A stretch of 64,000 bases of DNA. It comes from an uncultured Clostridia bacterium (GTDB taxonomy: Bacteria > Bacillota > Clostridia > Christensenellales > UBA1242). Below are positions 1 to 64,000 of the stretch, piece after piece (the stretch's first letter is position 1; each line of letters begins with the position of its first letter). The notes beneath the pieces are model-generated. The model worked only from the letters and a program-made list of their open reading frames with translations. It had not been told where the DNA came from and did no database searches. The translations under genes and the position numbers were made by a program. Location of the stretch: assembly GCA_944362965.1 (NCBI GenBank), contig CALVTR010000006.1, forward strand, positions 27,855 to 91,854, read 5' to 3'.

Positions 1-652
1 CAGCAACACCTTGAACAAGCATGCTGTCGCCAATGTCTTTTCTCATAATTTCATTTTGTTCTTTTTGAATTGAAGAAACAATCTGTTTCATCTTGACTGA
101 AACGTTGTGAGAAAGAATCTCTTGCAAGATTTCATCATTGATTGTCATATCGGTATCAAAGTAAGACAAAAGTTGTCCATCTTCTATCTTATATTGTCTT
201 TTAAGCTGAAGTTCTCCGCTGTATTCAGTCTTGCCAATTTTAAAACTAGCGGGACCAAGGTTGTAGTCATAATACATTGAAGAAATAGGGGCTCTCCAGT
301 CTGCAACATAAAGTTTGTTGTCTTCAACAAGGTTGCCAATTCCAATATATACCTTTTGAACAGTTTTTCGATTTTTTGGTAAAAAGTCTATGCGTGCAAA
401 ATATGGATGATCCTTTTGAAGAGTCAATCTCTTGTTTTCTTTGAATACTTCGCTTTCTAACGATTCCACATCTGAAAGGCTGCTATAGATAGAAGAAAGG
501 TCTGTTTGCTTGTCATGAAAGTTCTCAGCAAGGTCACTTACCCCAAGCTTTAAATTTGCTCTGATTGCCTTAAGTTTTTCTTGGCTTTCTTTTATCTTCT
601 TATCTATAATCTTTAATGTTTTTGCAAGATGTTCTTTTTCTTTTATATCCAA
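1..652 (-). CDS. helD: HelD-like UvrD/Rep-family helicase (helicase IV), N-terminal part; gene continues beyond window start
   Basis: Open minus-strand frame from TTG at 652 (GGGGGA RBS upstream) to the window edge. My translation LDIKEKEHLAK...HPYFARIDF...YIGIGNL...VADWRAPISSMYYDY...IQKEQNEIMRKD...MLVQGVAG follows the conserved HelD N-terminal pattern up to the start of Walker A. Absent from the ORF track because it is truncated. Confidence 0.7.
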   Translation of the reverse strand, partial: MDIKEKEHLAKTLKIIDKKIKESQEKLKAIRANLKLGVSDLAENFHDKQTDLSSIYSSLSDVESLESEVFKENKRLTLQKDHPYFARIDFLPKNRKTVQKVYIGIGNLVEDNKLYVADWRAPISSMYYDYNLGPASFKIGKTEYSGELQLKRQYKIEDGQLLSYFDTDMTINDEILQEILSHNVSVKMKQIVSSIQKEQNEIMRKDIGDSMLVQGVA

Positions 653-861
653 TTTGATTTCCCCCTTATATAACAACGTTATCACATAAAATCTTGAATA
701 TTCAGTTAGTTAATAGCAGGGTAATACACAAAATTTTAATTAGTTTTTTAACCTATGAAATGTTGTTTTGATTGCAAATTATAGCATAATAAGACACAAA
801 AGTCAAGGAAGTTGTCTTTTGAATAGAAAAAATTACAAGGTTATTAAAATAAGGTTGCTTT

Positions 862-961
862 GCCCGAGAATTTAAAAACTCGGAACGAGTTTTTAAAGAC
901 AAAACATGCGTTTTGCCTTTTGAAAGAAAACGCAAAAGCGTTTTCTTTCACATTCTCGGGC
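862..961. repeat. Cloverleaf-like palindromic intergenic element, copy 1 (outer stem plus three internal hairpins)
   Basis: Outer stem GCCCGAGAAT (862-871) / ATTCTCGGGC (952-961). Inner hairpins: AAAAACTCG-gaa-CGAGTTTTT (874-894), CAAAAC-atgc-GTTTTG (900-915), TGAAAGAAAACGC-aaaa-GCGTTTTCTTTCA (921-950). Confidence 0.7.
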
Positions 962-1134
962 AAGCCACACCGCTGACGCGGGAGTGAAGAGTGAAAAATG
1001 AAGAGTGAAAAGAGAGTAAGGACGGAATTTATAAAACGGAACAGAAAAACTAGGCGTTATGGACACGCAGGACGATAGTGAGCGGATAATTCGTCCGCTC
1101 TTTTAAATTTTTACAATAAGCCTTAGGTATAGTA

Positions 1135-1266
1135 AATTTGTTTCTCCGCCGCAGGCAAGCGAATGAGTGAATTTTTGAAAAAAATCACAATAGGCAAAAC
1201 ATGCTTTGCCTATCAAAAAACTCACAAGAGTTTTTCATTCGCTTGCCTGCGGCGGAGAAACAAATT
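1135..1266. repeat. Cloverleaf-like palindromic intergenic element, copy 2 (inverted relative to copy 1)
   Basis: Perfect 32-bp outer stem: 1135-1166 AATTTGTTTCTCCGCCGCAGGCAAGCGAATGA pairs with 1235-1266. Three inner hairpins (1167-1189, 1191-1212 TAGGCAAA-acatgc-TTTGCCTA, 1216-1235 AAAAACTC-acaa-GAGTTTTT) are of the same types as copy 1 but in reverse order. Confidence 0.75.
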
Positions 1267-1407
1267 ATAAGTTGAAGTGAAAAAGGAAGGGGTATATAAG
1301 GAAATTATAGATAAAACTTTTCATATAAAGCGGAAATATAAAAATTTATCAATATAAGCTTAAGTTCGCAAATTTTTTTAATTTTTTTAAAAATTTGCTA
1401 AAAATAG

Positions 1408-1435
1408 TTGATAAACATTGCGGGGGGGGTATAAT
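1408..1435 (+). promoter_or_regulatory. Sigma-A-type promoter with a G8 homopolymer in the spacer (candidate phase-variable promoter) for ORF 1526-2095
   Basis: TTGATA (1408-1413), 16-nt spacer AACATTGCGGGGGGGG (G8 at 1422-1429), TATAAT (1430-1435). AGGAG RBS precedes the ATG at 1526. Confidence 0.55.
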
Positions 1436-1525
1436 AAGCTAACTTAAAAATATAATATCATTTTTATTGCCCGAAGATGATTTGTAGGTTTTTAAGTTAA
1501 TTTATTATAAAAGGAGAAAAAGAAT

Positions 1526-2095
1526 ATGAGTTTAAAATTAAAATTGGCAATGAGTATAAGTGCCTTTTTCTTAGTTCTTGCAATGCTTGTCACAGGCGTG
1601 TTTGCAGCAAGGAACTTAGAGCTTAACTTTGGTGGCACAATAAACTTTGAAGGTGTCAATGGCGAAATTGACGCACTTGTTACAGGAACAGTAACAAACA
1701 CTGCCACACCAATCACACTAGAAGATATATCAATAGAGCAAGGAACTGAAACAGTCACCGTTCCACTATCATGGCAAAACCTAGACTTAACTTTTACAGA
1801 TATCAACCTAATAATTGTAGCAATATATGTTCAGAACAGACGTTCTGATAGAAATTTAAATGCAACTATATCTATGGAAGGGATTGCGATGGAGACTGGT
1901 GTTGGAGAAGATAATGTATATGGTTATACTTTTACTACTGGAACACAACGGGCTCAAACTAAAACGCTTAATCTTACACCAAACCAGTCAGATAGTGTTG
2001 CATTTAGCATACGTATTGTCGATAGATTCACACCTGTTGACAATGTCAACGTAACATTTACAATTTCATTGCAAGATGCAGAGCCAACAGATTAA
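1526..2095 (+). CDS. Secreted or surface hypothetical protein (N-terminal signal peptide)
   Basis: AAAGGAG RBS. N-terminus MSLKLKLAMSISAFFLVLAMLVTGVFAA is signal-peptide-like; the rest is T/N/V-rich and looks beta-rich. A terminator follows. No family recognised. Confidence 0.6.
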   Translation: MSLKLKLAMSISAFFLVLAMLVTGVFAARNLELNFGGTINFEGVNGEIDALVTGTVTNTATPITLEDISIEQGTETVTVPLSWQNLDLTFTDINLIIVAIYVQNRRSDRNLNATISMEGIAMETGVGEDNVYGYTFTTGTQRAQTKTLNLTPNQSDSVAFSIRIVDRFTPVDNVNVTFTISLQDAEPTD

Positions 2096-2116
2096 ACCTT
2101 TTAATGGCATAATTTT

Positions 2117-2146
2117 TAAAGACAGGAAGGGCAACCTGTCTTTTTT
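2117..2146 (+). terminator. Rho-independent terminator
   Basis: AAAGACAGG-aagggcaa-CCTGTCTTT followed by a T-run. Confidence 0.6.
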
Positions 2147-2261
2147 AATTTACATTTTGTCTATATATTTTTAATTTCTAAACAATATCAATAAAAATAA
2201 AAATTTTAATTAAAACAAAAAACTCTCATACTAATTTGTATAAGAGTTTTTATTTAACAAT

Positions 2262-4883
2262 CTATTCATTAGGTTGGTCATCTGTTGTATTTTCATTTTC
2301 TTGGCTATTTACTAAAGTTTCTTCTTCTAAATTATCTGTTGAAACTTCATTTTCTAAATTTTCTGCATTTATATTGCTTTCATTTTCTGCTATTTCTTGA
2401 TTTTGAGCATTTTCATCAATACTTTCACTTTCTTCTTCCTTCTTGGCAAGTGCTACTCCAACAATCTTGCTACCATCTCTAAGTTTCATAACTCTCACAC
2501 CTTGACTTACTCTTGAAAGCGAGCTTATCTGGTCAACAGGTGTTCTTATAATCACACCATTGTCAGCAATAAGCATAATATCGTCATCGGCGATTGATTG
2601 CTTCAGGGCAACAAGTTTGCCAGTCTTTTCGTTAAATATGCCAGCCTTAACACCTTTTCCGCCACGACTTTGAAGCCTATATTCTTCAACGTCACTGCGT
2701 TTTCCATAGCCATTCTCAGAAATGGTTATGATTTGAGAGTTTTTCTTAACAATAGCCATATCAACAATGTAGTCGCTTTCGCTAAGTTTCAAACTTCTCA
2801 CACCTTGACTATCTCTTCCCATGTTGCGGACGTCTTTTTCACTGAAGCGAATAGCTTTTCCGTCATGAGATGCAATCAAAATGTCATCTTCGCCAGAAGA
2901 TACTTCAACTCCGATAAGTTCATCACCTTCAAGCAGGTGAATAGCTTTCTTTCCAACTTTGCGAATTGAAGCAAATTCTTCAAGTCTAGTCTTCTTGATA
3001 AGCCCATGTTTTGTTGCCATAATAAGGTTGCCTTCGGCATCATCTTTTCTAGGAATGATTGTTGTAACCTTTTCACCCTCGCTAAGTATAAGCAAATTGA
3101 TTATAGCTCTGCCCTTAGCGGTTTTTTGAGCTTCCGGCACTTCGTATGCTTTAATGCAATAAACACGTCCAAGATTAGTGAAGAACAGAAGGTCATCATG
3201 AGTATTTGTGATAAACATATTTTCAACATAGTCTTCTTCTTTAGTCTTATGTGCAGTCACACCAACACCGCCACGATTTTGAGATTTATACTCACTTGTA
3301 GACATTCTCTTGATATAGCCTTGATGTGTCATAGAAACAACAACATCTTCTTTTTCTATAAGGTCGGCAATATCAATTCCGCCAGCGTCAAGGCTGATTT
3401 CAGTTTTCCTAGCATCGCCAAACTTGTTTTTAATCTCTTCAAAATTGTCTCTCAAGATTTTAAGAATGCGGGCAGGGGTTGCAAGTATATCTTCAAAGTC
3501 AATGATAAGCGCATCAAGTTGACGCAGTTCTTCATTTAGTTTTTCAACTTCAAGAGAAGTAAGTCTTGAAAGTTTCATCTCAAGGATTGCGTTTGCTTGG
3601 ATTTCATCAAGTTCAAAATTTTGAGTAAGTTTTATAGATGCGTCTTGCTTATCATCAGAAGATTTGATTATAGCAATCACTTCGTCAATGTTAGCAAGTG
3701 CAATAACAAGACCTTTAACAATATGTTCACGCTCTTTAGCCTTTTCAAGTTCATATTGAGTTTTTCTTGTCAAAACTTCTTTTTGATGCTCAAGATAGTA
3801 ATAGAGCATTTCTTTAAGGTTTAAAATGCGTGGGGTGCCATTTACAAGAGCAAGGAAGATAATGCCGCTACTCTTTTGAAGTTGAGTCTGTTTATAAAGA
3901 GAGTTAAGCACAACTTGAGCATTGAAATCTTTTTTAATGTCGATAACAATTCGCATACCTTTGCGGTCAGACTCTTCTTTGATGTCGCTAATGCCGTCAA
4001 GCCTCTTGTTCTTAACAAGGTCAGCCATTTGCACAATAAGTTGAGCTTTGTTTACCTGATAAGGTAGTTCAGTAATAATAATTCTGCTTCTTCCACTCGC
4101 TGTTTCTTCAATTTCAGCTCTGCCACGCACAACAATGCCACCACGACCAGTCTTGTATGCGTGCTTTACAGCAGCACGTCCCATAATTATACCGCCAGTA
4201 GGATAGTCAGGTGCAGGGATGATTTTTATAAGCTCGTCTATATCAATATCAGGGTTATCAATGAGCGCTTGCAATCCGTTTAGAACTTCAGTAAGGTTGT
4301 GCGGTGGAATATTTGTTGCCATACCAACGGCGATACCGTCAGAACCATTTATAAGAAGGTTAGGGATTTTTGCAGGAAGCACTGCGGGTTGCATAAGTGT
4401 GTTATCAAAGTTAGGGTAGAAGTCAACTGTGTTTTTGTCAATATCTTCCAGCATAAGCCCAGCAATCTTTGAAAGCCTTGCTTCTGTGTAACGCATAGCA
4501 GCAGGTGGGTCGCCATCGACAGAACCAAAGTTGCCTTGTCCGTCAACAAGCGGATATCTTATAGAAAAATCCTGTGCAAGACGAACCATAGCATCATAAA
4601 CCGAGCTATCACCATGTGGGTGATATTTACCCATAACATCACCGACAATTCTTGCGCACTTTTTAGTAGGCTTGTCATAAAAGTTGTTCATTTCACCCAT
4701 AGCGTATAGTATACGTCTATGCACAGGCTTAAGCCCATCACGCACATCAGGAATAGCACGTGACACATTGACCGCCATTGCATAAGAAATAAACGACCTT
4801 TTAAGGTTGTCTACAGTATCGACTTTTTCAACTTTTGTGTCTTGGAAGATTTCGTCCAAAGACTTTTTGCTTTCATGCTCCAT
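2262..4883 (-). CDS. gyrA: DNA gyrase subunit A
   Basis: 873 aa. Canonical GyrA N-terminus ([28 protein letters not shown]...[20 protein letters not shown]) with C-terminal beta-pinwheel repeats. Carries an extra ~60-aa acidic E/N-rich tail. Confidence 0.97.
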
Positions 4884-4902
4884 TTTTCGCTCCTAGAAAT
4901 TG

Positions 4903-5409
4903 TTATTCTTTTTCAATATTCTCTTCAATAACTAAAAGAAGTTTATCTTTTAGTCGCTGTTTGTTCTGCTGAACTTTAATATCTTGCTCAAAGCCTAGCT
5001 CGTCTATTGTTATGCCCAGTGAGTTTTCAAGCCACCCAGCCACCAAAAACCTGTGACAGAACTTGGTTGGCTTTTCAAAGCATAGCAGTACCGCGTTTTC
5101 GCCAAGCTGGCAATAAATATCTTGCGGATTGAGCGGCTTTAAAACCCTGTTATAAAATTTTTCAATGTAGTCATCTTCGTTTTGCTCTTTAAAGGCGAGA
5201 TATTCTTGCTCGCTAAGCATTTTGCTCTGCCAAAGCTTGTCAATTTCAATTTCGCGTGCCTTCCATTTGCGGAAGAAACTGTAAGGCGAAAGGTTTCTCA
5301 TAGCTCGCCCTTCAAAGCCCACCATTTTACCCTCGTCACCAGAAATAGCAACAGGGGAGTATTTTTTTGTATCAATTCTCTTCAAATTTGCATAATAAGA
5401 TGTTTTCAT
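4903..5409 (-). CDS. DUF488-family protein
   Basis: 168 aa. SYYANL...PVAIS...LSP...LLCFEKPTKFCHRFLVAGWL matches the DUF488 pattern as I recall it. Motif-level call only. Confidence 0.5.
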   Translation of the reverse strand: MKTSYYANLKRIDTKKYSPVAISGDEGKMVGFEGRAMRNLSPYSFFRKWKAREIEIDKLWQSKMLSEQEYLAFKEQNEDDYIEKFYNRVLKPLNPQDIYCQLGENAVLLCFEKPTKFCHRFLVAGWLENSLGITIDELGFEQDIKVQQNKQRLKDKLLLVIEENIEKE

Positions 5410-5717
5410 TTTAAATTCAGCCTTTTTTCTTCACATCTTTTTTGCCCACGTTTGATTTTGTATTCTATCATCTCGTCAACTTCTTTGCCACCAAACATAA
5501 GTCTTAATGTTTCCGCACAGATAAGCACATCAGCTGTCTCTTCTATAATGTCTTTTTTAACTTTTTCAAGCTTTTCGCTGTTGCCTTTTGCTCGAAAGTA
5601 TTTGCAAAGCTCTTTTGTAAGCTCGCTCATCTCTTCAATGGCAAACACATATTGTGTGTCTTCTCCGAAGACCTTTATAAAATTTTTATAACAGCTCTCT
5701 CGCTCTTCTCTGTCCAT
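5406..5717 (-). CDS. MazG-like all-alpha nucleotide pyrophosphohydrolase family protein (paralog 1)
   Basis: 103 aa. AIEEMSELTKEL...IEETADVLI fits the EExxE...ExxD metal-binding helices of small MazG-like proteins. ATGA overlap with the downstream DUF488 gene. Confidence 0.5.
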   Translation of the reverse strand: MDREERESCYKNFIKVFGEDTQYVFAIEEMSELTKELCKYFRAKGNSEKLEKVKKDIIEETADVLICAETLRLMFGGKEVDEMIEYKIKRGQKRCEEKRLNLK

Positions 5718-5774
5718 CTTTTCTTCCTTTTAATTAAAAAGTTTTAAAAATGATTTGTTCAAATCCTAGCTATT

Positions 5775-6080
5775 TTAACTTTCCATATTTTTCTTTTCAG
5801 CTCTTTTCAAGGCTCTATCTAATTTATATTGTTTGATATCATTGATTTTATCTTGACCAAACATATATGAAAGCTGACCCATATTTATTGACACATCTGC
5901 AATCTCTTCTTGCAAGTTTTCTAGTGCCTTTTGAATTTCAAGTTCATCTCCTGTTGCGACCTTACGCTTATATTTGCATATTGCTTGCAATAATTCGCCC
6001 ATTTCTTCAATAGCACATTGAAATTGTGTTTCTTCGCCAAAAGTATCTAAAAAAATCTTATAATATTCTTCGTCTTTCAT
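5775..6080 (-). CDS. MazG-like all-alpha nucleotide pyrophosphohydrolase family protein (paralog 2)
   Basis: 101 aa. AIEEMGELLQAI...QEEIADVSI; clearly paralogous to 5406-5717. Confidence 0.5.
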   Translation of the reverse strand: MKDEEYYKIFLDTFGEETQFQCAIEEMGELLQAICKYKRKVATGDELEIQKALENLQEEIADVSINMGQLSYMFGQDKINDIKQYKLDRALKRAEKKNMES

Positions 6081-6098
6081 AATTTCTCCCTTTTATCT

Positions 6099-8183
6099 TT
6101 AAATATCAAGGTCATCAACAAGGGTAGCATTTTCTTCAATAAATTTACGTCTAAGCTCGCTATCTTCGCCCATAAGGTCGTTGAAGTATTTTTCAGCTTC
6201 AATAGCATCTTCCATAGTCAGCTGTATAAGTATGCGGTGTTCAGGATCCATAGTTGTTTCCCAAAGTTGGTCAGCACTCATTTCACCAAGACCTTTATAA
6301 CGTTGTTGTGGATAGCCACGGTCATTGCCGTTTGCCTTCCAAGCGTTAAGCTCTTCATCTGAATAGAAGTAGAGTTCTTCTTTGCCCTTTGTCACTTTAT
6401 ATAGTGGTGGTTTTGCCGCATATACGTGTCCATGTTCAATAAGCGGACGCATATAGCGGAAGAAGAAGGTGAGAAGCAGAATCCTAATGTGAGCACCATC
6501 AACGTCGGCATCGGTCATACAGATAATCTTGTCATAACGAAGCTTGTCTTCATTAAATTCGCTTCCAATACCGCAACCAAAGGCGGTTATCATAGATTTA
6601 ATTTCATTATTTTCAAGGATTTTATTTAAACGAGCCTTCTCTACATTCAAAATTTTGCCCCTAAGTGGCAAGATAGCTTGGAAACGTCTATCTCTGCCGG
6701 TCTTAGCAGTTCCACCGGCTGAATCTCCTTCTACAATGTAAATTTCGCAGTATTTGCGGTTCTTTTCACTACAATCGGCTAGTTTTCCAGGAAGGGTGGT
6801 GTTTTCAAGCACACTTTTACGTCTTGTCAGTTCTCTTGCATTTCTTGCAGCATCCCTAGCACGCTGAGCGGTGATAGATTTCATAATAAGGTTCTTGGCT
6901 TCAGCAGGGTGATTGTCAAGATAGTCACCAAACTCTTCAACCATAGCTTTATAAACAATGTTTCTCATCTCGCTGTTGCCAAGTTTAGTCTTTGTTTGAC
7001 CTTCAAATTGTGGGTTTCTAAGCTTAACACTGATAACAGCTGTGATACCTTCTCGGCAATCTTCGCCAGAGAGTTTTTCATTTTCTTTGATTATTTTGTT
7101 TGCAAGAGCATAGTCATTTATAACTTTAGTTAGTCCTGACTTAAATCCTTCAAGGTGAGTTCCGCCTTCTTCAGTATTAATGTTGTTTGCATATGCGTTT
7201 ATAACTTCGCTGTAGCCATCATTGTATTGAAAACAAACTTCAATTTCATTTTCAAGTTCGCCCTTAGCATTTCTATTGAACTTATTAAAGTATACAGGTG
7301 CAGAAAGCAGTGTTTCACGATTTTTGTTAAGATAGTCAACAAATTCAATGATGCCACCTTTAAATTCAAAGGTTTCTTTTCTCTCCTGTCCTTCACGTTT
7401 ATCTTCAAGAGAAATCACAAGCCCTTTATTTAGGAAGGCGATTTCACGGAAGCGGTTTTTCATAGTGTCAAAGTTGAAAACCGTTGTTTCAAAAATCTCA
7501 TCATCAGGTAGGAAGGTGATGGTTGTTCCGCGTCTTTCAGTGGCTCCAACAACTTCAAGCGGAGAGATAACCTTTCCGCGAGAGAACTCAATCTTATAGT
7601 GTTGTCCGTTTTGATAGACATCAGCTCTCATATATTTTGAAAGGGCATTTACGCAAGACACACCAACGCCGTGCAGTCCACCAGAAATTTTATAACCTTC
7701 GCCGCCGAATTTACCACCAGCATGAAGTTTTGTAAGCACAACTTCCACAGCACTTTTGCCTTCTTTAGGAATGATGCCTGTAGGAATACCACGACCATTA
7801 TCTATAACAGAGCATGAGCCGTCAAAATTGATAATAACGTCAATTTGAGTGCAGTATCCGGCAAGAGCCTCGTCAATAGAGTTGTCCACAACTTCAGTCA
7901 CAAGGTGGTGAAGGCCATGCTCATCTGTTGAGCCAATATACATACCAGGACGTTTTCTAACAGGTTCAAGTCCTTCAAGAACTTGAATATCACCAGCATC
8001 ATATTTATCTGAATGCCCAATTTCTTTGCTTTCCTTGTCGGTATCTTCTTTGTCGGCAGCCTTTTCTATATTTTCGCTAGAACTATTTGCACCTACGTTA
8101 TCGTTTTCACTTACGTTATTATTTTCAGAAGTGTCAGCTTCATTATCAACTTTTTGCTCGTCTAAATTCTTATCAAGTTCCAT
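6099..8183 (-). CDS. gyrB: DNA gyrase subunit B
   Basis: 694 aa. YDAGDIQVLEGLEPVRKRPGMYIGST, HHLVTEVVDNSIDEA, LHGVG, EGDSAGG, PLRGKILNV. Carries an N-terminal ~58-aa acidic extension. Confidence 0.97.
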   Translation of the reverse strand: MELDKNLDEQKVDNEADTSENNNVSENDNVGANSSSENIEKAADKEDTDKESKEIGHSDKYDAGDIQVLEGLEPVRKRPGMYIGSTDEHGLHHLVTEVVDNSIDEALAGYCTQIDVIINFDGSCSVIDNGRGIPTGIIPKEGKSAVEVVLTKLHAGGKFGGEGYKISGGLHGVGVSCVNALSKYMRADVYQNGQHYKIEFSRGKVISPLEVVGATERRGTTITFLPDDEIFETTVFNFDTMKNRFREIAFLNKGLVISLEDKREGQERKETFEFKGGIIEFVDYLNKNRETLLSAPVYFNKFNRNAKGELENEIEVCFQYNDGYSEVINAYANNINTEEGGTHLEGFKSGLTKVINDYALANKIIKENEKLSGEDCREGITAVISVKLRNPQFEGQTKTKLGNSEMRNIVYKAMVEEFGDYLDNHPAEAKNLIMKSITAQRARDAARNARELTRRKSVLENTTLPGKLADCSEKNRKYCEIYIVEGDSAGGTAKTGRDRRFQAILPLRGKILNVEKARLNKILENNEIKSMITAFGCGIGSEFNEDKLRYDKIICMTDADVDGAHIRILLLTFFFRYMRPLIEHGHVYAAKPPLYKVTKGKEELYFYSDEELNAWKANGNDRGYPQQRYKGLGEMSADQLWETTMDPEHRILIQLTMEDAIEAEKYFNDLMGEDSELRRKFIEENATLVDDLDI

Positions 8184-8388
8184 AATATCTCCTTAAACTA
8201 AAAAAGAGCATTTTCACTCTATGTATATTATATATAATATATTATAAATAAATATAAGGAAAAAAGCAAGTGATTTGACAAATTAGGCGGAGACTTTAAA
8301 AAAATAAAATGCAAATATTGTGAAAGGTTGTCAAAAAACAAAAAATATGGTATAATCAAGCCTAGTATTACATATTTAAGGAATAACT

Positions 8389-9015
8389 ATGGAAGAAAAT
8401 AAAACAAAACAATCTCAAAAGAAATCTCAAGAGCAAGAAAACAATGATAGTTTGCAAATCACTCAAGAGAAAATAGCAAATACTGACACGTCATCTGTTG
8501 AAGATACTGCAGAAACCAGTTCGCAAACGGTGGCTATACAAGAAAAAGGGGAAGAGAAGCTTTCAAGGAAACAACAATTTATCCAATTTCTAAAGTTCCT
8601 TGCTTTTTCTTTGTCTGCAGGAGTAATTCAAATATTATCATTTTCCGTGCTGTATGAATGGACAGGTTGGCTTGCTTGGTGGCCATCTCATCTCATATCA
8701 GTCACTCTTTCAGTTATTTGGAACTTTACGTTCAACCGTAAATTCACGTTTAAATCTGCAAGCAATGTGCCACTTGCAATGGTGCTTGTTATAATCTATT
8801 ACGCGGCGTATATTCCTGCTTCAGTCTTTGGTGGCGATGCGCTTGAAGCTATAGGGTGGAATGGCTTTTTAGTAGAAGTTATAATGATGGTGATAAACTT
8901 CATCACAGAATTTTTCTGGGACAAGTATATAGTATTCAACGATAAGGTGATAAACAAACTATTAAGAAAAGATAAAAAAGAGAAAAAGGACAGTAAAACA
9001 AATAGCGAAAACTAA
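8389..9015 (+). CDS. GtrA-family membrane protein
   Basis: 208 aa. FIQFLKFLAFSLSAGVIQILSF...NFTFNRKFTFKS is the GtrA-like signature. Has a ~60-aa polar N-terminal extension. Confidence 0.65.
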   Translation: MEENKTKQSQKKSQEQENNDSLQITQEKIANTDTSSVEDTAETSSQTVAIQEKGEEKLSRKQQFIQFLKFLAFSLSAGVIQILSFSVLYEWTGWLAWWPSHLISVTLSVIWNFTFNRKFTFKSASNVPLAMVLVIIYYAAYIPASVFGGDALEAIGWNGFLVEVIMMVINFITEFFWDKYIVFNDKVINKLLRKDKKEKKDSKTNSEN

Positions 9016-9043
9016 AAATAAGAGCGGGTAATCTCACTTGCTC

Positions 9044-9604
9044 TTATTTTTTCTTATCAATAAATGCAATATTGTTGTTTTTAAATTTAACAAGATAGTT
9101 TTGATTGATATTTATTTCGCCTTTAAAAAAGATTTTTCCTTGTGATTGCTTTTTGCTCTCAACTTCCAAGTATTCTATGTCATAGAAGTTATAGCCTAAA
9201 ATATTTAAAAGCGGATTGATATAGAAAAGGCAGTTGTTTATGTATACTATGCCAATAAAGATAAGAATTATAATAAAAAGCACAAAGTCGCAAACATAAG
9301 AAACATCAAGTTGCAGGGCAAAAAGCACGAAGAGCGAAAAATATCCAAGAAAATGCCTGTCAGTAATATTTTCTTTTCTTAATATGATTATTTCTTTTGT
9401 TGTGTCCTTGCAATGATAGATATTTATTATAAGCCCAACAATGCCAAGCACAATAAGTATAATCAGCAAAATAATGTTTAGCGTGTTCAGCACATTAAAT
9501 GTAAGGTTGTCATTTATGATGTCAATGATAAGACGAGTTAAAATCAAAAAATACATTGGCACAAAGGCACTTAAATATAAAAATATATCTTTTATAACTT
9601 TCAT
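9044..9604 (-). CDS. Hypothetical polytopic membrane protein
   Basis: 186 aa with about four hydrophobic segments. No family recognised. Confidence 0.45.
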   Translation of the reverse strand: MKVIKDIFLYLSAFVPMYFLILTRLIIDIINDNLTFNVLNTLNIILLIILIVLGIVGLIINIYHCKDTTKEIIILRKENITDRHFLGYFSLFVLFALQLDVSYVCDFVLFIIILIFIGIVYINNCLFYINPLLNILGYNFYDIEYLEVESKKQSQGKIFFKGEININQNYLVKFKNNNIAFIDKKK

Positions 9605-9681
9605 AAAAATTATTTTGCTTAATTTTTTAAAATTTATTTAAAATGTTTTGTTTTCTTTACATTTTAGGTTAAAATATAATT

Positions 9682-10350
9682 ATGATAATGCTTCCAATAA
9701 TTTTAATAGGCGTTGTGTGCCTCGCAATGTGCGTTCTATACGCGATTTTTCAAGATGTGGGTGAGTGGCAAGGATTTGTTGTAAGATCGCTCACAGGTTT
9801 ATTTTTGCTCATTTATGCGGTAATAACGATAAATTTAACATCAACTATAAATGCATTCTCGCTTTTCATAGCAATAGCTGCGGCTATAACAATGTTCTAT
9901 GAAGGATTGCAAACAAGCAAAATCACAAGCGTGCAGGCAAAGACCATGCTCAGCGGAATTAGTAAGGCACTAGTTTATTTGTCAACTGCACTTGGCATTA
10001 TGTCACTCGCTGAATTTAACGGACTGGCTTTTGCTGGCGGACTACTTCTAGGTCTTGGTCTAGGTCTTATGGTCTGGGCAATCAAGAAATACAAAAATAT
10101 ATCAGATATTCTTTCAACAATCTTTATATTTGCTGCACTTGGGCTTGGCGTAGGCTTCAGCATAAATAGTTTGATCACAACAAGACATTTAATCAGTGCT
10201 ATTGTCACAGCTGTTGCCACATTCTTATTGCTTCTAAGTGAATTTTTAGCACACTTCTTAAAGGAAGGAAAGGCAAATTCAATTACATGCTCAACTCTAA
10301 GAAATATTGCTTTAATAATGCTTGTAGTTTCAATATATCTATTTAGTTAA
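9682..10350 (+). CDS. Hypothetical polytopic membrane protein
   Basis: 222 aa with 6-7 predicted TM helices. A hairpin terminator follows at about 10364-10392. No family recognised. Confidence 0.5.
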   Translation: MIMLPIILIGVVCLAMCVLYAIFQDVGEWQGFVVRSLTGLFLLIYAVITINLTSTINAFSLFIAIAAAITMFYEGLQTSKITSVQAKTMLSGISKALVYLSTALGIMSLAEFNGLAFAGGLLLGLGLGLMVWAIKKYKNISDILSTIFIFAALGLGVGFSINSLITTRHLISAIVTAVATFLLLLSEFLAHFLKEGKANSITCSTLRNIALIMLVVSIYLFS

Positions 10351-10522
10351 TTATAATATAATAAAACTCCTACTATTTTATAGGAGTTTTTTGTTGTAAA
10401 ATACAAGAGAATTTTCTTGCGTAAGATATATTATTTTTTAACAAATTATTATATGATAAGAAAATTTATATGTTTTAAGGGGAGTAATTGACAAAAAATT
10501 ACAAAATAAATACAAAAAAGTA

Positions 10523-10551
10523 TTGACAAAACGACAAAAAGGGCATATACT
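10523..10551 (+). promoter_or_regulatory. Promoter of tRNA-fMet
   Basis: TTGACA (10523-10528), 17-nt spacer, TATACT (10546-10551), 27 nt upstream of the tRNA 5' end. Confidence 0.5.
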
Positions 10552-10578
10552 ATTATTGTGCTTGAAAAAGCTATATAT

Positions 10579-10655
10579 CGCGGGATGGAGCAGCTCGGAA
10601 GCTCGTCGGGCTCATAACCCGAAGGTCGTTGGTTCAAATCCAACTCCCGCAACCA
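10579..10655 (+). tRNA. Initiator tRNA-Met (anticodon CAT), CCA encoded
   Basis: CGCGGGATGGAGCAGCTCGGAAGCTCGTCGGGCTCATAACCCGAAGGTCGTTGGTTCAAATCCAACTCCCGCAACCA. C1/A72 mismatch and GGG/CCC in the anticodon stem are initiator hallmarks. Confidence 0.95.
10611..10655 (+). repeat. attL core (element-supplied 3' part of tRNA-fMet)
   Basis: CTCATAACCCGAAGGTCGTTGGTTCAAATCCAACTCCCGCAACCA, identical to 21454-21498. Confidence 0.85.
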
Positions 10656-10774
10656 TTTATTTATAAGGGCTATAGAGATTTTACTGAATATAGAATTATA
10701 CGTTTTGACTCTCAATTTGACTCTCAAAATTTCAGAAGAATTTATATTAAGCCTTTTAGATGACTAGGTTTTGC

Positions 10775-11164
10775 CTAGTCTTTTTCTTTTTCAATCTCAT
10801 ACATTTTATCTAAAGTATACTTGAATAATTTTTTATATACACCTTTAGATGCATCCATACAATTATTTAATTTAAGTTTTAATTTATCCCATTTACTATC
10901 TGCATTATTATCTTTATATTTTTGACTCTTAGTCATACGAGCTAATATTGGCATTACATATACTTGCAATTTTATATCATTATTCAATAATTCTTTGCTA
11001 GTAAAAGGGCATATTCCGTTATGCTCAAGATAGAACAACAATGCTTGTAAATATTCCATACGTTTTTTCTCTTTAGCAATCTTTGCCTCTAGAGCATAAA
11101 TAATACCACAAGAATTTGAAATTGCCTTATCAATATCTTCTATATCAATATATTTATTTTTCAT
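10775..11164 (-). CDS. Hypothetical protein (element)
   Basis: I prefer the start at MKNKYIDIEDI (ATG 11164), which has an AAAGGAAAGG RBS; the track start 11209 would overlap rep. No family recognised. Confidence 0.5.
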   Translation of the reverse strand: MKNKYIDIEDIDKAISNSCGIIYALEAKIAKEKKRMEYLQALLFYLEHNGICPFTSKELLNNDIKLQVYVMPILARMTKSQKYKDNNADSKWDKLKLKLNNCMDASKGVYKKLFKYTLDKMYEIEKEKD

Positions 11165-11180
11165 TTTTTCACCTTTCCTT

Positions 11181-12260
11181 TTAAAATGGCAAATCATCAT
11201 TATTGCCACTATACAAAGTAAGTTCTATTTGCTCTGCTTGTTTATTGTATCTATCAAAAACTATTTTTGCTCTTCCGTATTTGTCATACTCAAGCACTTG
11301 TTTAATACGTTTTTTACGACCATAAGGTTTTTGCTCACTCTGTGGTATATCTTCATATATAGTTTCACGTTCCACAAATATATCAGTAGGGGAGTTTATA
11401 CGTATAACTTTACTTAAACGTCTAACAAAGCCGTTATATTGACTTATATTCTCTTCCTGTTCTTGCTTATATAACTCTTTATAGTGAAAGTTAGATATTA
11501 TATAAACTTTTGTAAAACAAGCCTGTCCTAGAAAGTTAAGCCCACGAAGTTTAACTGGTAAAAAGTCAAGCAAACGGTTCATAAACTGTATATTGAATTG
11601 ACCAACGCCTTTAAACTCATCTATGACTAATATATCTTCACCTGCATAGCCTGTAAATGCTGAATTATCAAACGTATCAACATAGAAATAGTTTTCATTA
11701 CGTATTAGGTCACGAACATAAGTTGTTTTGCCTGAACCACTAGGTCCATATATGTATATCACTTCAACGTCACGTTCTTGCTTTTTAAAAAGCTCAGATT
11801 TTTTAAGTGTTCTTAATTTATCAAGCTTATTAAATTCTTTTAAAAATAAGCTAGGGTATAATTCACGAAGTTGTAAATCACTTGCACCGCTATCAATCAA
11901 TTCATAGAAATCTTTTAAATCAGTTCTTTCGCCTTTCTCAGTAAATGTGCCATCTTCATAAGGTCCTGATATACGTGTTTCAGTTTTAGAGCAATAATCA
12001 CGGCATTGAATATTTGAGCCTTGTGCTTTTTCAATATGGGCAGTAGGGAAGTATCCTTTAATAGTGCTAAAACGTTTACTAATAGTAAAAACTATATATA
12101 TTTGAAAATGAATAGTTCCTTTTTCTTCGCCTTTTTCACGTTGAAAGATGTAATATTTAAAATGCTCTAAATTCTTTAAATAATTTTGCATTTCTTCGTC
12201 TGTTTCTTTAGGGTTATTTATTGTTAAAACCCATCTACGTGCTTGTGAATTTTCTTCCAT
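11181..12260 (-). CDS. rep: Rolling-circle replication initiator, circovirus/CRESS-type HUH endonuclease fused to an SF3 helicase
   Basis: 359 aa with ordered motifs: RRWVLTINNP (motif I), GTIHFQIYIVF (motif II, HUH-type), DYCSK (motif III, catalytic Tyr), GPSGSGKT (Walker A), LVIDEF (Walker B), YIISNF (motif C). Confidence 0.85.
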   Translation of the reverse strand: MEENSQARRWVLTINNPKETDEEMQNYLKNLEHFKYYIFQREKGEEKGTIHFQIYIVFTISKRFSTIKGYFPTAHIEKAQGSNIQCRDYCSKTETRISGPYEDGTFTEKGERTDLKDFYELIDSGASDLQLRELYPSLFLKEFNKLDKLRTLKKSELFKKQERDVEVIYIYGPSGSGKTTYVRDLIRNENYFYVDTFDNSAFTGYAGEDILVIDEFKGVGQFNIQFMNRLLDFLPVKLRGLNFLGQACFTKVYIISNFHYKELYKQEQEENISQYNGFVRRLSKVIRINSPTDIFVERETIYEDIPQSEQKPYGRKKRIKQVLEYDKYGRAKIVFDRYNKQAEQIELTLYSGNNDDLPF

Positions 12261-12293
12261 GATATACTCCTATTTATATCAAGACTTTGACGC

Positions 12294-12399
12294 GCGTCAA
12301 GGTATGCGTCAAGATGCGTCAAGGTTAAATTAAAAAATTAAAATGCTATAAGCCTTTATTTATAAGGTTTTTTGATTTTTAGGCGTCAATGCGTCAAGG
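12294..12399 (-). repeat. Iterons GCGTCAA(G/T), five copies, between the origin stem-loop and the rep start
   Basis: Copies at 12294-12302, 12306-13, 12316-24, 12383-90 and 12391-99. The last copy forms part of the stem. Confidence 0.7.
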
Positions 12400-12432
12400 T
12401 TCAAGGGTAATACTAACCTTGAACCTTGTCGC
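12391..12432 (-). promoter_or_regulatory. Putative rolling-circle origin: stem-loop presenting the nonanucleotide TAGTATTAC
   Basis: Stem 12395-12406 CAAGGTTCAAGG pairs with 12417-12428 CCTTGAACCTTG, extendable to 16 bp with one mismatch. Loop 12407-12416 GTAATACTAA reads TTAGTATTAC on the rep (minus) strand. Confidence 0.75.
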
Positions 12433-12660
12433 GTATCCAACTTGTTGGGCTTGGCGAGCCATCGCCCAACAAGTCAAGTTGTATCGAAGAAACAACCTTC
12501 TCATGCGGATTTTTAAAACTTGGGCTCTGCCCAAACCCGCCAATACTCTAGAGTATTGGATGAGCTTTCTTCGCTCGACCGCTAGGCAACTCCGGAACGG
12601 GTGTTCCGAAGCAGGGCAAGTATGAGCGAAGTGACCCGCTTGTCAAGTAAAAATTTGCAT
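12433..12660. other. GC-rich hairpin cluster (candidate complementary-strand origin or packaging signal)
   Basis: CTTGTTGGGC (12441-50) / GCCCAACAAG (12464-73). Outer stem CGAAGAAA (12485-92) / TTTCTTCG (12566-73) encloses TTGGGC-tct-GCCCAA (12520-34) and the 20-nt perfect palindrome CCAATACTCTAGAGTATTGG (12540-59). CGGAAC-gggt-GTTCCG at 12593-12608. Confidence 0.5.
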
Positions 12661-12670
12661 TTATCTCCCG

Positions 12671-13045
12671 TTAGGCATAAACGACAAATTTTTTCTTGAC
12701 AAGCTGCTGTATCTCTTCGATTGAGTTCTTTGCTAGTATACACCTTTTATTTTTCTTCAGAAGTCCGCAAAAAGCTTCTTCTTGCGGAACTTCTGATTTT
12801 TCTGATTGTTTCTTCATGGCTTTCAGCCACAGTTGTTTCCTTCGATACAATGAAGGTATTTTATTGAGTTGACGTCGCATATCTTTCCAGACATATTTAC
12901 GAAATCTTTTTAAATGCTTATTATCTATAAAGTCCTCAGTATCTAAAGTAAGAGCAAAAGTTGCTGAATATTGACTAAAAACCTTTTGCAACAACTTATT
13001 CCTAGTAAAATCTAATTTTGGTTCTTCTTGTATTTTCTGAAACAT
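12671..13045 (-). CDS. Hypothetical basic protein (element)
   Basis: 124 aa. Its start overlaps the stop of the upstream ATPase gene (TAATG). No family recognised. Confidence 0.5.
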   Translation of the reverse strand: MFQKIQEEPKLDFTRNKLLQKVFSQYSATFALTLDTEDFIDNKHLKRFRKYVWKDMRRQLNKIPSLYRRKQLWLKAMKKQSEKSEVPQEEAFCGLLKKNKRCILAKNSIEEIQQLVKKKFVVYA

Positions 13046-13863
13046 TATGCCGCCTTCCTTTTTTGATAGAAATTATCAGGAAGTTCGTCGTCAACTTCCT
13101 TGAGATATTTAACCACAGCTTCAAAGTTATCGTCCGTAGGTTCTGCATATTTTAAATCAAAGTCTTCATCTAAATGACCTTCATAGAATTTAGGCTTGCA
13201 ATTTTGACTGTCGTATAAGGCAAAAACGTTATAATCAGCAACAACAGTCTCTTCAGTATAACAAGTTTTATCTTTCTTACCACTAGCCATATATCTATCA
13301 AATAAAGCACTATTATCAATATGTCTTATAGTCCAAGTAAGCTTGTCAACCTTGCCATTTTCATTTTTATGTATATTTAATTTAGCGATTTCAATAAAAC
13401 TAGCAAGTTCCCGGATATTCACGTCTATAAGCATAGGACGTTGAGTATCGAGAAATATATCTATGTTGTCATGACCATGCTGTTCATACCAACGTGATTG
13501 CCAGTCAGGGAAATACATGCTCATTCTTGAATTAAGATATTTTTGTGCTTCAGTGATACCGATAACTTCATAGGGCAGGTTAAAGTGTGTTTTGACATAA
13601 TTATTTGCGAAGCCTAATCTAAAAGGATTAATACGCCTAGAATAACGACGACTATACCCAAACTTTTTAAATGCAATATCATAATTTGCTGCCACACAAT
13701 GGGTAGGTATTGTTTTTATGTTTTTAAAACCATTAAGCTTTTTATAAAGAACTTCACGCTGCATAGCTCTATTACGCACTTTATCATAAGCATAAGTATT
13801 TAATATATGGGTCAAAAAACAAGTTTTCCCTGTTCTTGGTGGAGCAAATATTATTGTTATCAT
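13045..13863 (-). CDS. Zot/pI-like P-loop ATPase (filamentous-phage assembly ATPase family)
   Basis: MITIIFAPPRTGKT (Walker A), VIGITEAQ (Walker B-like), EQHGHDNIDIFLDTQRPMLIDVNIRELA (Zot-type HRH-G-D-ii-TQ block). I prefer ATG 13863 with an AAGGAAA RBS; the track begins at TTG 13884. No C-terminal TM segment is seen. Confidence 0.65.
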   Translation of the reverse strand: MITIIFAPPRTGKTCFLTHILNTYAYDKVRNRAMQREVLYKKLNGFKNIKTIPTHCVAANYDIAFKKFGYSRRYSRRINPFRLGFANNYVKTHFNLPYEVIGITEAQKYLNSRMSMYFPDWQSRWYEQHGHDNIDIFLDTQRPMLIDVNIRELASFIEIAKLNIHKNENGKVDKLTWTIRHIDNSALFDRYMASGKKDKTCYTEETVVADYNVFALYDSQNCKPKFYEGHLDEDFDLKYAEPTDDNFEAVVKYLKEVDDELPDNFYQKRKAA

Positions 13864-13877
13864 TTTATTTATTTTCC

Positions 13878-13979
13878 TTGACAAATTTATTTTTTTAGCA
13901 TATACTAATTATGTCAAGATTTTGACAGCGCAGTTTATTCTGCGACAGGTATGAACGGAATATTTTTCCGTTCTTTTTT
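13878..13979 (+). ncRNA. Candidate short plus-strand (antisense) transcript: consensus promoter plus intrinsic terminator
   Basis: TTGACA (13878-83), 17-nt spacer, TATACT (13901-06). Hairpin GAACGGAA (13953-60) / TTCCGTTC (13966-73) followed by T6. Predicted RNA of ~65 nt. No expression data. Confidence 0.25.
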
Positions 13980-14397
13980 ATTTTCTACCTTTTAACTTTC
14001 TAACTCTCATTCTATTTGACTTAGAATTTTTAGAAGTCTTAAATAAAATTCTCTTTATTTGAGATATTTCATTTTTATTAAAATCATAAGAACTTTTATT
14101 TTCTAAAAAATACTTATTTCTCTTTATTGGCTTATTTCTAAAATCACGAGTTTCAACAAAAGGTTTTATTTTTGATTTGCCTTGTCTATATGTTTTTATA
14201 GGAATGCCTTTATTAGACATAGTAAGCTTAACAACTGCTAGTTCGTTATTCCTATTACTATCAACAACTACAACTCGTCTATAATAACCTTTTACGTTAG
14301 GTTTTCTATAATTTTCAGCGCCATAGAAATAATTATCTTTTGTTTGAAAAGTTCTTCCATTAGGTATCTTTATAGATATATTTTTCTTTCTTGACAT
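13978..14397 (-). CDS. Highly basic hypothetical protein (possible nucleic-acid-binding or structural protein)
   Basis: 139 aa, K/R-rich throughout. No family recognised. Confidence 0.5.
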   Translation of the reverse strand: MSRKKNISIKIPNGRTFQTKDNYFYGAENYRKPNVKGYYRRVVVVDSNRNNELAVVKLTMSNKGIPIKTYRQGKSKIKPFVETRDFRNKPIKRNKYFLENKSSYDFNKNEISQIKRILFKTSKNSKSNRMRVRKLKGRK

Positions 14398-14467
14398 ATT
14401 AGCTCCATTAAAAGCTTAAAAATAAAGGCAAAAATATATCTTGCCTTTATTTTTGCTTAAGTATTAT

Positions 14468-14686
14468 TTATTTAGTTTCTTGCTTAGGTTCATCGTCAAT
14501 TACAAGGCCAAGTCTAAGCAAGTTATCAGTTGATGGGAAAAACATAATTTCTTTACCATTTTTTCCCTTAACTTTGAAGCATGCATAAGGCTTTCCACTG
14601 TCTTTGCCGACACCTTCAAATACTTCCATGCTCTCAACTACTGATTTTAATTCTTTTGCTAAATTTTCTCTTTTAATAATTTTCAT
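14468..14686 (-). CDS. Small hypothetical protein (element)
   Basis: I prefer the start MKIIKRENL (ATG 14686) preceded by AAAAAAGGAGAAAAGG. 72 aa. Confidence 0.45.
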   Translation of the reverse strand: MKIIKRENLAKELKSVVESMEVFEGVGKDSGKPYACFKVKGKNGKEIMFFPSTDNLLRLGLVIDDEPKQETK

Positions 14687-14830
14687 TTTCCTTTTCTCCT
14701 TTTTTATTATTTGATTACTTACTTCAGGGCCCTTTGAAATAAGTATCTGGTGAAGCAAGAGCAATAGGAGAGAAATACTCTTGCAACTGGTAGCAGGTTA
14801 CTTTTAAATTGTTGTAGCCTGCATAAACAA

Positions 14831-15043
14831 TCAATTTTCTATAGCAGATATAACAAGTGCTTTCTTAATACGTTTATACTCACTGCCTGTCCAAAAGATA
14901 TAGTAAAATTCAGTGGAACGACAAAACATAACATGCTTAATAATTTCTTTTATCTTATCAAATGAATTATTCCACTTGATTTTTATAGACCTTTCATAAG
15001 TTACGTCATAATATCGACCTAAAAGAAAACTAAATTTTTCCAT
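14831..15043 (-). CDS. Small hypothetical protein (element)
   Basis: 70 aa, tightly packed after the LRR gene. Confidence 0.4.
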   Translation of the reverse strand: MEKFSFLLGRYYDVTYERSIKIKWNNSFDKIKEIIKHVMFCRSTEFYYIFWTGSEYKRIKKALVISAIEN

Positions 15044-15045
15044 AA

Positions 15046-16089
15046 TTAAATACCCATTTCAACATTAGACAAAATAAGGTCAGTCACGTTGACACCGTAA
15101 ATGTTAGAGCCATAATTAGTAGTAAAATAATCGATATATGATTGATACATAGTCTCTGGAACATATACATAGTCAATTAAACTATTTAAATATGCATCAT
15201 AAAAATCAACTATTTGCGTTTCATTTGAAATGATAAGATTATGTATAGTTGAACCTAAAAACGCAGTAGAAGATAGCTCTATAACATTTTCAGGTAAAAC
15301 AAGTGACGTCATTTCTAAAGTATAATATGCACCATCTATTGCAGTTACTGTTGATGGTATAGTTGTGTTGCTGCAAGCTACAACCAAAGTATTTGTTGCA
15401 GTTTCAATAATAGCATTGCAGTTTTCTCTGCTATCATAAACAGAATTATCAAGTGATACTACTATTGTTTCAAGTGAAAGGCCACTTCCAATCACTACTT
15501 CTCCAATACTTGTCACACTTGATGGAATATATAGCTCTAACAAACTATCACAATTTAGAAAAGCTCTGCTGCCTATAGTCTCTAAACCTTCATTTAAAAT
15601 AACACTTTCAAGATTAAAACACGTATCAAAAGCATTATTTTCAAGTTCGACAATAGTAGTTGGCAATATTACTGATTTTAGTGTTTCTGAATAATTAAAA
15701 ATATTTTCACCTATAACTGTCACTTGATAGTCATCACCTTCAATAAAGTTGCCTTCGTCATCGATTGAATATGAAGAAGGAAGTTCAACATAAGCATCAT
15801 TACCAAAATAACGAACTATTTTATTCTCATAAAACTCATAGTCAGAAACATTGCAAACATAAGTTATTTTTCCCGGTTCGTCAGTTTCTCCTGTATCTTC
15901 ACTTGGCTCTTCTGGCTCTTCAGTTTCTCCTGTATCTTCGCTAGGATTATCTTCATCCGGTTGTATAGTCTCTTCTTCAGCTATGCCAAACCAAGTATTG
16001 ACTATACTAGGCTCAATTAAGTAGGTTATACCAACACCTGCTACTAAAATTAGAATTAAAGAAAATATAATTAAATAAGCTTTTTTCAT
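15046..16089 (-). CDS. Membrane-anchored BspA-type leucine-rich-repeat surface protein
   Basis: N-terminal TM (MKKAYLIIFSLILILVAGVGITYLI), acidic PEDTGETEEP repeats, then LRR_5-like repeats (IGENIFNYSETLKSVILP, LENNAFDTCFNLESVIL, IGSRAFLNCDSLLELYIPSSVTSIG). Confidence 0.65.
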   Translation of the reverse strand: MKKAYLIIFSLILILVAGVGITYLIEPSIVNTWFGIAEEETIQPDEDNPSEDTGETEEPEEPSEDTGETDEPGKITYVCNVSDYEFYENKIVRYFGNDAYVELPSSYSIDDEGNFIEGDDYQVTVIGENIFNYSETLKSVILPTTIVELENNAFDTCFNLESVILNEGLETIGSRAFLNCDSLLELYIPSSVTSIGEVVIGSGLSLETIVVSLDNSVYDSRENCNAIIETATNTLVVACSNTTIPSTVTAIDGAYYTLEMTSLVLPENVIELSSTAFLGSTIHNLIISNETQIVDFYDAYLNSLIDYVYVPETMYQSYIDYFTTNYGSNIYGVNVTDLILSNVEMGI

Positions 16090-17504
16090 TCTACCACCTC
16101 AACTTTTAACATGCCGGCATTTATAGTATCCCAAGCAAGCAAATCAATCGTTCCGTCACTATTTATGCCGAAAGAGAAATTAAACAAAATATCATTATAC
16201 GTTTCATTTATGTAATAAATATTTGAATTTGATTTTTCAAAAGTAAATGTTTGTTCATCGTTATATGTAAGAGTTATCACTCCGTCTATTTCACTAAGTG
16301 TGGCTGACCAAACTTCACGATTAAAACCATCAGTTCGAATTAGTGTCCAAACATTTGAATTAAGAGTAGTAATATACTCAACTTCTTCAGTTGAAATAAT
16401 ATCTACAGAATATGTATCTACGTCAATGTTCGGATAAGACATATACCAAAAATTAGTCATTGTCATACTGCCATTAGCAAAGGTATATTCGACCTTAAAA
16501 TATGTTTCTGCATCTTCAACTTCAAGTAAATTTAAATAATTTTCTTGAATAAAACTTGTTGGAATATTAACCGTAACAATGTTGTCTTCTATAGTAGAAA
16601 AATTTGTTAAAGATTCAGATATATCTATAAAATTAGTTAAATCTGAATTTAAAATTTCAATGCTATTTATAGTAGAACCTGTTATATTCATATAAGAATT
16701 AATAACAGGATAAGTCTCTCCGCTTGTATTTGCTGAAGAATAATAAGTTCTAACTGCAGCATTTACATTGTATGTCTCAGTTGTCTCTTCAAAGACTGCG
16801 TAAAGAGTGGTATCATTAGGGAAGAAATATCCTTGAAGCTCAATAGGTGTAGAGCCGTCAAGTGACCAACCTGTAAAGTTATAACCTATAAGCTTAGGGT
16901 CTTCTACATAGTGGTCAAATGAGCTATCAGCACTTGTAACTACTACGTCGTAATTATTATCATTTACTTTAAATGTAACTATACTTTGTCCTTCAAAGTT
17001 ATATGACGCAACAAGCTCTTCATAATATGTAACTGTATCTTCTAACGTTGAAACCGTGCTTTGAAGAGTAGATACTTGGCTTTCTAAAGTTGAAATAGTA
17101 TCTGCATATTCCGTTACCAAATCTTCGCTATCTTCTAAGTCAGATTGAAGCTGCGCTATCTGAGATTGCAAGCTTGAAATAGTAGTGTTTAAACCTTCAA
17201 TAGTTGATTGAAGCTCAGATATAGTTTCTTGTAAGTCTGCAATAGTTTCTGCATCTGATGCTGTTTGCTCATCTTTGCTGTCAAGCTGAAATTCTAATTC
17301 AACAATGTTGCCTTGCAAATTTTCAACTTGTATAATTAAATTATCTATTGTAGTTTCAAGCTGTGTTATATATGCTTGCGTATCTTGGCTATTCAATTCT
17401 TGATATTTATCATTGACATTTTTATACATTATGCCAAAGACAATACCGCAAATATCACCTGCCATAAACAATATAATCATTAAATAACCTAAAAATTTCT
17501 TCAT
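16086..17504 (-). CDS. Membrane-anchored coiled-coil protein with a Listeria-Bacteroides-type repeat
   Basis: N-terminal TM, heptad-like LQS/LES repeats (aa ~40-165), then GYNFTGWSLDG...TTLYAVF. ATGA overlap with the downstream gene. Confidence 0.55.
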   Translation of the reverse strand: MKKFLGYLMIILFMAGDICGIVFGIMYKNVNDKYQELNSQDTQAYITQLETTIDNLIIQVENLQGNIVELEFQLDSKDEQTASDAETIADLQETISELQSTIEGLNTTISSLQSQIAQLQSDLEDSEDLVTEYADTISTLESQVSTLQSTVSTLEDTVTYYEELVASYNFEGQSIVTFKVNDNNYDVVVTSADSSFDHYVEDPKLIGYNFTGWSLDGSTPIELQGYFFPNDTTLYAVFEETTETYNVNAAVRTYYSSANTSGETYPVINSYMNITGSTINSIEILNSDLTNFIDISESLTNFSTIEDNIVTVNIPTSFIQENYLNLLEVEDAETYFKVEYTFANGSMTMTNFWYMSYPNIDVDTYSVDIISTEEVEYITTLNSNVWTLIRTDGFNREVWSATLSEIDGVITLTYNDEQTFTFEKSNSNIYYINETYNDILFNFSFGINSDGTIDLLAWDTINAGMLKVEVVE

Positions 17505-17515
17505 GTTTTTTCTCC

Positions 17516-18853
17516 TTAACTATCTCTAAATAGTTCGAACGGCTTTTTGATAAGCCACCATAAACCTTTTAAAAAATAACAAAAACCTAAACATATGTAT
17601 TTTATAACCATTACAATAACTTTAAATATTAAAGGTAAAACACTTGGTGCTAAAATTGCAATTACTGCGATTATTGCTATAGTGACAACTATACCAACAA
17701 TAGATGATATCAATTTATCTAACCAATTTTCATTATCAGGCTTATTGTCACCTGTTTGTTTGTTATCAACAACTCCCAAATTATAAGTAATACCATCATT
17801 TTCAAACGTTAATTCTAAAATCGTAATATTTTCAACTTTTGTCCAATAAGTTAATACTGCTCCTACCAAAGGCGAAATAGTAAATTCTGTTTCAGTGAAT
17901 CTCAAAACCCAGTCTTTGCTTTTTACAGCATCTTCAATTTCTTCTTTTAAATCTACGGATTCTACAAACTCATTTGAGCTTTGTATTCGTTCCCAAGAAT
18001 ATTTCTTTACAAACACAGCTCCAGAACTAACACTAGCAACATCTGTATAATTTAAATTTATTGAGATAGGATCAGAGTATTCTCCGTTTATATTCTCGTT
18101 TAACATTGGAACTGTTATATATTCAACTTTGGCTGAAAGTAACTTATCAATTGGCTTATCTGTCGAAAATGCTACATATTGGCTATCACAAGCATTTGGA
18201 TCAAGAAAAAATCCACTTTCATATCTAATAAACCCTATATATTTATCAACTATATTTATTGTATCAGTAGTTATATATGCGTAATAGACTTTTCCATCAA
18301 CAGTCATGCAAGTCCATTCCTGACCAACCTTATAAGAACATTCACTTATTGTATTCCCTGTATTTTCTTCAGGTAATTCATCAACTCCATCTATAAATTT
18401 ACGAAATATTGATGAAATAACATAATATCTAACAGAATTTTGTTCAACAGTTAAATCATCAACCTTATATTTTTGTAAAGCACCCGAAGAATTTATATAT
18501 GTTAAAGTATAATTATTAAAATCTAAATTATTATCAATTCCTTTTGAAATATTTATACTAGTTGCATATTTTATAGCACTAGGCTGATAAACATAGATAA
18601 ACAATTCTTTATCTTCACTTTCAGCTATTTGAATTACTTGTAAAGAATAATTGTCAGAAATAATAGGGTAATTATCAATGCTAAAATTTTCATCTTTTTG
18701 CAAATCGTCAAGAACATTTGAATATTCAGTTTCTGCTGCGTAAACGTTAGTTGTTGCCGACGACATAGGCAGTAAAGAAAAAAGACAGAGTATAAGCATG
18801 AAAAAATACGCTAAATCAAATATTTTAAATTTACTTTTATTTTTCCTTGTCAT
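17516..18853 (-). CDS. Secreted protein with C-terminal membrane anchors (candidate adsorption or spike protein)
   Basis: 445 aa. Signal peptide ending TNVYA/AETEY, large ectodomain, two or three C-terminal TM helices. Confidence 0.5.
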   Translation of the reverse strand: MTRKNKSKFKIFDLAYFFMLILCLFSLLPMSSATTNVYAAETEYSNVLDDLQKDENFSIDNYPIISDNYSLQVIQIAESEDKELFIYVYQPSAIKYATSINISKGIDNNLDFNNYTLTYINSSGALQKYKVDDLTVEQNSVRYYVISSIFRKFIDGVDELPEENTGNTISECSYKVGQEWTCMTVDGKVYYAYITTDTINIVDKYIGFIRYESGFFLDPNACDSQYVAFSTDKPIDKLLSAKVEYITVPMLNENINGEYSDPISINLNYTDVASVSSGAVFVKKYSWERIQSSNEFVESVDLKEEIEDAVKSKDWVLRFTETEFTISPLVGAVLTYWTKVENITILELTFENDGITYNLGVVDNKQTGDNKPDNENWLDKLISSIVGIVVTIAIIAVIAILAPSVLPLIFKVIVMVIKYICLGFCYFLKGLWWLIKKPFELFRDS

Positions 18854-18905
18854 ATATTCCGCTCCTTCTCTGTCATCTTTCTTTATTGGCTATGGATTTT
18901 TAAAT

Positions 18906-19199
18906 TTAAGCTACAATCACTACATTTGAATAATTGTTAGCTATGTTTTGAAGGTCAACAACTTCAACTTCGTCATCTTCTGTGATATCTGTTTCAGTAT
19001 CAGCTTGCTCTTCATCATTTACTGTATCGTCAGTGTCATCAATAACTTCTTCAACTTCAGTTCCCCATGATTTCCACTCATCAACTAGTGAGCGGTCATT
19101 AACTGAAGCCATAACTAAAGAAGTCACAATGAAAACTAAAGCTACAAAAATGACAAAGCATACTATTGATGAGATTGCTATCTTTGTTTTTTTAGACAT
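18906..19199 (-). CDS. Small protein with an N-terminal signal/anchor and an acidic C-terminal part
   Basis: 97 aa: MSKKTKIAISSIVCFVIFVALVFIVTSLVMA, then a D/E/T-rich region. Confidence 0.5.
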   Translation of the reverse strand: MSKKTKIAISSIVCFVIFVALVFIVTSLVMASVNDRSLVDEWKSWGTEVEEVIDDTDDTVNDEEQADTETDITEDDEVEVVDLQNIANNYSNVVIVA

Positions 19200-19214
19200 T
19201 GCTCTTTGCTCCTT

Positions 19215-19466
19215 TTATTTAGATTTTTTCTTTTTGCAATTCGACTTATATGCTTTTGCATTGTCAGATCTTGCTGTTAGGTAACCGCTACGATATGCCT
19301 TTTGTGTGTCAGTTAAACGAATAGGTTTGCCATATTTATTTTTCTTGACAACATGATCATTGGTTGCATGAATACCTTTCTTAAGTTCTGCAGCATATTT
19401 GCGACCTTTTTCAGCAGGGTTTAACAAAGTTACTTTCTTACCACGTCTATTTGTTACAACTCTCAT
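19215..19466 (-). CDS. Small basic hypothetical protein
   Basis: 83 aa, K/R-rich. Overlaps the upstream ORF by 20 nt. Confidence 0.45.
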   Translation of the reverse strand: MRVVTNRRGKKVTLLNPAEKGRKYAAELKKGIHATNDHVVKKNKYGKPIRLTDTQKAYRSGYLTARSDNAKAYKSNCKKKKSK

Positions 19467-19686
19467 TTCTTACTCCTTTTAACCCATCGGCTACACCTTT
19501 ATCAAAAATTTGAATAAACTCATTTGCTGATATCAACATTTCAGTCCATTCGTTTTTGCAACGATAATAGACACGATAGGCAATATTAAAAGTATTAAGT
19601 GCGTTAATCTTAGGCTTTAACTCTTCAATGCCGTTGCACTCATAAATTTTGTTGTTCGACACAATCATAAACTCTTTTTCTTCCAT
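19447..19686 (-). CDS. Small hypothetical protein, first gene of the leftward operon
   Basis: 79 aa with an AAAGGAG RBS. Divergent from the XRE repressor gene. Confidence 0.45.
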   Translation of the reverse strand: MEEKEFMIVSNNKIYECNGIEELKPKINALNTFNIAYRVYYRCKNEWTEMLISANEFIQIFDKGVADGLKGVRNESCNK

Positions 19687-19700
19687 TTTAAACTCCTTTT

Positions 19701-19769
19701 TAGTTAATTTTTAACTATTCATACTTATATTATATTCAAATATAGAATAATGTCAACTAAATTTTAGTT
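19701..19769. promoter_or_regulatory. Candidate operator palindromes in the divergent switch region
   Basis: TAGTTAAtttTTAACTA (19701-19717) and AACTAAAtTTTAGTT (19755-19769), between the leftward operon and the XRE gene. Confidence 0.4.
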
Positions 19770-19825
19770 ACTTATTGAATATTTTTTAAAAAAATTTATA
19801 ATGTTATAAATAAAAGGAGTTAAAC

Positions 19826-20140
19826 ATGAAAATAAAAGAACTAAGACAACAATTAAACAAAACACAAGAAGAAATAGCAAAAATATTAAACATTTCACAA
19901 AGTAATTATAGCAAGTATGAACGAAATGAAATTGAGCCAGATATTAAAACACTAAAAAAAATAGCCGACTACTTTGACGTCAGCTTAGATTTCTTGTGCG
20001 GGAGACCAAGACCTTATGATTTACCTTCCACAACAACTTCAGGACAAAAAGAAGCAATAAATTTAATATTGCAACTAAATGAAATCAACACTATAAAAGC
20101 AATCTCATATTGTGCCGGGTTACTTGCAGGGCAAAACTAA
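19826..20140 (+). CDS. XRE-family helix-turn-helix repressor
   Basis: LRQQLNKTQEEIAKILNISQSNYSKYERNEIEPDIKTLKKIADYFDVSLDFLCG is a classic HTH_3 domain. Confidence 0.8.
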   Translation: MKIKELRQQLNKTQEEIAKILNISQSNYSKYERNEIEPDIKTLKKIADYFDVSLDFLCGRPRPYDLPSTTTSGQKEAINLILQLNEINTIKAISYCAGLLAGQN

Positions 20141-20309
20141 CTCGGCACTATAACTCATAATTTCTAATCAATCAAAAGAAAACTACTTAAAGGAGAAATT
20201 ATGAATAAAAAAATTATTGAAACTTTTTTAAAATATAAGCATTCAACAAAACAAACTACTAGAACAAGCAACAAATTGTAATATTGCAATAACAGAATTT
20301 TTAAAAGGC

Positions 20310-21362
20310 TTGATAGATTCTTCTGAAATAGATACTGAAATAAAAGGAGATATTTATCAAGATATGAAATATAAAGGACATAAAATTGAAAAACGAAAAG
20401 ACGGAAGATGGCAAGCACGAATAAGAGAAAACGGGAAACAACATTTTGTTTATGCAAAATCTCAAATTGAGTGCTTGAATAAATTAAAAGAATTATACAA
20501 AGACAAACCAAAACTTATAAAACCGCAAATGAAACTTTTTGAAGCTTGGGAATATTGGTATAACAAATATAAAAAACCCTTAATAAGAGAAGATACCTTA
20601 AAAAACATTCGTAGCGTTTTCAAAAATCAATTATCAATTCTTTTAGAAAATAAAAATTTAAAAGATATAAATTCATTAGATTTTAACCTTGCTATAAAAA
20701 AAATAAATAAACCTAGAATGAAAGAATATGCTTCACAATATATTAAAGATTTTTTAAAATCACTTTACAAAGAAAAACTAATCAAGTATGACATTACTGA
20801 TGAAATAAAATCATATCATAGCCCAAGAAAAGAAGGTAATTCACTCACAATCGAACAAAGAAAAATCTTAGTTGAAAAATCATATTTAATAGAAAACGGG
20901 GAGATGTTTAGATTTTATTTATTTTCAGGAGTCAGGCCAGCTGAAATATTTTTAATAAAAGATACTGATATTGAAAAAGAGTTTATACATATACCAGGAA
21001 CAAAAACGGAAAAATCAGATCGTTATATACCAAGATTTAAACAATTAGACGAAGTACTAGAGAAGTTGAAAGACATAAAAGGACCACTTTTCAAAATTAG
21101 CGAAACAACTAGAAAAAGACGAATTTATGAATTAAGACAATTATGCGGTTTTCACTTTAATGTGAAAGATTTACGAACAACATTTGCAACAATGTGTGCA
21201 GAGAATGGAGTTCAACAAAATGTTATTGCAAAATGGCTAGGACATACTAACGTTACAACTACAAATAAATATTATATTAAAGTTCTAAATGACTATGAGC
21301 GAGAGCAAATAAAGAATTTAGAACATAAAATTGACTCTCAAATTGACTCTCAAAACTGCTAA
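20310..21362 (+). CDS. int: Tyrosine-type site-specific integrase
   Basis: N-terminal arm-binding-like KRKDGRWQARIRENGKQ. Catalytic region has GVRPAE (Arg), DLRTTFAT (Arg), WLGHTNVTTTNKYY (His, Tyr). Start is uncertain: TTG 20310 or ATG 20367. Confidence 0.85.
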   Translation: MIDSSEIDTEIKGDIYQDMKYKGHKIEKRKDGRWQARIRENGKQHFVYAKSQIECLNKLKELYKDKPKLIKPQMKLFEAWEYWYNKYKKPLIREDTLKNIRSVFKNQLSILLENKNLKDINSLDFNLAIKKINKPRMKEYASQYIKDFLKSLYKEKLIKYDITDEIKSYHSPRKEGNSLTIEQRKILVEKSYLIENGEMFRFYLFSGVRPAEIFLIKDTDIEKEFIHIPGTKTEKSDRYIPRFKQLDEVLEKLKDIKGPLFKISETTRKRRIYELRQLCGFHFNVKDLRTTFATMCAENGVQQNVIAKWLGHTNVTTTNKYYIKVLNDYEREQIKNLEHKIDSQIDSQNC

Positions 21363-21453
21363 AAAACGGGGAAATGGCAAAAATAAAACACTATATAAAG
21401 TGTCTTTAAATTTAAAAATACTTATATATAGTGTTTTTGCCATTAAAACCGCT

Positions 21454-21498
21454 CTCATAACCCGAAGGTCGTTGGTTCAAATCCAACTCCCGCAACCA
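21454..21498 (+). repeat. attR core (displaced original 3' part of tRNA-fMet)
   Basis: 45 nt identical to 10611-10655. Confidence 0.85.
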
Positions 21499-21892
21499 TG
21501 AAAAAGGTTGGGCAATATGCCCAACTTTTTTATTGTGGCAAAAAAGTTAATTTACGACCTTCGGGTTATATCGAGCATTTTAAATTTTTTTTTCATAAGA
21601 ATAAATAAACAAAAAGCACGGCTGAATAAATAGACAAAATAGACGCGAGATATAATCTCGTTTTCGGTCGTTGGTTCAAATCCAACTCCCGCAACCATAA
21701 AAAGTTGGGCGTTTTGCCCAGCTTTTTTATTGCGGCAAAAAAGTTAATTTACGACCTTCGGGTTATATCGAGCATTTTAAATTTTTTTCATAAGAATAAA
21801 TAAACAAAAAGCACGGCTGAATAAATAGACAAAATAGACGCGAGATATAATCTCGTTTTCGGTCGTTGGTTCAAATCCAACTCCCGCAACCA
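21499..21892 (+). repeat. Two ~195-bp tandem units, each ending in a 32-nt tRNA-fMet 3'-end fragment
   Basis: GGTCGTTGGTTCAAATCCAACTCCCGCAACCA at 21666-21697 and 21861-21892. Each unit also holds a terminator-like hairpin and an inverted anticodon-arm fragment TTACGACCTTCGGGTTAT (21552-69, 21749-66). Confidence 0.8.
21507..21531 (+). terminator. Displaced native tRNA terminator
   Basis: GTTGGGC-aatat-GCCCAAC followed by T6, immediately after the attR tRNA fragment. Confidence 0.6.
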
Positions 21893-21958
21893 TAAAAAGT
21901 TGGGCGTTTTGCCCAGCTTTTTTATTTAATAAAAAGCGGACTTGTATAGCCCGCCTAT

Positions 21959-23776
21959 TTAATCTAAGTTTTCGGCATAGAACATATTTTTAAATTTAAC
22001 ATTGTTTTCAAATAGCTCGTCAAAGGTGCCAATGTCTTCAATTTTTCCGCCATCAAGGAAGAATATTCTATCAACATTACGTATTGTTGAAAGTCTGTGT
22101 GCAACTATAACAATAGTGCTTTTACCTTTCATCTGGTCAATGCTGTGTTTAATATCTTCCTGAGCAAAGTTGTCAAGCGAGCTTGTTGATTCGTCAAATA
22201 TGATGATAGGTGAGTTTCTAAGAAAAGCCCTAGCAATCGCAAGACGTTGTTTTTGTCCGCCTGAAAGCTTGATGCCGCTTTCTCCAACTTTTGTGTCAAT
22301 CTTCTTAGGCAGCGAATCAATAAACTCTTTTAAAGAAGCTTTTTCAATAGCCTGATAGATTTCTTCGTCAGTCGCGTCATTCTTTGCGAGGAGCAAGTTT
22401 TCCTTTATTGTCATATCAAATATGTAAGGGAATTGATTGACGAGTGATATGTTGCTTCTTAAAGATTCTTTGTCAAGGTCGTTGATGTTTATTCCATCAA
22501 TAAGCACTTCGCCATCACTGACAACATACATTTTGCTCATCAAATTTAAAATTGTAGACTTCCCAGAACCTGATTTGCCAACAAAAGCTACAGTGGTATT
22601 AGGCTGAATCTTAAAAGAAAGGTTGTCAAAAATCTTATTGACAGAAAGCACTTTTTTCTTTAGTTTCAACCTGTCTTTTTTCTTAAGTTTTAAGTTGTTT
22701 TCGTCATTGTAAGGGTTATCGTATTCAACATAGCTATAGCCCACATTTCTAAATTCAATCTCGCCCTTAACATTTTCTAGTTTCACATTGCCAAACTTTT
22801 CACATTCAAAGATTTCATCGTTAAATATTGAGAACATTCTATCACAACAAACTCTGATATTTGTAATTGTCGATGCAATATCTCCAAAGCACCATACAAG
22901 TCCACGTAAACTTGAATTGTTTGAATAGATAATCATAAAAGTTGCAAGGGTGATAAGCCCAATATCAATAAAATACACACCTAAGATAAGAAGCAAAGCA
23001 CCACCAATTTCAATAATGATATTGCGTAAAGTGTAGTAATTCATATTTGTGTTTTCGGTTCTAGCATTAGCAGTGGTGTAGTCACTATAATATTCTTTAG
23101 AAAATTTTGTTAAAGCAGGTTCAAGACCAAGCGCTTTAATATCCTGTTCACTTCTAACAATTTCAGTTGTTAGGGATTGAATTTTGTCGCTCTTTTTTCT
23201 AATAAGTTTATAACTCTTGTTTAAAAATTTATTTCTATAAAATTCTAAAATAGTGCATACAATCACAATAGCCATAATTGCAAGCCCAATATATAGATTT
23301 AAGGTTGCAATGTATATAACCATAATAAGAGAAGAAATGATTTCAGAAACAAGGTCAACAATATTTGAAAGTTGAGACACAATTCTCTCAGGGTCGTTTA
23401 CAATTCTTTGGACAAATGTGCCAGTATCGTGGTCGGCATAAGTTTTAGAGCTAAGTTTAAATGCCTGTGACGCAAGGTTGATATTAAGGTCAGACATGAT
23501 GCGGTTTGCATATTTGTTATAGAGCCTACCAGAGATATACCAAGCAATTCTTCTTAAAAGATAAAGTCCTGCACCTATAGATAAACTGATAATTGCATGA
23601 TAAAATTCACTAAGGGTGATTTGTTCAATAGCTTCTGCCAAAATTATAGTCATAAAAATGTTGCAAGCACTAGCAACTATGTAAACAAAAAGATACATAA
23701 TTATGCCAAATTTGTAATTCTTTAGATAGTGCCAAATATTTATTTTATTTTTGTTTTCGTTTTTAATTTTTTTCAT
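21959..23776 (-). CDS. ABC transporter, fused permease/ATP-binding exporter (MsbA/multidrug type)
   Basis: Six-TM N-terminal domain, GKSGSGKST (Walker A), LSGGQKQRLAIARA (signature), IIIFDESTSSLD (Walker B). I prefer start ATG 23776 with a GGAGG RBS. Confidence 0.85.
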   Translation of the reverse strand: MKKIKNENKNKINIWHYLKNYKFGIIMYLFVYIVASACNIFMTIILAEAIEQITLSEFYHAIISLSIGAGLYLLRRIAWYISGRLYNKYANRIMSDLNINLASQAFKLSSKTYADHDTGTFVQRIVNDPERIVSQLSNIVDLVSEIISSLIMVIYIATLNLYIGLAIMAIVIVCTILEFYRNKFLNKSYKLIRKKSDKIQSLTTEIVRSEQDIKALGLEPALTKFSKEYYSDYTTANARTENTNMNYYTLRNIIIEIGGALLLILGVYFIDIGLITLATFMIIYSNNSSLRGLVWCFGDIASTITNIRVCCDRMFSIFNDEIFECEKFGNVKLENVKGEIEFRNVGYSYVEYDNPYNDENNLKLKKKDRLKLKKKVLSVNKIFDNLSFKIQPNTTVAFVGKSGSGKSTILNLMSKMYVVSDGEVLIDGININDLDKESLRSNISLVNQFPYIFDMTIKENLLLAKNDATDEEIYQAIEKASLKEFIDSLPKKIDTKVGESGIKLSGGQKQRLAIARAFLRNSPIIIFDESTSSLDNFAQEDIKHSIDQMKGKSTIVIVAHRLSTIRNVDRIFFLDGGKIEDIGTFDELFENNVKFKNMFYAENLD

Positions 23777-24265
23777 AAAAAACCTCCGTATAATAGTTTG
23801 CATACGAAGGCTTTCACTCTGCATAAAACTTCGTGCGTCAACTTTGTTTTTTATTTACACTTGACGACAGTAAGTGGATAATCCACAGTTTTTAATGCAA
23901 TATGATATTTGTTTGTTTTTTAAATATTATTTTGCAAAACAAGAACCATTCGCATGGCTAACATTATTATTAAATTTGTTTGTTTTAATTAAGAAATTGA
24001 TTATTATCATTTTGAATAGTTCTCCTTTTGTTAAAATATTTTATTTCAATCGACAGCATTATGATAAAACATTTTTGTTTTGATGTCAATACTTTTTTAA
24101 AGTTTTTTATAAAAATTTTTTAAAATAGATAAAAATAAACCAAAAATATTTTTCATATAATAAATAAAAAGACGAGTTTTTTCTCGCCTTTATATTTTAT
24201 AAGAATTTTAATTTTTAATTAAATTAATTTAGCACAAATCTATACTTAAATAGTCTATTTCATCA

Positions 24266-24697
24266 TCATCCTGTTTTTTTTTGAGGTTTATTATTGCTAA
24301 AATGAAACAAAGGTATCCATAGAAAAGAACCCATTACAAGACTTAATCCATATGCACCTAAGACATAATAAGTATTTTCTAGATTTTCAGAATTTTCATA
24401 GCTGAACCTTAGTGGTAACGAAGAAGATTTTAAAACAGCCACAGCATTTTCGTCAGACAATGTTTCATTCAATTTTAAAAAATATTCGGCGTCATTTATT
24501 TGCCCAGAACTAAGTTGTTGCTCTAAATCTTTTTGCTCATTTGAAACACTTTCAATATATGTGTCAGTTGTCTTAAAATCACCTAAGATTTCATCTTGAT
24601 TGTTATTTTCAACCGATGAAAGTGGAAAAAACGATACAGCCAATGCACCGCCAGCAGCAAGAACACAAATAGCAACCATAACATTACTTTTAATCAT
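24266..24697 (-). CDS. Hypothetical membrane protein
   Basis: 143 aa with N- and C-terminal TM segments. Confidence 0.45.
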   Translation of the reverse strand: MIKSNVMVAICVLAAGGALAVSFFPLSSVENNNQDEILGDFKTTDTYIESVSNEQKDLEQQLSSGQINDAEYFLKLNETLSDENAVAVLKSSSLPLRFSYENSENLENTYYVLGAYGLSLVMGSFLWIPLFHFSNNKPQKKTG

Positions 24698-24771
24698 AAT
24701 TTTCTCCCTATGTCACAATTATAGCACAAAATTTATGTTTGTCAAGGTTAAATAATTATTTCAAGCTATAT

Positions 24772-26784
24772 TTACTCTTGTCCGTTTTTCTTTGCCATTT
24801 CGTCAAGCTGAGATTGATGACGTTTAAAGAAATCTTCTCTTGGCTTTAAAGCTTTGATTTTTCTATTTTTCTTTTTGTCAAGCACCCCTTCAAAGCTGCC
24901 AAAAATATAATTCCAATCAAAGCACTTGTCTTTGTCAAAAACAATATAGTCAGCCACATTCTCAGTGCCACTTGGTGCAATAGGGTGAAGAAGGGTGTTT
25001 GCCACAAAAATCATTTGCATAGTGTTGACAGTTAGATGCGCAAGTTTTTCTTCTGTCACACAATTATTTATATCTTTAACCCAATATTTGTTTATATTTC
25101 TAATAAACACATCAAGAGCATTGTATACTTGGTGGAACTTTTTGTCGAACATAAATTTTTCCACGTTAAGCACCACTTTTTTGCATTCGTCCATTGTGCT
25201 TGCATCAATCGCAGACTCTGGAAGCACTCCGTCAAAATGACTTTGTGTTGAATAGAACACCGTTCTTAAAATTCTATTATAAACATTTGTAAGAAGGTTG
25301 CCTTCCTTGACAACAGGGTCAATTTCATCATCATTTGCGTCAGGGTCAAACGCCTTAGGTGAAAGTGAAACGTTGTTGTTGACAAGATTCATTGCTAAAA
25401 AGTGCATACGAATTTGCTCAGCAGTGTAATGCTCCAAAAATTCACTTGCCATAGGCGGTTTAACTGCACCAGAAGAACTTGCCTTTTTATTCATATAAAG
25501 AATAGATTTGATTGGGTTGATTTTTGTAAGACGAAGCTCACCATTTTCTGGGTCAAGCACAGGGTTTTTGCCTTGTGTATAAAGCCACATAGCCTGTTGT
25601 GCAGGACCATAGAAATAAATGTTGTCTTCACCTAAGAATTGATAAACCTGTCCATCTCGGTCACACCAATATTTTTTCCATTCATCTTCATCTTTACCAA
25701 TGCTTTCAAGGTATGTCTTAGTGAAGGTGATAGGAGCCCATAAACTTTCAGGCCAAACATAGAAGGTCTGGTCTTTCACACCATCAATTTCAGGGCATGG
25801 CACGCCCCAATCAATATTGCCTGTAAGACGGAAAGGTGTAAGCGTCTTTCCTGTTCTATATCTGATGTTGTTTTGTGCAAGAATTTCGCAAGCTTTTTCA
25901 CGGTCTTCAAGCTTGTCAAAAACAATGGTCATAGAAGGCGCTTTTTCATTTCTGTCAAGCTCAACAAAATGCGGTAAACTATCCTTTATCTTATTAAAAT
26001 CTTCAAAGAACTCACGTTTGATATAAACTTCTGGCTTTTTGAAAAATTCTCTAATTTCTTTAACCATAAACGGAGCAGTATCACTTTTTCTGTCAATAGA
26101 ATCGATCCACTGCGTAAGGATGTCAGTGCATTTTTCAAGGTCAAAATATAGGTTTTCAATCTTAACAAGCTTTGGCTTTTTGCCGCTAAGCGTGCTGATA
26201 GGGTCAATTAAGTCCTGTGGAAGATATTGATGCCCAAGGTCACATTCATCAGCATAACCTTTTTCGCTTTGACAATTTTCAATAGGGCACTTGCCTATAA
26301 CCTGTCGTCCGTTAAGTAGACACTTATTTTCTTCATCATAGAATTGAAGTGAAGAGTGCTTAGACACCATTCCATTTTCATAAAGTTTTTCAATAAACCA
26401 CTTGCTAACATCTTTGTGAATTTCACCAGCACGCCCAAGAGCAGATGCCCCATAAAGATTGAAGCCAATTTCAAACTTTTCCAAGATGTCCTTTTGTTTG
26501 TTGTGATTTTCTGTGATGAAGTCAACAAGAGTTTTGTCTTTCCACTCGCCATTTTCTTGAAGTTTACGGAAGGCTTCCACAGCAGGTGAGCCATAGCAGT
26601 CCGTTCCTGAAACAAAAATCACGTTTTCTTTGCCAATTCTATCACGCATAAAGCGGGCAAAAACGTCGGCACGCAGTATCATGCCAAGATGCCCAAAATG
26701 AATAAGCTTGTTTCCATAAGGCATACCTGATGTTATAACGGCACGCTTAGGAAATTCTGGTCTAGGTCTTACAAAATCGTTCAT
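24772..26784 (-). CDS. metG: Methionine--tRNA ligase (class I aaRS), atypical KMSKS
   Basis: PYGNKLIHFGHL (HIGH-type), GTDCYGSP, Cys-knuckle CPIENC...ECDLGH, DWGVPCP...FYVWPES. The KMSKS position reads KASSSG. Confidence 0.65.
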   Translation of the reverse strand: MNDFVRPRPEFPKRAVITSGMPYGNKLIHFGHLGMILRADVFARFMRDRIGKENVIFVSGTDCYGSPAVEAFRKLQENGEWKDKTLVDFITENHNKQKDILEKFEIGFNLYGASALGRAGEIHKDVSKWFIEKLYENGMVSKHSSLQFYDEENKCLLNGRQVIGKCPIENCQSEKGYADECDLGHQYLPQDLIDPISTLSGKKPKLVKIENLYFDLEKCTDILTQWIDSIDRKSDTAPFMVKEIREFFKKPEVYIKREFFEDFNKIKDSLPHFVELDRNEKAPSMTIVFDKLEDREKACEILAQNNIRYRTGKTLTPFRLTGNIDWGVPCPEIDGVKDQTFYVWPESLWAPITFTKTYLESIGKDEDEWKKYWCDRDGQVYQFLGEDNIYFYGPAQQAMWLYTQGKNPVLDPENGELRLTKINPIKSILYMNKKASSSGAVKPPMASEFLEHYTAEQIRMHFLAMNLVNNNVSLSPKAFDPDANDDEIDPVVKEGNLLTNVYNRILRTVFYSTQSHFDGVLPESAIDASTMDECKKVVLNVEKFMFDKKFHQVYNALDVFIRNINKYWVKDINNCVTEEKLAHLTVNTMQMIFVANTLLHPIAPSGTENVADYIVFDKDKCFDWNYIFGSFEGVLDKKKNRKIKALKPREDFFKRHQSQLDEMAKKNGQE

Positions 26785-26856
26785 AATTTTCTCCTAAAAT
26801 TTCAAAATAATTATTTTTTTAATTTGAATTATTTTTAATTTAATTTTTTTAATAGA

Positions 26857-26907
26857 TTTTTTATTTTTAATAATTTTTTATTTTTAATAATTTTTTATTT
26901 TTAATAT
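26857..26907. repeat. AT-only 17-bp tandem repeat, about three copies
   Basis: TTTTTTATTTTTAATAA at 26857-73 and 26874-90, with a degenerate third copy at 26891-907, inside a ~250-bp almost GC-free spacer between sigH and metG. Confidence 0.6.
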
Positions 26908-27037
26908 TTTTAATTATTAAATTTAACTTTTTATTTCTTTTTTAGTTATTACATATATTTTTTTATTTTTATAGTTTTCTAACATTTTTAATATTTATTT
27001 TTTATTTATTTTTTTGAATTTTTTTTAAATATAATTT

Positions 27038-27655
27038 TTAATTTTTATCATATAAATAATCATTTTTTAAAAAAGCTAGTTTATTTTTTATTCTTGTCAG
27101 TGCGTTATCTATGCTCTTCTTTGACAAATTGCCAATTTTTGAGATTTCATCATAACTATAACCTTTCAGATATAGATTGAGCACTTTAAGCTCCATTGAA
27201 GAAAGTGTCTTTTTGATTTTACCAATAATCTCAGAAATGCGTTCTTTCTCCAAAATCCTGTCATCAGGGGAAGGCAGGTCGGAAGGAAAAACTATCTCAG
27301 AACTATCTTCATCATCTTCGCTGTTTAGTTGTTCCATAATTGGCAGTGCCGACGATAACACTTTATTTTTCTCTGAACTTGCAACTCGCACCGCACTTTG
27401 AATTTGATGCTTAATGCATGTGCTTGCAAAGGTTTTAAACGAAGCCGCTTTATCATCTTTGTAGTGCATGATTGCCTTGTATAGTCCTATCATGCCTTCT
27501 TGAACAATGTCCTCAATATCGCCGCCTGTAAGAAAGTAACTTCTTGCAATTTGATTTACAAGAGATTTATATTTTGTCAGCAGGGTATTGACTGCACTTT
27601 CATCACCATGATGTGCTTTTACCGAATACTCTTCATCTGTTATTTTATCTTCCAT
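27038..27655 (-). CDS. sigH: RNA polymerase sigma-H-like (sigma-70 family) factor
   Basis: 205 aa. GDESAVNTLLTKYKSLVNQIARSYFLTGGDIEDIVQEGMIGLYKAIMHYK... plus a C-terminal region-4 HTH (YSYDEISKIGNLSKKSIDNALTRIKNKL). Sits directly downstream of rlmB, as in Firmicutes. Confidence 0.8.
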   Translation of the reverse strand: MEDKITDEEYSVKAHHGDESAVNTLLTKYKSLVNQIARSYFLTGGDIEDIVQEGMIGLYKAIMHYKDDKAASFKTFASTCIKHQIQSAVRVASSEKNKVLSSALPIMEQLNSEDDEDSSEIVFPSDLPSPDDRILEKERISEIIGKIKKTLSSMELKVLNLYLKGYSYDEISKIGNLSKKSIDNALTRIKNKLAFLKNDYLYDKN

Positions 27656-27658
27656 AGT

Positions 27659-28384
27659 TTAACTCTCTTGCCTTTGTCTTAAAATTTCAAAAACCATCAC
27701 GCCGCAAGCAACCGATGCATTCAGTGAATTTACCTTTCCCATCATTGGCAGTGAGATAACTCCGTCAACGTAATTAAGCAGTGATTTCTTAACGCCAAAT
27801 CCTTCAGAGCCGATGATAATTGCCTCGCCTTGATTTAACTTTTTGCTGTAAACCATATCGCCGCCAGCTTCACAAGCATAAACCCAAACATCGTTTTCTT
27901 TAAGGGTATTTATTGCGTCTTTCAGATTGGTGACGCGTGCAATAAGCATATTTGAAATAGCCCCTGTGCTTGTCCTGATAACTGTCTCATTGACTTGAAC
28001 AGCTCTATTTTTAGGGATAATTATTCCATGCACTCCGGCACACTCACAAGAACGTATGATAGCTCCAAAATTATGCGGGTCTTCTATTCCATCAAGCAGC
28101 ACAATAAATGGCTTTTGCCCAAGTTTTCTTGCCTTTTGCAAAATGTCGTCAACCTGACAGTATTCAAAATCAACGCTATCTGCAATGTAACCTTGATGAT
28201 GACCTGTCTTAGATTTTTTATCTAGGAAAACTCTTGGCACAAATTCAAATTTAATTTTGTTTTGCGCGGCAAGGTTGATAATCTCATCTTTGCGTCCTTG
28301 ATAGTTTTTATCAACATAGATTTTATTTATGGTAACCTTTGCTTCTATTGCTTGCCTAATAGCATTTTTACCTTCTATAAACAT
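27659..28384 (-). CDS. rlmB: TrmH/SpoU-family 23S rRNA 2'-O-methyltransferase
   Basis: GIEDPHNFGAIIRSCECAGVHGIIIP, IIGSEGFGV and SLNASVACGV motifs. Confidence 0.85.
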   Translation of the reverse strand: MFIEGKNAIRQAIEAKVTINKIYVDKNYQGRKDEIINLAAQNKIKFEFVPRVFLDKKSKTGHHQGYIADSVDFEYCQVDDILQKARKLGQKPFIVLLDGIEDPHNFGAIIRSCECAGVHGIIIPKNRAVQVNETVIRTSTGAISNMLIARVTNLKDAINTLKENDVWVYACEAGGDMVYSKKLNQGEAIIIGSEGFGVKKSLLNYVDGVISLPMMGKVNSLNASVACGVMVFEILRQRQES

Positions 28385-28700
28385 AATGTCTTCTCCATGT
28401 TTAAGATTTTATCACAAAACAAACAAAAACACAAGATAATTTGAAGCAATACAAAATAAAATAATAGAGCATATTATAAAATTAAAAAACTTTGTTTAAA
28501 ACTTTCATAGAATTTAAAGATAAGTAAATTTTAAAATTATAAATTTGAAATAGCATTAATTTATTGAATATATTTTTTAAAGAATAGTTGCTTTATAAAT
28601 ATCATACAAAGTAATTATTATTTTGTTAATTTTATGCAAAACACGAAACATGAAATTTAAAAATTTTAATTTCATTGTTGCCTTTTCGCTCCGCTCGCAC

Positions 28701-28742
28701 GGGCGGTGCACCCTTGACGCACCGCCCACGCTCGCTATCGTC
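28701..28742 (-). repeat. GC-rich repeat module: GACGATAG box plus a 9-bp GC hairpin
   Basis: GGGCGGTGC (28701-09) / GCACCGCCC (28719-27). CTATCGTC at 28735-42 is the reverse complement of GACGATAG. Confidence 0.5.
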
Positions 28743-28852
28743 ACTCCGTCCGAGTTTTATCAATAAGCAATGTAACACCTCCCACCAACTTTGCTCTTGA
28801 CATGCGGAAATATTGTGATATAATAAAAGCATAAGAAAAAGGAGAGATAAAA

Positions 28853-29233
28853 ATGAAAGGAAATTTAAAGAAAATAATTCCAACAGCACTATTATCAGTT
28901 ACTATGACTTTTGCCGCATTAGGCATTGCTGGTTGTTCAAGTGAAAATGATGCTGATGGAACAAATGTAAACGATATGTTTGAGAATAATTTTGATAATG
29001 ATACCTATATTGCAAATTTATCTATCAACAACGTTTTTATTGTCTACAATGGAAAACTCCATAAGGGTGACGTATCATTTGTAGGAAAGTGGAAATATGG
29101 CTATTCAATACCTTTTATCAAAACAGATTGTGGAATGGCACGTATAACAAACGAATATTCAATCAGCCCAGACATGCCACATGACGACGAATACGAATTT
29201 GTTTGTGAAGAATGTATCCATGAAAATGAATAA
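28853..29233 (+). CDS. Lipoprotein, hypothetical
   Basis: Lipobox FAALGIAG-C at aa 18-26. A hairpin terminator follows at about 29245-29275. Confidence 0.65.
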   Translation: MKGNLKKIIPTALLSVTMTFAALGIAGCSSENDADGTNVNDMFENNFDNDTYIANLSINNVFIVYNGKLHKGDVSFVGKWKYGYSIPFIKTDCGMARITNEYSISPDMPHDDEYEFVCEECIHENE

Positions 29234-29351
29234 TAAAAATAAAAAAGGAAACTCTTAGGGTTTCCTTTTTTAATGCAAAATAAAAAATAATATGTTAAAT
29301 TTAAAGAAATTATTAGAAAATATTAAAAATATTTCTATATTTAAAAATTTA

Positions 29352-29762
29352 TTAAATCTTAACAGAATATTCTAAAATTTCCTTTAATCTAGTATTGTCA
29401 TTTTTTAAATAAAGATAGCCTATAAGCACTTCAAAAGCGGTTGCGTATGAGTAGTCAGATTGGCTTGCGTTTTTTGCCGAGTGCTTAGGCTTTGCATTTC
29501 GACCGCGACGGACAATCTCACTTTCTTCTTCGCTTAGGGTAGGGAGAAGTTCTTTCAAAACTCTAGCTTGCGATTGAGCTTTACAATATTTTGCAGCTTC
29601 AGTATGATAGTTTTCCATTTTCCCGTCATACATTTCAAGGCAATACTCTCGCACAAAAAGGGTATGCACGCTGTCGCCTATAAAGGCAAGCGGCAGCAGA
29701 TTAGTTTTTAGTAACTTTTCAAGCAGTTCACTATTTTTTGTAGTGTGATTTATAACATCCAT
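29352..29762 (-). CDS. mrnC: Mini-ribonuclease 3
   Basis: LPLAFIGDSVHTLFVREY...RRGRNAKPKHSAKNAS...ATAFEVLIGYLYL. Confidence 0.85.
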   Translation of the reverse strand: MDVINHTTKNSELLEKLLKTNLLPLAFIGDSVHTLFVREYCLEMYDGKMENYHTEAAKYCKAQSQARVLKELLPTLSEEESEIVRRGRNAKPKHSAKNASQSDYSYATAFEVLIGYLYLKNDNTRLKEILEYSVKI

Positions 29763-29941
29763 AAAAATCCTTTAAAAATATGATTATATTCGGTTTGGAA
29801 GAAATGTAGGCGTTTATATATTAGTGATGCAAACTAAGTTTGCCGTCAAACATTTTGCTTATAAAGTTCACCTCGTTGTAGAAAACCAAATGTTAGAAAG
29901 TAAATATAGACATTAATAGTTTGATACTAGCAAGTAATAGT

Positions 29942-30134
29942 TACCCCTTGTGGGTCCAAATTACGACGAAATTTACAGAGTAAATTTCTAGGGGGTGGAA
30001 AGGGAGTTGGGAGGAAAACCAAAATTTTAGCGGTTAGCCGTTAGGCGTGCCCGCGTTCTCCGCAAGGAGTTGGGCAAAAGTTGCAGGCTTAAACCCTGAA
30101 ACTTTTCTCCAAAAAATTTTGGTGTTACCCCAAG
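29942..30134 (-). repeat. Structured GC-rich element immediately 3' of ychF (homolog of 42634-42805)
   Basis: TACCCCTTGTGGGTCC (29942-57) is the reverse complement of 42790-42805. Hairpin GAAATTTAC-aga-GTAAATTTC at 29968-88. Also contains GGGGTGGAAAGGGAGTTGGGAGG. Ends 3 nt from the ychF stop. Confidence 0.65.
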
Positions 30135-30136
30135 AT

Positions 30137-31231
30137 TTATACATTGAAGCGGAACAGCATCACATCTCCATCTTGCACAACATAGTCCTTGCCTTCCATG
30201 CGGACTTTACCTTTTTCTTTAGCCTTTACAAATGAGCCCGCTTCCACAAGGTCGTTATAAGATACAACTTCAGCTTTGATAAAGCCTTTTTCAAAGTCGG
30301 TGTGAATTTTTCCCGCAGCTTGTGGAGCTTTTGTTCCTTTTTTAATAGTCCAAGCTCTTACCTCTTTCTCTCCAGCGGTTAAGAATGACATCAGCCCAAG
30401 CAAATCATAACTAGTTGCAACAAGTTTTTCAAGCCCACTTTCTTTTATACCAAGTTCTTCTTTAAAAATCTCTCGCTCGTCAGGTTCAAGCCCTGTCAAT
30501 TCTTCTTCAATTTTGGCAGAAAGCACAATAACCTTCGCGCCTTCACTTTCAGCATGTTTCTTTACTTGCTTAACAAAGTCATTGTCTTCTTTTCCCACAT
30601 CATCTTCACTAATGTTTGCAACGTAAATAACAGGTTTAGCGGTCAGAAGTTGCAAGTTTTTCATAATTTTTTGTTCTTCTTCGCCGTCTATTTCCACACT
30701 TCTAACTGGCTTATTATTTTCAAGGGCAGTATTTATTCTGTCAAGAAGGTTTACTGTTGCAATCAAACTTTTGTCACCAGTTTTAACAAGTTTAGCATCT
30801 TTTTCAAGAAGTTTGCTTACTTGTTCAAGGTCAGCAAGTGCAAGTTCAAGATTGATTATTTCAATGTCGCGTAGCGGGTCAATAGAACCATTAACATGAA
30901 TTATCTTTTCATTTTCAAAACACCTTACAACATGAACAATGGCATCAACTTCACGAATATGACTTAAAAATTTATTGCCAAGTCCTTCACCTTTGCTTGC
31001 TCCTGCAACAAGTCCTGCAATATCAACAAATTCAATGGAAGCGGGTGTGATTTTTTGTGTATTATAAAGTTTTCCAAGCACTTGCAATCTCTCGTCAGGC
31101 ACATCAACAATCCCTATATTTGGCTCAATAGTGCAGAAAGGGTAGTTCGCACTTTCCGCCCCAGCATTTGTAATTGCGTTAAATAGAGTGCTTTTTCCAA
31201 CATTAGGAAGTCCAACAACACCAATTTTCAT
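30137..31231 (-). CDS. ychF: Ribosome-binding ATPase YchF
   Basis: [21 protein letters not shown]...[15 protein letters not shown] prefer the start at the internal Met (31231). Confidence 0.93.
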
Positions 31232-31497
31232 ATTTTTTATCCTTTTAATAATTAAATTTTTCTCTTGCATATTATAACATTTAATTTATTATTAGTAAAG
31301 TTAAATAATAAAAAATATATAAATTCTATTTTTTATTAAAATTAAGGATATTTTTTAATAATTTTGCAATAAATATCACTTTATTTAATTAAATTTAATA
31401 AATTTTATTTTAAATATAACAATTTATATAACCTTCAAATAATTAAAAAAGAGTTTAATATATAACCCTAAAGTTAATGTTAAACTCTTTTTTTTAA

Positions 31498-34400
31498 CTA
31501 TTCTCCTTCGCGTTCTGAATCTTCTGTTTCAGGCGCTCTTCTGCCAGCTTCAGCAGCCGCGGCTCTAGCGGCTTCTTCTCTCGCTCTAGCTTCTGCTTCT
31601 TCAGCAGCAGCTCTTTCTCTGTCGCCTTTAAGTTTTGAAAGGAATTTGCTTATTCCGCTAAGCCCATTCAAAGCTTTTGACCTGCTAACTTTACCAATAT
31701 CATTTTCAGTTTTTGTAGAAACTGCAACAGCATCGTGATAAGAACTATCAGCGGCTATTTTAAGTTCAAGACTTTTTGCACTTATCTTCTTATCAAGTTT
31801 GCTCTTTTGTTTTTTAAGCTGTTCAAGAAGCTGTTTATTTGCTTTGCTAGCTTTTTCACTAGCCGCACGGGCAGCTTCTGGGGTAAGTCCAGATGTGTTA
31901 GACCTTTCACTAGCTTTTTGTTTGAGTTTTTCAATATCTTTATTAATACCAAGTTTTTCAAATAGATATAGGTCAGAAATATCAAATTCCAAACCTTCAG
32001 GTCTAAATTCTGGGTGTGCTTCAAAGAATGAAACATCTCCTTCTATGAAGGCATTTACAAGCTCATTTGCATATTGATAGTCAGGGTGCTCTTTGATATA
32101 GTCTTCAATAGCTTTAAATTTAGCATCAAATTCTTCTTCAGCCTTTTCAAATCGAGCGAGATTATCTTTGTCTCTATTAGCCTTGCGTTCAGCTTCAGAA
32201 TTGCCTTCTCTTACTTTTTCGGCATGCTCTTGTTGGTCTTTAAGTCTAGCAGCCTGCAAAATAAGTTCTTTTTCATAGCCTTCTAAAAGTTTATCAATCT
32301 GTTCTCTTTTTTCGCTGTCACTAAGTTTTTTATTGCTAATCACATCCACAAGGTCAAGCCCATAAACGCCAGCTCTTTCAAGATATAATTCGGTTTTTTC
32401 AATGGCATTTATAAGGTCGTTTTGTTCTTCCGGCTCATCAGGGGATAGTGTTTCGCGAGAAAGGATTTCATTTATTCCTGTTATAAATTTTGAGATATTT
32501 GAATCAAAAATTCTTATCTCTCTATTTGCCTTAAAGTATTCTATATTTGCTTTAGTTGGAAGCTCATCTAGAACATATTGCTTAGCTTCTTCATACTCAT
32601 TTTTATATTCATCAGGAAGAAGGGATAGAATTAGTTTTTCTCTGTCACTGTCAGACTTTGCACTATCAAGTTTAATAGCAAGTTTTTCTTTAAAGAGCTC
32701 TTTGCTATCAGCCTTTATAGAAGACACGCGAGACGCACCCGCTTCTTCATCATAAAGAATTTCTGCAAGAAGGTCAACACTTGTATCATATTCAGTTTTT
32801 CCACTTTCTTGAATTTCCTTTCTTGTTTCATATTCTCTATCAACAAAGGTTTTTCCATTTCTTGCACGAAGTGAAGTAAGATTTGTTGAAGTTCTTCTAT
32901 CAATAACTTTATTTTTGTCATCGCAGAATTTAACAAACTCGTTTGCCTTTTTAGTTCTATCATTTTCATTTGCATATGGTCTTTCAACGTCAGAATATTT
33001 TGCAATTATATCGTAAATTTTTTCGCCATCAACTTCTCCACGTTCCATAAAAGGTTTTAATTGTGCGTCAAATGCTTGTTTTAGGTCAAGCTCAGGATTG
33101 TTTATATGTGCAACGCTAAGAGCCACTTGCATGTTATTTTTTTCTGTTTGAGAAATTGGCAGTTCATTAATTATTCTAACAAAGTTATTATATTTTTCAA
33201 TGCTAGAAGATAGTTCTTGACCTGCATTTTCAACAGCACTTAAGTCTCTGCCATTGCTATGTGCAGGGTCAAGCACACTTTCAAAAGCTCTTTCATCGTA
33301 TGCCACAGAGAATGAACCATCAAGCAGAGAGTTCGCAAACTTTTCAGCGCCATTATAAACACTAAGTTTTGTTTGATATTCAGCTTCATTGAAGTCTCTT
33401 TTTGCTTCAAGTTTTCTCTCTCTATCAACCTTAAGCCTATTTCTTTGACCTTCAGCTCCTAACTTAATAAGCAAAATATCTCTCTTTTGTTCGTCTGAAA
33501 GGGTGGCAAAATATGGAAAAATCTTAGTATATTCTTTGATTAATTCATCTTCGCTGTAAATAATAAAGTCGTCTTTGCCCTCTTTTTTAGGGTTAATATC
33601 ATAGTTAGCAACAAGGTAAACTTTCTTTTCTTCATTATACCTAACAATAGGGTTGTCACCAGTTTGTCTAGCCACTTGTTTTGTTATTTTTGACAAAGCA
33701 GTGTTGATTTTTTCTTGTTTAGCTTTTTGGTAACTATCTCTGCTAACAGAATAAACCGCTGCAGAATATGCAGTTTTACTCTCAGAAGAATATGAATTTG
33801 CAGAAACAGATAGAGAAAGGTGCTCACCTAATTTGATAGAAACACTGTCATTATCTATTACAGAGATATCATAATCATGGACGATATCTGAAAGTGATTT
33901 TTGATTTAGCTCATCTCTAATAGCATCAGGGTTAATAGCGTCATGTTCAGCTCCTTCAACATACCTTCCAGCATTTGATACAATAAATTCAACAAGGTCA
34001 TTTTTTGCAAGAGTATCAGCGGTAGCATAAAGAGTATGGCTCTTTTCAACTGTGTTTTCAGTAGGGTTGGCAAGAAGTCCGCCATCACCCAGCAATGAAG
34101 CTCCGCTTTCTGTAGTGGTTGTATAAAGTCCTGCAATTCGACCGATATAGTCACTATTTTGAAGAGAACTATCAACTGCTTTCATTTCAGCAGTTGCTTC
34201 GGTAGGGTTAAGCATAGAAACTGCGTCATTTACACTTTGAAGAATATTTTTTTCAACTCCTGTAGCAGAAGCAGGTAAGTCTCGGTTAATTTCTTCTTCA
34301 AGATTTTTTGCATAGCCATCATAGTATGCAAGACTATACGTTTTCAAATAGTTTTCACTTGCAACAACACAGCTATCAATAGTTGCAACATTTTCACTGT

Positions 34401-37089
34401 TTCTTGAAATTTCATCGATAGCAGTCTTATAAGCTTTAATATCGTCAACTTTCTTATGTTCTTCATTGTTTTCTTTAGCCTGCTCGTCAATTAGTTTTAA
34501 ATCAGTATCAATTTGAGAAGCGGCACTTTCAAGTATATTTACAACTTGGTCACGGCTCTCTTCAGGCACATTTTCTATAAGTTGATTGATAACCTCAGTT
34601 GTCCCGTCATGAGATAAAACCGCGTTTTGGATGATATCAGTGCCATATCTGTTGAAGAAAACAAGCCTTTGCTCTTCAGTCATTTGCTCAGTGCTAGCAA
34701 AGAATTTAAGTCTATATATATCCGCACTTTTAACAGCGTCACGTTGACTTTCAAGAAGCGTTCTCTCTTTAACTTGTGCAGAGTTAAGTTCATTCAAAGC
34801 AGAAACATATTGTTGCAAATCTGTGCCGTGAACAAGAGTTCCGTCTCCATTTGCTGCAAATAGGCTTTCAATATTTGCTCTTTGATTAGTATTAAGATTT
34901 GAAAAATAATTTGCAGTAAAGTTTTCAATAAGTTGTTGCCTATTTTCAGGGTCAGAAGTCTTTGAAATTTGGTCAAGACTCATAGCCATAGCAAGACGGG
35001 TGTCAAGGTTTTCAATATTGTTTAGTGAGTAAATGTTATTGCTGATATCTGTTCCAACAGGTGAGGCAATCCCAACACCGTTTGTGTTATAAAGCGAAGC
35101 AAAATTTTTTGCGAACTCATTTTGAGATAACTCTCTATCATACATTTGCTCAAGGGCGGCAATTTTTTCAGTGGAAGCATTTTCAAGAGTGTCAAGTTCT
35201 CTTTCATTTTCAATAAATTTGTCACGAGCATTGAATTCTTCATCTTCTTCAGCTTCATAATAGTCGATTAGGTGTCTTATTCTTCTAAATGGGCTAAACA
35301 CAAGCTGGTCAGCAAATGTGGTTTGAATAAGTCCTACGCTTGCCATAATTGCACCAGATATCAAAGCAGCAAGCCCAACACCAGGTATCATTGAGCAAAC
35401 CATAAGCCAAATACCAATGGTAGAAAGCGTTTCACCCATAATGTTGTTAACAGTTTTCATGGTATCTTTGAATGCTTTGTTCTTCTCTTTATTGCGAGCC
35501 TTTTCGGCGGCTATATGTTCTTCGCGTTTTCTTAGCTGTTCGGCTTTTCTAGCTTCTCTATCATCTCCACTAGGATTTCCGCCACCATTTCCACCGCTTC
35601 CGTTGTCGCCGTCGCCATTTCCGCCGTCATTTCCGTCATCTTCAGGCTCGTCACCATCGTCTTCCGGTTCGTCTCCATCGTTCTCAGGCTCGCCACCTTC
35701 ATTTTCAGTTGGTGGAATATTTCCGCCACCAGTGCTATGTTCAGGGTTTGGATTTCCAGAGCCACTACCATCTTCTGCATCACCAGAACCGCTACCATCG
35801 TCGGTGTCGCTAGAATCACTACCATCGTCAGTGTCACTAGAGCCACTTCCGCTATCGCCATCCCTATCACGTCCATCAGGTTCGTCAATATCTGGCACAA
35901 TACCAACTTCTCCTTCACCGCTACGATATGGCTCAGGGGAGATAGTCTCTTGAACAGATAGATTTCTGTCATTTATCATAAATGAAACGGGATTAGATTT
36001 TCTAGTATCCATTCGTTTTGCGTCAACATAGATATCACTGCCATCAATAGGGATAGCAATCTGTTTTAGCCCGTTATCAGCCCCCATATTTTCAGCATTA
36101 AAATTTAAACCGCTTGTGTTTGTCAAAATTTCATAGGCTTGGGTGAACTTCGATATAGTTTGCATATTTGATGCACTTGTGTCAATAGGCACAGGAACAT
36201 AGTAGTAATACTCAGGTTTAGTGGCAGTTTGTATATGCATAGTGAAGTGGTCTCTGCCATCTCCACCATTCTCATAAAGGAAGGTCACCTGTCCACTACA
36301 AGGAACCATTCTGCCTTCAACATAGAAGTATCGGATTTCTTTGCCTCTAGTATTTTTTTGCTTAACAAAACAGCATGGCGGTGTATCAGCACCAAAATCA
36401 AGTTTAGTTAAAGTTATTCCGTTGAAGTCAACAGTGATATTGGCTTTCATACCGCTAAAATATTGACCTATAACATTTGCGGGCAGTGTGCTTATGCTAG
36501 AAACAGTGCTAAACACACTTTGACCTTCTTTGCTTGTAAGCATATCCTTAACAACGCGTCTGTTGAGTGTTATATCAATACATTTTTCATTATTTGTTGT
36601 GTATTGATATCTGGATTTCCCTTCGCCGTCACCATATTCAAGAGAGATTGAAGTAGGGGTTGCAATGATAGTGTAAGGTTTTTTATCTTTTGCATTAACA
36701 GTGATAACAATTTGGTCGATAGATTTTTTCATAGAAATAGCATTGCTGTTAGGGCTAATTTCAAGACCGTCACCATTAAATAAAGCCTTTAAGCCTTCAT
36801 CAGCTTCAAGTGACTGCCCATTTTCATCTAAAAATTGTCCAAGCTGTTCAAGTTTAACAAAATAGCTTTTGTTTTTAGGGTCAATTTCGTCATTTTTAGA
36901 GAAAATAGACATAATAGAGCGCCCGCCGTTATCTTGCTCTTGAGTTGTAAGGTTAAAAAGAGTTTGCACGCCGCCACTTGTTTGAGAATTGACCATAGTC
37001 ATTTTTTGAGTAAGCCTTGCCTTTGTCTTTCCATCTGTAGACTTAATTCTAACATTTTGATTTGCAACTATCGGATAAATCTTAGCCAT
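31498..37089 (-). CDS. Giant (1863 aa) uncharacterised protein: N-terminal beta-rich domain, acidic G/D/S/E linker, central TM hairpin, ~1200-aa helical or coiled-coil region
   Basis: I prefer start MAKIYPIV (ATG 37089, GGGAG RBS). No signal peptide. Hydrophobic stretch TLSTIGIWLMVCSMIPGVGLAALISGAIMASVGLIQTTF. C-terminus is A/E/R-rich. No family recognised. Confidence 0.7.
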   Translation of the reverse strand: MAKIYPIVANQNVRIKSTDGKTKARLTQKMTMVNSQTSGGVQTLFNLTTQEQDNGGRSIMSIFSKNDEIDPKNKSYFVKLEQLGQFLDENGQSLEADEGLKALFNGDGLEISPNSNAISMKKSIDQIVITVNAKDKKPYTIIATPTSISLEYGDGEGKSRYQYTTNNEKCIDITLNRRVVKDMLTSKEGQSVFSTVSSISTLPANVIGQYFSGMKANITVDFNGITLTKLDFGADTPPCCFVKQKNTRGKEIRYFYVEGRMVPCSGQVTFLYENGGDGRDHFTMHIQTATKPEYYYYVPVPIDTSASNMQTISKFTQAYEILTNTSGLNFNAENMGADNGLKQIAIPIDGSDIYVDAKRMDTRKSNPVSFMINDRNLSVQETISPEPYRSGEGEVGIVPDIDEPDGRDRDGDSGSGSSDTDDGSDSSDTDDGSGSGDAEDGSGSGNPNPEHSTGGGNIPPTENEGGEPENDGDEPEDDGDEPEDDGNDGGNGDGDNGSGGNGGGNPSGDDREARKAEQLRKREEHIAAEKARNKEKNKAFKDTMKTVNNIMGETLSTIGIWLMVCSMIPGVGLAALISGAIMASVGLIQTTFADQLVFSPFRRIRHLIDYYEAEEDEEFNARDKFIENERELDTLENASTEKIAALEQMYDRELSQNEFAKNFASLYNTNGVGIASPVGTDISNNIYSLNNIENLDTRLAMAMSLDQISKTSDPENRQQLIENFTANYFSNLNTNQRANIESLFAANGDGTLVHGTDLQQYVSALNELNSAQVKERTLLESQRDAVKSADIYRLKFFASTEQMTEEQRLVFFNRYGTDIIQNAVLSHDGTTEVINQLIENVPEESRDQVVNILESAASQIDTDLKLIDEQAKENNEEHKKVDDIKAYKTAIDEISRNSENVATIDSCVVASENYLKTYSLAYYDGYAKNLEEEINRDLPASATGVEKNILQSVNDAVSMLNPTEATAEMKAVDSSLQNSDYIGRIAGLYTTTTESGASLLGDGGLLANPTENTVEKSHTLYATADTLAKNDLVEFIVSNAGRYVEGAEHDAINPDAIRDELNQKSLSDIVHDYDISVIDNDSVSIKLGEHLSLSVSANSYSSESKTAYSAAVYSVSRDSYQKAKQEKINTALSKITKQVARQTGDNPIVRYNEEKKVYLVANYDINPKKEGKDDFIIYSEDELIKEYTKIFPYFATLSDEQKRDILLIKLGAEGQRNRLKVDRERKLEAKRDFNEAEYQTKLSVYNGAEKFANSLLDGSFSVAYDERAFESVLDPAHSNGRDLSAVENAGQELSSSIEKYNNFVRIINELPISQTEKNNMQVALSVAHINNPELDLKQAFDAQLKPFMERGEVDGEKIYDIIAKYSDVERPYANENDRTKKANEFVKFCDDKNKVIDRRTSTNLTSLRARNGKTFVDREYETRKEIQESGKTEYDTSVDLLAEILYDEEAGASRVSSIKADSKELFKEKLAIKLDSAKSDSDREKLILSLLPDEYKNEYEEAKQYVLDELPTKANIEYFKANREIRIFDSNISKFITGINEILSRETLSPDEPEEQNDLINAIEKTELYLERAGVYGLDLVDVISNKKLSDSEKREQIDKLLEGYEKELILQAARLKDQQEHAEKVREGNSEAERKANRDKDNLARFEKAEEEFDAKFKAIEDYIKEHPDYQYANELVNAFIEGDVSFFEAHPEFRPEGLEFDISDLYLFEKLGINKDIEKLKQKASERSNTSGLTPEAARAASEKASKANKQLLEQLKKQKSKLDKKISAKSLELKIAADSSYHDAVAVSTKTENDIGKVSRSKALNGLSGISKFLSKLKGDRERAAAEEAEARAREEAARAAAAEAGRRAPETEDSEREGE

Positions 37090-37369
37090 ATATATCTCCC
37101 TATAAAATATATTTAATATATATAATGATATCATTATAAAAGCCATTTGTCAAGAAATATGGTATCAATATTGCCTTGCAAATTTAAGAGCAGGGCAATA
37201 TTACTTTGTCAGTGTTTACCATTCAAAAAATTTTAATTAATAGAAAACAAACAAAAATTAAATAAATTTCAGAAAAAACATAAAAATCAAGTTTAAAAAA
37301 GTTTAATATAAAATATACAAAACACAATAATTAATTAAAAAAGCATGAAACAAAGTTCATGCCTTTTCG

Positions 37370-39649
37370 TTATTCAGCTTCATGTTCTTCAACAGAATTT
37401 GCCTTTTCTGTCTCTTTAATTTTAGTTATAATAGTTTCAATATTTGTTATATATTCAAGCACTTTTTCGCTGTCAGCACTAGTGAAGTAACGTTCATAGA
37501 ATTTGGCTTTTGCTTTAATTGAATTAGAAGGGTTTGTGATATTCACTTGGTCAGCTTCTATATCATCAGAAATCTGTGCGGCTTTGGTAGCAATATCTGA
37601 GATTTCGTCTGCGTAGGTTGTAACTTTTCCGCTGTTTTTTATTTCAACTTCACCAATTTTTTGAGTGTTTTCATCGATACCACTCGCATTTTCTGGCAAT
37701 GTTTCGCTTGCCAAAATCATATCAATACCTGTTGTGATTTGATTGCGTATTGTGTCATTTTCAACTGCAGCAGCACTATCAGAAGGAGTTTCACGTTCTT
37801 CTTCAAGGTCACTTCTAATTTGACGGAGATTTTCAAGGTTTTTGTCAGCTTTTGCATAGTGCTCATCTCTAGCAGTAATATTCTTCTCTTTGTTTGTTTC
37901 TAATTCTTCAGTTTGCTCTTCAACATATTTAATACTACTATCAATAGCTTCTCTTTGCATAGCATTCATAACGGCTCCAAGTTTAAGGTCACGTTTATTT
38001 GCAACCTTAGGGTCAAGTGCGCCTAAAAGAAGACTATCAATTTCAAAAGCACGAATATCTTTATTGCTTCCAATAAAGGCTCTAACAGCTTCATTGCTTC
38101 TAATAAACATGCAAAGTATTTTAAGTTGGTCAACGCTGAGGTCGTCAAAATCCACGTCTATTGTTTGACCTTGCTCTATATCCATACCAAAAATGGCTTC
38201 ACCAACTTCTTTAAGTTGCTCAGGGGCAGGGGTATGTTTAACAGTTTTGTATTTAAAGTTTTCAAGAAGGTTATCTCCAGCTTGATATTCACTATCATTT
38301 ACAATATTTTGAGCATGTTGTTTCATGATTTCAAAGATTTGCTCCATAACCTTTTCTTGTCTTGTTGTGTAAAGATAAGAATTTCTTGTGCCATCACTTT
38401 CAACTTCAATTTTTGTTCTAAAGATATCGTCTGTGTGCTCAATAGTGTCGTCACCATTGTATCTATCAATAGCATCAACAAAAGCATCATAAGGATTATT
38501 TATACTTTGGTCAAAGATGATTTCAAATTCTTTGTCTCTATCTTCTTCTAAGTCTGATGAGAGTGTGTCTTTGTCTATAATGAAAGAAAAACCATTCATT
38601 TTTCCATCAACTTCTTCGCCATCAAAGTAGGCAACAGGGAAGTCTCTTGCAATGTTAAGCAAAGCATTCATAAATTCATCGCGTCTTTCAGCGGCAGGCT
38701 TAACAATATCTCTTTTACCTTTAAACCAGTTGCGAAGTATAGCATGCTCATCTTCATTTTCGTCATATTCTTCTTTTAACTCGGCAAGTTTTTCTGAAAC
38801 AATGTCAGCTTGAGCAAGTTTTTCATCAATATCTTGGATTTTTGCGTTTCGAGAAGCAATTTCATCTATGTTTGCGTCATATTCTTCAACATTTTTATTT
38901 ACATTTGCACTTGCCTTATAGTTTTCTTGTGCTATTATACTTTCAGCATCAACTCTTTCTGCAAGGATATCGTCACAACGTCTTTGAGCATAAGCTGCAC
39001 CTTTAACATAAACGTTAGAATTAAACACTTCGTCGTTTACAACTTCAGGATTAAACTCAGGCATTGTGTAGCCGTTGATATCAGCATCAGCATAGCTATT
39101 CACTATTTCCATAAGCTCACTAAAAGCCTTGTCGCCTTCTTCATCATAGATTTCTTTCATATTGCAAATACCAACAAAGTTGGCCTTGATGTAAGCAAGC
39201 GCTCTAGCTTTTGCTTGGGTTTGTTTTGCAATGCGAGAGTAGGCGATTTTGTCTTGCTCTGAAAGATTTTGCCCACCAGCGAAATATTGAAATAGCCCAT
39301 CAACTGTAAGCATTGTTGCATTTGCAAAAGCCTGTCTTCTTTGAGCATTCATAGTTTTGATTTTTGTTTCATACTCAGAAGGATTTGCAAAATTTCTAAG
39401 GTCACCTGCAAAGTCAACAACGTCTTGTAAGGTTTTGTTAGCAAAATGCTTAGCAAAATGCTCTACAGCTTTTCCTTCATAGAAACCTGATTTGTGTTCA
39501 AAATTAGGACGTCCTGTTCTAACCTGTGGACCATCAACAGTTTTTGCAATAGACCTAGTTGCTTGTTTAAGGTCGGCCATTTTTAAGGCTTTTTCACTTT
39601 TCAAAAATAATCCAGAAATTTTTGAAACAATGTTTTTAAATAATCCCAT
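37370..39649 (-). CDS. Large (759 aa) uncharacterised acidic helical protein with an amphipathic N-terminus
   Basis: AGGAG RBS. Begins MGLFKNIVSKISGLFLK. E/D/K-rich. Same strand as the 1863-aa gene and directly upstream of it. No family recognised. Confidence 0.65.
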   Translation of the reverse strand: MGLFKNIVSKISGLFLKSEKALKMADLKQATRSIAKTVDGPQVRTGRPNFEHKSGFYEGKAVEHFAKHFANKTLQDVVDFAGDLRNFANPSEYETKIKTMNAQRRQAFANATMLTVDGLFQYFAGGQNLSEQDKIAYSRIAKQTQAKARALAYIKANFVGICNMKEIYDEEGDKAFSELMEIVNSYADADINGYTMPEFNPEVVNDEVFNSNVYVKGAAYAQRRCDDILAERVDAESIIAQENYKASANVNKNVEEYDANIDEIASRNAKIQDIDEKLAQADIVSEKLAELKEEYDENEDEHAILRNWFKGKRDIVKPAAERRDEFMNALLNIARDFPVAYFDGEEVDGKMNGFSFIIDKDTLSSDLEEDRDKEFEIIFDQSINNPYDAFVDAIDRYNGDDTIEHTDDIFRTKIEVESDGTRNSYLYTTRQEKVMEQIFEIMKQHAQNIVNDSEYQAGDNLLENFKYKTVKHTPAPEQLKEVGEAIFGMDIEQGQTIDVDFDDLSVDQLKILCMFIRSNEAVRAFIGSNKDIRAFEIDSLLLGALDPKVANKRDLKLGAVMNAMQREAIDSSIKYVEEQTEELETNKEKNITARDEHYAKADKNLENLRQIRSDLEEERETPSDSAAAVENDTIRNQITTGIDMILASETLPENASGIDENTQKIGEVEIKNSGKVTTYADEISDIATKAAQISDDIEADQVNITNPSNSIKAKAKFYERYFTSADSEKVLEYITNIETIITKIKETEKANSVEEHEAE

Positions 39650-39902
39650 TTTTAACTCCTTTTTTTATTAAATCAAAAAATGATTTTTTCATGCTAATAT
39701 TTTACAATAAATTACAAGACTTGTCAATATAAATCTTTAAAATAAGTTATTATAAGGAGATAAATAAGTTTTTTATGACAGTATTTTATCAAATTTTCAT
39801 ATAAGGAAAAGCTTTTGCATAGCAAATATCTCTTAAATAATTTGACATTTTATAAAAAATCATTAAAATTATATCAGCATTATTGTTTTTTAAGGAGATT
39901 TT

Positions 39903-42629
39903 ATGGGACTTTTTGGTAATGAAAACAAATCACAGTTAAAGAAATTAAGAAAAATAGCAGACAAGGTTATTGCACTTGAAGATAAATATAAATCGTATTC
40001 AAACGAACAGCTTCGTGCCTGCACTGATGAATTTAAAAATAGATATAAAACAGGAGAGAGCTTAAATGACCTTCTTCCAGAAGCTTATGCGGTTGTTAGA
40101 GAAGCGGCAGCAAGAGTGCTTAATATGAGGCATTTCTATGTGCAAATTCTTGGTGGCATTGCACTTCATCAAGGCAGAATTGCAGAAATGGCAACAGGTG
40201 AAGGTAAAACTCTTGTTGCAACACTTCCTGCATACTTAAATGCAATCACAGGAAAAGGCGTTCATGTTGTCACAGTCAATGAATATTTGGCAAAACGTGA
40301 CGCTGATTGGATGGGAAAGGTGTATAAGTTTTTAGGGCTTTCTGTCGGTGTTTCACTAAACGGGCAGAACAACGAGCAGAAAAAGAAGGCATATCTTGCT
40401 GATATCACATACACCACAAACAACGAACTTGGCTTTGACTATCTAAGAGACAACATGGCAAGGTCAAAGAACGAACGTGTGCAAAGGGGACTTAACTTTG
40501 CAATCGTCGATGAAGTTGATAGTATCTTGATTGATGAAGCAAGAACACCACTTATCATAAGCGGACGTGGAAGCAAGTCAACCGACGGCTATATGGTTGC
40601 ACAAAAGTTTGTAAAAACTTTAAAACAAGATAGTGATGTTGATATAGATATAAAAACAAAGCAAATCAACCTTACAGATAAAGGTATCAGAAAGGCTGAA
40701 AGTTTCTATCATATAGAGAATTTGTCAGATATTGAAAATATAGAGCTAAGCCACTATATCAACAATGCCTTAAGGGCAAACTTTATCATGCATAGAGATG
40801 AAAACTATATCGTCAAAGACGGCGAAGTAATCATTGTAGATGAGTTCACAGGTCGTCTCTCTCCAGGCAGACGTTTCAGCTCAGGGCTTCACCAAGCCAT
40901 TGAAGCAAAGGAAGGGGTTGATATTCGTGATGAAAACCAAACTTTTGCAACAATAACCTTCCAAAATTTCTTCCGTCTATATAAAAAGCTATCAGGTATG
41001 ACAGGAACAGCAAAGACAGAAGAAGGTGAGTTTAGAACAATTTATAATCTAGACGTTGTCACAATCCCACCAAACAGACCAAAACAAAGAATAGATTACC
41101 CAGACAAGATGTATGTAACAGAAAAGGGTAAGATTGCCGCCATTATTGAAGAGATAAAGGAATGTGTAGAAAGTGGTCAGCCTGTGCTTGTCGGCACAAT
41201 CAATATTGATAAATCAGAACAGCTTTCAAACGCACTTCGTCATGCAGGAATAAAGCATCAAGTATTGAATGCTAAAAATAATGAAAAAGAAAGTGAAATC
41301 GTCGCTCAAGCGGGCAGAAAGGGTGCAGTAACAATCGCAACCAACATGGCAGGTCGTGGAACTGATATCTTGCTTGGTGGTAACCCAGAGTTTATGGCAA
41401 CAAAGGAAATGAGAGATAAGGGCTTCACCGAAGAAGAAATCTTGTATGCCACAGCTTTTAACTATGTTGATGATGAAGCGTTAAACAAGGCAAGAGAAGA
41501 ATATAACAAGTTCTATACTAAATATAAAGAGATAACAGATAAAGAAAAACAAGAAGTCATCTCACTTGGCGGACTTAAGATTGTGGGCACAGAGCGTCAC
41601 GAATCCCGCCGTATAGACAATCAGCTTCGTGGTCGTTCTGGTCGTCAAGGGGATCCAGGCTCAAGCATATTCTTCCTTTCACTTGATGATGATTTGTTCA
41701 AGAGATTTGCAACTGACAAACTTAGAAAACTGCTTGCATTTTTCAAAGTTGACGATTCAACACCAATTCAATTAAAAGCCATTTCAAAGCAAATTGAAGC
41801 ATCTCAAAGAAAGATAGAACTTCAAAATTTCAGCATAAGAAAAACCGTTTTGCAGTTTGACGACGTTATGAACAAGCAAAGAGAGATTATCTATAAAGAA
41901 CGCAACGAAGTGCTTGACGGGCAACCTGTTCATGACCAGATTATGAAGATGTTCCCAGAAGTTGTCACAAAGAGCGTCACAAAGATTATTTCAGATGACC
42001 GCCCATATTATGAATGGGATTTAGAAGCACTTAATAAAGAACTTGAAAACGGACTTCTTGAAAAGGATAGCAACACTATCACAGAAGAGTTCATTGAAGG
42101 CTGTGACGTCAATGACGTTATAGAAAAAGTGCTTGATATAATCTATAAGAAGTATGATGAGCGTCAAAAAGAAGTAACAGCAATCGGCGTCAATTTTGAA
42201 GATATAGAACGTAATGTTCTTTTAAGAATGGTTGACATAAATTGGATGAGCCAAATAGAGAATATGCAGATAATGAAAGATGAAATTCTTTCAAGACAAT
42301 TTGGTCAACAAGATCCAGTCATGGCGTATAAGAAGGAAGGCTTTGATATGTTCGACTCAATGATTGACAAAATCAAAGAGACCACATGTAAAATTCTGTT
42401 GAATGCAAGAATACAAGCGCGTCCTGTTACTCCAGCACCAGAACCTGCAAAGATTATCTTCACAGGCAAACAACTCACACCAGAAGAGAGAGCCGCTCAA
42501 AAGCAAAAGCAGAAACTTCAAGTTCAAAAGACAGTATATAATGATAAGCCAAAAGCGGGCAGGAACGACCCATGCCCATGCGGAAGTGGCAAAAAATACA
42601 AAAACTGCTGCTGGGATAAAGACCACTAA
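39903..42629 (+). CDS. secA: Preprotein translocase ATPase SecA
   Basis: 908 aa: MATGEGKTLVATLPAYLNA, DEVDSILIDEARTPLIISG, TNMAGRGTDI, C-terminal zinc motif CPCGSGKKYKNCC. Confidence 0.97.
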   Translation: MGLFGNENKSQLKKLRKIADKVIALEDKYKSYSNEQLRACTDEFKNRYKTGESLNDLLPEAYAVVREAAARVLNMRHFYVQILGGIALHQGRIAEMATGEGKTLVATLPAYLNAITGKGVHVVTVNEYLAKRDADWMGKVYKFLGLSVGVSLNGQNNEQKKKAYLADITYTTNNELGFDYLRDNMARSKNERVQRGLNFAIVDEVDSILIDEARTPLIISGRGSKSTDGYMVAQKFVKTLKQDSDVDIDIKTKQINLTDKGIRKAESFYHIENLSDIENIELSHYINNALRANFIMHRDENYIVKDGEVIIVDEFTGRLSPGRRFSSGLHQAIEAKEGVDIRDENQTFATITFQNFFRLYKKLSGMTGTAKTEEGEFRTIYNLDVVTIPPNRPKQRIDYPDKMYVTEKGKIAAIIEEIKECVESGQPVLVGTINIDKSEQLSNALRHAGIKHQVLNAKNNEKESEIVAQAGRKGAVTIATNMAGRGTDILLGGNPEFMATKEMRDKGFTEEEILYATAFNYVDDEALNKAREEYNKFYTKYKEITDKEKQEVISLGGLKIVGTERHESRRIDNQLRGRSGRQGDPGSSIFFLSLDDDLFKRFATDKLRKLLAFFKVDDSTPIQLKAISKQIEASQRKIELQNFSIRKTVLQFDDVMNKQREIIYKERNEVLDGQPVHDQIMKMFPEVVTKSVTKIISDDRPYYEWDLEALNKELENGLLEKDSNTITEEFIEGCDVNDVIEKVLDIIYKKYDERQKEVTAIGVNFEDIERNVLLRMVDINWMSQIENMQIMKDEILSRQFGQQDPVMAYKKEGFDMFDSMIDKIKETTCKILLNARIQARPVTPAPEPAKIIFTGKQLTPEERAAQKQKQKLQVQKTVYNDKPKAGRNDPCPCGSGKKYKNCCWDKDH

Positions 42630-42633
42630 TAAC

Positions 42634-42805
42634 TGGTGAGACACCAAAGCCATAACGCTGACACGCTGAAAAATTCAGCTAACAGCTATGGCACGCAATT
42701 TTAACGATAGGACATTAAAATTGCTTTCGGTTTCTCTCCCAAGCCTCTTCCACCCCAGACAAAAATTTTCTAAATTTTTGTCTTAATAAGGACCCACAAG
42801 GGGTA
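42634..42805 (+). repeat. Structured GC-rich element immediately 3' of secA (homolog of 29942-30134)
   Basis: Starts 5 nt after the secA stop. Hairpins GCTGAA-aaa-TTCAGC, GCAATTTTA...TAAAATTGC and GACAAAAATTT-tct-AAATTTTTGTC (42758-82). Also CTCTCCCAAGCCTCTTCCACCCC and GGACCCACAAGGGGTA (42790-805). Confidence 0.65.
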
Positions 42806-42948
42806 GATATAAGTGAAAAATGAAAAATGAAGAGTGAAAAGTTTATTTAGCTCCACAAGGGGGGTGGAATAATTGTAGTTTATGTTCTCATGGAACAAGT
42901 AAACTCGGTATTATAGATGCACTAGACGATAGAAAGTGGCTAAGCCAC
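42806..42948 (+). repeat. Mosaic repeat extension: purine-rich block plus a GACGATAG-hairpin module
   Basis: 42821-42841 TGAAAAATGAAGAGTGAAAAG is identical to 992-1012. GACGATAG at 42925-32, then GTGGC-taa-GCCAC (42936-48), which is the inverted match of 63224-63236. Confidence 0.6.
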
Positions 42949-43121
42949 CAAGATAATATCAAAATCTTTTACAAAAAATTCTCGAGCTTTAAAGTCTTGA
43001 GAATTTTTTGTAGTGGCAATCGGTATTCTTCCGCCTTTAAATTGCTATTTTTAATGTTTTGCGTATTGACAAATTGAAAAATATTTGATAGTATTATCAT
43101 GGTTGAAAAAAGGAGAAGAAT

Positions 43122-43355
43122 ATGAAAGTAAATGAATTGATAAGCTCATATAAAAAGGATAATAAAAAGAGCCCTATTGAAAGAGATTGGTTTAAGTCTT
43201 TAAAAGGGTGTAATTTAAATATAAGTAATGAAGAACTATGCGAAATACTAAAGGCTAAAACTGGTTTTAATTGGAATTATAAAGTTTGCTTAGATGATAA
43301 ATTTGGACCAGGACCAGATAATCATCCTATGCCATGTGCTATGACCTTATTTTAA
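43122..43355 (+). CDS. Hypothetical protein (77 aa)
   Basis: AGGAGAAG RBS and an upstream TTGACA-17-TAGTAT promoter. Overlaps the next ORF by 22 nt in another frame. Confidence 0.4.
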   Translation: MKVNELISSYKKDNKKSPIERDWFKSLKGCNLNISNEELCEILKAKTGFNWNYKVCLDDKFGPGPDNHPMPCAMTLF

Positions 43356-43684
43356 TAGCAGAAAATAATAAAACACGCAAACAATTTCCATTATTACATT
43401 CTTACTATAGCTATGCCGGTGATGTTATAGAGTCAACGCTTTATAAAATTATTGTAAGCAAAAACCAAGCTGAAGAAGGCAAACTTAAAAATGCAAATTG
43501 GGCAGAGCTATTTTTAAATGCGGAAAATAGAAATGGAACTCTTTATTGTGGAGAATGGATGAAAGAACCATTGCCACATATTGTGCAAGAATGCTTAACG
43601 GAATTTATGCTTTGCGCAGCAAATCAAATGGAGAGTGAAGCTAACAGTTCAGCAGAAGGTGAATCAGAAGGCGAAATAGAGTAA
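43334..43684 (+). CDS. Hypothetical protein (116 aa)
   Basis: Overlapping ORF. The pair is either translationally coupled or one frameshifted gene. No family recognised. Confidence 0.4.
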   Translation: MCYDLILIAENNKTRKQFPLLHSYYSYAGDVIESTLYKIIVSKNQAEEGKLKNANWAELFLNAENRNGTLYCGEWMKEPLPHIVQECLTEFMLCAANQMESEANSSAEGESEGEIE

Positions 43685-44171
43685 TAGTTATTTACTAATA
43701 TTTATGTCGGCTGTTAAAAACCACAATATAAGAATAGATTTTAAAGATGACAACAAAAAATCTCAGGGCTTAGTCAATTAATTTTGATACTAGCGGTATA
43801 AAGGACGCTTTACAACAAAAGATATGGTGTCTTTTATTTTTTCTTGACGGAAAAATAAAACGAATATTTCTGATGTTGTCATAGGTTGTTATTATAATTT
43901 TTTATTTGTAAATTTTTAAACATTCATTTTAACCTTGACAACAAAGAATATTCGCTTATACTAGAATAAGAGAAATAAAAAACAAAAGAGTTGTGTGCGT
44001 ATGATTTTGCCAACACCAACTTTTTCGCTTTAATCTACATTAATTTATGTGTGCTTGTTAGCGAGCCGACTTGTATCAGGACAAGCACATATCTAAATGC
44101 TAAAATAAATATTTTTATAATTTTTTTAAAAATTTGATACAAATTAGAAAATTTTATGGTATTATATAAAT

Positions 44172-44906
44172 ATGAATAAAAGCGCATATGATATAGATAT
44201 TTTTTTGAAAGATTATGTTGATAAGAATAGCAAATTTTCTTTTGACAGAGCACTTGCATTAAAAGAAAAATTCAAATATAAAAAAATAACATCAATATTA
44301 GATTTAGCCTGTGGAACTGGCTTGTTTTTAAATGAAATGGTTAAAAGTTTTGATTTGGAATATGGTGTCGGGGTAGATTTATCAGCAAACATGATAAAGT
44401 ATGCAAAAAAGCACAATCAATCATCAAAACTGAAGTTTGTTAAAGGTGATATGACCAATTTTTCACTTGAAAAGACCTTTGATTTAATCACTTGCAACTA
44501 TGATGCAATCAATCATTTAATTATGTTTGAAGACTGGCAAAAGATGTTTAATAATGTATATTCTCATCTAAAAATCGGCGGGGTTTTTACTTTTGATTAC
44601 AACACGCTTTTAAAACTAAAAAATTTTAGTAGGACTTCTTATTATGAGTATGAAGAATATAATTGCGTATGGCATAACACAAACGAAAATGATAGGTTTA
44701 ATTTCGATTTTTCCTATTATATCAAACAAAAAAATGGGGAGTATAAACTGATAAAATCAAGTCAAATTGAATCAACATTTCCTTATAAATTGATTGCAAC
44801 AACACTTAAACAAATGGGCTTTAAACACATTAAATTTTGCAATAAAGACTTCAAAAAATGTAATCCAAACAAAGTGTTTAGATGTTTTGTTATTTGTGAA
44901 AAATAA
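44172..44906 (+). CDS. Class I SAM-dependent methyltransferase
   Basis: ILDLACGTGLF (motif I), GVDLSANMI, KGDMTNF, FDLITCNYDAINHL. Confidence 0.8.
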   Translation: MNKSAYDIDIFLKDYVDKNSKFSFDRALALKEKFKYKKITSILDLACGTGLFLNEMVKSFDLEYGVGVDLSANMIKYAKKHNQSSKLKFVKGDMTNFSLEKTFDLITCNYDAINHLIMFEDWQKMFNNVYSHLKIGGVFTFDYNTLLKLKNFSRTSYYEYEEYNCVWHNTNENDRFNFDFSYYIKQKNGEYKLIKSSQIESTFPYKLIATTLKQMGFKHIKFCNKDFKKCNPNKVFRCFVICEK

Positions 44907-45284
44907 CGAATTTTAGCAAATAATAAATGCTAGGTATTTTGGCTAGAGTTTTATAAACTTGATATTATAAAGAATCTTAATATTAAGGATCTTCTTGCTA
45001 GTTTAAAGTTTATAGTTTTTTAGTCAAACATTTTTCAAACTAGTACAAAAAATAGTGGGACAAATTGTTTCCACTATCTTTTTTTGCTAGTTTCAAAGAT
45101 TACCAGCCTTGCCTTGAGATTTTTTTAATTGTTCTTTATAAAAATTGTGTTTTTTGTTTTGAAAAAGATTTTTTTTATGATACTATTAGAGTAGGAATGT
45201 TTATTTTTCAAATAAAAAGGCGATAAAAAGCTTTAAAAATCTATGCAGAAACATTCATTTTAGAATTTAAGGAGCTTTTAAAGC

Positions 45285-45569
45285 ATGAAAACTTACGTTT
45301 ACCCGGCAGTATTTATCAAAGATGAAGAAGAGAATGTCTATCGTGTGCTTTTTCCAGATTTAGAACTTACAACTGATGGAGCAATAGTTGAAGAAGCATA
45401 TCTTTATGCAAGAGAGTGTTTGAAAGCCTATTTTAAATATATTGAAAAGTATGATTTAGATTTCAACTTGCCAACAGATTTTGAATGTGTAAAGAAATCG
45501 GCAAGAGCGGAAGACTATGTCATGCTTATAGATGCAGTCATTCCAGATAATGAAAAACAAAAGAAATAA
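45285..45569 (+). CDS. HicB-like antitoxin-fold protein (no adjacent HicA seen)
   Basis: MKTYVYPAVFIKDEEENVYRVLFPDLELTTDGAIVEEAYLYARECL is the typical HicB/UPF0150 N-terminal domain. Confidence 0.55.
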   Translation: MKTYVYPAVFIKDEEENVYRVLFPDLELTTDGAIVEEAYLYARECLKAYFKYIEKYDLDFNLPTDFECVKKSARAEDYVMLIDAVIPDNEKQKK

Positions 45570-45637
45570 AAAGCCTTAATTAAACGACATAAAAAGTTGT
45601 TTTACGTAAAATAAAATAAAAAAATATTGATAAATTG

Positions 45638-45666
45638 TTGACAATAAAGTCAAACTGTGATAATAT
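45638..45666 (+). promoter_or_regulatory. Promoter of rpmG-secE-nusG
   Basis: TTGACA (45638-43), 17-nt spacer ending in TGa, TAATAT (45661-66), i.e. an extended -10. Confidence 0.5.
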
Positions 45667-45718
45667 AATGCTAGCACTTCTTTGATGGGGTGTTAGTTTT
45701 TTGTTAGGAGATAAGAAA

Positions 45719-45880
45719 ATGGCAACACCAAAACGTAAAAATATTATTCTTGCTTGCACAGAATGCCAAGAACGCAACTATGCAACAAGCAAAAACACTT
45801 CTGCAAATCCTGAAAGAGTGGAAATAAAGAAGTTTTGTTCTCGTTGTGGAAAGAGAACTGTTCATAAAGAAACCAAATAA
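45719..45880 (+). CDS. rpmG: 50S ribosomal protein L33
   Basis: 53 aa, below the track cutoff: [53 protein letters not shown]. Confidence 0.9.
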
Positions 45881-45904
45881 AACCACAATATAGCAGGGGG
45901 TATT

Positions 45905-46366
45905 ATGCCAAAAAAGAAAAAGTCGCAGAAGAAAACCAATAACAATAAGAATGTAAATGTTGCAGCTCAAGAAGATGCTGCAATCCTTTCTGCAACCACA
46001 GAACAAAGCGAAGTTCAAAGCGAAGAAATAGCTGAGACCGCTACAGCAGAAGCAAAACAAGAAGAAAATGTATCAAAAAAAGTTGCAAAGGCAGATAAGA
46101 ATGTAAAAGAAAACAAAGATGATAAAAAATCTGCGAAAAATGATAAAAATAATAAGAAAAAGAACAATAAAAACGACAAAAAAGAAAAGGGTAAGTTAAA
46201 AAGAAAGGTTAAAGAAACTTTCTCAGAACTTAAAAAGGTAACTTGGCCATCTTTTGGTGACGTCTGCAAGAAAACAGGTGTAGTTCTCGTTGTTGTTCTT
46301 ATTTTTGCAGTTGTAATCTTTGGCATAGACTATTGCTTAGGACTGCTTATGGGATTATTGAGATAA
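45905..46366 (+). CDS. secE: Preprotein translocase subunit SecE with a long lysine-rich N-terminal extension
   Basis: C-terminal ELKKVTWPSFGDVCKKTGVVLVVVLIFAVVIFGIDYCL is canonical SecE. It is preceded by ~95 aa of K/N/E-rich sequence. Confidence 0.85.
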   Translation: MPKKKKSQKKTNNNKNVNVAAQEDAAILSATTEQSEVQSEEIAETATAEAKQEENVSKKVAKADKNVKENKDDKKSAKNDKNNKKKNNKNDKKEKGKLKRKVKETFSELKKVTWPSFGDVCKKTGVVLVVVLIFAVVIFGIDYCLGLLMGLLR

Positions 46367-46376
46367 GAGGTTGTTT

Positions 46377-47045
46377 ATGGAAGAAAAAGATATGGGCTTA
46401 GAACAAAACGAAACAATAAATGACGTTGAAAAAGTTGTAAGTGATGCAGAAAAATCACAAGATGAAGTGACAGACGCTACTGAAGAATATGATGACGAAA
46501 AGGCATACAAAGAATTTGTAGACAGCTTGCCAGCAAAATGGTATGCACTGCACACTTTTTCAGGGTATGAAAACGTGGCAAAAGAAAATCTTGAAACTGT
46601 TATTGAAAAATTCGGACTTCAAGATCGTATCTTTGATATCGTTATTCCTATGGAAGATGTTGTTGAAGAGAAAAATGGCAAGAAAAAACTTGTTCAACGC
46701 AAATCAATGCCATCTTATATATTGGTAAAAATCAAATATGCAGACGACCTATGGCACAATATCACAAGAACACGTGGTATCACTGGCTTTGTAGGACCAA
46801 ACGGAAGACCACTTCCTTTGAAAGATGAAGATATAAGAAGACTTCATCTTGAAAAAATTAAGGTTGATGTAGACTTGAAGGTTGGCGACAAAGTTGAAAT
46901 AGTTGATGGTCCTTTCAATGGACAGGTTGGTGATGTAACATCTATCGACACAGAATCTGGCAAAGTTTCAGTAAATATCGTCTTCTTAAATCGTGAAACA
47001 CCAGTAGAGCTAGAACTTTCTCAAGTTAGGCGTATAAATCAGTAG
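46377..47045 (+). CDS. nusG: Transcription termination/antitermination factor NusG
   Basis: KWYALHTFSGYENVAKENLE (NGN domain) and KVGDKVEIVDGPFNGQVGDV (KOW domain), with a ~45-aa acidic N-terminal extension. I prefer ATG 46377 over the track's TTG 46371. Confidence 0.92.
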   Translation: MEEKDMGLEQNETINDVEKVVSDAEKSQDEVTDATEEYDDEKAYKEFVDSLPAKWYALHTFSGYENVAKENLETVIEKFGLQDRIFDIVIPMEDVVEEKNGKKKLVQRKSMPSYILVKIKYADDLWHNITRTRGITGFVGPNGRPLPLKDEDIRRLHLEKIKVDVDLKVGDKVEIVDGPFNGQVGDVTSIDTESGKVSVNIVFLNRETPVELELSQVRRINQ

Positions 47046-47052
47046 GCAAGTT

Positions 47053-47280
47053 ATGGAAAATAAACCAGTATTCACGAAAAAAGAAGTTTCCGATCTTATG
47101 AGAAGACTAAAGCAAGAAGAAAGGGAAACCGAACGCGACTATGAGACTATTGAAGATAAAAATCGCAGAAAACAACTTGAAAAAGTGTCCTTTGAGCAAA
47201 GACAGATGCGTCGTAAACTTCGTATGCAAGAGCCAATCGAGCAAACTCAAGACGACTACGAAGACGAACATGATAGATAA
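47053..47280 (+). CDS. Small highly charged hypothetical protein
   Basis: 75 aa, E/R/K/Q-rich, between nusG and rplK. Confidence 0.4.
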   Translation: MENKPVFTKKEVSDLMRRLKQEERETERDYETIEDKNRRKQLEKVSFEQRQMRRKLRMQEPIEQTQDDYEDEHDR

Positions 47281-47457
47281 TTGCCACAAAATATAAAAGT
47301 TTAAATTTATTTTTGTTTAAAATTTAATGAAACAAGATATATTTAAGGCTTAAAGCCTTTCAATATATTGTCCTTGACAAGACAGAAAACTATCAAATAA
47401 AAATCGTGGGAGAGTGGAACTGCAACCGCTCAAAACAACCACAAAGGAGGAGAAAAA

Positions 47458-47886
47458 ATGGCAGAAAAGAAAATTGCTGCGGTTGTAAAATTACAACTAG
47501 ACGCAGGTAAAGCCACTCCGGGACCTCCAGTTGGTTCAACTCTTGGACCTCATGGAATCAACCTAGGTGCCTTTACAAAAGAATTTAACGAGAAGACAGC
47601 AGCGCAAGCAGGACTTAAGATACCTGTTGTTGTAACTATCTATGCTGATAGAAGCTTCTCATTCGTGCTCAAAACCCCACCAGCAGCCATCCTTATTATG
47701 AAGGCTATCGGTATTGACAAGGGTTCTGCAGTGCCAAACAAAACAAAAGTCGGAAGTATCACAAAAGCACAAATCAGACAGATTGCTGAAACAAAGATGC
47801 CAGACCTTAACTGCACATCAATAGAGTCTGCAATGTCAATGATTGAAGGTGCTGCTCGTTCTATGGGCGTAACCGTAGTGGACTAA
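47458..47886 (+). CDS. rplK: 50S ribosomal protein L11
   Basis: [34 protein letters not shown]. Confidence 0.97.
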
Positions 47887-47896
47887 GGAGGCAGAG

Positions 47897-48577
47897 ATGA
47901 AAGTAAGTAAGAAATATGCACAAGCCTCTCAGGCAATCACACAAAAATCTTATGATATCGCAGAAGGAATTAACACACTTTTGTCACTTCCAAAAGCTAA
48001 ATTTGATGAAACAGTAGAACTTCACGTAAAACTTGGCGTTGATGGAAGAAACGCAGACCAACAAGTTCGTGGTGTATGTATCCTTCCACATGGAACAGGT
48101 AAGTCACTCAAAGTTCTTGTTATCGCAAAGGGCGATAAGGCAGACGAAGCAACAAAAGCTGGGGCTGATTATGTAGGTGCTGAAGAAATAGTAAGCAAAA
48201 TACAAGGCGGTTGGCTTGATTTTGACGTATGTATCACAACCCCAGATATGATGGGTGTTGTAGGACGTGTAGCTAGAGTTCTTGGACCTAAAGGTTTAAT
48301 GCCAAACCCAAAGAGCGGAACAGTTACTATGGACGTAGCTAAAGCTATCCGTGATGCTAAAGCTGGTAAAGTTGAATACAGACTTGACAAAACAAACAAT
48401 GTTCACGTAATCATTGGTAAGGTAAGCTTTGGAAAAGATAAACTTCTTGATAACTTCAACACAGTTATCGAAGCTCTTACAAAGGCTAAACCAGCAGCTG
48501 CCAAAGGTCAATATTTCAGAAACGTTACAATCGCTTCTACTATGGGACCTGGAATTAAAATCAACGTTACAATGTAA
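47897..48577 (+). CDS. rplA: 50S ribosomal protein L1
   Basis: [24 protein letters not shown]...[16 protein letters not shown]. Confidence 0.97.
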
Positions 48578-48596
48578 CAAGTTAAATGTAACATAT

Positions 48597-48630
48597 AAAA
48601 GATAAGTTGAAATTACTTATCTTTTTTTAT
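48597..48630 (+). terminator. Rho-independent terminator after rplA
   Basis: AAAAGATAAGT-tgaaatt-ACTTATCTTTT followed by a T-run. Confidence 0.6.
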
Positions 48631-48750
48631 TTTATCTAGAAAATATTTAGTTTGTTTTTTAATTAATCCAAATTTTATCTAGCAGTGTTTGTTTTAAATT
48701 GACTATCTAGTGTTATTATTGTAAACTATAATTATGTTAAAGGAGATTTC

Positions 48751-49857
48751 ATGAAAGTTTGCTACTATGAAAACGAAGAATTAATTAGGCATGAAAAGTC
48801 AATTTTTTTAGCAGGTCCAACACCTAGAGACGATGAAACTAAGGGTTGGAGAGAAGAAGCCGTGCAGATATTGACGGATTTAGGCTACGACGGCACAGTG
48901 TATGTTCCTGAAAGAGCAGAAGGTGGCTACATAAAAGATATAACGGAAGAAAAATATAAGAAAACAGCAGAGTGGGAACTTCAACGTTTACATAATTCAA
49001 CAGTTATAGTCTTTTGGGTTCCACGAGAACTTAAGAAAATGCCAGCATTTACAACAAATGTGGAGTTTGGCTTCCATATAAATTACAATGTGGTATATGG
49101 TCGCCCAGATGATTCAGAAAAGAATAGATATCTTGACAATCTCTATTTGCGTGAGTGCGGTAAGATGCCCTATAACACATTATACGACACATTGAAGGAG
49201 GCAGTTTCACAGGCAGATAAACTGAATGCACAAGAACTAGAATTACTCAAGCTGTTGCCATACAAAAAGAAAAAAGACAAGATTTATTTTACAGCAGACA
49301 CGCATTTTGATAGCTTAAGAACGCTAGCCTATTCTTATAGACCATATAGAAATGTTGAAGATATGAATTTTCATATTGTGAAAAATTGGAATAGCGTGGT
49401 TGTTAAAGATAATATGGTATATCATTTAGGTGATTTTGGAAACTATGATTATGTCAAGCAGTTGAATGGGAAAGTTGTTTTGCTTGCAGGTAACTATGAA
49501 TTAAATGATTTAAAAGAAAATTATAATAATGATAAGACTGCATTCAAGCAATATCTGATATCTCTTGGATTTTATGATGTTATATTTGATAAGAACTATA
49601 ATCTAGACCTTCAGACAACAAACGGAGAAAAGGTAGGCTTCAATTTGTCGCACAAACCAACTGATTGCAATAAAACAAAGTTTAATTTATTTGGTCATAT
49701 TCATGAAAAATGTAAAATCAAAAGCTTTGGTCTTAACGTAGGTGTGGATGCATCATCATTTATGCCAATATCTCTCGAGCAGGTTTTATTTTTAAAGGAT
49801 GCAATAGAAAATAATTACGACCTAGACGTTTTCTGCACCGACAAAGATTTAAAATGA
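48751..49857 (+). CDS. Fusion protein: nucleoside 2-deoxyribosyltransferase-like domain plus calcineurin-type metallophosphoesterase domain
   Basis: N-terminal part: SIFLAGPTPRD...WREEA...AEWELQRL...VIVFWVPRE...FTTNVEFGF. C-terminal part: IYFTADTHFDS...RPYRNVEDMNFHIVKNWNSVV...VYHLGDFG...LLAGNYE...LFGHIHE. Confidence 0.6.
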   Translation: MKVCYYENEELIRHEKSIFLAGPTPRDDETKGWREEAVQILTDLGYDGTVYVPERAEGGYIKDITEEKYKKTAEWELQRLHNSTVIVFWVPRELKKMPAFTTNVEFGFHINYNVVYGRPDDSEKNRYLDNLYLRECGKMPYNTLYDTLKEAVSQADKLNAQELELLKLLPYKKKKDKIYFTADTHFDSLRTLAYSYRPYRNVEDMNFHIVKNWNSVVVKDNMVYHLGDFGNYDYVKQLNGKVVLLAGNYELNDLKENYNNDKTAFKQYLISLGFYDVIFDKNYNLDLQTTNGEKVGFNLSHKPTDCNKTKFNLFGHIHEKCKIKSFGLNVGVDASSFMPISLEQVLFLKDAIENNYDLDVFCTDKDLK

Positions 49858-50021
49858 AAAATTATATTAAATGTTAAAAACATAAGTAAGTTAAGCTTTT
49901 GTTGCGTAAAAAAACACGTTAAATTGCGTCAGCACACATTAAATAACCAAATTAGTTTCACTTTGGCAGACTAGTCCAATTTAATAATTTAAAAAGTAAA
50001 AATAAAAGAAACAAAAAATAA

Positions 50022-50050
50022 AAAAAGCTTTACGGTTTGTAAAGCTTTTT
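50022..50050. terminator. Bidirectional hairpin terminator between convergent genes
   Basis: AAAAAGCTTTAC-ggttt-GTAAAGCTTTTT, with an A-run and a T-run on either side. Confidence 0.6.
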
Positions 50051-50055
50051 TGTTT

Positions 50056-53000
50056 TTATTTAACCTTTTGTCTCTTTCTGAGAGCGATTGTTATGCCAAT
50101 TATTGCGGCAACAGCTGCAACGCCGATAATGATTGCAATGATTGCAAAGGTGTTGAGTGGCTCAGACCTTATAACTTTGTATGAGTAGAGCAGGTTGTTA
50201 GACATTGTATAAACTTGGATGAAATATGTTCCAGTATTATCAATGGTTATTGTGTAAGTTTCACCATAATTTGCAAGCCTGTCTGCTGTAAAGTAGTGGT
50301 ATTGAGAGCCAATTCTTATATAGCAGTCGCCCATAGCGTTATAGAAGTTTTGAACGTTAAAGGTTATAGTGATAGTTCCTGTTGTGCTGTCGCCTTCTGC
50401 AAGTGATATGTTGAGTGGTGGATTTTGCATATTAAGCCAGAACTCAAAGGTATATCTGCTGCTTGAAGTGCTAGCGTAGGCACTATCATTTGTGTTTACA
50501 GTGATTTGATATCTTCCGCTTCCTGTCTTTTCATCAAGATAATTTATCATAAGCTCAGAAAGATAAGTTGTTCCATCAATTCTTATTGTGTCATAGTTTC
50601 CTATATCAATAAGGTCTTGAGTGATATCAATTCCGTCTTTAAAGACGCTTTCAATGTAGTAGTTTTTGTATTGTATAAATTCATAAGCGTATCTAGATTC
50701 ATTTTCATTGATGATAGTGAAGTTATATTCATCTTGTCTTACAGGCACGCCAGTTGTGCTAGTAGCAGTGAATACAACAGAGTAGTAACCAGGTCGTGTG
50801 AATGTGTAGTTGTAATTGCTTGCTGTATAGCCTGTGTAAGTGTTTCCATTCAGCCGAACAGAAATTGAAGGGTAACCAGAAGCTTGGTAGTATGAAGAAA
50901 GGTTATATAGCGAAAGTTTAACGTCGCTGTTATAAACTGCATTGTCAACTCTTTCTGAAATCACTTCTTCGCCGCTTATTGTGTCAGTATAGGTCACTAT
51001 AAATGGAACTGAATTTAAGAACACGATATCTATATAAGTGCTAGTGCCAAATAGATGAACGTTAGCAGGTGAGCATGAGTCGTAGAGTCTAACTCTGTAA
51101 GAGCCCGCCTTTTCAAGATAAATGTAAGACATATTACCATTAGAGAAGATTGTTGGAGTGATTACAGTATATTCACCATTGAAGAATTTTAAAACTTCCA
51201 CGTTAATCTTATTCTGTTCAATTCCGTAGTATAAGTTGAAATTGAGTTTAAGCCTGTCAAATGAGCTTTCAGTTTCATTATTTGCAACGATAACAACAGA
51301 AGGTGTGGACCTAATTGATTCCGTCGTTCCCGAAGTTGTTTCATAAGTAAATTGTGTTAAAATATTGTTTGTCTCATTGATATAGATTATTGTAAAGTCG
51401 CCTCTAGATTCAGCACATTCATAATGATAAATTTCTACGTAGACGTTAGTTCCTGTGGTTTCCACTCTTGGCGTTCCGATTTGCACACTAAGCTCGCCGT
51501 TAGGAACAATTTGTAATCTGTTATCTCTATCGGCATAGTCCACACTTACAATATAGTTAACATCATATTCATAACCATAACTATCGGTATATTTCATATC
51601 CCCACGTTCAATAGGCATTCCGTCAACTGTGATGTAGTAGTAAGATGTTGAAGAGTCTAATATAGAAAGTGTGAAGATCCTGCAATTATTGACAAATACG
51701 TTTTCAGAATCATATTTAATGAAGATAATATACTCGCCTGTGCCGGAGATGGTGTATCCACTTGAAGCTGAATAGTTATCATTTATGTTTTGCCAAGTGT
51801 TACCATTGTCTGCTGAGAGATATACACTATAGCCATAACCATCTTGATATGCGTTAGCACCTTCATGATTCAATGTTTGCCCATCCCTGAAACGAACTCT
51901 TATGGTTTGAGAGTAGGTTGTAGCAGCTTGAGCAGTTGCAGTGTAAGGTGTTCCGTTGAAGTTTACAGTGTAGTTAGGTATTGTTGCGAAATCTTCACTT
52001 CCCAAAGGTTCGAGATTTCTATCAACAAACACGATAGCACCGCCGTTTATATCACTTGTTGAATATGATAGATAAGGAAGCTGATTATAAACTCTTATAT
52101 GAAGGGTTCTAATTTCTTCATTTGTCTCACTATCGGTCACAACTATTCTATAGTAGTCATCATAGATATTTGCACTAGATGGTGAGAACGCATAAGAATA
52201 GATATTGTTGCCAAGATTTGTATAGGTGAGACTGTTTGTAATATCAATATTTTCTAAGTTAAAGATATTGATTGTATAAAGCAGGGTGTTGTAAGCAAAG
52301 TTGATAGTGTTATCAGAAAGATAGGTCACATCACCATTGCTTTCAGTGATTTCATAGATGTCAGAGTTGCCGCTTATTTCATTGTATGCAACTTCATTTG
52401 CAAGCTGAATTATAGTTGTTTCATTTCCAAAGTTATCAAGGATTTCAAAACGAACTTTCTGTGAAGCATTTGCACCAAGATTTATAACAATTTGAAGAGT
52501 AGAGCCATTATTTATTGTTGTAAAACTAATATATGATAAAGCAGTTTCAAATTCTGGAGTAGGTGTCCAAGTTCCGTAAGGTCCTTGATTTGCAATCATC
52601 AAAAGGTCATATTCGCCAGATATTGAATTGTATTGAGAAATCGTTATTTGTGTTGGGAATACAAAGCTTGTTGTCGTGCTTTGATATTGAGCTTGAGTTG
52701 GCACAGAAATGTTGAGAATTGCAGATGTTCTATTAGGATCCTCCACCTTTTGAGTTGAAATAGTTGCGTCCATAATAGAAAGATAAGTGTTATACGAAGC
52801 CCCGTTTATTCTGTTAGTAAAGGTTATCATATGTTTATTTGACGAAGATTCAACATCATCAAATATTGATGCAAGGGTAACTTGCTCAAAGCTTACACCT
52901 GTTGAGCTGATTGTAATCCTATAGATATATCCATCATCAAGATAAGGCGAAGTCATGTAGCGAACAGAGCTTTGACCTGCTATTTGAATATAGACAAGGC

Positions 53001-56000
53001 TCCAAGGGTCAGACATATAACTTAAACTGCGTAACTCAAACCCGCTGTTAGAGTAGATATTGAAACCTTCTCCGATATCTTCTGAAAGCACCGCAATTTC
53101 TTCAGAATGTTGAGCATTGGTGTAAGTCAAAGCGTTTACATTGACATTTTCATCTTCTTCAAAAGACGAATTAACAAGATAAACAAGATATACAACCATA
53201 TTGCCAGCATAGTCCATTTCAACGATTTCATAATATCCACAGCTTAAATCATTTGCACCGCTAGTTGTAAGCTGATAATAGTTGTTAGCAGAGAATGAGT
53301 TTCTATCCACCTGAGTATAGGAGTCAAGAGAAGGCACTTCTTCATAATAGATATATTGAGTATCATATCTAAAGCTCGATGCATTTCTAAGAGTTCCAAC
53401 AAGGGTGGTATTGAAGAAATCTGTTGTAACATTATAGCTGTAGTATTGGAAATAACCGGTAGAAGCGGAGAAAGAGTAACTCATATTTGCTATTTGGTTA
53501 TAGTTTGTTGCTGTTATAGTAACATCTTCACCGGTATAGTCTTGATAACTTCTCATATTGATTTCTTGATAATTTCTAGTAAATATTCCTGTGGCATATT
53601 CGGTGTTAGTCATCAAGTTTTGCAAATTCGCAAGTGGGGCAGACCTATCAAAATAGATAGTTTTTGTAGTTCTATTATAATAGTTGTTGTTATGCCCTTC
53701 AAATTCCATAGTAATGGTCAGTGAAGAGTTGGTAGCAGTAATTAAATTAGAGCAATCAATAGTGAAAGACCTAGTATTTCCATTGGCAGTAATTTCAGAA
53801 TGAGTAACAGGTTGAGAGCCGTTTATGGTTATGTGTGAGAAGTCTTCATTTATTCTCGCCTCAAACTCACTTGTAGGAACTTCCCATTGAATAGTAAGAG
53901 AATTAGAGTTTGTGTAGTATGTATTTGTAGAGACTGAAGCCAGCTCATAGCCGTCAGCACTAATTATACTGAAAGCAGGTTGTTGAGAGATAATTTCAAA
54001 TCCAAATTTATAGAATGAGTAGAAATTGCTTTGTGGGTCGTTGTTTGATTGATAGATTGTCACAACATAGCTTCCTTGTTGGTAGAAGAAGTCAACAGGC
54101 GAACTACTTGTAATAATTCCATTTGAAGAGCCTTCATAAAGGTTAAGGAAACCACCATTAGTTGTTCCGTTTGAGAAGTAATATCTTGTAACATTTCTAC
54201 CATTTTCAATAACTTCAGCAACCACTTTAGCATATATTTCATATTCGGTAATTGAAGCCTGACTATTGACAAAATCTTGTGCTTCAGCTTCAGTGTTAAA
54301 GGCTTCGGTTATTTCAATACCTTCAGAGTATACGTGCCATAAGTTGTCAGCTTCAAGTTGATAATAGGTATTTCCATAGAAGGATAGGTTGTCGTTATAG
54401 TCAACACTATAAGAATTTGAATTTTCGTCATAGCTTGTCGTTGTAGTAAATTTATATTTAGGAATGTAGAGCGTCATTGGAAGTTTGTTTCCTTCTACTG
54501 AGAAGGTAGGTATTTCATCTTCACTTGAGAATGATTCTTTAGTATAGAATGAGCCACCATTTAGTCCTGTTTCAGCGTTGTAGCTTGGGAAAGAAACTTG
54601 AATAGAAGAATTTCCTTCACTGCTATACATACTAAGGATTATATCACCACCAACAAGACTTTCAAGAGAAGAGTTTCCTTCTTCACTGCTTACAGCTTCA
54701 AGTCCAGATATAAGCCCAAAATCATCAACATCAAAGGTGATGGTTCGTTTGAAATAATCATATTGGTCGGTATCATTTCCTTCAATATATTGTCTTTCAA
54801 TGATATACCTTCCAACTAAAGGTAAATTTCCGCTTCCAAGTGCAACTGTATAGGTCAAAGTTTCTCCTGGCTCATAGGCAACACTTGTGTCATACTCATA
54901 AATAACAACTTGTTGATATTCGTCAGAGATATCATAGTAATAGAAATATTTTCCATCAATTAACTGATAAGTTTTAACATAAGGGTAGTATCTTAAGACA
55001 ACAGAGCCAAGTGTTGAGCCGTTGTCAGCAAGTGGAATAAATGAAATTGTAAGTTCTTCATCGGCATTTACAGGGATATAGTATGCAAAGCGATAAGTGA
55101 GTTCACTTTGAGTAAGGTCAACACCTTCCATTTCGGTAAGGTGAGTGTAAACTCTTTCGCCATCTTCATTGGTGTAGTAATAAAGGTTTCCTGTAAGGTC
55201 ATAGCTTGCCCAGTCAAGCATCGTTTGGTTTTCACCACTTCCACGATAGACTGAAAGCTTTGAGTCATCGCTTGTCACATTGAAGGTAATGATTGCACTA
55301 GGGTTGTTCAAGAAGTCGTTTTGTTCATTTCCTGTGATATATGTGTTAGACATATCTCTTATAAGGATACGATAAGTGCCTTCTCTTGCTTGACCGTCAT
55401 TGTCAATAAAGTCTATTTCATAGCTATTGATGCCAGAATATCTATTGTAAGTGCTTGAAAGCTCACGGATATAACTCACATCATCAATGTCAACAACAAG
55501 ATAACTTCCATTATAGCTTGATATACCTGTTGTGATTTGTCCTTCTTCAGAACTTGAAGTTATAGCAGAAATACTGATATTAGTAACGCGTGTAATGTCG
55601 TCATTTGTTGTGCTTGAGAAGAACTCAGACAGCCTTTGGCTCAAGTTTGCACTAGCCTCGCTATAGCTTAAAGTATAAGTATAAGGGGTGATTGAACTGT
55701 AAGATTCAATATTGTCAAGATAAATAGCCTTGCTATCCGACCATTCAACCCACATTCTAGTTCCGGTTTCAGGAACAGAAATGCTTTGAGAACTTGACAT
55801 AACCTGTCTTGTTTCATCATTGTATGAAACTCTAAGAACAAAGATAGGACTAGTATTGTCAATCATATAGATTTCAAAGGTAGAGTTTCCAGCTTGGTCA
55901 TAAATTTCAAGGATATAGAAGCCGGCATTTGATTTAACATAGGTCGCATCAACAGTTGAAGTGAATGATGCTGAGTTTCTATATTCAGTCCAAGATGAAG

Positions 56001-58491
56001 CACGTGCCAAATCAACCTTGTAAGAAACAGGCAAAGAGCCTTGCTCAATCCAGTAGTCAAGAAGTTGTGAAACTGTTGCAGAGTTAGTTTGAGAAGAGTA
56101 GTAGTTAATTTCACTCATAGGAATGTATTTAACATATCCATAGGTTGTAGCACCGCTTGCCTTTTCATTCCAAGAGAAGATAAGTGGTCTGTTTGTGTTG
56201 TAAGAAGAGATGTTATCTCCAATTCTATAGGTTGTGCTTGAAGAGTAAGTAACATTTCTTGCAGTAACACCGCTAATCTGGTTTGTGTCTATTGTGAATG
56301 TTCTACTGCTTGGCACTGTTGAGTTTGCAGATAGGATTTGAACAGTAAAGCGGGCATTTGCATATCTATTTGTGTTTTCAATCAAAATTCCATATTTTCC
56401 AGCTACATTTGCGTTATATTCTTGATAATTTTCAGTATCGTCAGTAGCTTCTTCAAATTGCTGATATGTAATTCCATAACTTGAAAGGTTTGTTATATTT
56501 TCATTTTGGAAGAAATAACTTCCGGTTGCATAGTTGTAAGCTGACAATGTGATATTGACTTGGGCATCATAAACATTATTTTCAGCATCATTTAAGATAT
56601 AAACACTTTTGTTAGTAAAGCCAGAGGTATAAACTTCGTTAAAATCACTATCAAGCACTGTAACCGATGGGGTAGAGTTTGTAATTTCAAAGAAGAATAT
56701 TTGATAGTGATAGTAATAGCTTTGCAAAGTTCCTGTTGTCGACATATAGTTTTCAAATTGATATTGAATAATATAGAGATATAGTCCAGGCTCATTTTGA
56801 TTAAAACCTTCAAAATAGTTTTGTCCATCAATTTGATATTCAAGTTGTCCATCGTTTTCAACAGTTGATAGATTATAGATATAACTATTTACTCTAGAAT
56901 TAGTTGAATTTGTCAAGAATTTGATAGGGGTTTGATTTGTTGTAATAGGCTCTATCAGTCCGTCAGCACTTCCATTGTTTAGGTAAGCTAAGGTCGCACT
57001 TCTTAACTGATTATTGCTAAATACTCTATAACTTGAAGGGTTAGCTTCACTTGCATGATTTGCAGGATTTTCAGTATTGCTTTCAATACTGCCCACACTG
57101 TCAGGGTTCGAAACCATATAACTATTCACAGCACTTGTGATATCTGCACTTGCAGAGTAGTTAAGCTGGTCAAAGTTGAATGTTTTAAGTTCAACAGCTT
57201 CAGGTTGGTTTGTATCTGCATTGATATTTGCATAATCGGAATATACTGCTTGATAGCCATAGACATAAAGTCTTTGATCTTCATTTTGCAGGGTAGTTGT
57301 GTCAAGACTATCAGCAAACGGGAGTTCATAAACTGTTTCCACGCCGTTGACGATTGCTTTATAAAGGTATTGGAAAGATAGGTCATAATAGCCAACATCT
57401 AAGAAGATAAGTTTGCATTCTTCGTCAATCATGTATGGGAAAACAAAATAGTCATCTTCGCTTATTTGATTTCCATTTTCGTCAACTTGGGTAAGTTCTC
57501 CATTGCTATAAACAACAGTGGCAACATGTGAGATTTGATTTAAATCGGTATAATTAACAGTGATTTGAAATCTATCAGGATTGTAGGAGAAAGAAGCTAA
57601 GCTGTTTGTTGAGATAACGGTATCACCTGCAAAAGAATAGTTATAGTAATAATATCTTGAGAATGTATCAGAAGAGGTGAGAGTTGATTGTTGTATATTT
57701 GAAGATGGCGTAATGTTAGGCAGACCTGTTGTGTTATTAAAGTAAGAGCCAGAGCTAAAGAGCATAAATGAATAGTATAATGTTTGAGTTCCAGGAACAA
57801 AAGTAATTCCGCCATTATTTGTATAGTAATAGTTTAAGTTGATAACAAGGGTGTAGATGCCTTCTTGATTTAACGTAACTTGACTTCCGCTTAAATTAAT
57901 TTCTTCTAAGTTTGTGTCAAGCGAGAAAGATATTTCAAGTTTTTGTGGTGTGATGCCAAGCCCAGAAATTGCGAATGCGACTTCACCACTATCACTATTT
58001 GAAGATGCGTAGTTTGTTATAGATTGTCCATAGAGCAGGTTTTCTCCAACTTGTCCGTCTTGCACTTGAGAGTTCGAAAGATTATAGTATAAAGATAGAC
58101 TGTTTGAGAATGTGAAGTAATAATACTCTTGTGGATTGTCGTCTGTGTTTGCTGTAGAGTCTGTAATGTATGCGTAGTTTCTTTCGACAGCGCCAACTGC
58201 AGTAGGATTAGAATTTGTAATCTTGTCATTTGCCGCGATTGTGGCATTCACTTGACTGCCGCTGCCACCGCCTTGCATAAGAAAGATTGTGTCACCAACT
58301 GAGCCTGCCACATTTTCAAGCTCTGGCATTTCAAAATACTCAGGCAAATCGTTTGTGATTTGCTGATATGTCGGCGGCTCAGCCAAACTTACTAGGCTAT
58401 CACTTTTTGGCAGAAAAAGCCCGATACATAAAATTCCTATCACTGAAAATGATAGAACTAAAGAGTTAAACAATCTTTTGATTTTAAACAT
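50056..58491 (-). CDS. Giant (2811 aa) surface protein: N-terminal signal/anchor, N/S/T/Y-rich ectodomain, C-terminal TM anchor
   Basis: N-terminus MFKIKRLFNSLVLSFSVIGILCIGLFL. C-terminus FAIIAIIIGVAAVAAIIGITIALRKRQKVK. Uninterrupted 8.4-kb ORF. No LPXTG motif and no recognised domain. Confidence 0.75.
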   Translation of the reverse strand: MFKIKRLFNSLVLSFSVIGILCIGLFLPKSDSLVSLAEPPTYQQITNDLPEYFEMPELENVAGSVGDTIFLMQGGGSGSQVNATIAANDKITNSNPTAVGAVERNYAYITDSTANTDDNPQEYYYFTFSNSLSLYYNLSNSQVQDGQVGENLLYGQSITNYASSNSDSGEVAFAISGLGITPQKLEISFSLDTNLEEINLSGSQVTLNQEGIYTLVINLNYYYTNNGGITFVPGTQTLYYSFMLFSSGSYFNNTTGLPNITPSSNIQQSTLTSSDTFSRYYYYNYSFAGDTVISTNSLASFSYNPDRFQITVNYTDLNQISHVATVVYSNGELTQVDENGNQISEDDYFVFPYMIDEECKLIFLDVGYYDLSFQYLYKAIVNGVETVYELPFADSLDTTTLQNEDQRLYVYGYQAVYSDYANINADTNQPEAVELKTFNFDQLNYSASADITSAVNSYMVSNPDSVGSIESNTENPANHASEANPSSYRVFSNNQLRSATLAYLNNGSADGLIEPITTNQTPIKFLTNSTNSRVNSYIYNLSTVENDGQLEYQIDGQNYFEGFNQNEPGLYLYIIQYQFENYMSTTGTLQSYYYHYQIFFFEITNSTPSVTVLDSDFNEVYTSGFTNKSVYILNDAENNVYDAQVNITLSAYNYATGSYFFQNENITNLSSYGITYQQFEEATDDTENYQEYNANVAGKYGILIENTNRYANARFTVQILSANSTVPSSRTFTIDTNQISGVTARNVTYSSSTTYRIGDNISSYNTNRPLIFSWNEKASGATTYGYVKYIPMSEINYYSSQTNSATVSQLLDYWIEQGSLPVSYKVDLARASSWTEYRNSASFTSTVDATYVKSNAGFYILEIYDQAGNSTFEIYMIDNTSPIFVLRVSYNDETRQVMSSSQSISVPETGTRMWVEWSDSKAIYLDNIESYSSITPYTYTLSYSEASANLSQRLSEFFSSTTNDDITRVTNISISAITSSSEEGQITTGISSYNGSYLVVDIDDVSYIRELSSTYNRYSGINSYEIDFIDNDGQAREGTYRILIRDMSNTYITGNEQNDFLNNPSAIITFNVTSDDSKLSVYRGSGENQTMLDWASYDLTGNLYYYTNEDGERVYTHLTEMEGVDLTQSELTYRFAYYIPVNADEELTISFIPLADNGSTLGSVVLRYYPYVKTYQLIDGKYFYYYDISDEYQQVVIYEYDTSVAYEPGETLTYTVALGSGNLPLVGRYIIERQYIEGNDTDQYDYFKRTITFDVDDFGLISGLEAVSSEEGNSSLESLVGGDIILSMYSSEGNSSIQVSFPSYNAETGLNGGSFYTKESFSSEDEIPTFSVEGNKLPMTLYIPKYKFTTTTSYDENSNSYSVDYNDNLSFYGNTYYQLEADNLWHVYSEGIEITEAFNTEAEAQDFVNSQASITEYEIYAKVVAEVIENGRNVTRYYFSNGTTNGGFLNLYEGSSNGIITSSSPVDFFYQQGSYVVTIYQSNNDPQSNFYSFYKFGFEIISQQPAFSIISADGYELASVSTNTYYTNSNSLTIQWEVPTSEFEARINEDFSHITINGSQPVTHSEITANGNTRSFTIDCSNLITATNSSLTITMEFEGHNNNYYNRTTKTIYFDRSAPLANLQNLMTNTEYATGIFTRNYQEINMRSYQDYTGEDVTITATNYNQIANMSYSFSASTGYFQYYSYNVTTDFFNTTLVGTLRNASSFRYDTQYIYYEEVPSLDSYTQVDRNSFSANNYYQLTTSGANDLSCGYYEIVEMDYAGNMVVYLVYLVNSSFEEDENVNVNALTYTNAQHSEEIAVLSEDIGEGFNIYSNSGFELRSLSYMSDPWSLVYIQIAGQSSVRYMTSPYLDDGYIYRITISSTGVSFEQVTLASIFDDVESSSNKHMITFTNRINGASYNTYLSIMDATISTQKVEDPNRTSAILNISVPTQAQYQSTTTSFVFPTQITISQYNSISGEYDLLMIANQGPYGTWTPTPEFETALSYISFTTINNGSTLQIVINLGANASQKVRFEILDNFGNETTIIQLANEVAYNEISGNSDIYEITESNGDVTYLSDNTINFAYNTLLYTINIFNLENIDITNSLTYTNLGNNIYSYAFSPSSANIYDDYYRIVVTDSETNEEIRTLHIRVYNQLPYLSYSTSDINGGAIVFVDRNLEPLGSEDFATIPNYTVNFNGTPYTATAQAATTYSQTIRVRFRDGQTLNHEGANAYQDGYGYSVYLSADNGNTWQNINDNYSASSGYTISGTGEYIIFIKYDSENVFVNNCRIFTLSILDSSTSYYYITVDGMPIERGDMKYTDSYGYEYDVNYIVSVDYADRDNRLQIVPNGELSVQIGTPRVETTGTNVYVEIYHYECAESRGDFTIIYINETNNILTQFTYETTSGTTESIRSTPSVVIVANNETESSFDRLKLNFNLYYGIEQNKINVEVLKFFNGEYTVITPTIFSNGNMSYIYLEKAGSYRVRLYDSCSPANVHLFGTSTYIDIVFLNSVPFIVTYTDTISGEEVISERVDNAVYNSDVKLSLYNLSSYYQASGYPSISVRLNGNTYTGYTASNYNYTFTRPGYYSVVFTATSTTGVPVRQDEYNFTIINENESRYAYEFIQYKNYYIESVFKDGIDITQDLIDIGNYDTIRIDGTTYLSELMINYLDEKTGSGRYQITVNTNDSAYASTSSSRYTFEFWLNMQNPPLNISLAEGDSTTGTITITFNVQNFYNAMGDCYIRIGSQYHYFTADRLANYGETYTITIDNTGTYFIQVYTMSNNLLYSYKVIRSEPLNTFAIIAIIIGVAAVAAIIGITIALRKRQKVK

Positions 58492-58751
58492 ACGTCACCT
58501 CTTAATAATTTTGTATATTATGATTTTATCATAGCTTAGAAAAAAATCAAAATATTTTGACGAAATATATAAGATAATATATAAATAAATATATATTTAT
58601 TTAATTATTTGCAATATGTATAAAAATAATCAACTTTAATATTAAAATATAAAAAAGGTGAAATTAAATAATTTATTATAAAAAATTTAAAAATATACCA
58701 TTTTAAAAAATAATTTTATCAATTTTTAATGTTTTTTCATAAAAAGTATAT

Positions 58752-59828
58752 ATGAAAAGTTTATCTTTATGTATGATTGTCAAAGATGAAGAAGACTGTA
58801 TTGAAAATTGCCTATCTTCAGTCAAAGACGCATTTGACGAAATAATCATTGTAGATACTGGCTCAACCGACAAGACAAAAGAGAAAGCAAGCAGGTTTAC
58901 AGACAAGATATTTGATTATACTTGGCAATTTGACTTTTCAAAGGCAAGGAATTTTTCTTTTGATAAGGCGACATGCGAATATATCATGTGGCTTGACGCA
59001 GACGATATCATGCTGCCAGAGTCAGTAGAGAAGATAAAAGAGTGGAAGAAAAATGGCGAAGATTGTGATTGCGTCATGTGCAAGTATATAACGTCTTATG
59101 ATGAGAGTTTTAAACCACTTTTCGAGTTTTTCAGAGAAAGGATTGTAAAAAACAGTCCACTTTTGCGTTGGAGCGACCCTATTCACGAAGTCATAACGCC
59201 AACGGGCAAGATTGTCTATAATAATGATATCTTGGTCTATCACAACAAGAAAAATAAACCCTACACAGATAGAAATCTAAATATTTATAGAAAGATGATA
59301 AAAGATGGCATGGTGTTCACGCCGCGTCAACAATTTTACTATGCAAGAGAACTATATTTCAACAACTTGATAGACGAGGCAATCCATGAGTTTTCAATCT
59401 TTTTGTCAAGTGGAAAAGGGTGGAGCGAAAACAATATTGAAGCCTGCCTAAATTTAGCAAAGTGTTATCAACTTAAAGGTGAAACGCAAAACGCAATCAC
59501 TGCACTCTTAGGCTCATTTACCTACGACGTTCCACGTGGTGAAGTGCTTTATCAGCTTGGCAGAATTTTTGAAGACGAAGCAAAATATGATATGGCTATT
59601 TATTGGTATAAACAGGCTCTAAGCAGCAACCCAAACACGCAAGGTGGCGGCTTTGTAAATGTTGATTGCTACAGATTCTTGCCTGCACTTCAGCTTTGTG
59701 TTTGCTATTATAAGAAAGGTGATGTCATCCTGTCGCAGCATTATCACAATGTCGCAAAGTCAATAAAGCCTAACGATAAAAATGTTTTATATAATGAAAA
59801 ATTCTTTAATAATTTAAATAAAAAATAA
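58752..59828 (+). CDS. Family-2 glycosyltransferase with a C-terminal TPR region
   Basis: LSLCMIVKDEEDCIENCLSSVKDAFDEIIIVDTGSTDKT...DFSKARN...WLDADD is a GT2 DxD-type domain. The C-terminal half has TPR-like repeats (LAKCYQLKGE, LGRIFEDEAKYDMAIYWYKQAL). Confidence 0.75.
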   Translation: MKSLSLCMIVKDEEDCIENCLSSVKDAFDEIIIVDTGSTDKTKEKASRFTDKIFDYTWQFDFSKARNFSFDKATCEYIMWLDADDIMLPESVEKIKEWKKNGEDCDCVMCKYITSYDESFKPLFEFFRERIVKNSPLLRWSDPIHEVITPTGKIVYNNDILVYHNKKNKPYTDRNLNIYRKMIKDGMVFTPRQQFYYARELYFNNLIDEAIHEFSIFLSSGKGWSENNIEACLNLAKCYQLKGETQNAITALLGSFTYDVPRGEVLYQLGRIFEDEAKYDMAIYWYKQALSSNPNTQGGGFVNVDCYRFLPALQLCVCYYKKGDVILSQHYHNVAKSIKPNDKNVLYNEKFFNNLNKK

Positions 59829-59903
59829 TAATTTAAAAATAATTCTTCGCCTTTATCTAAAAGGTGAATAAATAAAAAAGAAAACAAAAAAATGTTTTCT
59901 TTT

Positions 59904-60848
59904 TTATTTTTTATTTAATGCTTTTTTATCTAATATTTTCCCTATTTTTTTAACTTTATTTAAATAGAATTTTAAAAATTGTTCTCTTTTTATTTTAACA
60001 GTCAAAAGCACGTGTCCATTTTTATCAAACTTAACTAAAGTCTTGCCAGGCACATCAACAAGATCAACATCAACTTCAACACGTTTGCAGGTGAAAAGGT
60101 GTGGGTATGCAAGATAAAGATATGCACAGGTATCATTTGTTGCAATTCGTTTGTCAGGGAAGTTAGGTTCCCAATATGTGCTATACATTTGATATAAAAA
60201 CTTGCCAAAATCATTCGTGTCACGAAGCCCGTAAACAAAATCTTCAGGTAGATATGCTTCACGTCTGCCCATATCATAAGGTATCATAACAAGTGGAATC
60301 TTGCTTTCAAGCACAATTTTGAAAGCTTCAGGGTCAGAGGAAATATTGAAAGAAATATGGTCAGAAAAACCGGGAACTCCATAAGGAGAACCGCCCATAA
60401 ATACAATGCGTGGAATTTTGCTCACAATATCAGGGTGCTGCGTCAAAAGTCTAGCCACATTTGTTTGCGGACCAAGTGCGATAATAGAGATATCCCCATT
60501 TCCTTCTTTAAGCACTCTATACATAGCTTCAATGGCATCTTCTCTGATAGGAGAGTGATGCACTTCTCTTGGCGGGGTGTAGCCACCCATACCAGAAGCA
60601 GAGTGTATATATTCTGCACTTTTTCGCTCTCTCACAAGTGGCTTGTCAGAGCCTACTGCAACAGGAAAGTCAACATCAAACCTGTCAAGAAGATGCAAAA
60701 GATTTCTAGTAACAAATTTGATATTTACGTTACCAGAAACAGTTGTCAAAAGTTTTATATCAAGTCTTTTGTCGAAGAATGCAAAAGCAAGGCAAGCACT
60801 ATCGTCTACGCCGGGGTCAGTGTCAATTATAACTTTGTGTTTTCTCAT
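59904..60848 (-). CDS. Inosine/uridine-preferring nucleoside hydrolase family protein
   Basis: HKVIIDTDPGVDDSACLAFA is the DxDxxxDD signature. I prefer the start at MRKHKVII (60848). Confidence 0.8.
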   Translation of the reverse strand: MRKHKVIIDTDPGVDDSACLAFAFFDKRLDIKLLTTVSGNVNIKFVTRNLLHLLDRFDVDFPVAVGSDKPLVRERKSAEYIHSASGMGGYTPPREVHHSPIREDAIEAMYRVLKEGNGDISIIALGPQTNVARLLTQHPDIVSKIPRIVFMGGSPYGVPGFSDHISFNISSDPEAFKIVLESKIPLVMIPYDMGRREAYLPEDFVYGLRDTNDFGKFLYQMYSTYWEPNFPDKRIATNDTCAYLYLAYPHLFTCKRVEVDVDLVDVPGKTLVKFDKNGHVLLTVKIKREQFLKFYLNKVKKIGKILDKKALNKK

Positions 60849-61075
60849 AGCCAATCCTTTTAAGCAGTCGCAAGCCTGATGCCACAAGGCTTATAAAAAT
60901 ATTATATTCTAAAATTAAAATAAAACAAAGCGAATTTATCATTTTAGTTGATAATCAAACAAAAATATGATAAAATAAATCTGCATTTTATAGAGGTCAA
61001 AACTTATATCTAAAGATAAAATGTAAATTAAGCCGCCAGTCCACACTCATTTAATTTTACGCCTTTAAAAAATAA

Positions 61076-61166
61076 GGAGACGTATCGAAGTGGTCGTAAC
61101 GAGACGCACTCGAAATGCGTTTGTCGAGAGATCGGCACGTGGGTTCGAATCCCACCGTCTCCGCCA
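61076..61166 (+). tRNA. tRNA-Ser (anticodon CGA), long variable arm, CCA encoded
   Basis: Acceptor GGAGACG/CGTCTCC. Anticodon stem ACGCA/TGCGT with loop CTCGAAA. T-arm GTGGG-TTCGAAT-CCCAC. Confidence 0.9.
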
Positions 61167-61214
61167 AAAAACTATAGCCAAGAATTTATTTTCTCGGCTA
61201 TTTTTTTATTTATA

Positions 61215-61646
61215 TCATTTTGATAAAAGATTGCCAATTAAGTATTCAATGCTTACATCAAAATATTTTGCTAAATCTATAAGGTTTATGGTTTTAGGAA
61301 TCAAACCATCACGCCAGCGATAGTAACTATACTCGCTCATTTTTAGGTTTTTCATAGTTTGTGCAATACTTATTCCGCTAGATTTGATTAAGTTTTTTAA
61401 ATTTTCAAAAAATGGCTTATTGTTTCTATTTGAGAAATCATTGGTGTCACTAAGACCGAATAAAAAATCAAGCGAACAATTAAAATAGTTTGCCATATCT
61501 ATTGCTATTTCAATTTTAGGGTAATAGCCATTGTTAAAATAACCATTTATAGTTGTTGAAGAAATGTTCAAAGATTTTGCTAGTTGCAGTCTTGATAGGT
61601 TATTTTCATCTAAAAGTTCTTGTAATCTTTCTTGAAACTCGTTCAT
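61215..61646 (-). CDS. Tandem double-HTH XRE-family regulator
   Basis: Two HTH_3-like units: LSRLQLAKSLNISSTTINGYFNN...YFNCSLDFLFG and ISIAQTMKNLKMSEYSYYRW...YFDVSIEYLIG. Confidence 0.7.
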   Translation of the reverse strand: MNEFQERLQELLDENNLSRLQLAKSLNISSTTINGYFNNGYYPKIEIAIDMANYFNCSLDFLFGLSDTNDFSNRNNKPFFENLKNLIKSSGISIAQTMKNLKMSEYSYYRWRDGLIPKTINLIDLAKYFDVSIEYLIGNLLSK

Positions 61647-61802
61647 AATTAAAAACTCTCACTACTTTCTATGATTTTATGAAAAAACAATGATAAAAAC
61701 TTGAATTAGAGAGTTGTGAGAGCATGTAATATTATATCTCTAAATATTTCTCGTATTTTAATAGATATTGACAAATATCCTTAGTTTTTATATAATTAAC
61801 CT

Positions 61803-62675
61803 ATGAATAACACAATTTTAAAATTTTTAGAAAGACATGATTTTGATTTAAGTTTGATCAAAAAGAAATGTGATTTAGGGGTGAAGTCTTCAAAGGACGT
61901 GAACCCAATAATTGCCAAGTATTATATTGGCAAAGGGGAAGAGCAGCAGAGAATCTATGTTGCCGATATTGTTGGTTATGATTATAGTTATATGAATCTG
62001 GATAATTCAAATATCATAGATAATATGTCTTATTTCTACAATGAAAATGGCGATGGCTATTCAACAAGGTCACTTTCGCTTTTAGATATTCCAACGGATG
62101 AAATTGTGTATAGGCTTATGGGCAGTTTTACAAGAGACCCGATGTATTTGATGGAAGCAGACAAGGGTAAATATGTTATAGATAGCAATGGATTACATAG
62201 ATTACATATTTTAAAAGCTCATTATTTAAAAGAACTTTCAGAGCTTGAAGAAGGTGACGCTATAGGGCATAAAATCTTGGAAGATAAATATATGGTTGAA
62301 ACAATGGCTAGAAAAGTTGACTATTTAAAAACTTATTCTTCATTTTTGTTTCAGCAGATAGCAAGGTATTATGGTTGTGATTTTGATATAAGACCGCAGT
62401 ATGATGACTATGGTGAGCTCACAGGTAAAGTGACGATAGAGTTAAGGGGCAAAAATGAAAAACTAGTTTTGAATGATAAGCAATTTATAAAACTATTGAA
62501 AGATGAAATAGCAAACTTTTTAAATGACAACTCTATTTCTAAAAAAGATAAAAAACATTTTATAGATTTTGTAGGTCAAACAATAGAAGAATATGATAGT
62601 TTTAAAGAGTATATTAAGCAAAATTTACAAGAAATATATAATGAATGTTTTAGTGATGAAGTGGAAGTTGGTTAA
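61803..62675 (+). CDS. Hypothetical protein with a weak ParB/Srx-like nuclease-fold motif
   Basis: 290 aa. KYVIDSNGLHRLHILKAHYL resembles the ParB-like DGxHR segment. This is a weak call. Confidence 0.35.
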   Translation: MNNTILKFLERHDFDLSLIKKKCDLGVKSSKDVNPIIAKYYIGKGEEQQRIYVADIVGYDYSYMNLDNSNIIDNMSYFYNENGDGYSTRSLSLLDIPTDEIVYRLMGSFTRDPMYLMEADKGKYVIDSNGLHRLHILKAHYLKELSELEEGDAIGHKILEDKYMVETMARKVDYLKTYSSFLFQQIARYYGCDFDIRPQYDDYGELTGKVTIELRGKNEKLVLNDKQFIKLLKDEIANFLNDNSISKKDKKHFIDFVGQTIEEYDSFKEYIKQNLQEIYNECFSDEVEVG

Positions 62676-62689
62676 TAAAGGAGCAGAAT

Positions 62690-63019
62690 ATGGAACTATT
62701 AAAATGTGAAACAAGTGACATAGAGAATACCGAAAAGTATATTTTAAAAAATGGCGAAAAAGAGATTGGCTATGGCTATATCAAGGGCGTTGAAATAAAC
62801 CCAATAGAGATTTTTATTTATGAAAATGAAAGGTCAAATGGCTATGGCAAACTTTTATTTTCAAAGCTTCTTGAAATTATAAAAGAAAAGGAAGCTAAAT
62901 TGCTTACTTTTGATTTGCCTGAAGAACAATATAGAATGATAAATATTGTAGCATATTCTGGCGGACGCTATATTTCTATAAAAAATGGCGTTAGAAGATA
63001 TATCTTGCCTATAAAATAA
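62690..63019 (+). CDS. Small GNAT-like acetyltransferase-fold protein
   Basis: 109 aa. ENERSNGYGKLLFSKLLE fits GNAT motif A (R-x-x-G-x-G). Only 14 nt downstream of the preceding ORF. Confidence 0.45.
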   Translation: MELLKCETSDIENTEKYILKNGEKEIGYGYIKGVEINPIEIFIYENERSNGYGKLLFSKLLEIIKEKEAKLLTFDLPEEQYRMINIVAYSGGRYISIKNGVRRYILPIK

Positions 63020-63184
63020 AATTTAATAAATTTTGATTATTTTTTATAAAATTTAACAAAAAACACGTAAAATCATGAAAATTTCAGTAAAAAACGTGTT
63101 TTTTTCATTAAAAATGTGCTTTTAAATTAAAAATACTATATATCTTTTAAAGTTATATATAGTATTTCAGAGTGTAGACAAAAA

Positions 63185-63452
63185 TTTCAGGTTGCAGAAA
63201 AACTAGCGTAGGCTTGTGCTCGGGTGGCTTAGCCACTTTTTAAGGGCACCCCTAAAATCGTTAGATTTTTGGGGATAAGAAGCAAACGAGTGATATCGCA
63301 ATAAATTGTGTATACAATTTTTGCCTGAACGTAGTTTGCGACGCCAGCAGGAGTTTAGTAAGCCTAAATAACTGTTTTTAGGCGTTTTACAGTAAACGCA
63401 GCAAGAAAAATTTATTTAATTTTTCGGTCGCGACGTTTTTATGCAGCCTGAT
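63185..63452. repeat. ~270-nt GC-rich multi-hairpin element closed by an outer stem
   Basis: Outer stem TCAGGTTGCA (63187-96) / TGCAGCCTGA (63443-52), with one G-T pair. Inner hairpins: GTGGC-tta-GCCAC (63224-36), CCCCTAAAATC-gtta-GATTTTTGGGG (63249-74), GCAATAAATTGT-gtat-ACAATTTTTGC (63298-324), GCCTAAA...TTTAGGC (63362-83). Confidence 0.55.
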
Positions 63453-63456
63453 TTTG

Positions 63457-64000
63457 TTATTCAATGCTAGTCAATGCCGCCCAAGTGTTAGGTCCAACTA
63501 TGCCATCAACCGCAAGCCCATTAGCCGACTGAAAAGCACGAACAGCGTTAGCGGTGCGAGAGCCAAAAATTCCGTCAATAGTGCCAACAGGGTAGAGATT
63601 ACTCTCAAGTAGTTGTTGCAAAAATCTAACATACGCTCCACGATAGTTTTGCCTTAAAAGCGGATAGGTTGGAAGAGTTAAAAGAGTTTTCCAAGTGTTA
63701 TTTCCAACCAGCCCATCAACAGTAAGTGAGTTCACACGTTGGAAGTCTCTCACTGCATTAAGCGTGTTATTACCAAAAATTCCATCAACACTCAAATTAT
63801 ACCCATAATCATTATTTAAAATAAACTGCAAAAGATACACAAAGTTGTTGCTGCTTCCACTTCTTAAAAGTGGATAATTGTCTAGATTGTCACGTGGAAT
63901 ATAGCCCACATTCAAATAATCGCAAACCCCATGGCAAGCCTCTTCTCCAACTTCAGTAACAAAAAGTGGATTTATCATAAGAGCGGCTTCACGCAAGTTT
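63457..64000 (-). CDS. Protein with two C-terminal peptidoglycan-binding (PG_binding_1) repeats; N-terminus may lie beyond the window
   Basis: LRSGSSNNFVYLLQFIL...VDGIFGNNTLNAVRDFQRVNSLTVDGLVGNNTWKTL and LRQNYRGAYVRFLQQLL...IDGIFGSRTANAVRAFQSANGLAVDGIVGPNTWAAL. The frame is still open at the window edge. Confidence 0.7.
   Translation of the reverse strand, partial: NLREAALMINPLFVTEVGEEACHGVCDYLNVGYIPRDNLDNYPLLRSGSSNNFVYLLQFILNNDYGYNLSVDGIFGNNTLNAVRDFQRVNSLTVDGLVGNNTWKTLLTLPTYPLLRQNYRGAYVRFLQQLLESNLYPVGTIDGIFGSRTANAVRAFQSANGLAVDGIVGPNTWAALTSIE

What the first reader, a model, noticed from the sequence alone, without database searches (positions are those of the whole stretch)
29942..30134. 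Homologous ~170-190-nt structured elements directly after the ychF and secA stop codons, with a compensatory hairpin
29942-30134 (minus-strand sense) and 42634-42805 (plus-strand sense) each start within 5 nt of a stop codon and share the same orientation relative to the upstream gene.

Shared blocks:
- GGTG..CACCAAA at the 5' end.
- A pyrimidine block: CTCCCAA..CC.T.TCCACCCC.
- An exact 16-mer, GGACCCACAAGGGGTA, at the 3' end.

Between the last two blocks both have a 3-nt-loop hairpin of different sequence: GAAATTTAC/GTAAATTTC versus GACAAAAATTT/AAATTTTTGTC. The central ~90 nt differ but are hairpin-rich in both. Conserved ends plus a structure-preserving substitution suggest a functional 3'-UTR RNA element or a structured mobile repeat.
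Basis: partly seen in the sequence, partly recalled or inferred. Interest (0 to 1): 0.6.

Follow-up and report, generated by a model that had tools for sequence, protein, structure and literature searches.

The report
Modular hairpin repeat units behind stop codons
The two look-alike stretches after ychF and secA are real, but they are two copies of a many-copy, Lego-like family of hairpin repeats found in a few uncultured chicken-gut Clostridia, are transcribed as the tails of the upstream messages, and are not a dedicated regulatory RNA shared by those two genes.

Summary
In detail: both elements, the shared blocks, the exact 16-mer and the two different TCT-loop hairpins are present and far beyond chance. 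The elements are composite units of a dispersed modular repeat family. Each unit has a head (TGGGGTAACACC-like), a multi-hairpin "cloverleaf" body closed by a head-to-tail helix, a C-rich block, a TCT-loop hairpin and a small CCC-RCAA-GGG hairpin.

- The tail module occurs at about 15-27 times single-copy depth in four chicken-gut metagenomes.
- A third locus exists in the same species, and tandem arrays exist in relatives.
- Sister species (YchF 90-91%, SecA 87% identical) lack the elements at both sites.
- Closer relatives have type A and type B units swapped or stacked directly after the same stop codons.
- Hairpins are kept by strictly Watson-Crick double changes.
- One unit is 174/176 identical between species whose secA third codon positions are only 69% identical. 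The identity starts at the stop codon, which points to recent exchange.
- Metatranscriptome contigs show co-transcription at mRNA-level depth. secA RNA coverage stops near the tail.

There is no match in Rfam, plasmids or phages. Closest analogues are the pneumococcal BOX and enterobacterial REP/BIME elements.

The parts
30121..30133 (-). Head of the ychF unit (type B): TTGGGGTAACACC, starting 3 nt after the ychF stop (30137-30139). TTGGG pairs with CCCAA of the C-rich block, and ACC... starts the closing helix.
   Evidence: the same head follows stop codons in relatives L020, L025, L026 and L028
30018..30123 (-). Body of the ychF unit. A closing helix (ACCAAAATTTT / AAAATTTTGGT) surrounds three hairpins: hp1 30070-30112, hp2 30058-30069 and hp3 30030-30054. 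hp3 carries the conserved internal loop GCGG-GCAC...TAA-CCGC. Together they form a 'cloverleaf' four-way junction.
   Evidence: fold; coordinates; hp1/hp2 covariation (94% of cells paired, 9 pairs changed on both sides, 0/500 shuffles)
29991..30018 (-). C-rich block TTTTCCTCCCAACTCCCTTTCCACCCCC
   Evidence: part of the multi-copy segment in metagenomes
29968..29988 (-). TCT-loop hairpin GAAATTTAC-TCT-GTAAATTTC
29942..29957 (-). Terminal 16-mer GGACCCACAAGGGGTA. It forms a small hairpin CCC-ACAA-GGG and ends in GGGGTAAC, a direct repeat of the head.
   Evidence: variants CCCGCAAGGG, CCCATGAAGGG and AGTC-TTAC-CGGCT in relatives
42633..42645 (+). Head of the secA unit (type A): CTGGTGAGACACC, starting 4 nt after the secA stop (42627-42629; a second TAA lies at 42630-42632)
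42642..42731 (+). Body of the secA unit. A closing helix (CACCAAAGC / GCTTTCGGT) surrounds two hairpins. hpA1 (42649-42692) has the conserved internal loop GCTG-ACAC...TAA-CAGC. hpA2 is at 42695-42724. This part is single-copy in metagenomes.
   Evidence: fold; coordinates; depth
42732..42756 (+). C-rich block TTCTCTCCCAAGCCTCTTCCACCCC
42757..42783 (+). TCT-loop hairpin AGACAAAAATTT-TCT-AAATTTTTGTCT. It is the most abundant module, at about 15-27 times single-copy depth.
   Evidence: an identical copy lies at a third locus, L017 6354-6380
42790..42805 (+). Terminal 16-mer GGACCCACAAGGGGTA. The only two differences from the L026 copy of this unit lie here (42796, 42805).
42813..42841 (+). Purine-rich GTGAARAG-type repeat that follows the tail. 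The same kind of block follows unit arrays in L025, L026 and L027, and also occurs at window 984-1002 and in L017.
42971..43011 (+). Terminator-like hairpin with a T run (ACAAAAAATTCTCGAG...CTTGAGAATTTTTTGT). It lies downstream of the unit, so the unit sits between the stop codon and this hairpin.
   Evidence: read by eye; coordinates; not listed by the consensus scan; no RNA contig covers it in X16 or X29

Best explanation
The two elements are composite units of a modular, dispersed family of palindromic intergenic repeats. The family works like pneumococcal BOX elements or enterobacterial BIMEs, and is confined to a narrow clade of uncultured chicken-gut Clostridia.

**Unit architecture**
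- A head (TGGGGTAACACC-like).
- A body of two or three hairpins inside a closing helix.
- A C-rich block, whose first half pairs back to the head.
- A hairpin with a TCT loop.
- A small CCC-RCAA-GGG hairpin that ends in GGGGTRA.

**Shown here**
- Modules are shared, shuffled, inserted and deleted between copies.
- Units stack head to tail directly behind a stop codon.
- Units differ between close relatives and are missing from sister species.
- Hairpin pairing is maintained while stem sequences drift.
- The copies after ychF and secA are transcribed as part of the upstream mRNA. The secA RNA signal ends around the tail of the unit.

**Inferred**
- The family spreads and turns over by recombination between shared modules, and possibly by an unidentified single-strand-DNA enzyme.
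- Its effect on the host is that of a structured 3' block on transcripts (3'-end formation or protection against 3'-exonucleases), not a gene-specific regulatory RNA.
For: **Family and copy number**
- A third locus in the same species (L017/L013) has a 57-nt tail identical to the secA copy.
- A different Clostridia MAG (L001) carries at least 2 full and 2 degenerate units in tandem.
- In four DNA metagenomes the TCT-hairpin/tail region has 15-27 times the depth of the flanking single-copy DNA: 734/39.8, 367/13.5, 212/13.9 and 118.5/5.9. The head has 2-4 times. The body of the secA unit is single-copy.
- Contigs break inside the element and run on into many different flanks (loose ends).

**Gain, loss and swapping**
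- The ychF-mrnC spacer of L021, L023 and L024 (YchF 90-91% identical) has no element and an ordinary terminator hairpin. The secA spacer of L029 (87%) has none either. None of the modules searched for occurs (apart from one loose 3-mismatch C-block match in L024) in 21-23 kb of each of those loci.
- In L020, L025, L026, L027 and L028, units start 0-5 nt after the same stop codons. Type A and type B are exchanged, extra hairpins are inserted, and 2-3 units are stacked.
- An RNA contig of X30 joins the type A body to the type B TCT hairpin.

**Structure is maintained**
- The TCT hairpin has a 9-bp core that is 100% paired in 8 distinct versions. Five of its 9 pairs changed on both sides, and 0/500 shuffles reach this.
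- hp1/hp2: 94% of cells are paired, 9 pairs changed on both sides, none changed on one side only, and 0/500 shuffles reach this.

**Exchange rather than uniform constraint**
- Unit A is 174/176 identical between the window and L026. secA third codon positions are 69% identical and the upstream spacer 72%.
- The identical tract begins exactly at the stop codon.
- In the same pair of genomes, the ychF unit is only 57% identical overall.

**Transcription**
- Metatranscriptome X16 contigs run from ychF through the whole spacer at depth 4-5.6.
- X16 contigs run from secA (depth 11.1) into the unit up to 42777. Nothing covers 42838-43105, and a new contig starts at 43117. DNA run X3 covers the gap without interruption. 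X29 shows the same gap.

**Catalogue searches**
- No Rfam match.
- No match in plasmids, phages or viral contigs.
Against: - No transposase or recombinase was identified. Mobility is therefore inferred from distribution only.
- Within about 20 kb of five related genomes, the units sit only behind secA and ychF (plus one extra site in L028). This looks more like long-term residence at two sites than free transposition.
- Units are far more conserved than synonymous sites in two comparisons: 98.9% and 95.8% against about 70%. Purifying selection on a function could also explain this.
- Starting 0-5 nt after a stop codon at both loci in every carrier is compatible with a translation-coupled role.
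- Copy numbers come from summed contig depths of whole communities, not from one genome.
- RNA evidence comes from unstranded assembled contigs of two samples at low depth.
Confidence: 0.6

Rival explanations
1. A selected cis-acting 3'-UTR RNA module. The structure forms directly behind the stop codon, where it defines or protects the mRNA 3' end, loads Rho on the C-rich block, or makes termination and mRNA decay sensitive to the terminating ribosome. REP elements within about 15 nt of E. coli stop codons are reported to act this way (Liang, Rudd and Deutscher 2015; recalled from memory, not retrievable here).
For: - Both copies are sense to, and 3-4 nt behind, the upstream stop codon. So are the units in five related genomes.
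- They lie upstream of the terminator-like hairpin after secA. They replace the ordinary terminator that sister species have after ychF.
- secA RNA coverage ends near the tail in X16.
- Units are much better conserved than synonymous sites.
- Pairing is maintained.
- The sense strand carries a C-rich, G-poor block in a 34% G+C genome.
- The GC-clamped CCCRCAAAATC hairpins carry G-T, and never A-C, on the sense strand in the copies seen.
Against: - Tail and head copies also lie upstream of, or antisense to, genes. Examples are L017 beside the start of an LRR gene, L028 1026-1240 upstream of a 297-aa gene, and heads abutting the ribosome-binding site of divergent genes.
- The closest relative (L025, secA 94% DNA identity) has a different unit at the same site. 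Sister species do without one.
- Stem changes are all Watson-Crick to Watson-Crick, with no one-sided G-U intermediates.
- The antisense strand folds as well or better in 8 of 10 units.
- RNA depth of the repeat relative to flanks (about 30 times) matches DNA depth (18-27 times), so there is no accumulation.
- After ychF, transcription reads through.
Confidence: 0.22
2. Non-coding 'cassettes' moved by a dedicated site-specific or single-strand-DNA system. This could be a REP/RAYT-like or IS200/IS605-like HUH enzyme, or a recombinase acting on the GGGGTRA repeat found at both ends of each unit. Such a system would insert units next to TAA or next to an existing unit, and so build head-to-tail arrays.
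For: - Every unit begins and ends with (T/A)(T/A)GGGGT(A/G)A. The ychF copy has a perfect 8-nt direct repeat GGGGTAAC at both ends.
- Head-to-tail arrays of 2-4 units occur.
- The near-identity between species begins exactly at the stop codon.
- Left flanks are nearly always TAA, TA or AAC.
- Hairpins with conserved loops and internal loops but free stems are what HUH enzymes read (established knowledge of IS608 TnpA and RAYTs).
Against: - No such enzyme gene was seen next to any copy (gene tables).
- There is no target-site duplication: the first unit has no GGGGT on its left.
- There are no terminal inverted repeats.
- The two window copies point in opposite directions 12.5 kb apart. They therefore follow transcription, not replication, unlike IS200/IS605 insertions.
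- The body of unit A is single-copy.
- The arrangements can be explained by unequal recombination between shared tails.
Confidence: 0.12
3. Random fragments of one degraded gene or insertion sequence.
For: Only that the two copies share blocks separated by unrelated sequence.
Against: - All six frames of both units are closed (1-4 stops each, longest open stretch 38 codons).
- The unrelated parts are themselves perfect hairpins.
- The shared blocks recur in fixed order in many copies.
- No similarity to plasmid or phage DNA was found.
Confidence: 0.02

Closest known systems
BOX elements of Streptococcus pneumoniae (with RUP and SPRITE), Croucher et al. 2011, PMC3049150
   Same: - Both are small interspersed repeats of a Firmicute, built from modules (boxA, a variable number of boxB, boxC) with extensive secondary structure.
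- Both are confined to a few closely related species and are intergenic.
[quoted passage not shown]
- Both are judged mainly parasitic, with slow turnover (abstract read).
   Different: - No sequence relation is known or was tested, and the host class is different.
- Here the body is a closed three- or four-way junction with conserved loops and free stems.
- The ends are direct repeats (GGGGTRA).
- Units stack in head-to-tail arrays directly behind stop codons.
REP / BIME elements of Enterobacteria and Pseudomonas, and REPINs with RAYT transposases (established knowledge; RNase R and PNPase act on REP-containing mRNAs, PMC12320835)
   Same: - Both are mosaics of palindromic units and other short motifs between genes, mostly inside transcripts after stop codons.
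- Pairing is kept by compensating changes.
- REP elements are known to act as 3' blocks to exonucleases.
- Their distribution is lineage-specific.
   Different: - REPs are single 20-40-nt GC-rich imperfect palindromes headed by GTAG, and are linked to a RAYT gene.
- Here the hairpins are AT-rich, of several types, and arranged as junctions.
- No GTAG signature is present, and no RAYT could be looked for.
'Cloverleaf' four-way-junction repeat family noted repeatedly in this scan in uncultured gut Clostridia (AI notes e1-4909427, e1-3237057, e1-5082758, e1-2313546)
   Same: - The central part of the ychF unit is a closing stem around exactly three hairpins.
- It is strictly Watson-Crick, in the same genome and clade.
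- It shares hairpin types with conserved loops.
   Different: - The present units add a conserved head, a C-rich block, a TCT-loop hairpin and a terminal mini-hairpin.
- The secA unit has two inner hairpins, not three.
- The units form arrays behind stop codons.
Integron attC sites and cassette arrays (established knowledge)
   Same: - Both are imperfect palindromes whose structure, not sequence, is conserved.
- Both lie directly after stop codons.
- Both are arranged in same-orientation arrays.
- Both act (for attC) as folded single strands.
   Different: - The upstream genes here (secA, ychF) are syntenic core genes, not cassettes.
- No RYYYAAC/GTTRRRY core sites are present, and no integrase is nearby.
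- Integrons are essentially unknown in Clostridia.

Membership tests
Any Rfam 15 RNA family | Covariance-model score at or above the family's gathering threshold | tested here: not met
   Only two tRNAs are found in the window at the gathering threshold. Permissive scans of both regions give only weak chance matches, the best being Ysr49 at 24 bits against a threshold of 95. Nothing is found in L001, L013 or L017.
BOX elements (pneumococcus) | Homology to the boxA, boxB and boxC consensus sequences | not tested
   No BOX sequence was available to compare. The family is reported only from S. pneumoniae, S. mitis and S. suis (PMC3049150).
BOX elements (pneumococcus) | Modular build: conserved end modules around a variable number of internal hairpin modules, transcribed with neighbours | tested here: met
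   Head and tail are conserved. There are 2-5 inner hairpins of several types. RNA contigs cover the units.
REP / BIME | Short GC-rich imperfect palindrome with a conserved GTAG-type head | tested here: not met
   The hairpins are mostly AT-rich with conserved loops (TCT, GTTTAAG) or internal loops (RCAC/TAA). GTAG appears only once, after the secA 16-mer.
REP / BIME | A RAYT (Y1 transposase) gene in the genome | not testable with these tools
No such gene appears in the gene tables of the loci fetched.
MITE | Terminal inverted repeats and a target-site duplication | tested here: not met
   The ends are direct repeats (TTGGGGTAAC ... AAGGGGTAAC). The left flank of first units is the stop codon, with no duplicated GGGGT.
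Intrinsic (Rho-independent) terminator | GC-rich stem followed directly by a T run | tested here: not met
   The consensus scan finds none in 29300-30300, and none on the sense strand inside the secA unit. The T-run hairpin after secA lies 165 nt beyond the unit.
Integron attC | R''/R' core sites (RYYYAAC ... GTTRRRY) and an intI gene or cassette context | tested here: not met
   Read directly from the sequence, the unit ends are GGGGTRA. The upstream genes are syntenic secA and ychF.
3'-UTR-derived stable small RNA | A discrete transcript accumulating above the parent mRNA | tested here: inconclusive
   Locus-specific RNA contigs have the same depth as the flanking gene: 4-5.6 at ychF and 11.1 at secA. 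A 178-nt contig spanning 42627-42804 in X27 is a weak hint only. The data are unstranded assembled contigs.

The most novel reading that the evidence does not exclude
The units are non-coding 'cassettes' of a so far undescribed structure-reading mobility system in Clostridia. A single-strand-DNA enzyme or site-specific recombinase would recognise the conserved loops and the GGGGTRA ends. It would insert units precisely at stop codons or next to existing units, and move them between species. This would explain three things: the head-to-tail arrays, the tract of 165 identical bases that begins exactly at the secA stop codon between genomes with about 31% synonymous divergence, and the strictly Watson-Crick maintenance of every stem.
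Probability: 0.12. Interest if true: 0.75.

Novelty: new variant of a known kind. Interest (0 to 1): 0.38.

Why it matters
The result adds a well-dissected example of modular structured repeats to Clostridia, a class where such elements are barely described. It shows that the 'cloverleaf' repeats of these gut bacteria are parts of larger units with defined heads and tails that stack behind stop codons and end up in mRNA 3' ends.

If the units shape 3'-end formation or stability of essential messages such as secA, they are a hidden layer of gene expression in uncultured gut bacteria.

If they are moved by a dedicated enzyme, that enzyme would be a new structure-specific DNA tool.

In practice, these repeats break metagenome assemblies, and they can be mistaken for regulatory RNAs.

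Tried and rejected
**Searches that did not help**
- Pattern scan TCCACCCC-N20-50-GGACCCACAAGGGG:
  - In species-representative genomes it found one real relative (L001) plus two GC-rich chance hits.
  - In metagenome contigs it found one further locus of the same species (L013/L017). Three of the other seven hits were inspected and are GC-rich chance matches (L011, L012, L019), and the remaining four (L014-L016, L018) were not inspected.
  - In viral contigs it found nothing.
- Same-species contigs were identical, so they gave no covariation.

**Structural ideas rejected**
- A long-range pair between ACCCC of the C-rich block and the 3' GGGGT. It appears in the minimum-energy fold, but copies with CGCCG or CACAC in place of CCCC keep the tail.
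- RNA strand preference from folding energy. The antisense strand is as stable or more stable in 8 of 10 units.
- Target-site duplication or terminal inverted repeats.

**Functional ideas rejected**
- A small ORF behind the tail. AAGGGGT plus 7-9 nt plus ATGACG occurs in L001 and L028, but the reading frames are 2-13 codons long and not conserved. The window copies have no ATG.
- Promoter or intrinsic terminator inside the units.
- Anti-Shine-Dalgarno mimicry by CCTCC. The downstream ribosome-binding sites are 180-490 nt away, and nothing supports pairing.
- The TCT-loop hairpin seen in sister species between the giant gene and ychF is an ordinary terminator, not a family member.
- Degraded gene: all frames are closed.

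Full report
**1. The observation**

Both regions read as described.
- The ychF ORF ends at 30137-30139 on the minus strand, and the element starts 3 nt later with TTGGGGTAACACC (30133-30121).
- secA ends at 42627-42629, followed by a second TAA, and the element starts at 42633 with CTGGTGAGACACC.
- The pairwise alignment shows a shared head, a shared pyrimidine block and a shared 3' end.
- The 16-mer GGACCCACAAGGGGTA occurs exactly twice in the window, even with two mismatches allowed, against 0.00 expected.
- TTCCACCCC occurs three times against 0.07 expected.
- The two hairpins between the last two blocks have different stems but the same loop, TCT. They are the only TCT-loop hairpins with at least 8 pairs in 64 kb, against 0.06 expected.
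- Both elements fold far better than shuffled sequence, with z = -4.15 and -6.36. They share one plan: the head pairs with the first half of the pyrimidine block, and a second helix (ACCAAAATTTT/AAAATTTTGGT, or CACCAAAGC/GCTTTCGGT) closes a junction of three or two hairpins. A 3' domain with the TCT hairpin follows.

**2. Source and catalogue searches**

- The window is part of a 201-kb scaffold of an uncultured, 34% G+C Clostridia bacterium. Runs that hold it are mostly chicken-gut metagenomes.
- No Rfam family matches at the gathering threshold or at permissive thresholds.
- Plasmid, phage and viral collections hold nothing similar.
Everything about other copies therefore comes from pattern scans, from contigs that encode relatives of YchF and SecA, and from public runs.

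**3. It is a family**

*Other loci*
- The pattern 'pyrimidine block, gap, 16-mer' found a third locus in the same species (L017/L013). Its 57-nt tail is identical to the secA copy, but its upstream part is different and holds an extra hairpin, CGCAAAGTC-TCT-GACTTTGTG.
- In another Clostridia MAG (L001), the pattern found a tandem array of at least two complete and two degenerate units.

*Copy number from public metagenomes*
- When public metagenomes are laid on the elements, contigs break inside them and short high-depth contigs appear.
- In four DNA runs, the TCT-hairpin region of the secA unit reaches 734, 367, 212 and 118.5, against 39.8, 13.5, 13.9 and 5.9 for the flanking single-copy DNA. 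That is about 15-27 times.
- The corresponding part of the ychF unit behaves the same way.
- The head is at 2-4 times. The body of the secA unit is single-copy.
- The loose ends show many different neighbours for the same module.
- These depths sum over whole communities and are only rough copy numbers.

**4. Orthologous sites in relatives**

YchF and SecA have many relatives at 85-98% identity, and gene order is conserved: secA, two giant genes, ychF, mrnC.

*Species without the element*
- In L021, L023 and L024 (YchF 90-91%), the ychF-mrnC spacer is shorter. It has no element and carries an ordinary terminator hairpin.
- In L029 (SecA 87%), the secA spacer has none.
- None of the modules searched for occurs, apart from one loose 3-mismatch C-block match in L024, in the 21-23 kb read from each of these genomes.

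*Species with the element*
- In L020/L026 (one genome), L025, L027 and L028, units begin 0-5 nt after the same two stop codons, but they differ.
- L026 has the secA-type unit (A) followed by a ychF-type unit (B).
- L025, the closest relative (secA DNA 94% identical), has B followed by a second B-like unit and no A.
- L027 has A with two extra hairpins inserted.
- L028 has three units after secA, a head after ychF, and a reversed tail array upstream of an extra gene.
- The window's arrangement (A joined directly to the purine-rich flank that follows B in L026) is what a deletion between two tails would leave.
- An RNA contig of run X30 joins the A body to the B-type TCT hairpin. The shared sequence at that point is far shorter than the assembler's word, so this is a real variant.

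**5. Structure is maintained, by Watson-Crick changes only**

- Eight distinct TCT hairpins keep a 9-bp core paired in every copy. Five of those nine pairs changed on both sides. No shuffle of 500 reaches the observed covariation, and sliding the partner by one column destroys it.
- In hairpins 1 and 2 of five type B units, 94% of cells are paired. Nine pairs changed on both sides and none changed on one side only.
- Loops (TCT, GTTTAAG) and an internal loop (GCNG-RCAC ... TAA-CNGC) stay constant while stems drift.
- The absence of one-sided G-U steps, and the fact that the antisense strand folds as well or better in 8 of 10 units, mean the covariation does not identify RNA as the selected molecule. 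A palindromic DNA element whose arms are kept alike would look the same.
- One hint of strand asymmetry is that the CCCRCAAAATC hairpins carry G-T, never A-C, on the unit's sense strand. These copies may share that feature by descent.

**6. Rates of change**

- Between the window and L026, secA is 88% identical (third codon positions 69%) and the spacer upstream of secA is 72% identical.
- Unit A is 174/176 identical in the same comparison. The last coding differences lie at 42626 and 42630, and the next difference is at 42796.
- L025 and L026 share a B-like unit at 95.8%, against 70% at third positions.
- In the same pair of genomes as the first comparison, the ychF unit is only about 57% identical overall and 74% in its first 87 nt, with stems rebuilt.
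- Unit A in L027 has diverged about as much as coding DNA.

Uniform purifying selection on a functional RNA does not fit this mixture. Recent exchange or replacement of whole units does. The sharp left edge at the stop codon is the most intriguing detail and remains unexplained.

**7. RNA**

*ychF*
- In metatranscriptome X16, contigs that match the locus exactly run from ychF through the unit and the rest of the spacer into mrnC, at depth 4-5.6. Transcription there reads through, and nothing accumulates.

*secA*
- An 869-nt contig (depth 11.1) runs from the gene into the unit and stops at 42777, where the repeat begins.
- No RNA contig covers 42838-43105.
- A new contig starts at 43117, just downstream of a good promoter match at 43066-43094.
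- DNA run X3 covers the whole stretch in one contig. A second sample, X29, shows the same gap at low depth.
- The secA message therefore appears to end at or shortly after the tail of the unit, before the T-run hairpin at 42971-43011.

*Limits*
- This rests on unstranded assembled contigs and is weak to moderate evidence.
- The summed RNA depth of the tail module relative to secA (about 30 times) is close to the DNA ratio (18-27 times), so the family as a whole is not over-represented in RNA.

**8. Contexts other than 3' UTRs**

- The L017 copy lies beside the start of a minus-strand LRR gene, pointing away from it.
- The L028 tail array lies upstream of a 297-aa gene.
- Two further head copies in metagenomes abut the ribosome-binding site and ATG of a gene on the other strand.
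- The two window copies point in opposite directions 12.5 kb apart, each sense to its upstream gene.

**9. Interpretation**

- The best-supported reading is a modular mosaic repeat family that works like BOX elements or BIMEs. It has conserved end modules and a variable set of hairpin modules, is lineage-restricted and intergenic, is co-transcribed, and turns over by recombination between shared modules.
- Whether a dedicated enzyme moves it could not be tested.
- On transcripts it most likely acts as a structured 3' block.
- It is not a member of BOX, REP/BIME, MITE, attC or any Rfam family by their defining features (see membership table).
- The reading as a selected, translation-coupled 3'-UTR device remains possible (about 0.2). 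The stop-codon proximity and the RNA end at the tail favour it. The other contexts, the swapping between near relatives and the absence from sister species count against it.

**10. Relation to earlier notes of this scan**

- After my own analysis had begun, the scan's notes showed that the three-hairpin 'cloverleaf' core has been reported many times in this and related genomes.
- I confirmed here that the ychF body is such a core.
- I add that it is embedded in a larger unit with head, C-rich block, TCT hairpin and terminal hairpin, that units form arrays behind stop codons, and that one unit shows cross-species near-identity bounded by the stop codon.

Noticed in passing
window 43334-43335: A one-base deletion (a missing T) splits a 187-aa gene into ORFs of 77 and 116 aa. 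The gene is intact in L006, L009 and L010 and in a contig of DNA run X3, so this is a strain-level frameshift or an assembly error.
   Followed up: partly
window about 43771-45000: Compared with L006 and with contigs of X3, X25 and X26 (which continue GCCTTGAGATTTTTTTAATTG), the window has an insertion that begins inside a terminator hairpin (TCTCAGGGCTT|). The insertion carries a 244-aa methyltransferase gene (44172-44906).
   Followed up: partly
window 42813-42841 and 984-1002; L017 7033-7150; L025 4891-4947: Purine-rich GTGAARAG-type repeats form another recurrent module. It often sits directly behind unit arrays and, elsewhere, next to CCGCTGACGCG.
   Followed up: no
window 29825-29851 (minus): The block GTTTGACGGCAAACTTAGTTTGCATCA in the ychF-mrnC spacer recurs in L017 (7092-7106), L020 (11361-11375) and L028 (2500-2514). 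It is a further small repeat module.
   Followed up: no
window 42851-42868: The hairpin CTCCAC-AAGGGG-GGTGGA shares CCACAAGGGG with the 16-mer and contains the exact complement of TTCCACCCC. It may be a remnant of a deleted unit's tail.
   Followed up: no
window 31231-31270: The 377-aa YchF ORF is probably 13 codons too long. Nearly all relatives are 364 aa and start at MKIGVVG, which puts the start at 31231.
   Followed up: partly
L001 200-215, 448-465, 640-660, 765-785; L028 12960-12975 and 13360-13378: In two other genomes, each unit's terminal hairpin is followed by A(T/C)A(C/T)TTT(T)ATGACG. This second 'head' type looks like a ribosome-binding site plus ATG but opens only 2-13-codon, non-conserved frames.
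   Followed up: partly
run X3, flank of a tail copy (loose end before window 42748): One tail copy is preceded by CTTGGGGGGGGAAAACTCCCT, which contains a G8 run. Poly-G promoter tracts are a noted feature of this genome (window 1422-1429).
   Followed up: no
run X27, contig on window 42627-42804: A 178-nt contig spans exactly from the secA stop codon to the end of the 16-mer. Its right end is explained by the repeat, but its left end at the stop codon may be chance or a processing site.
   Followed up: no
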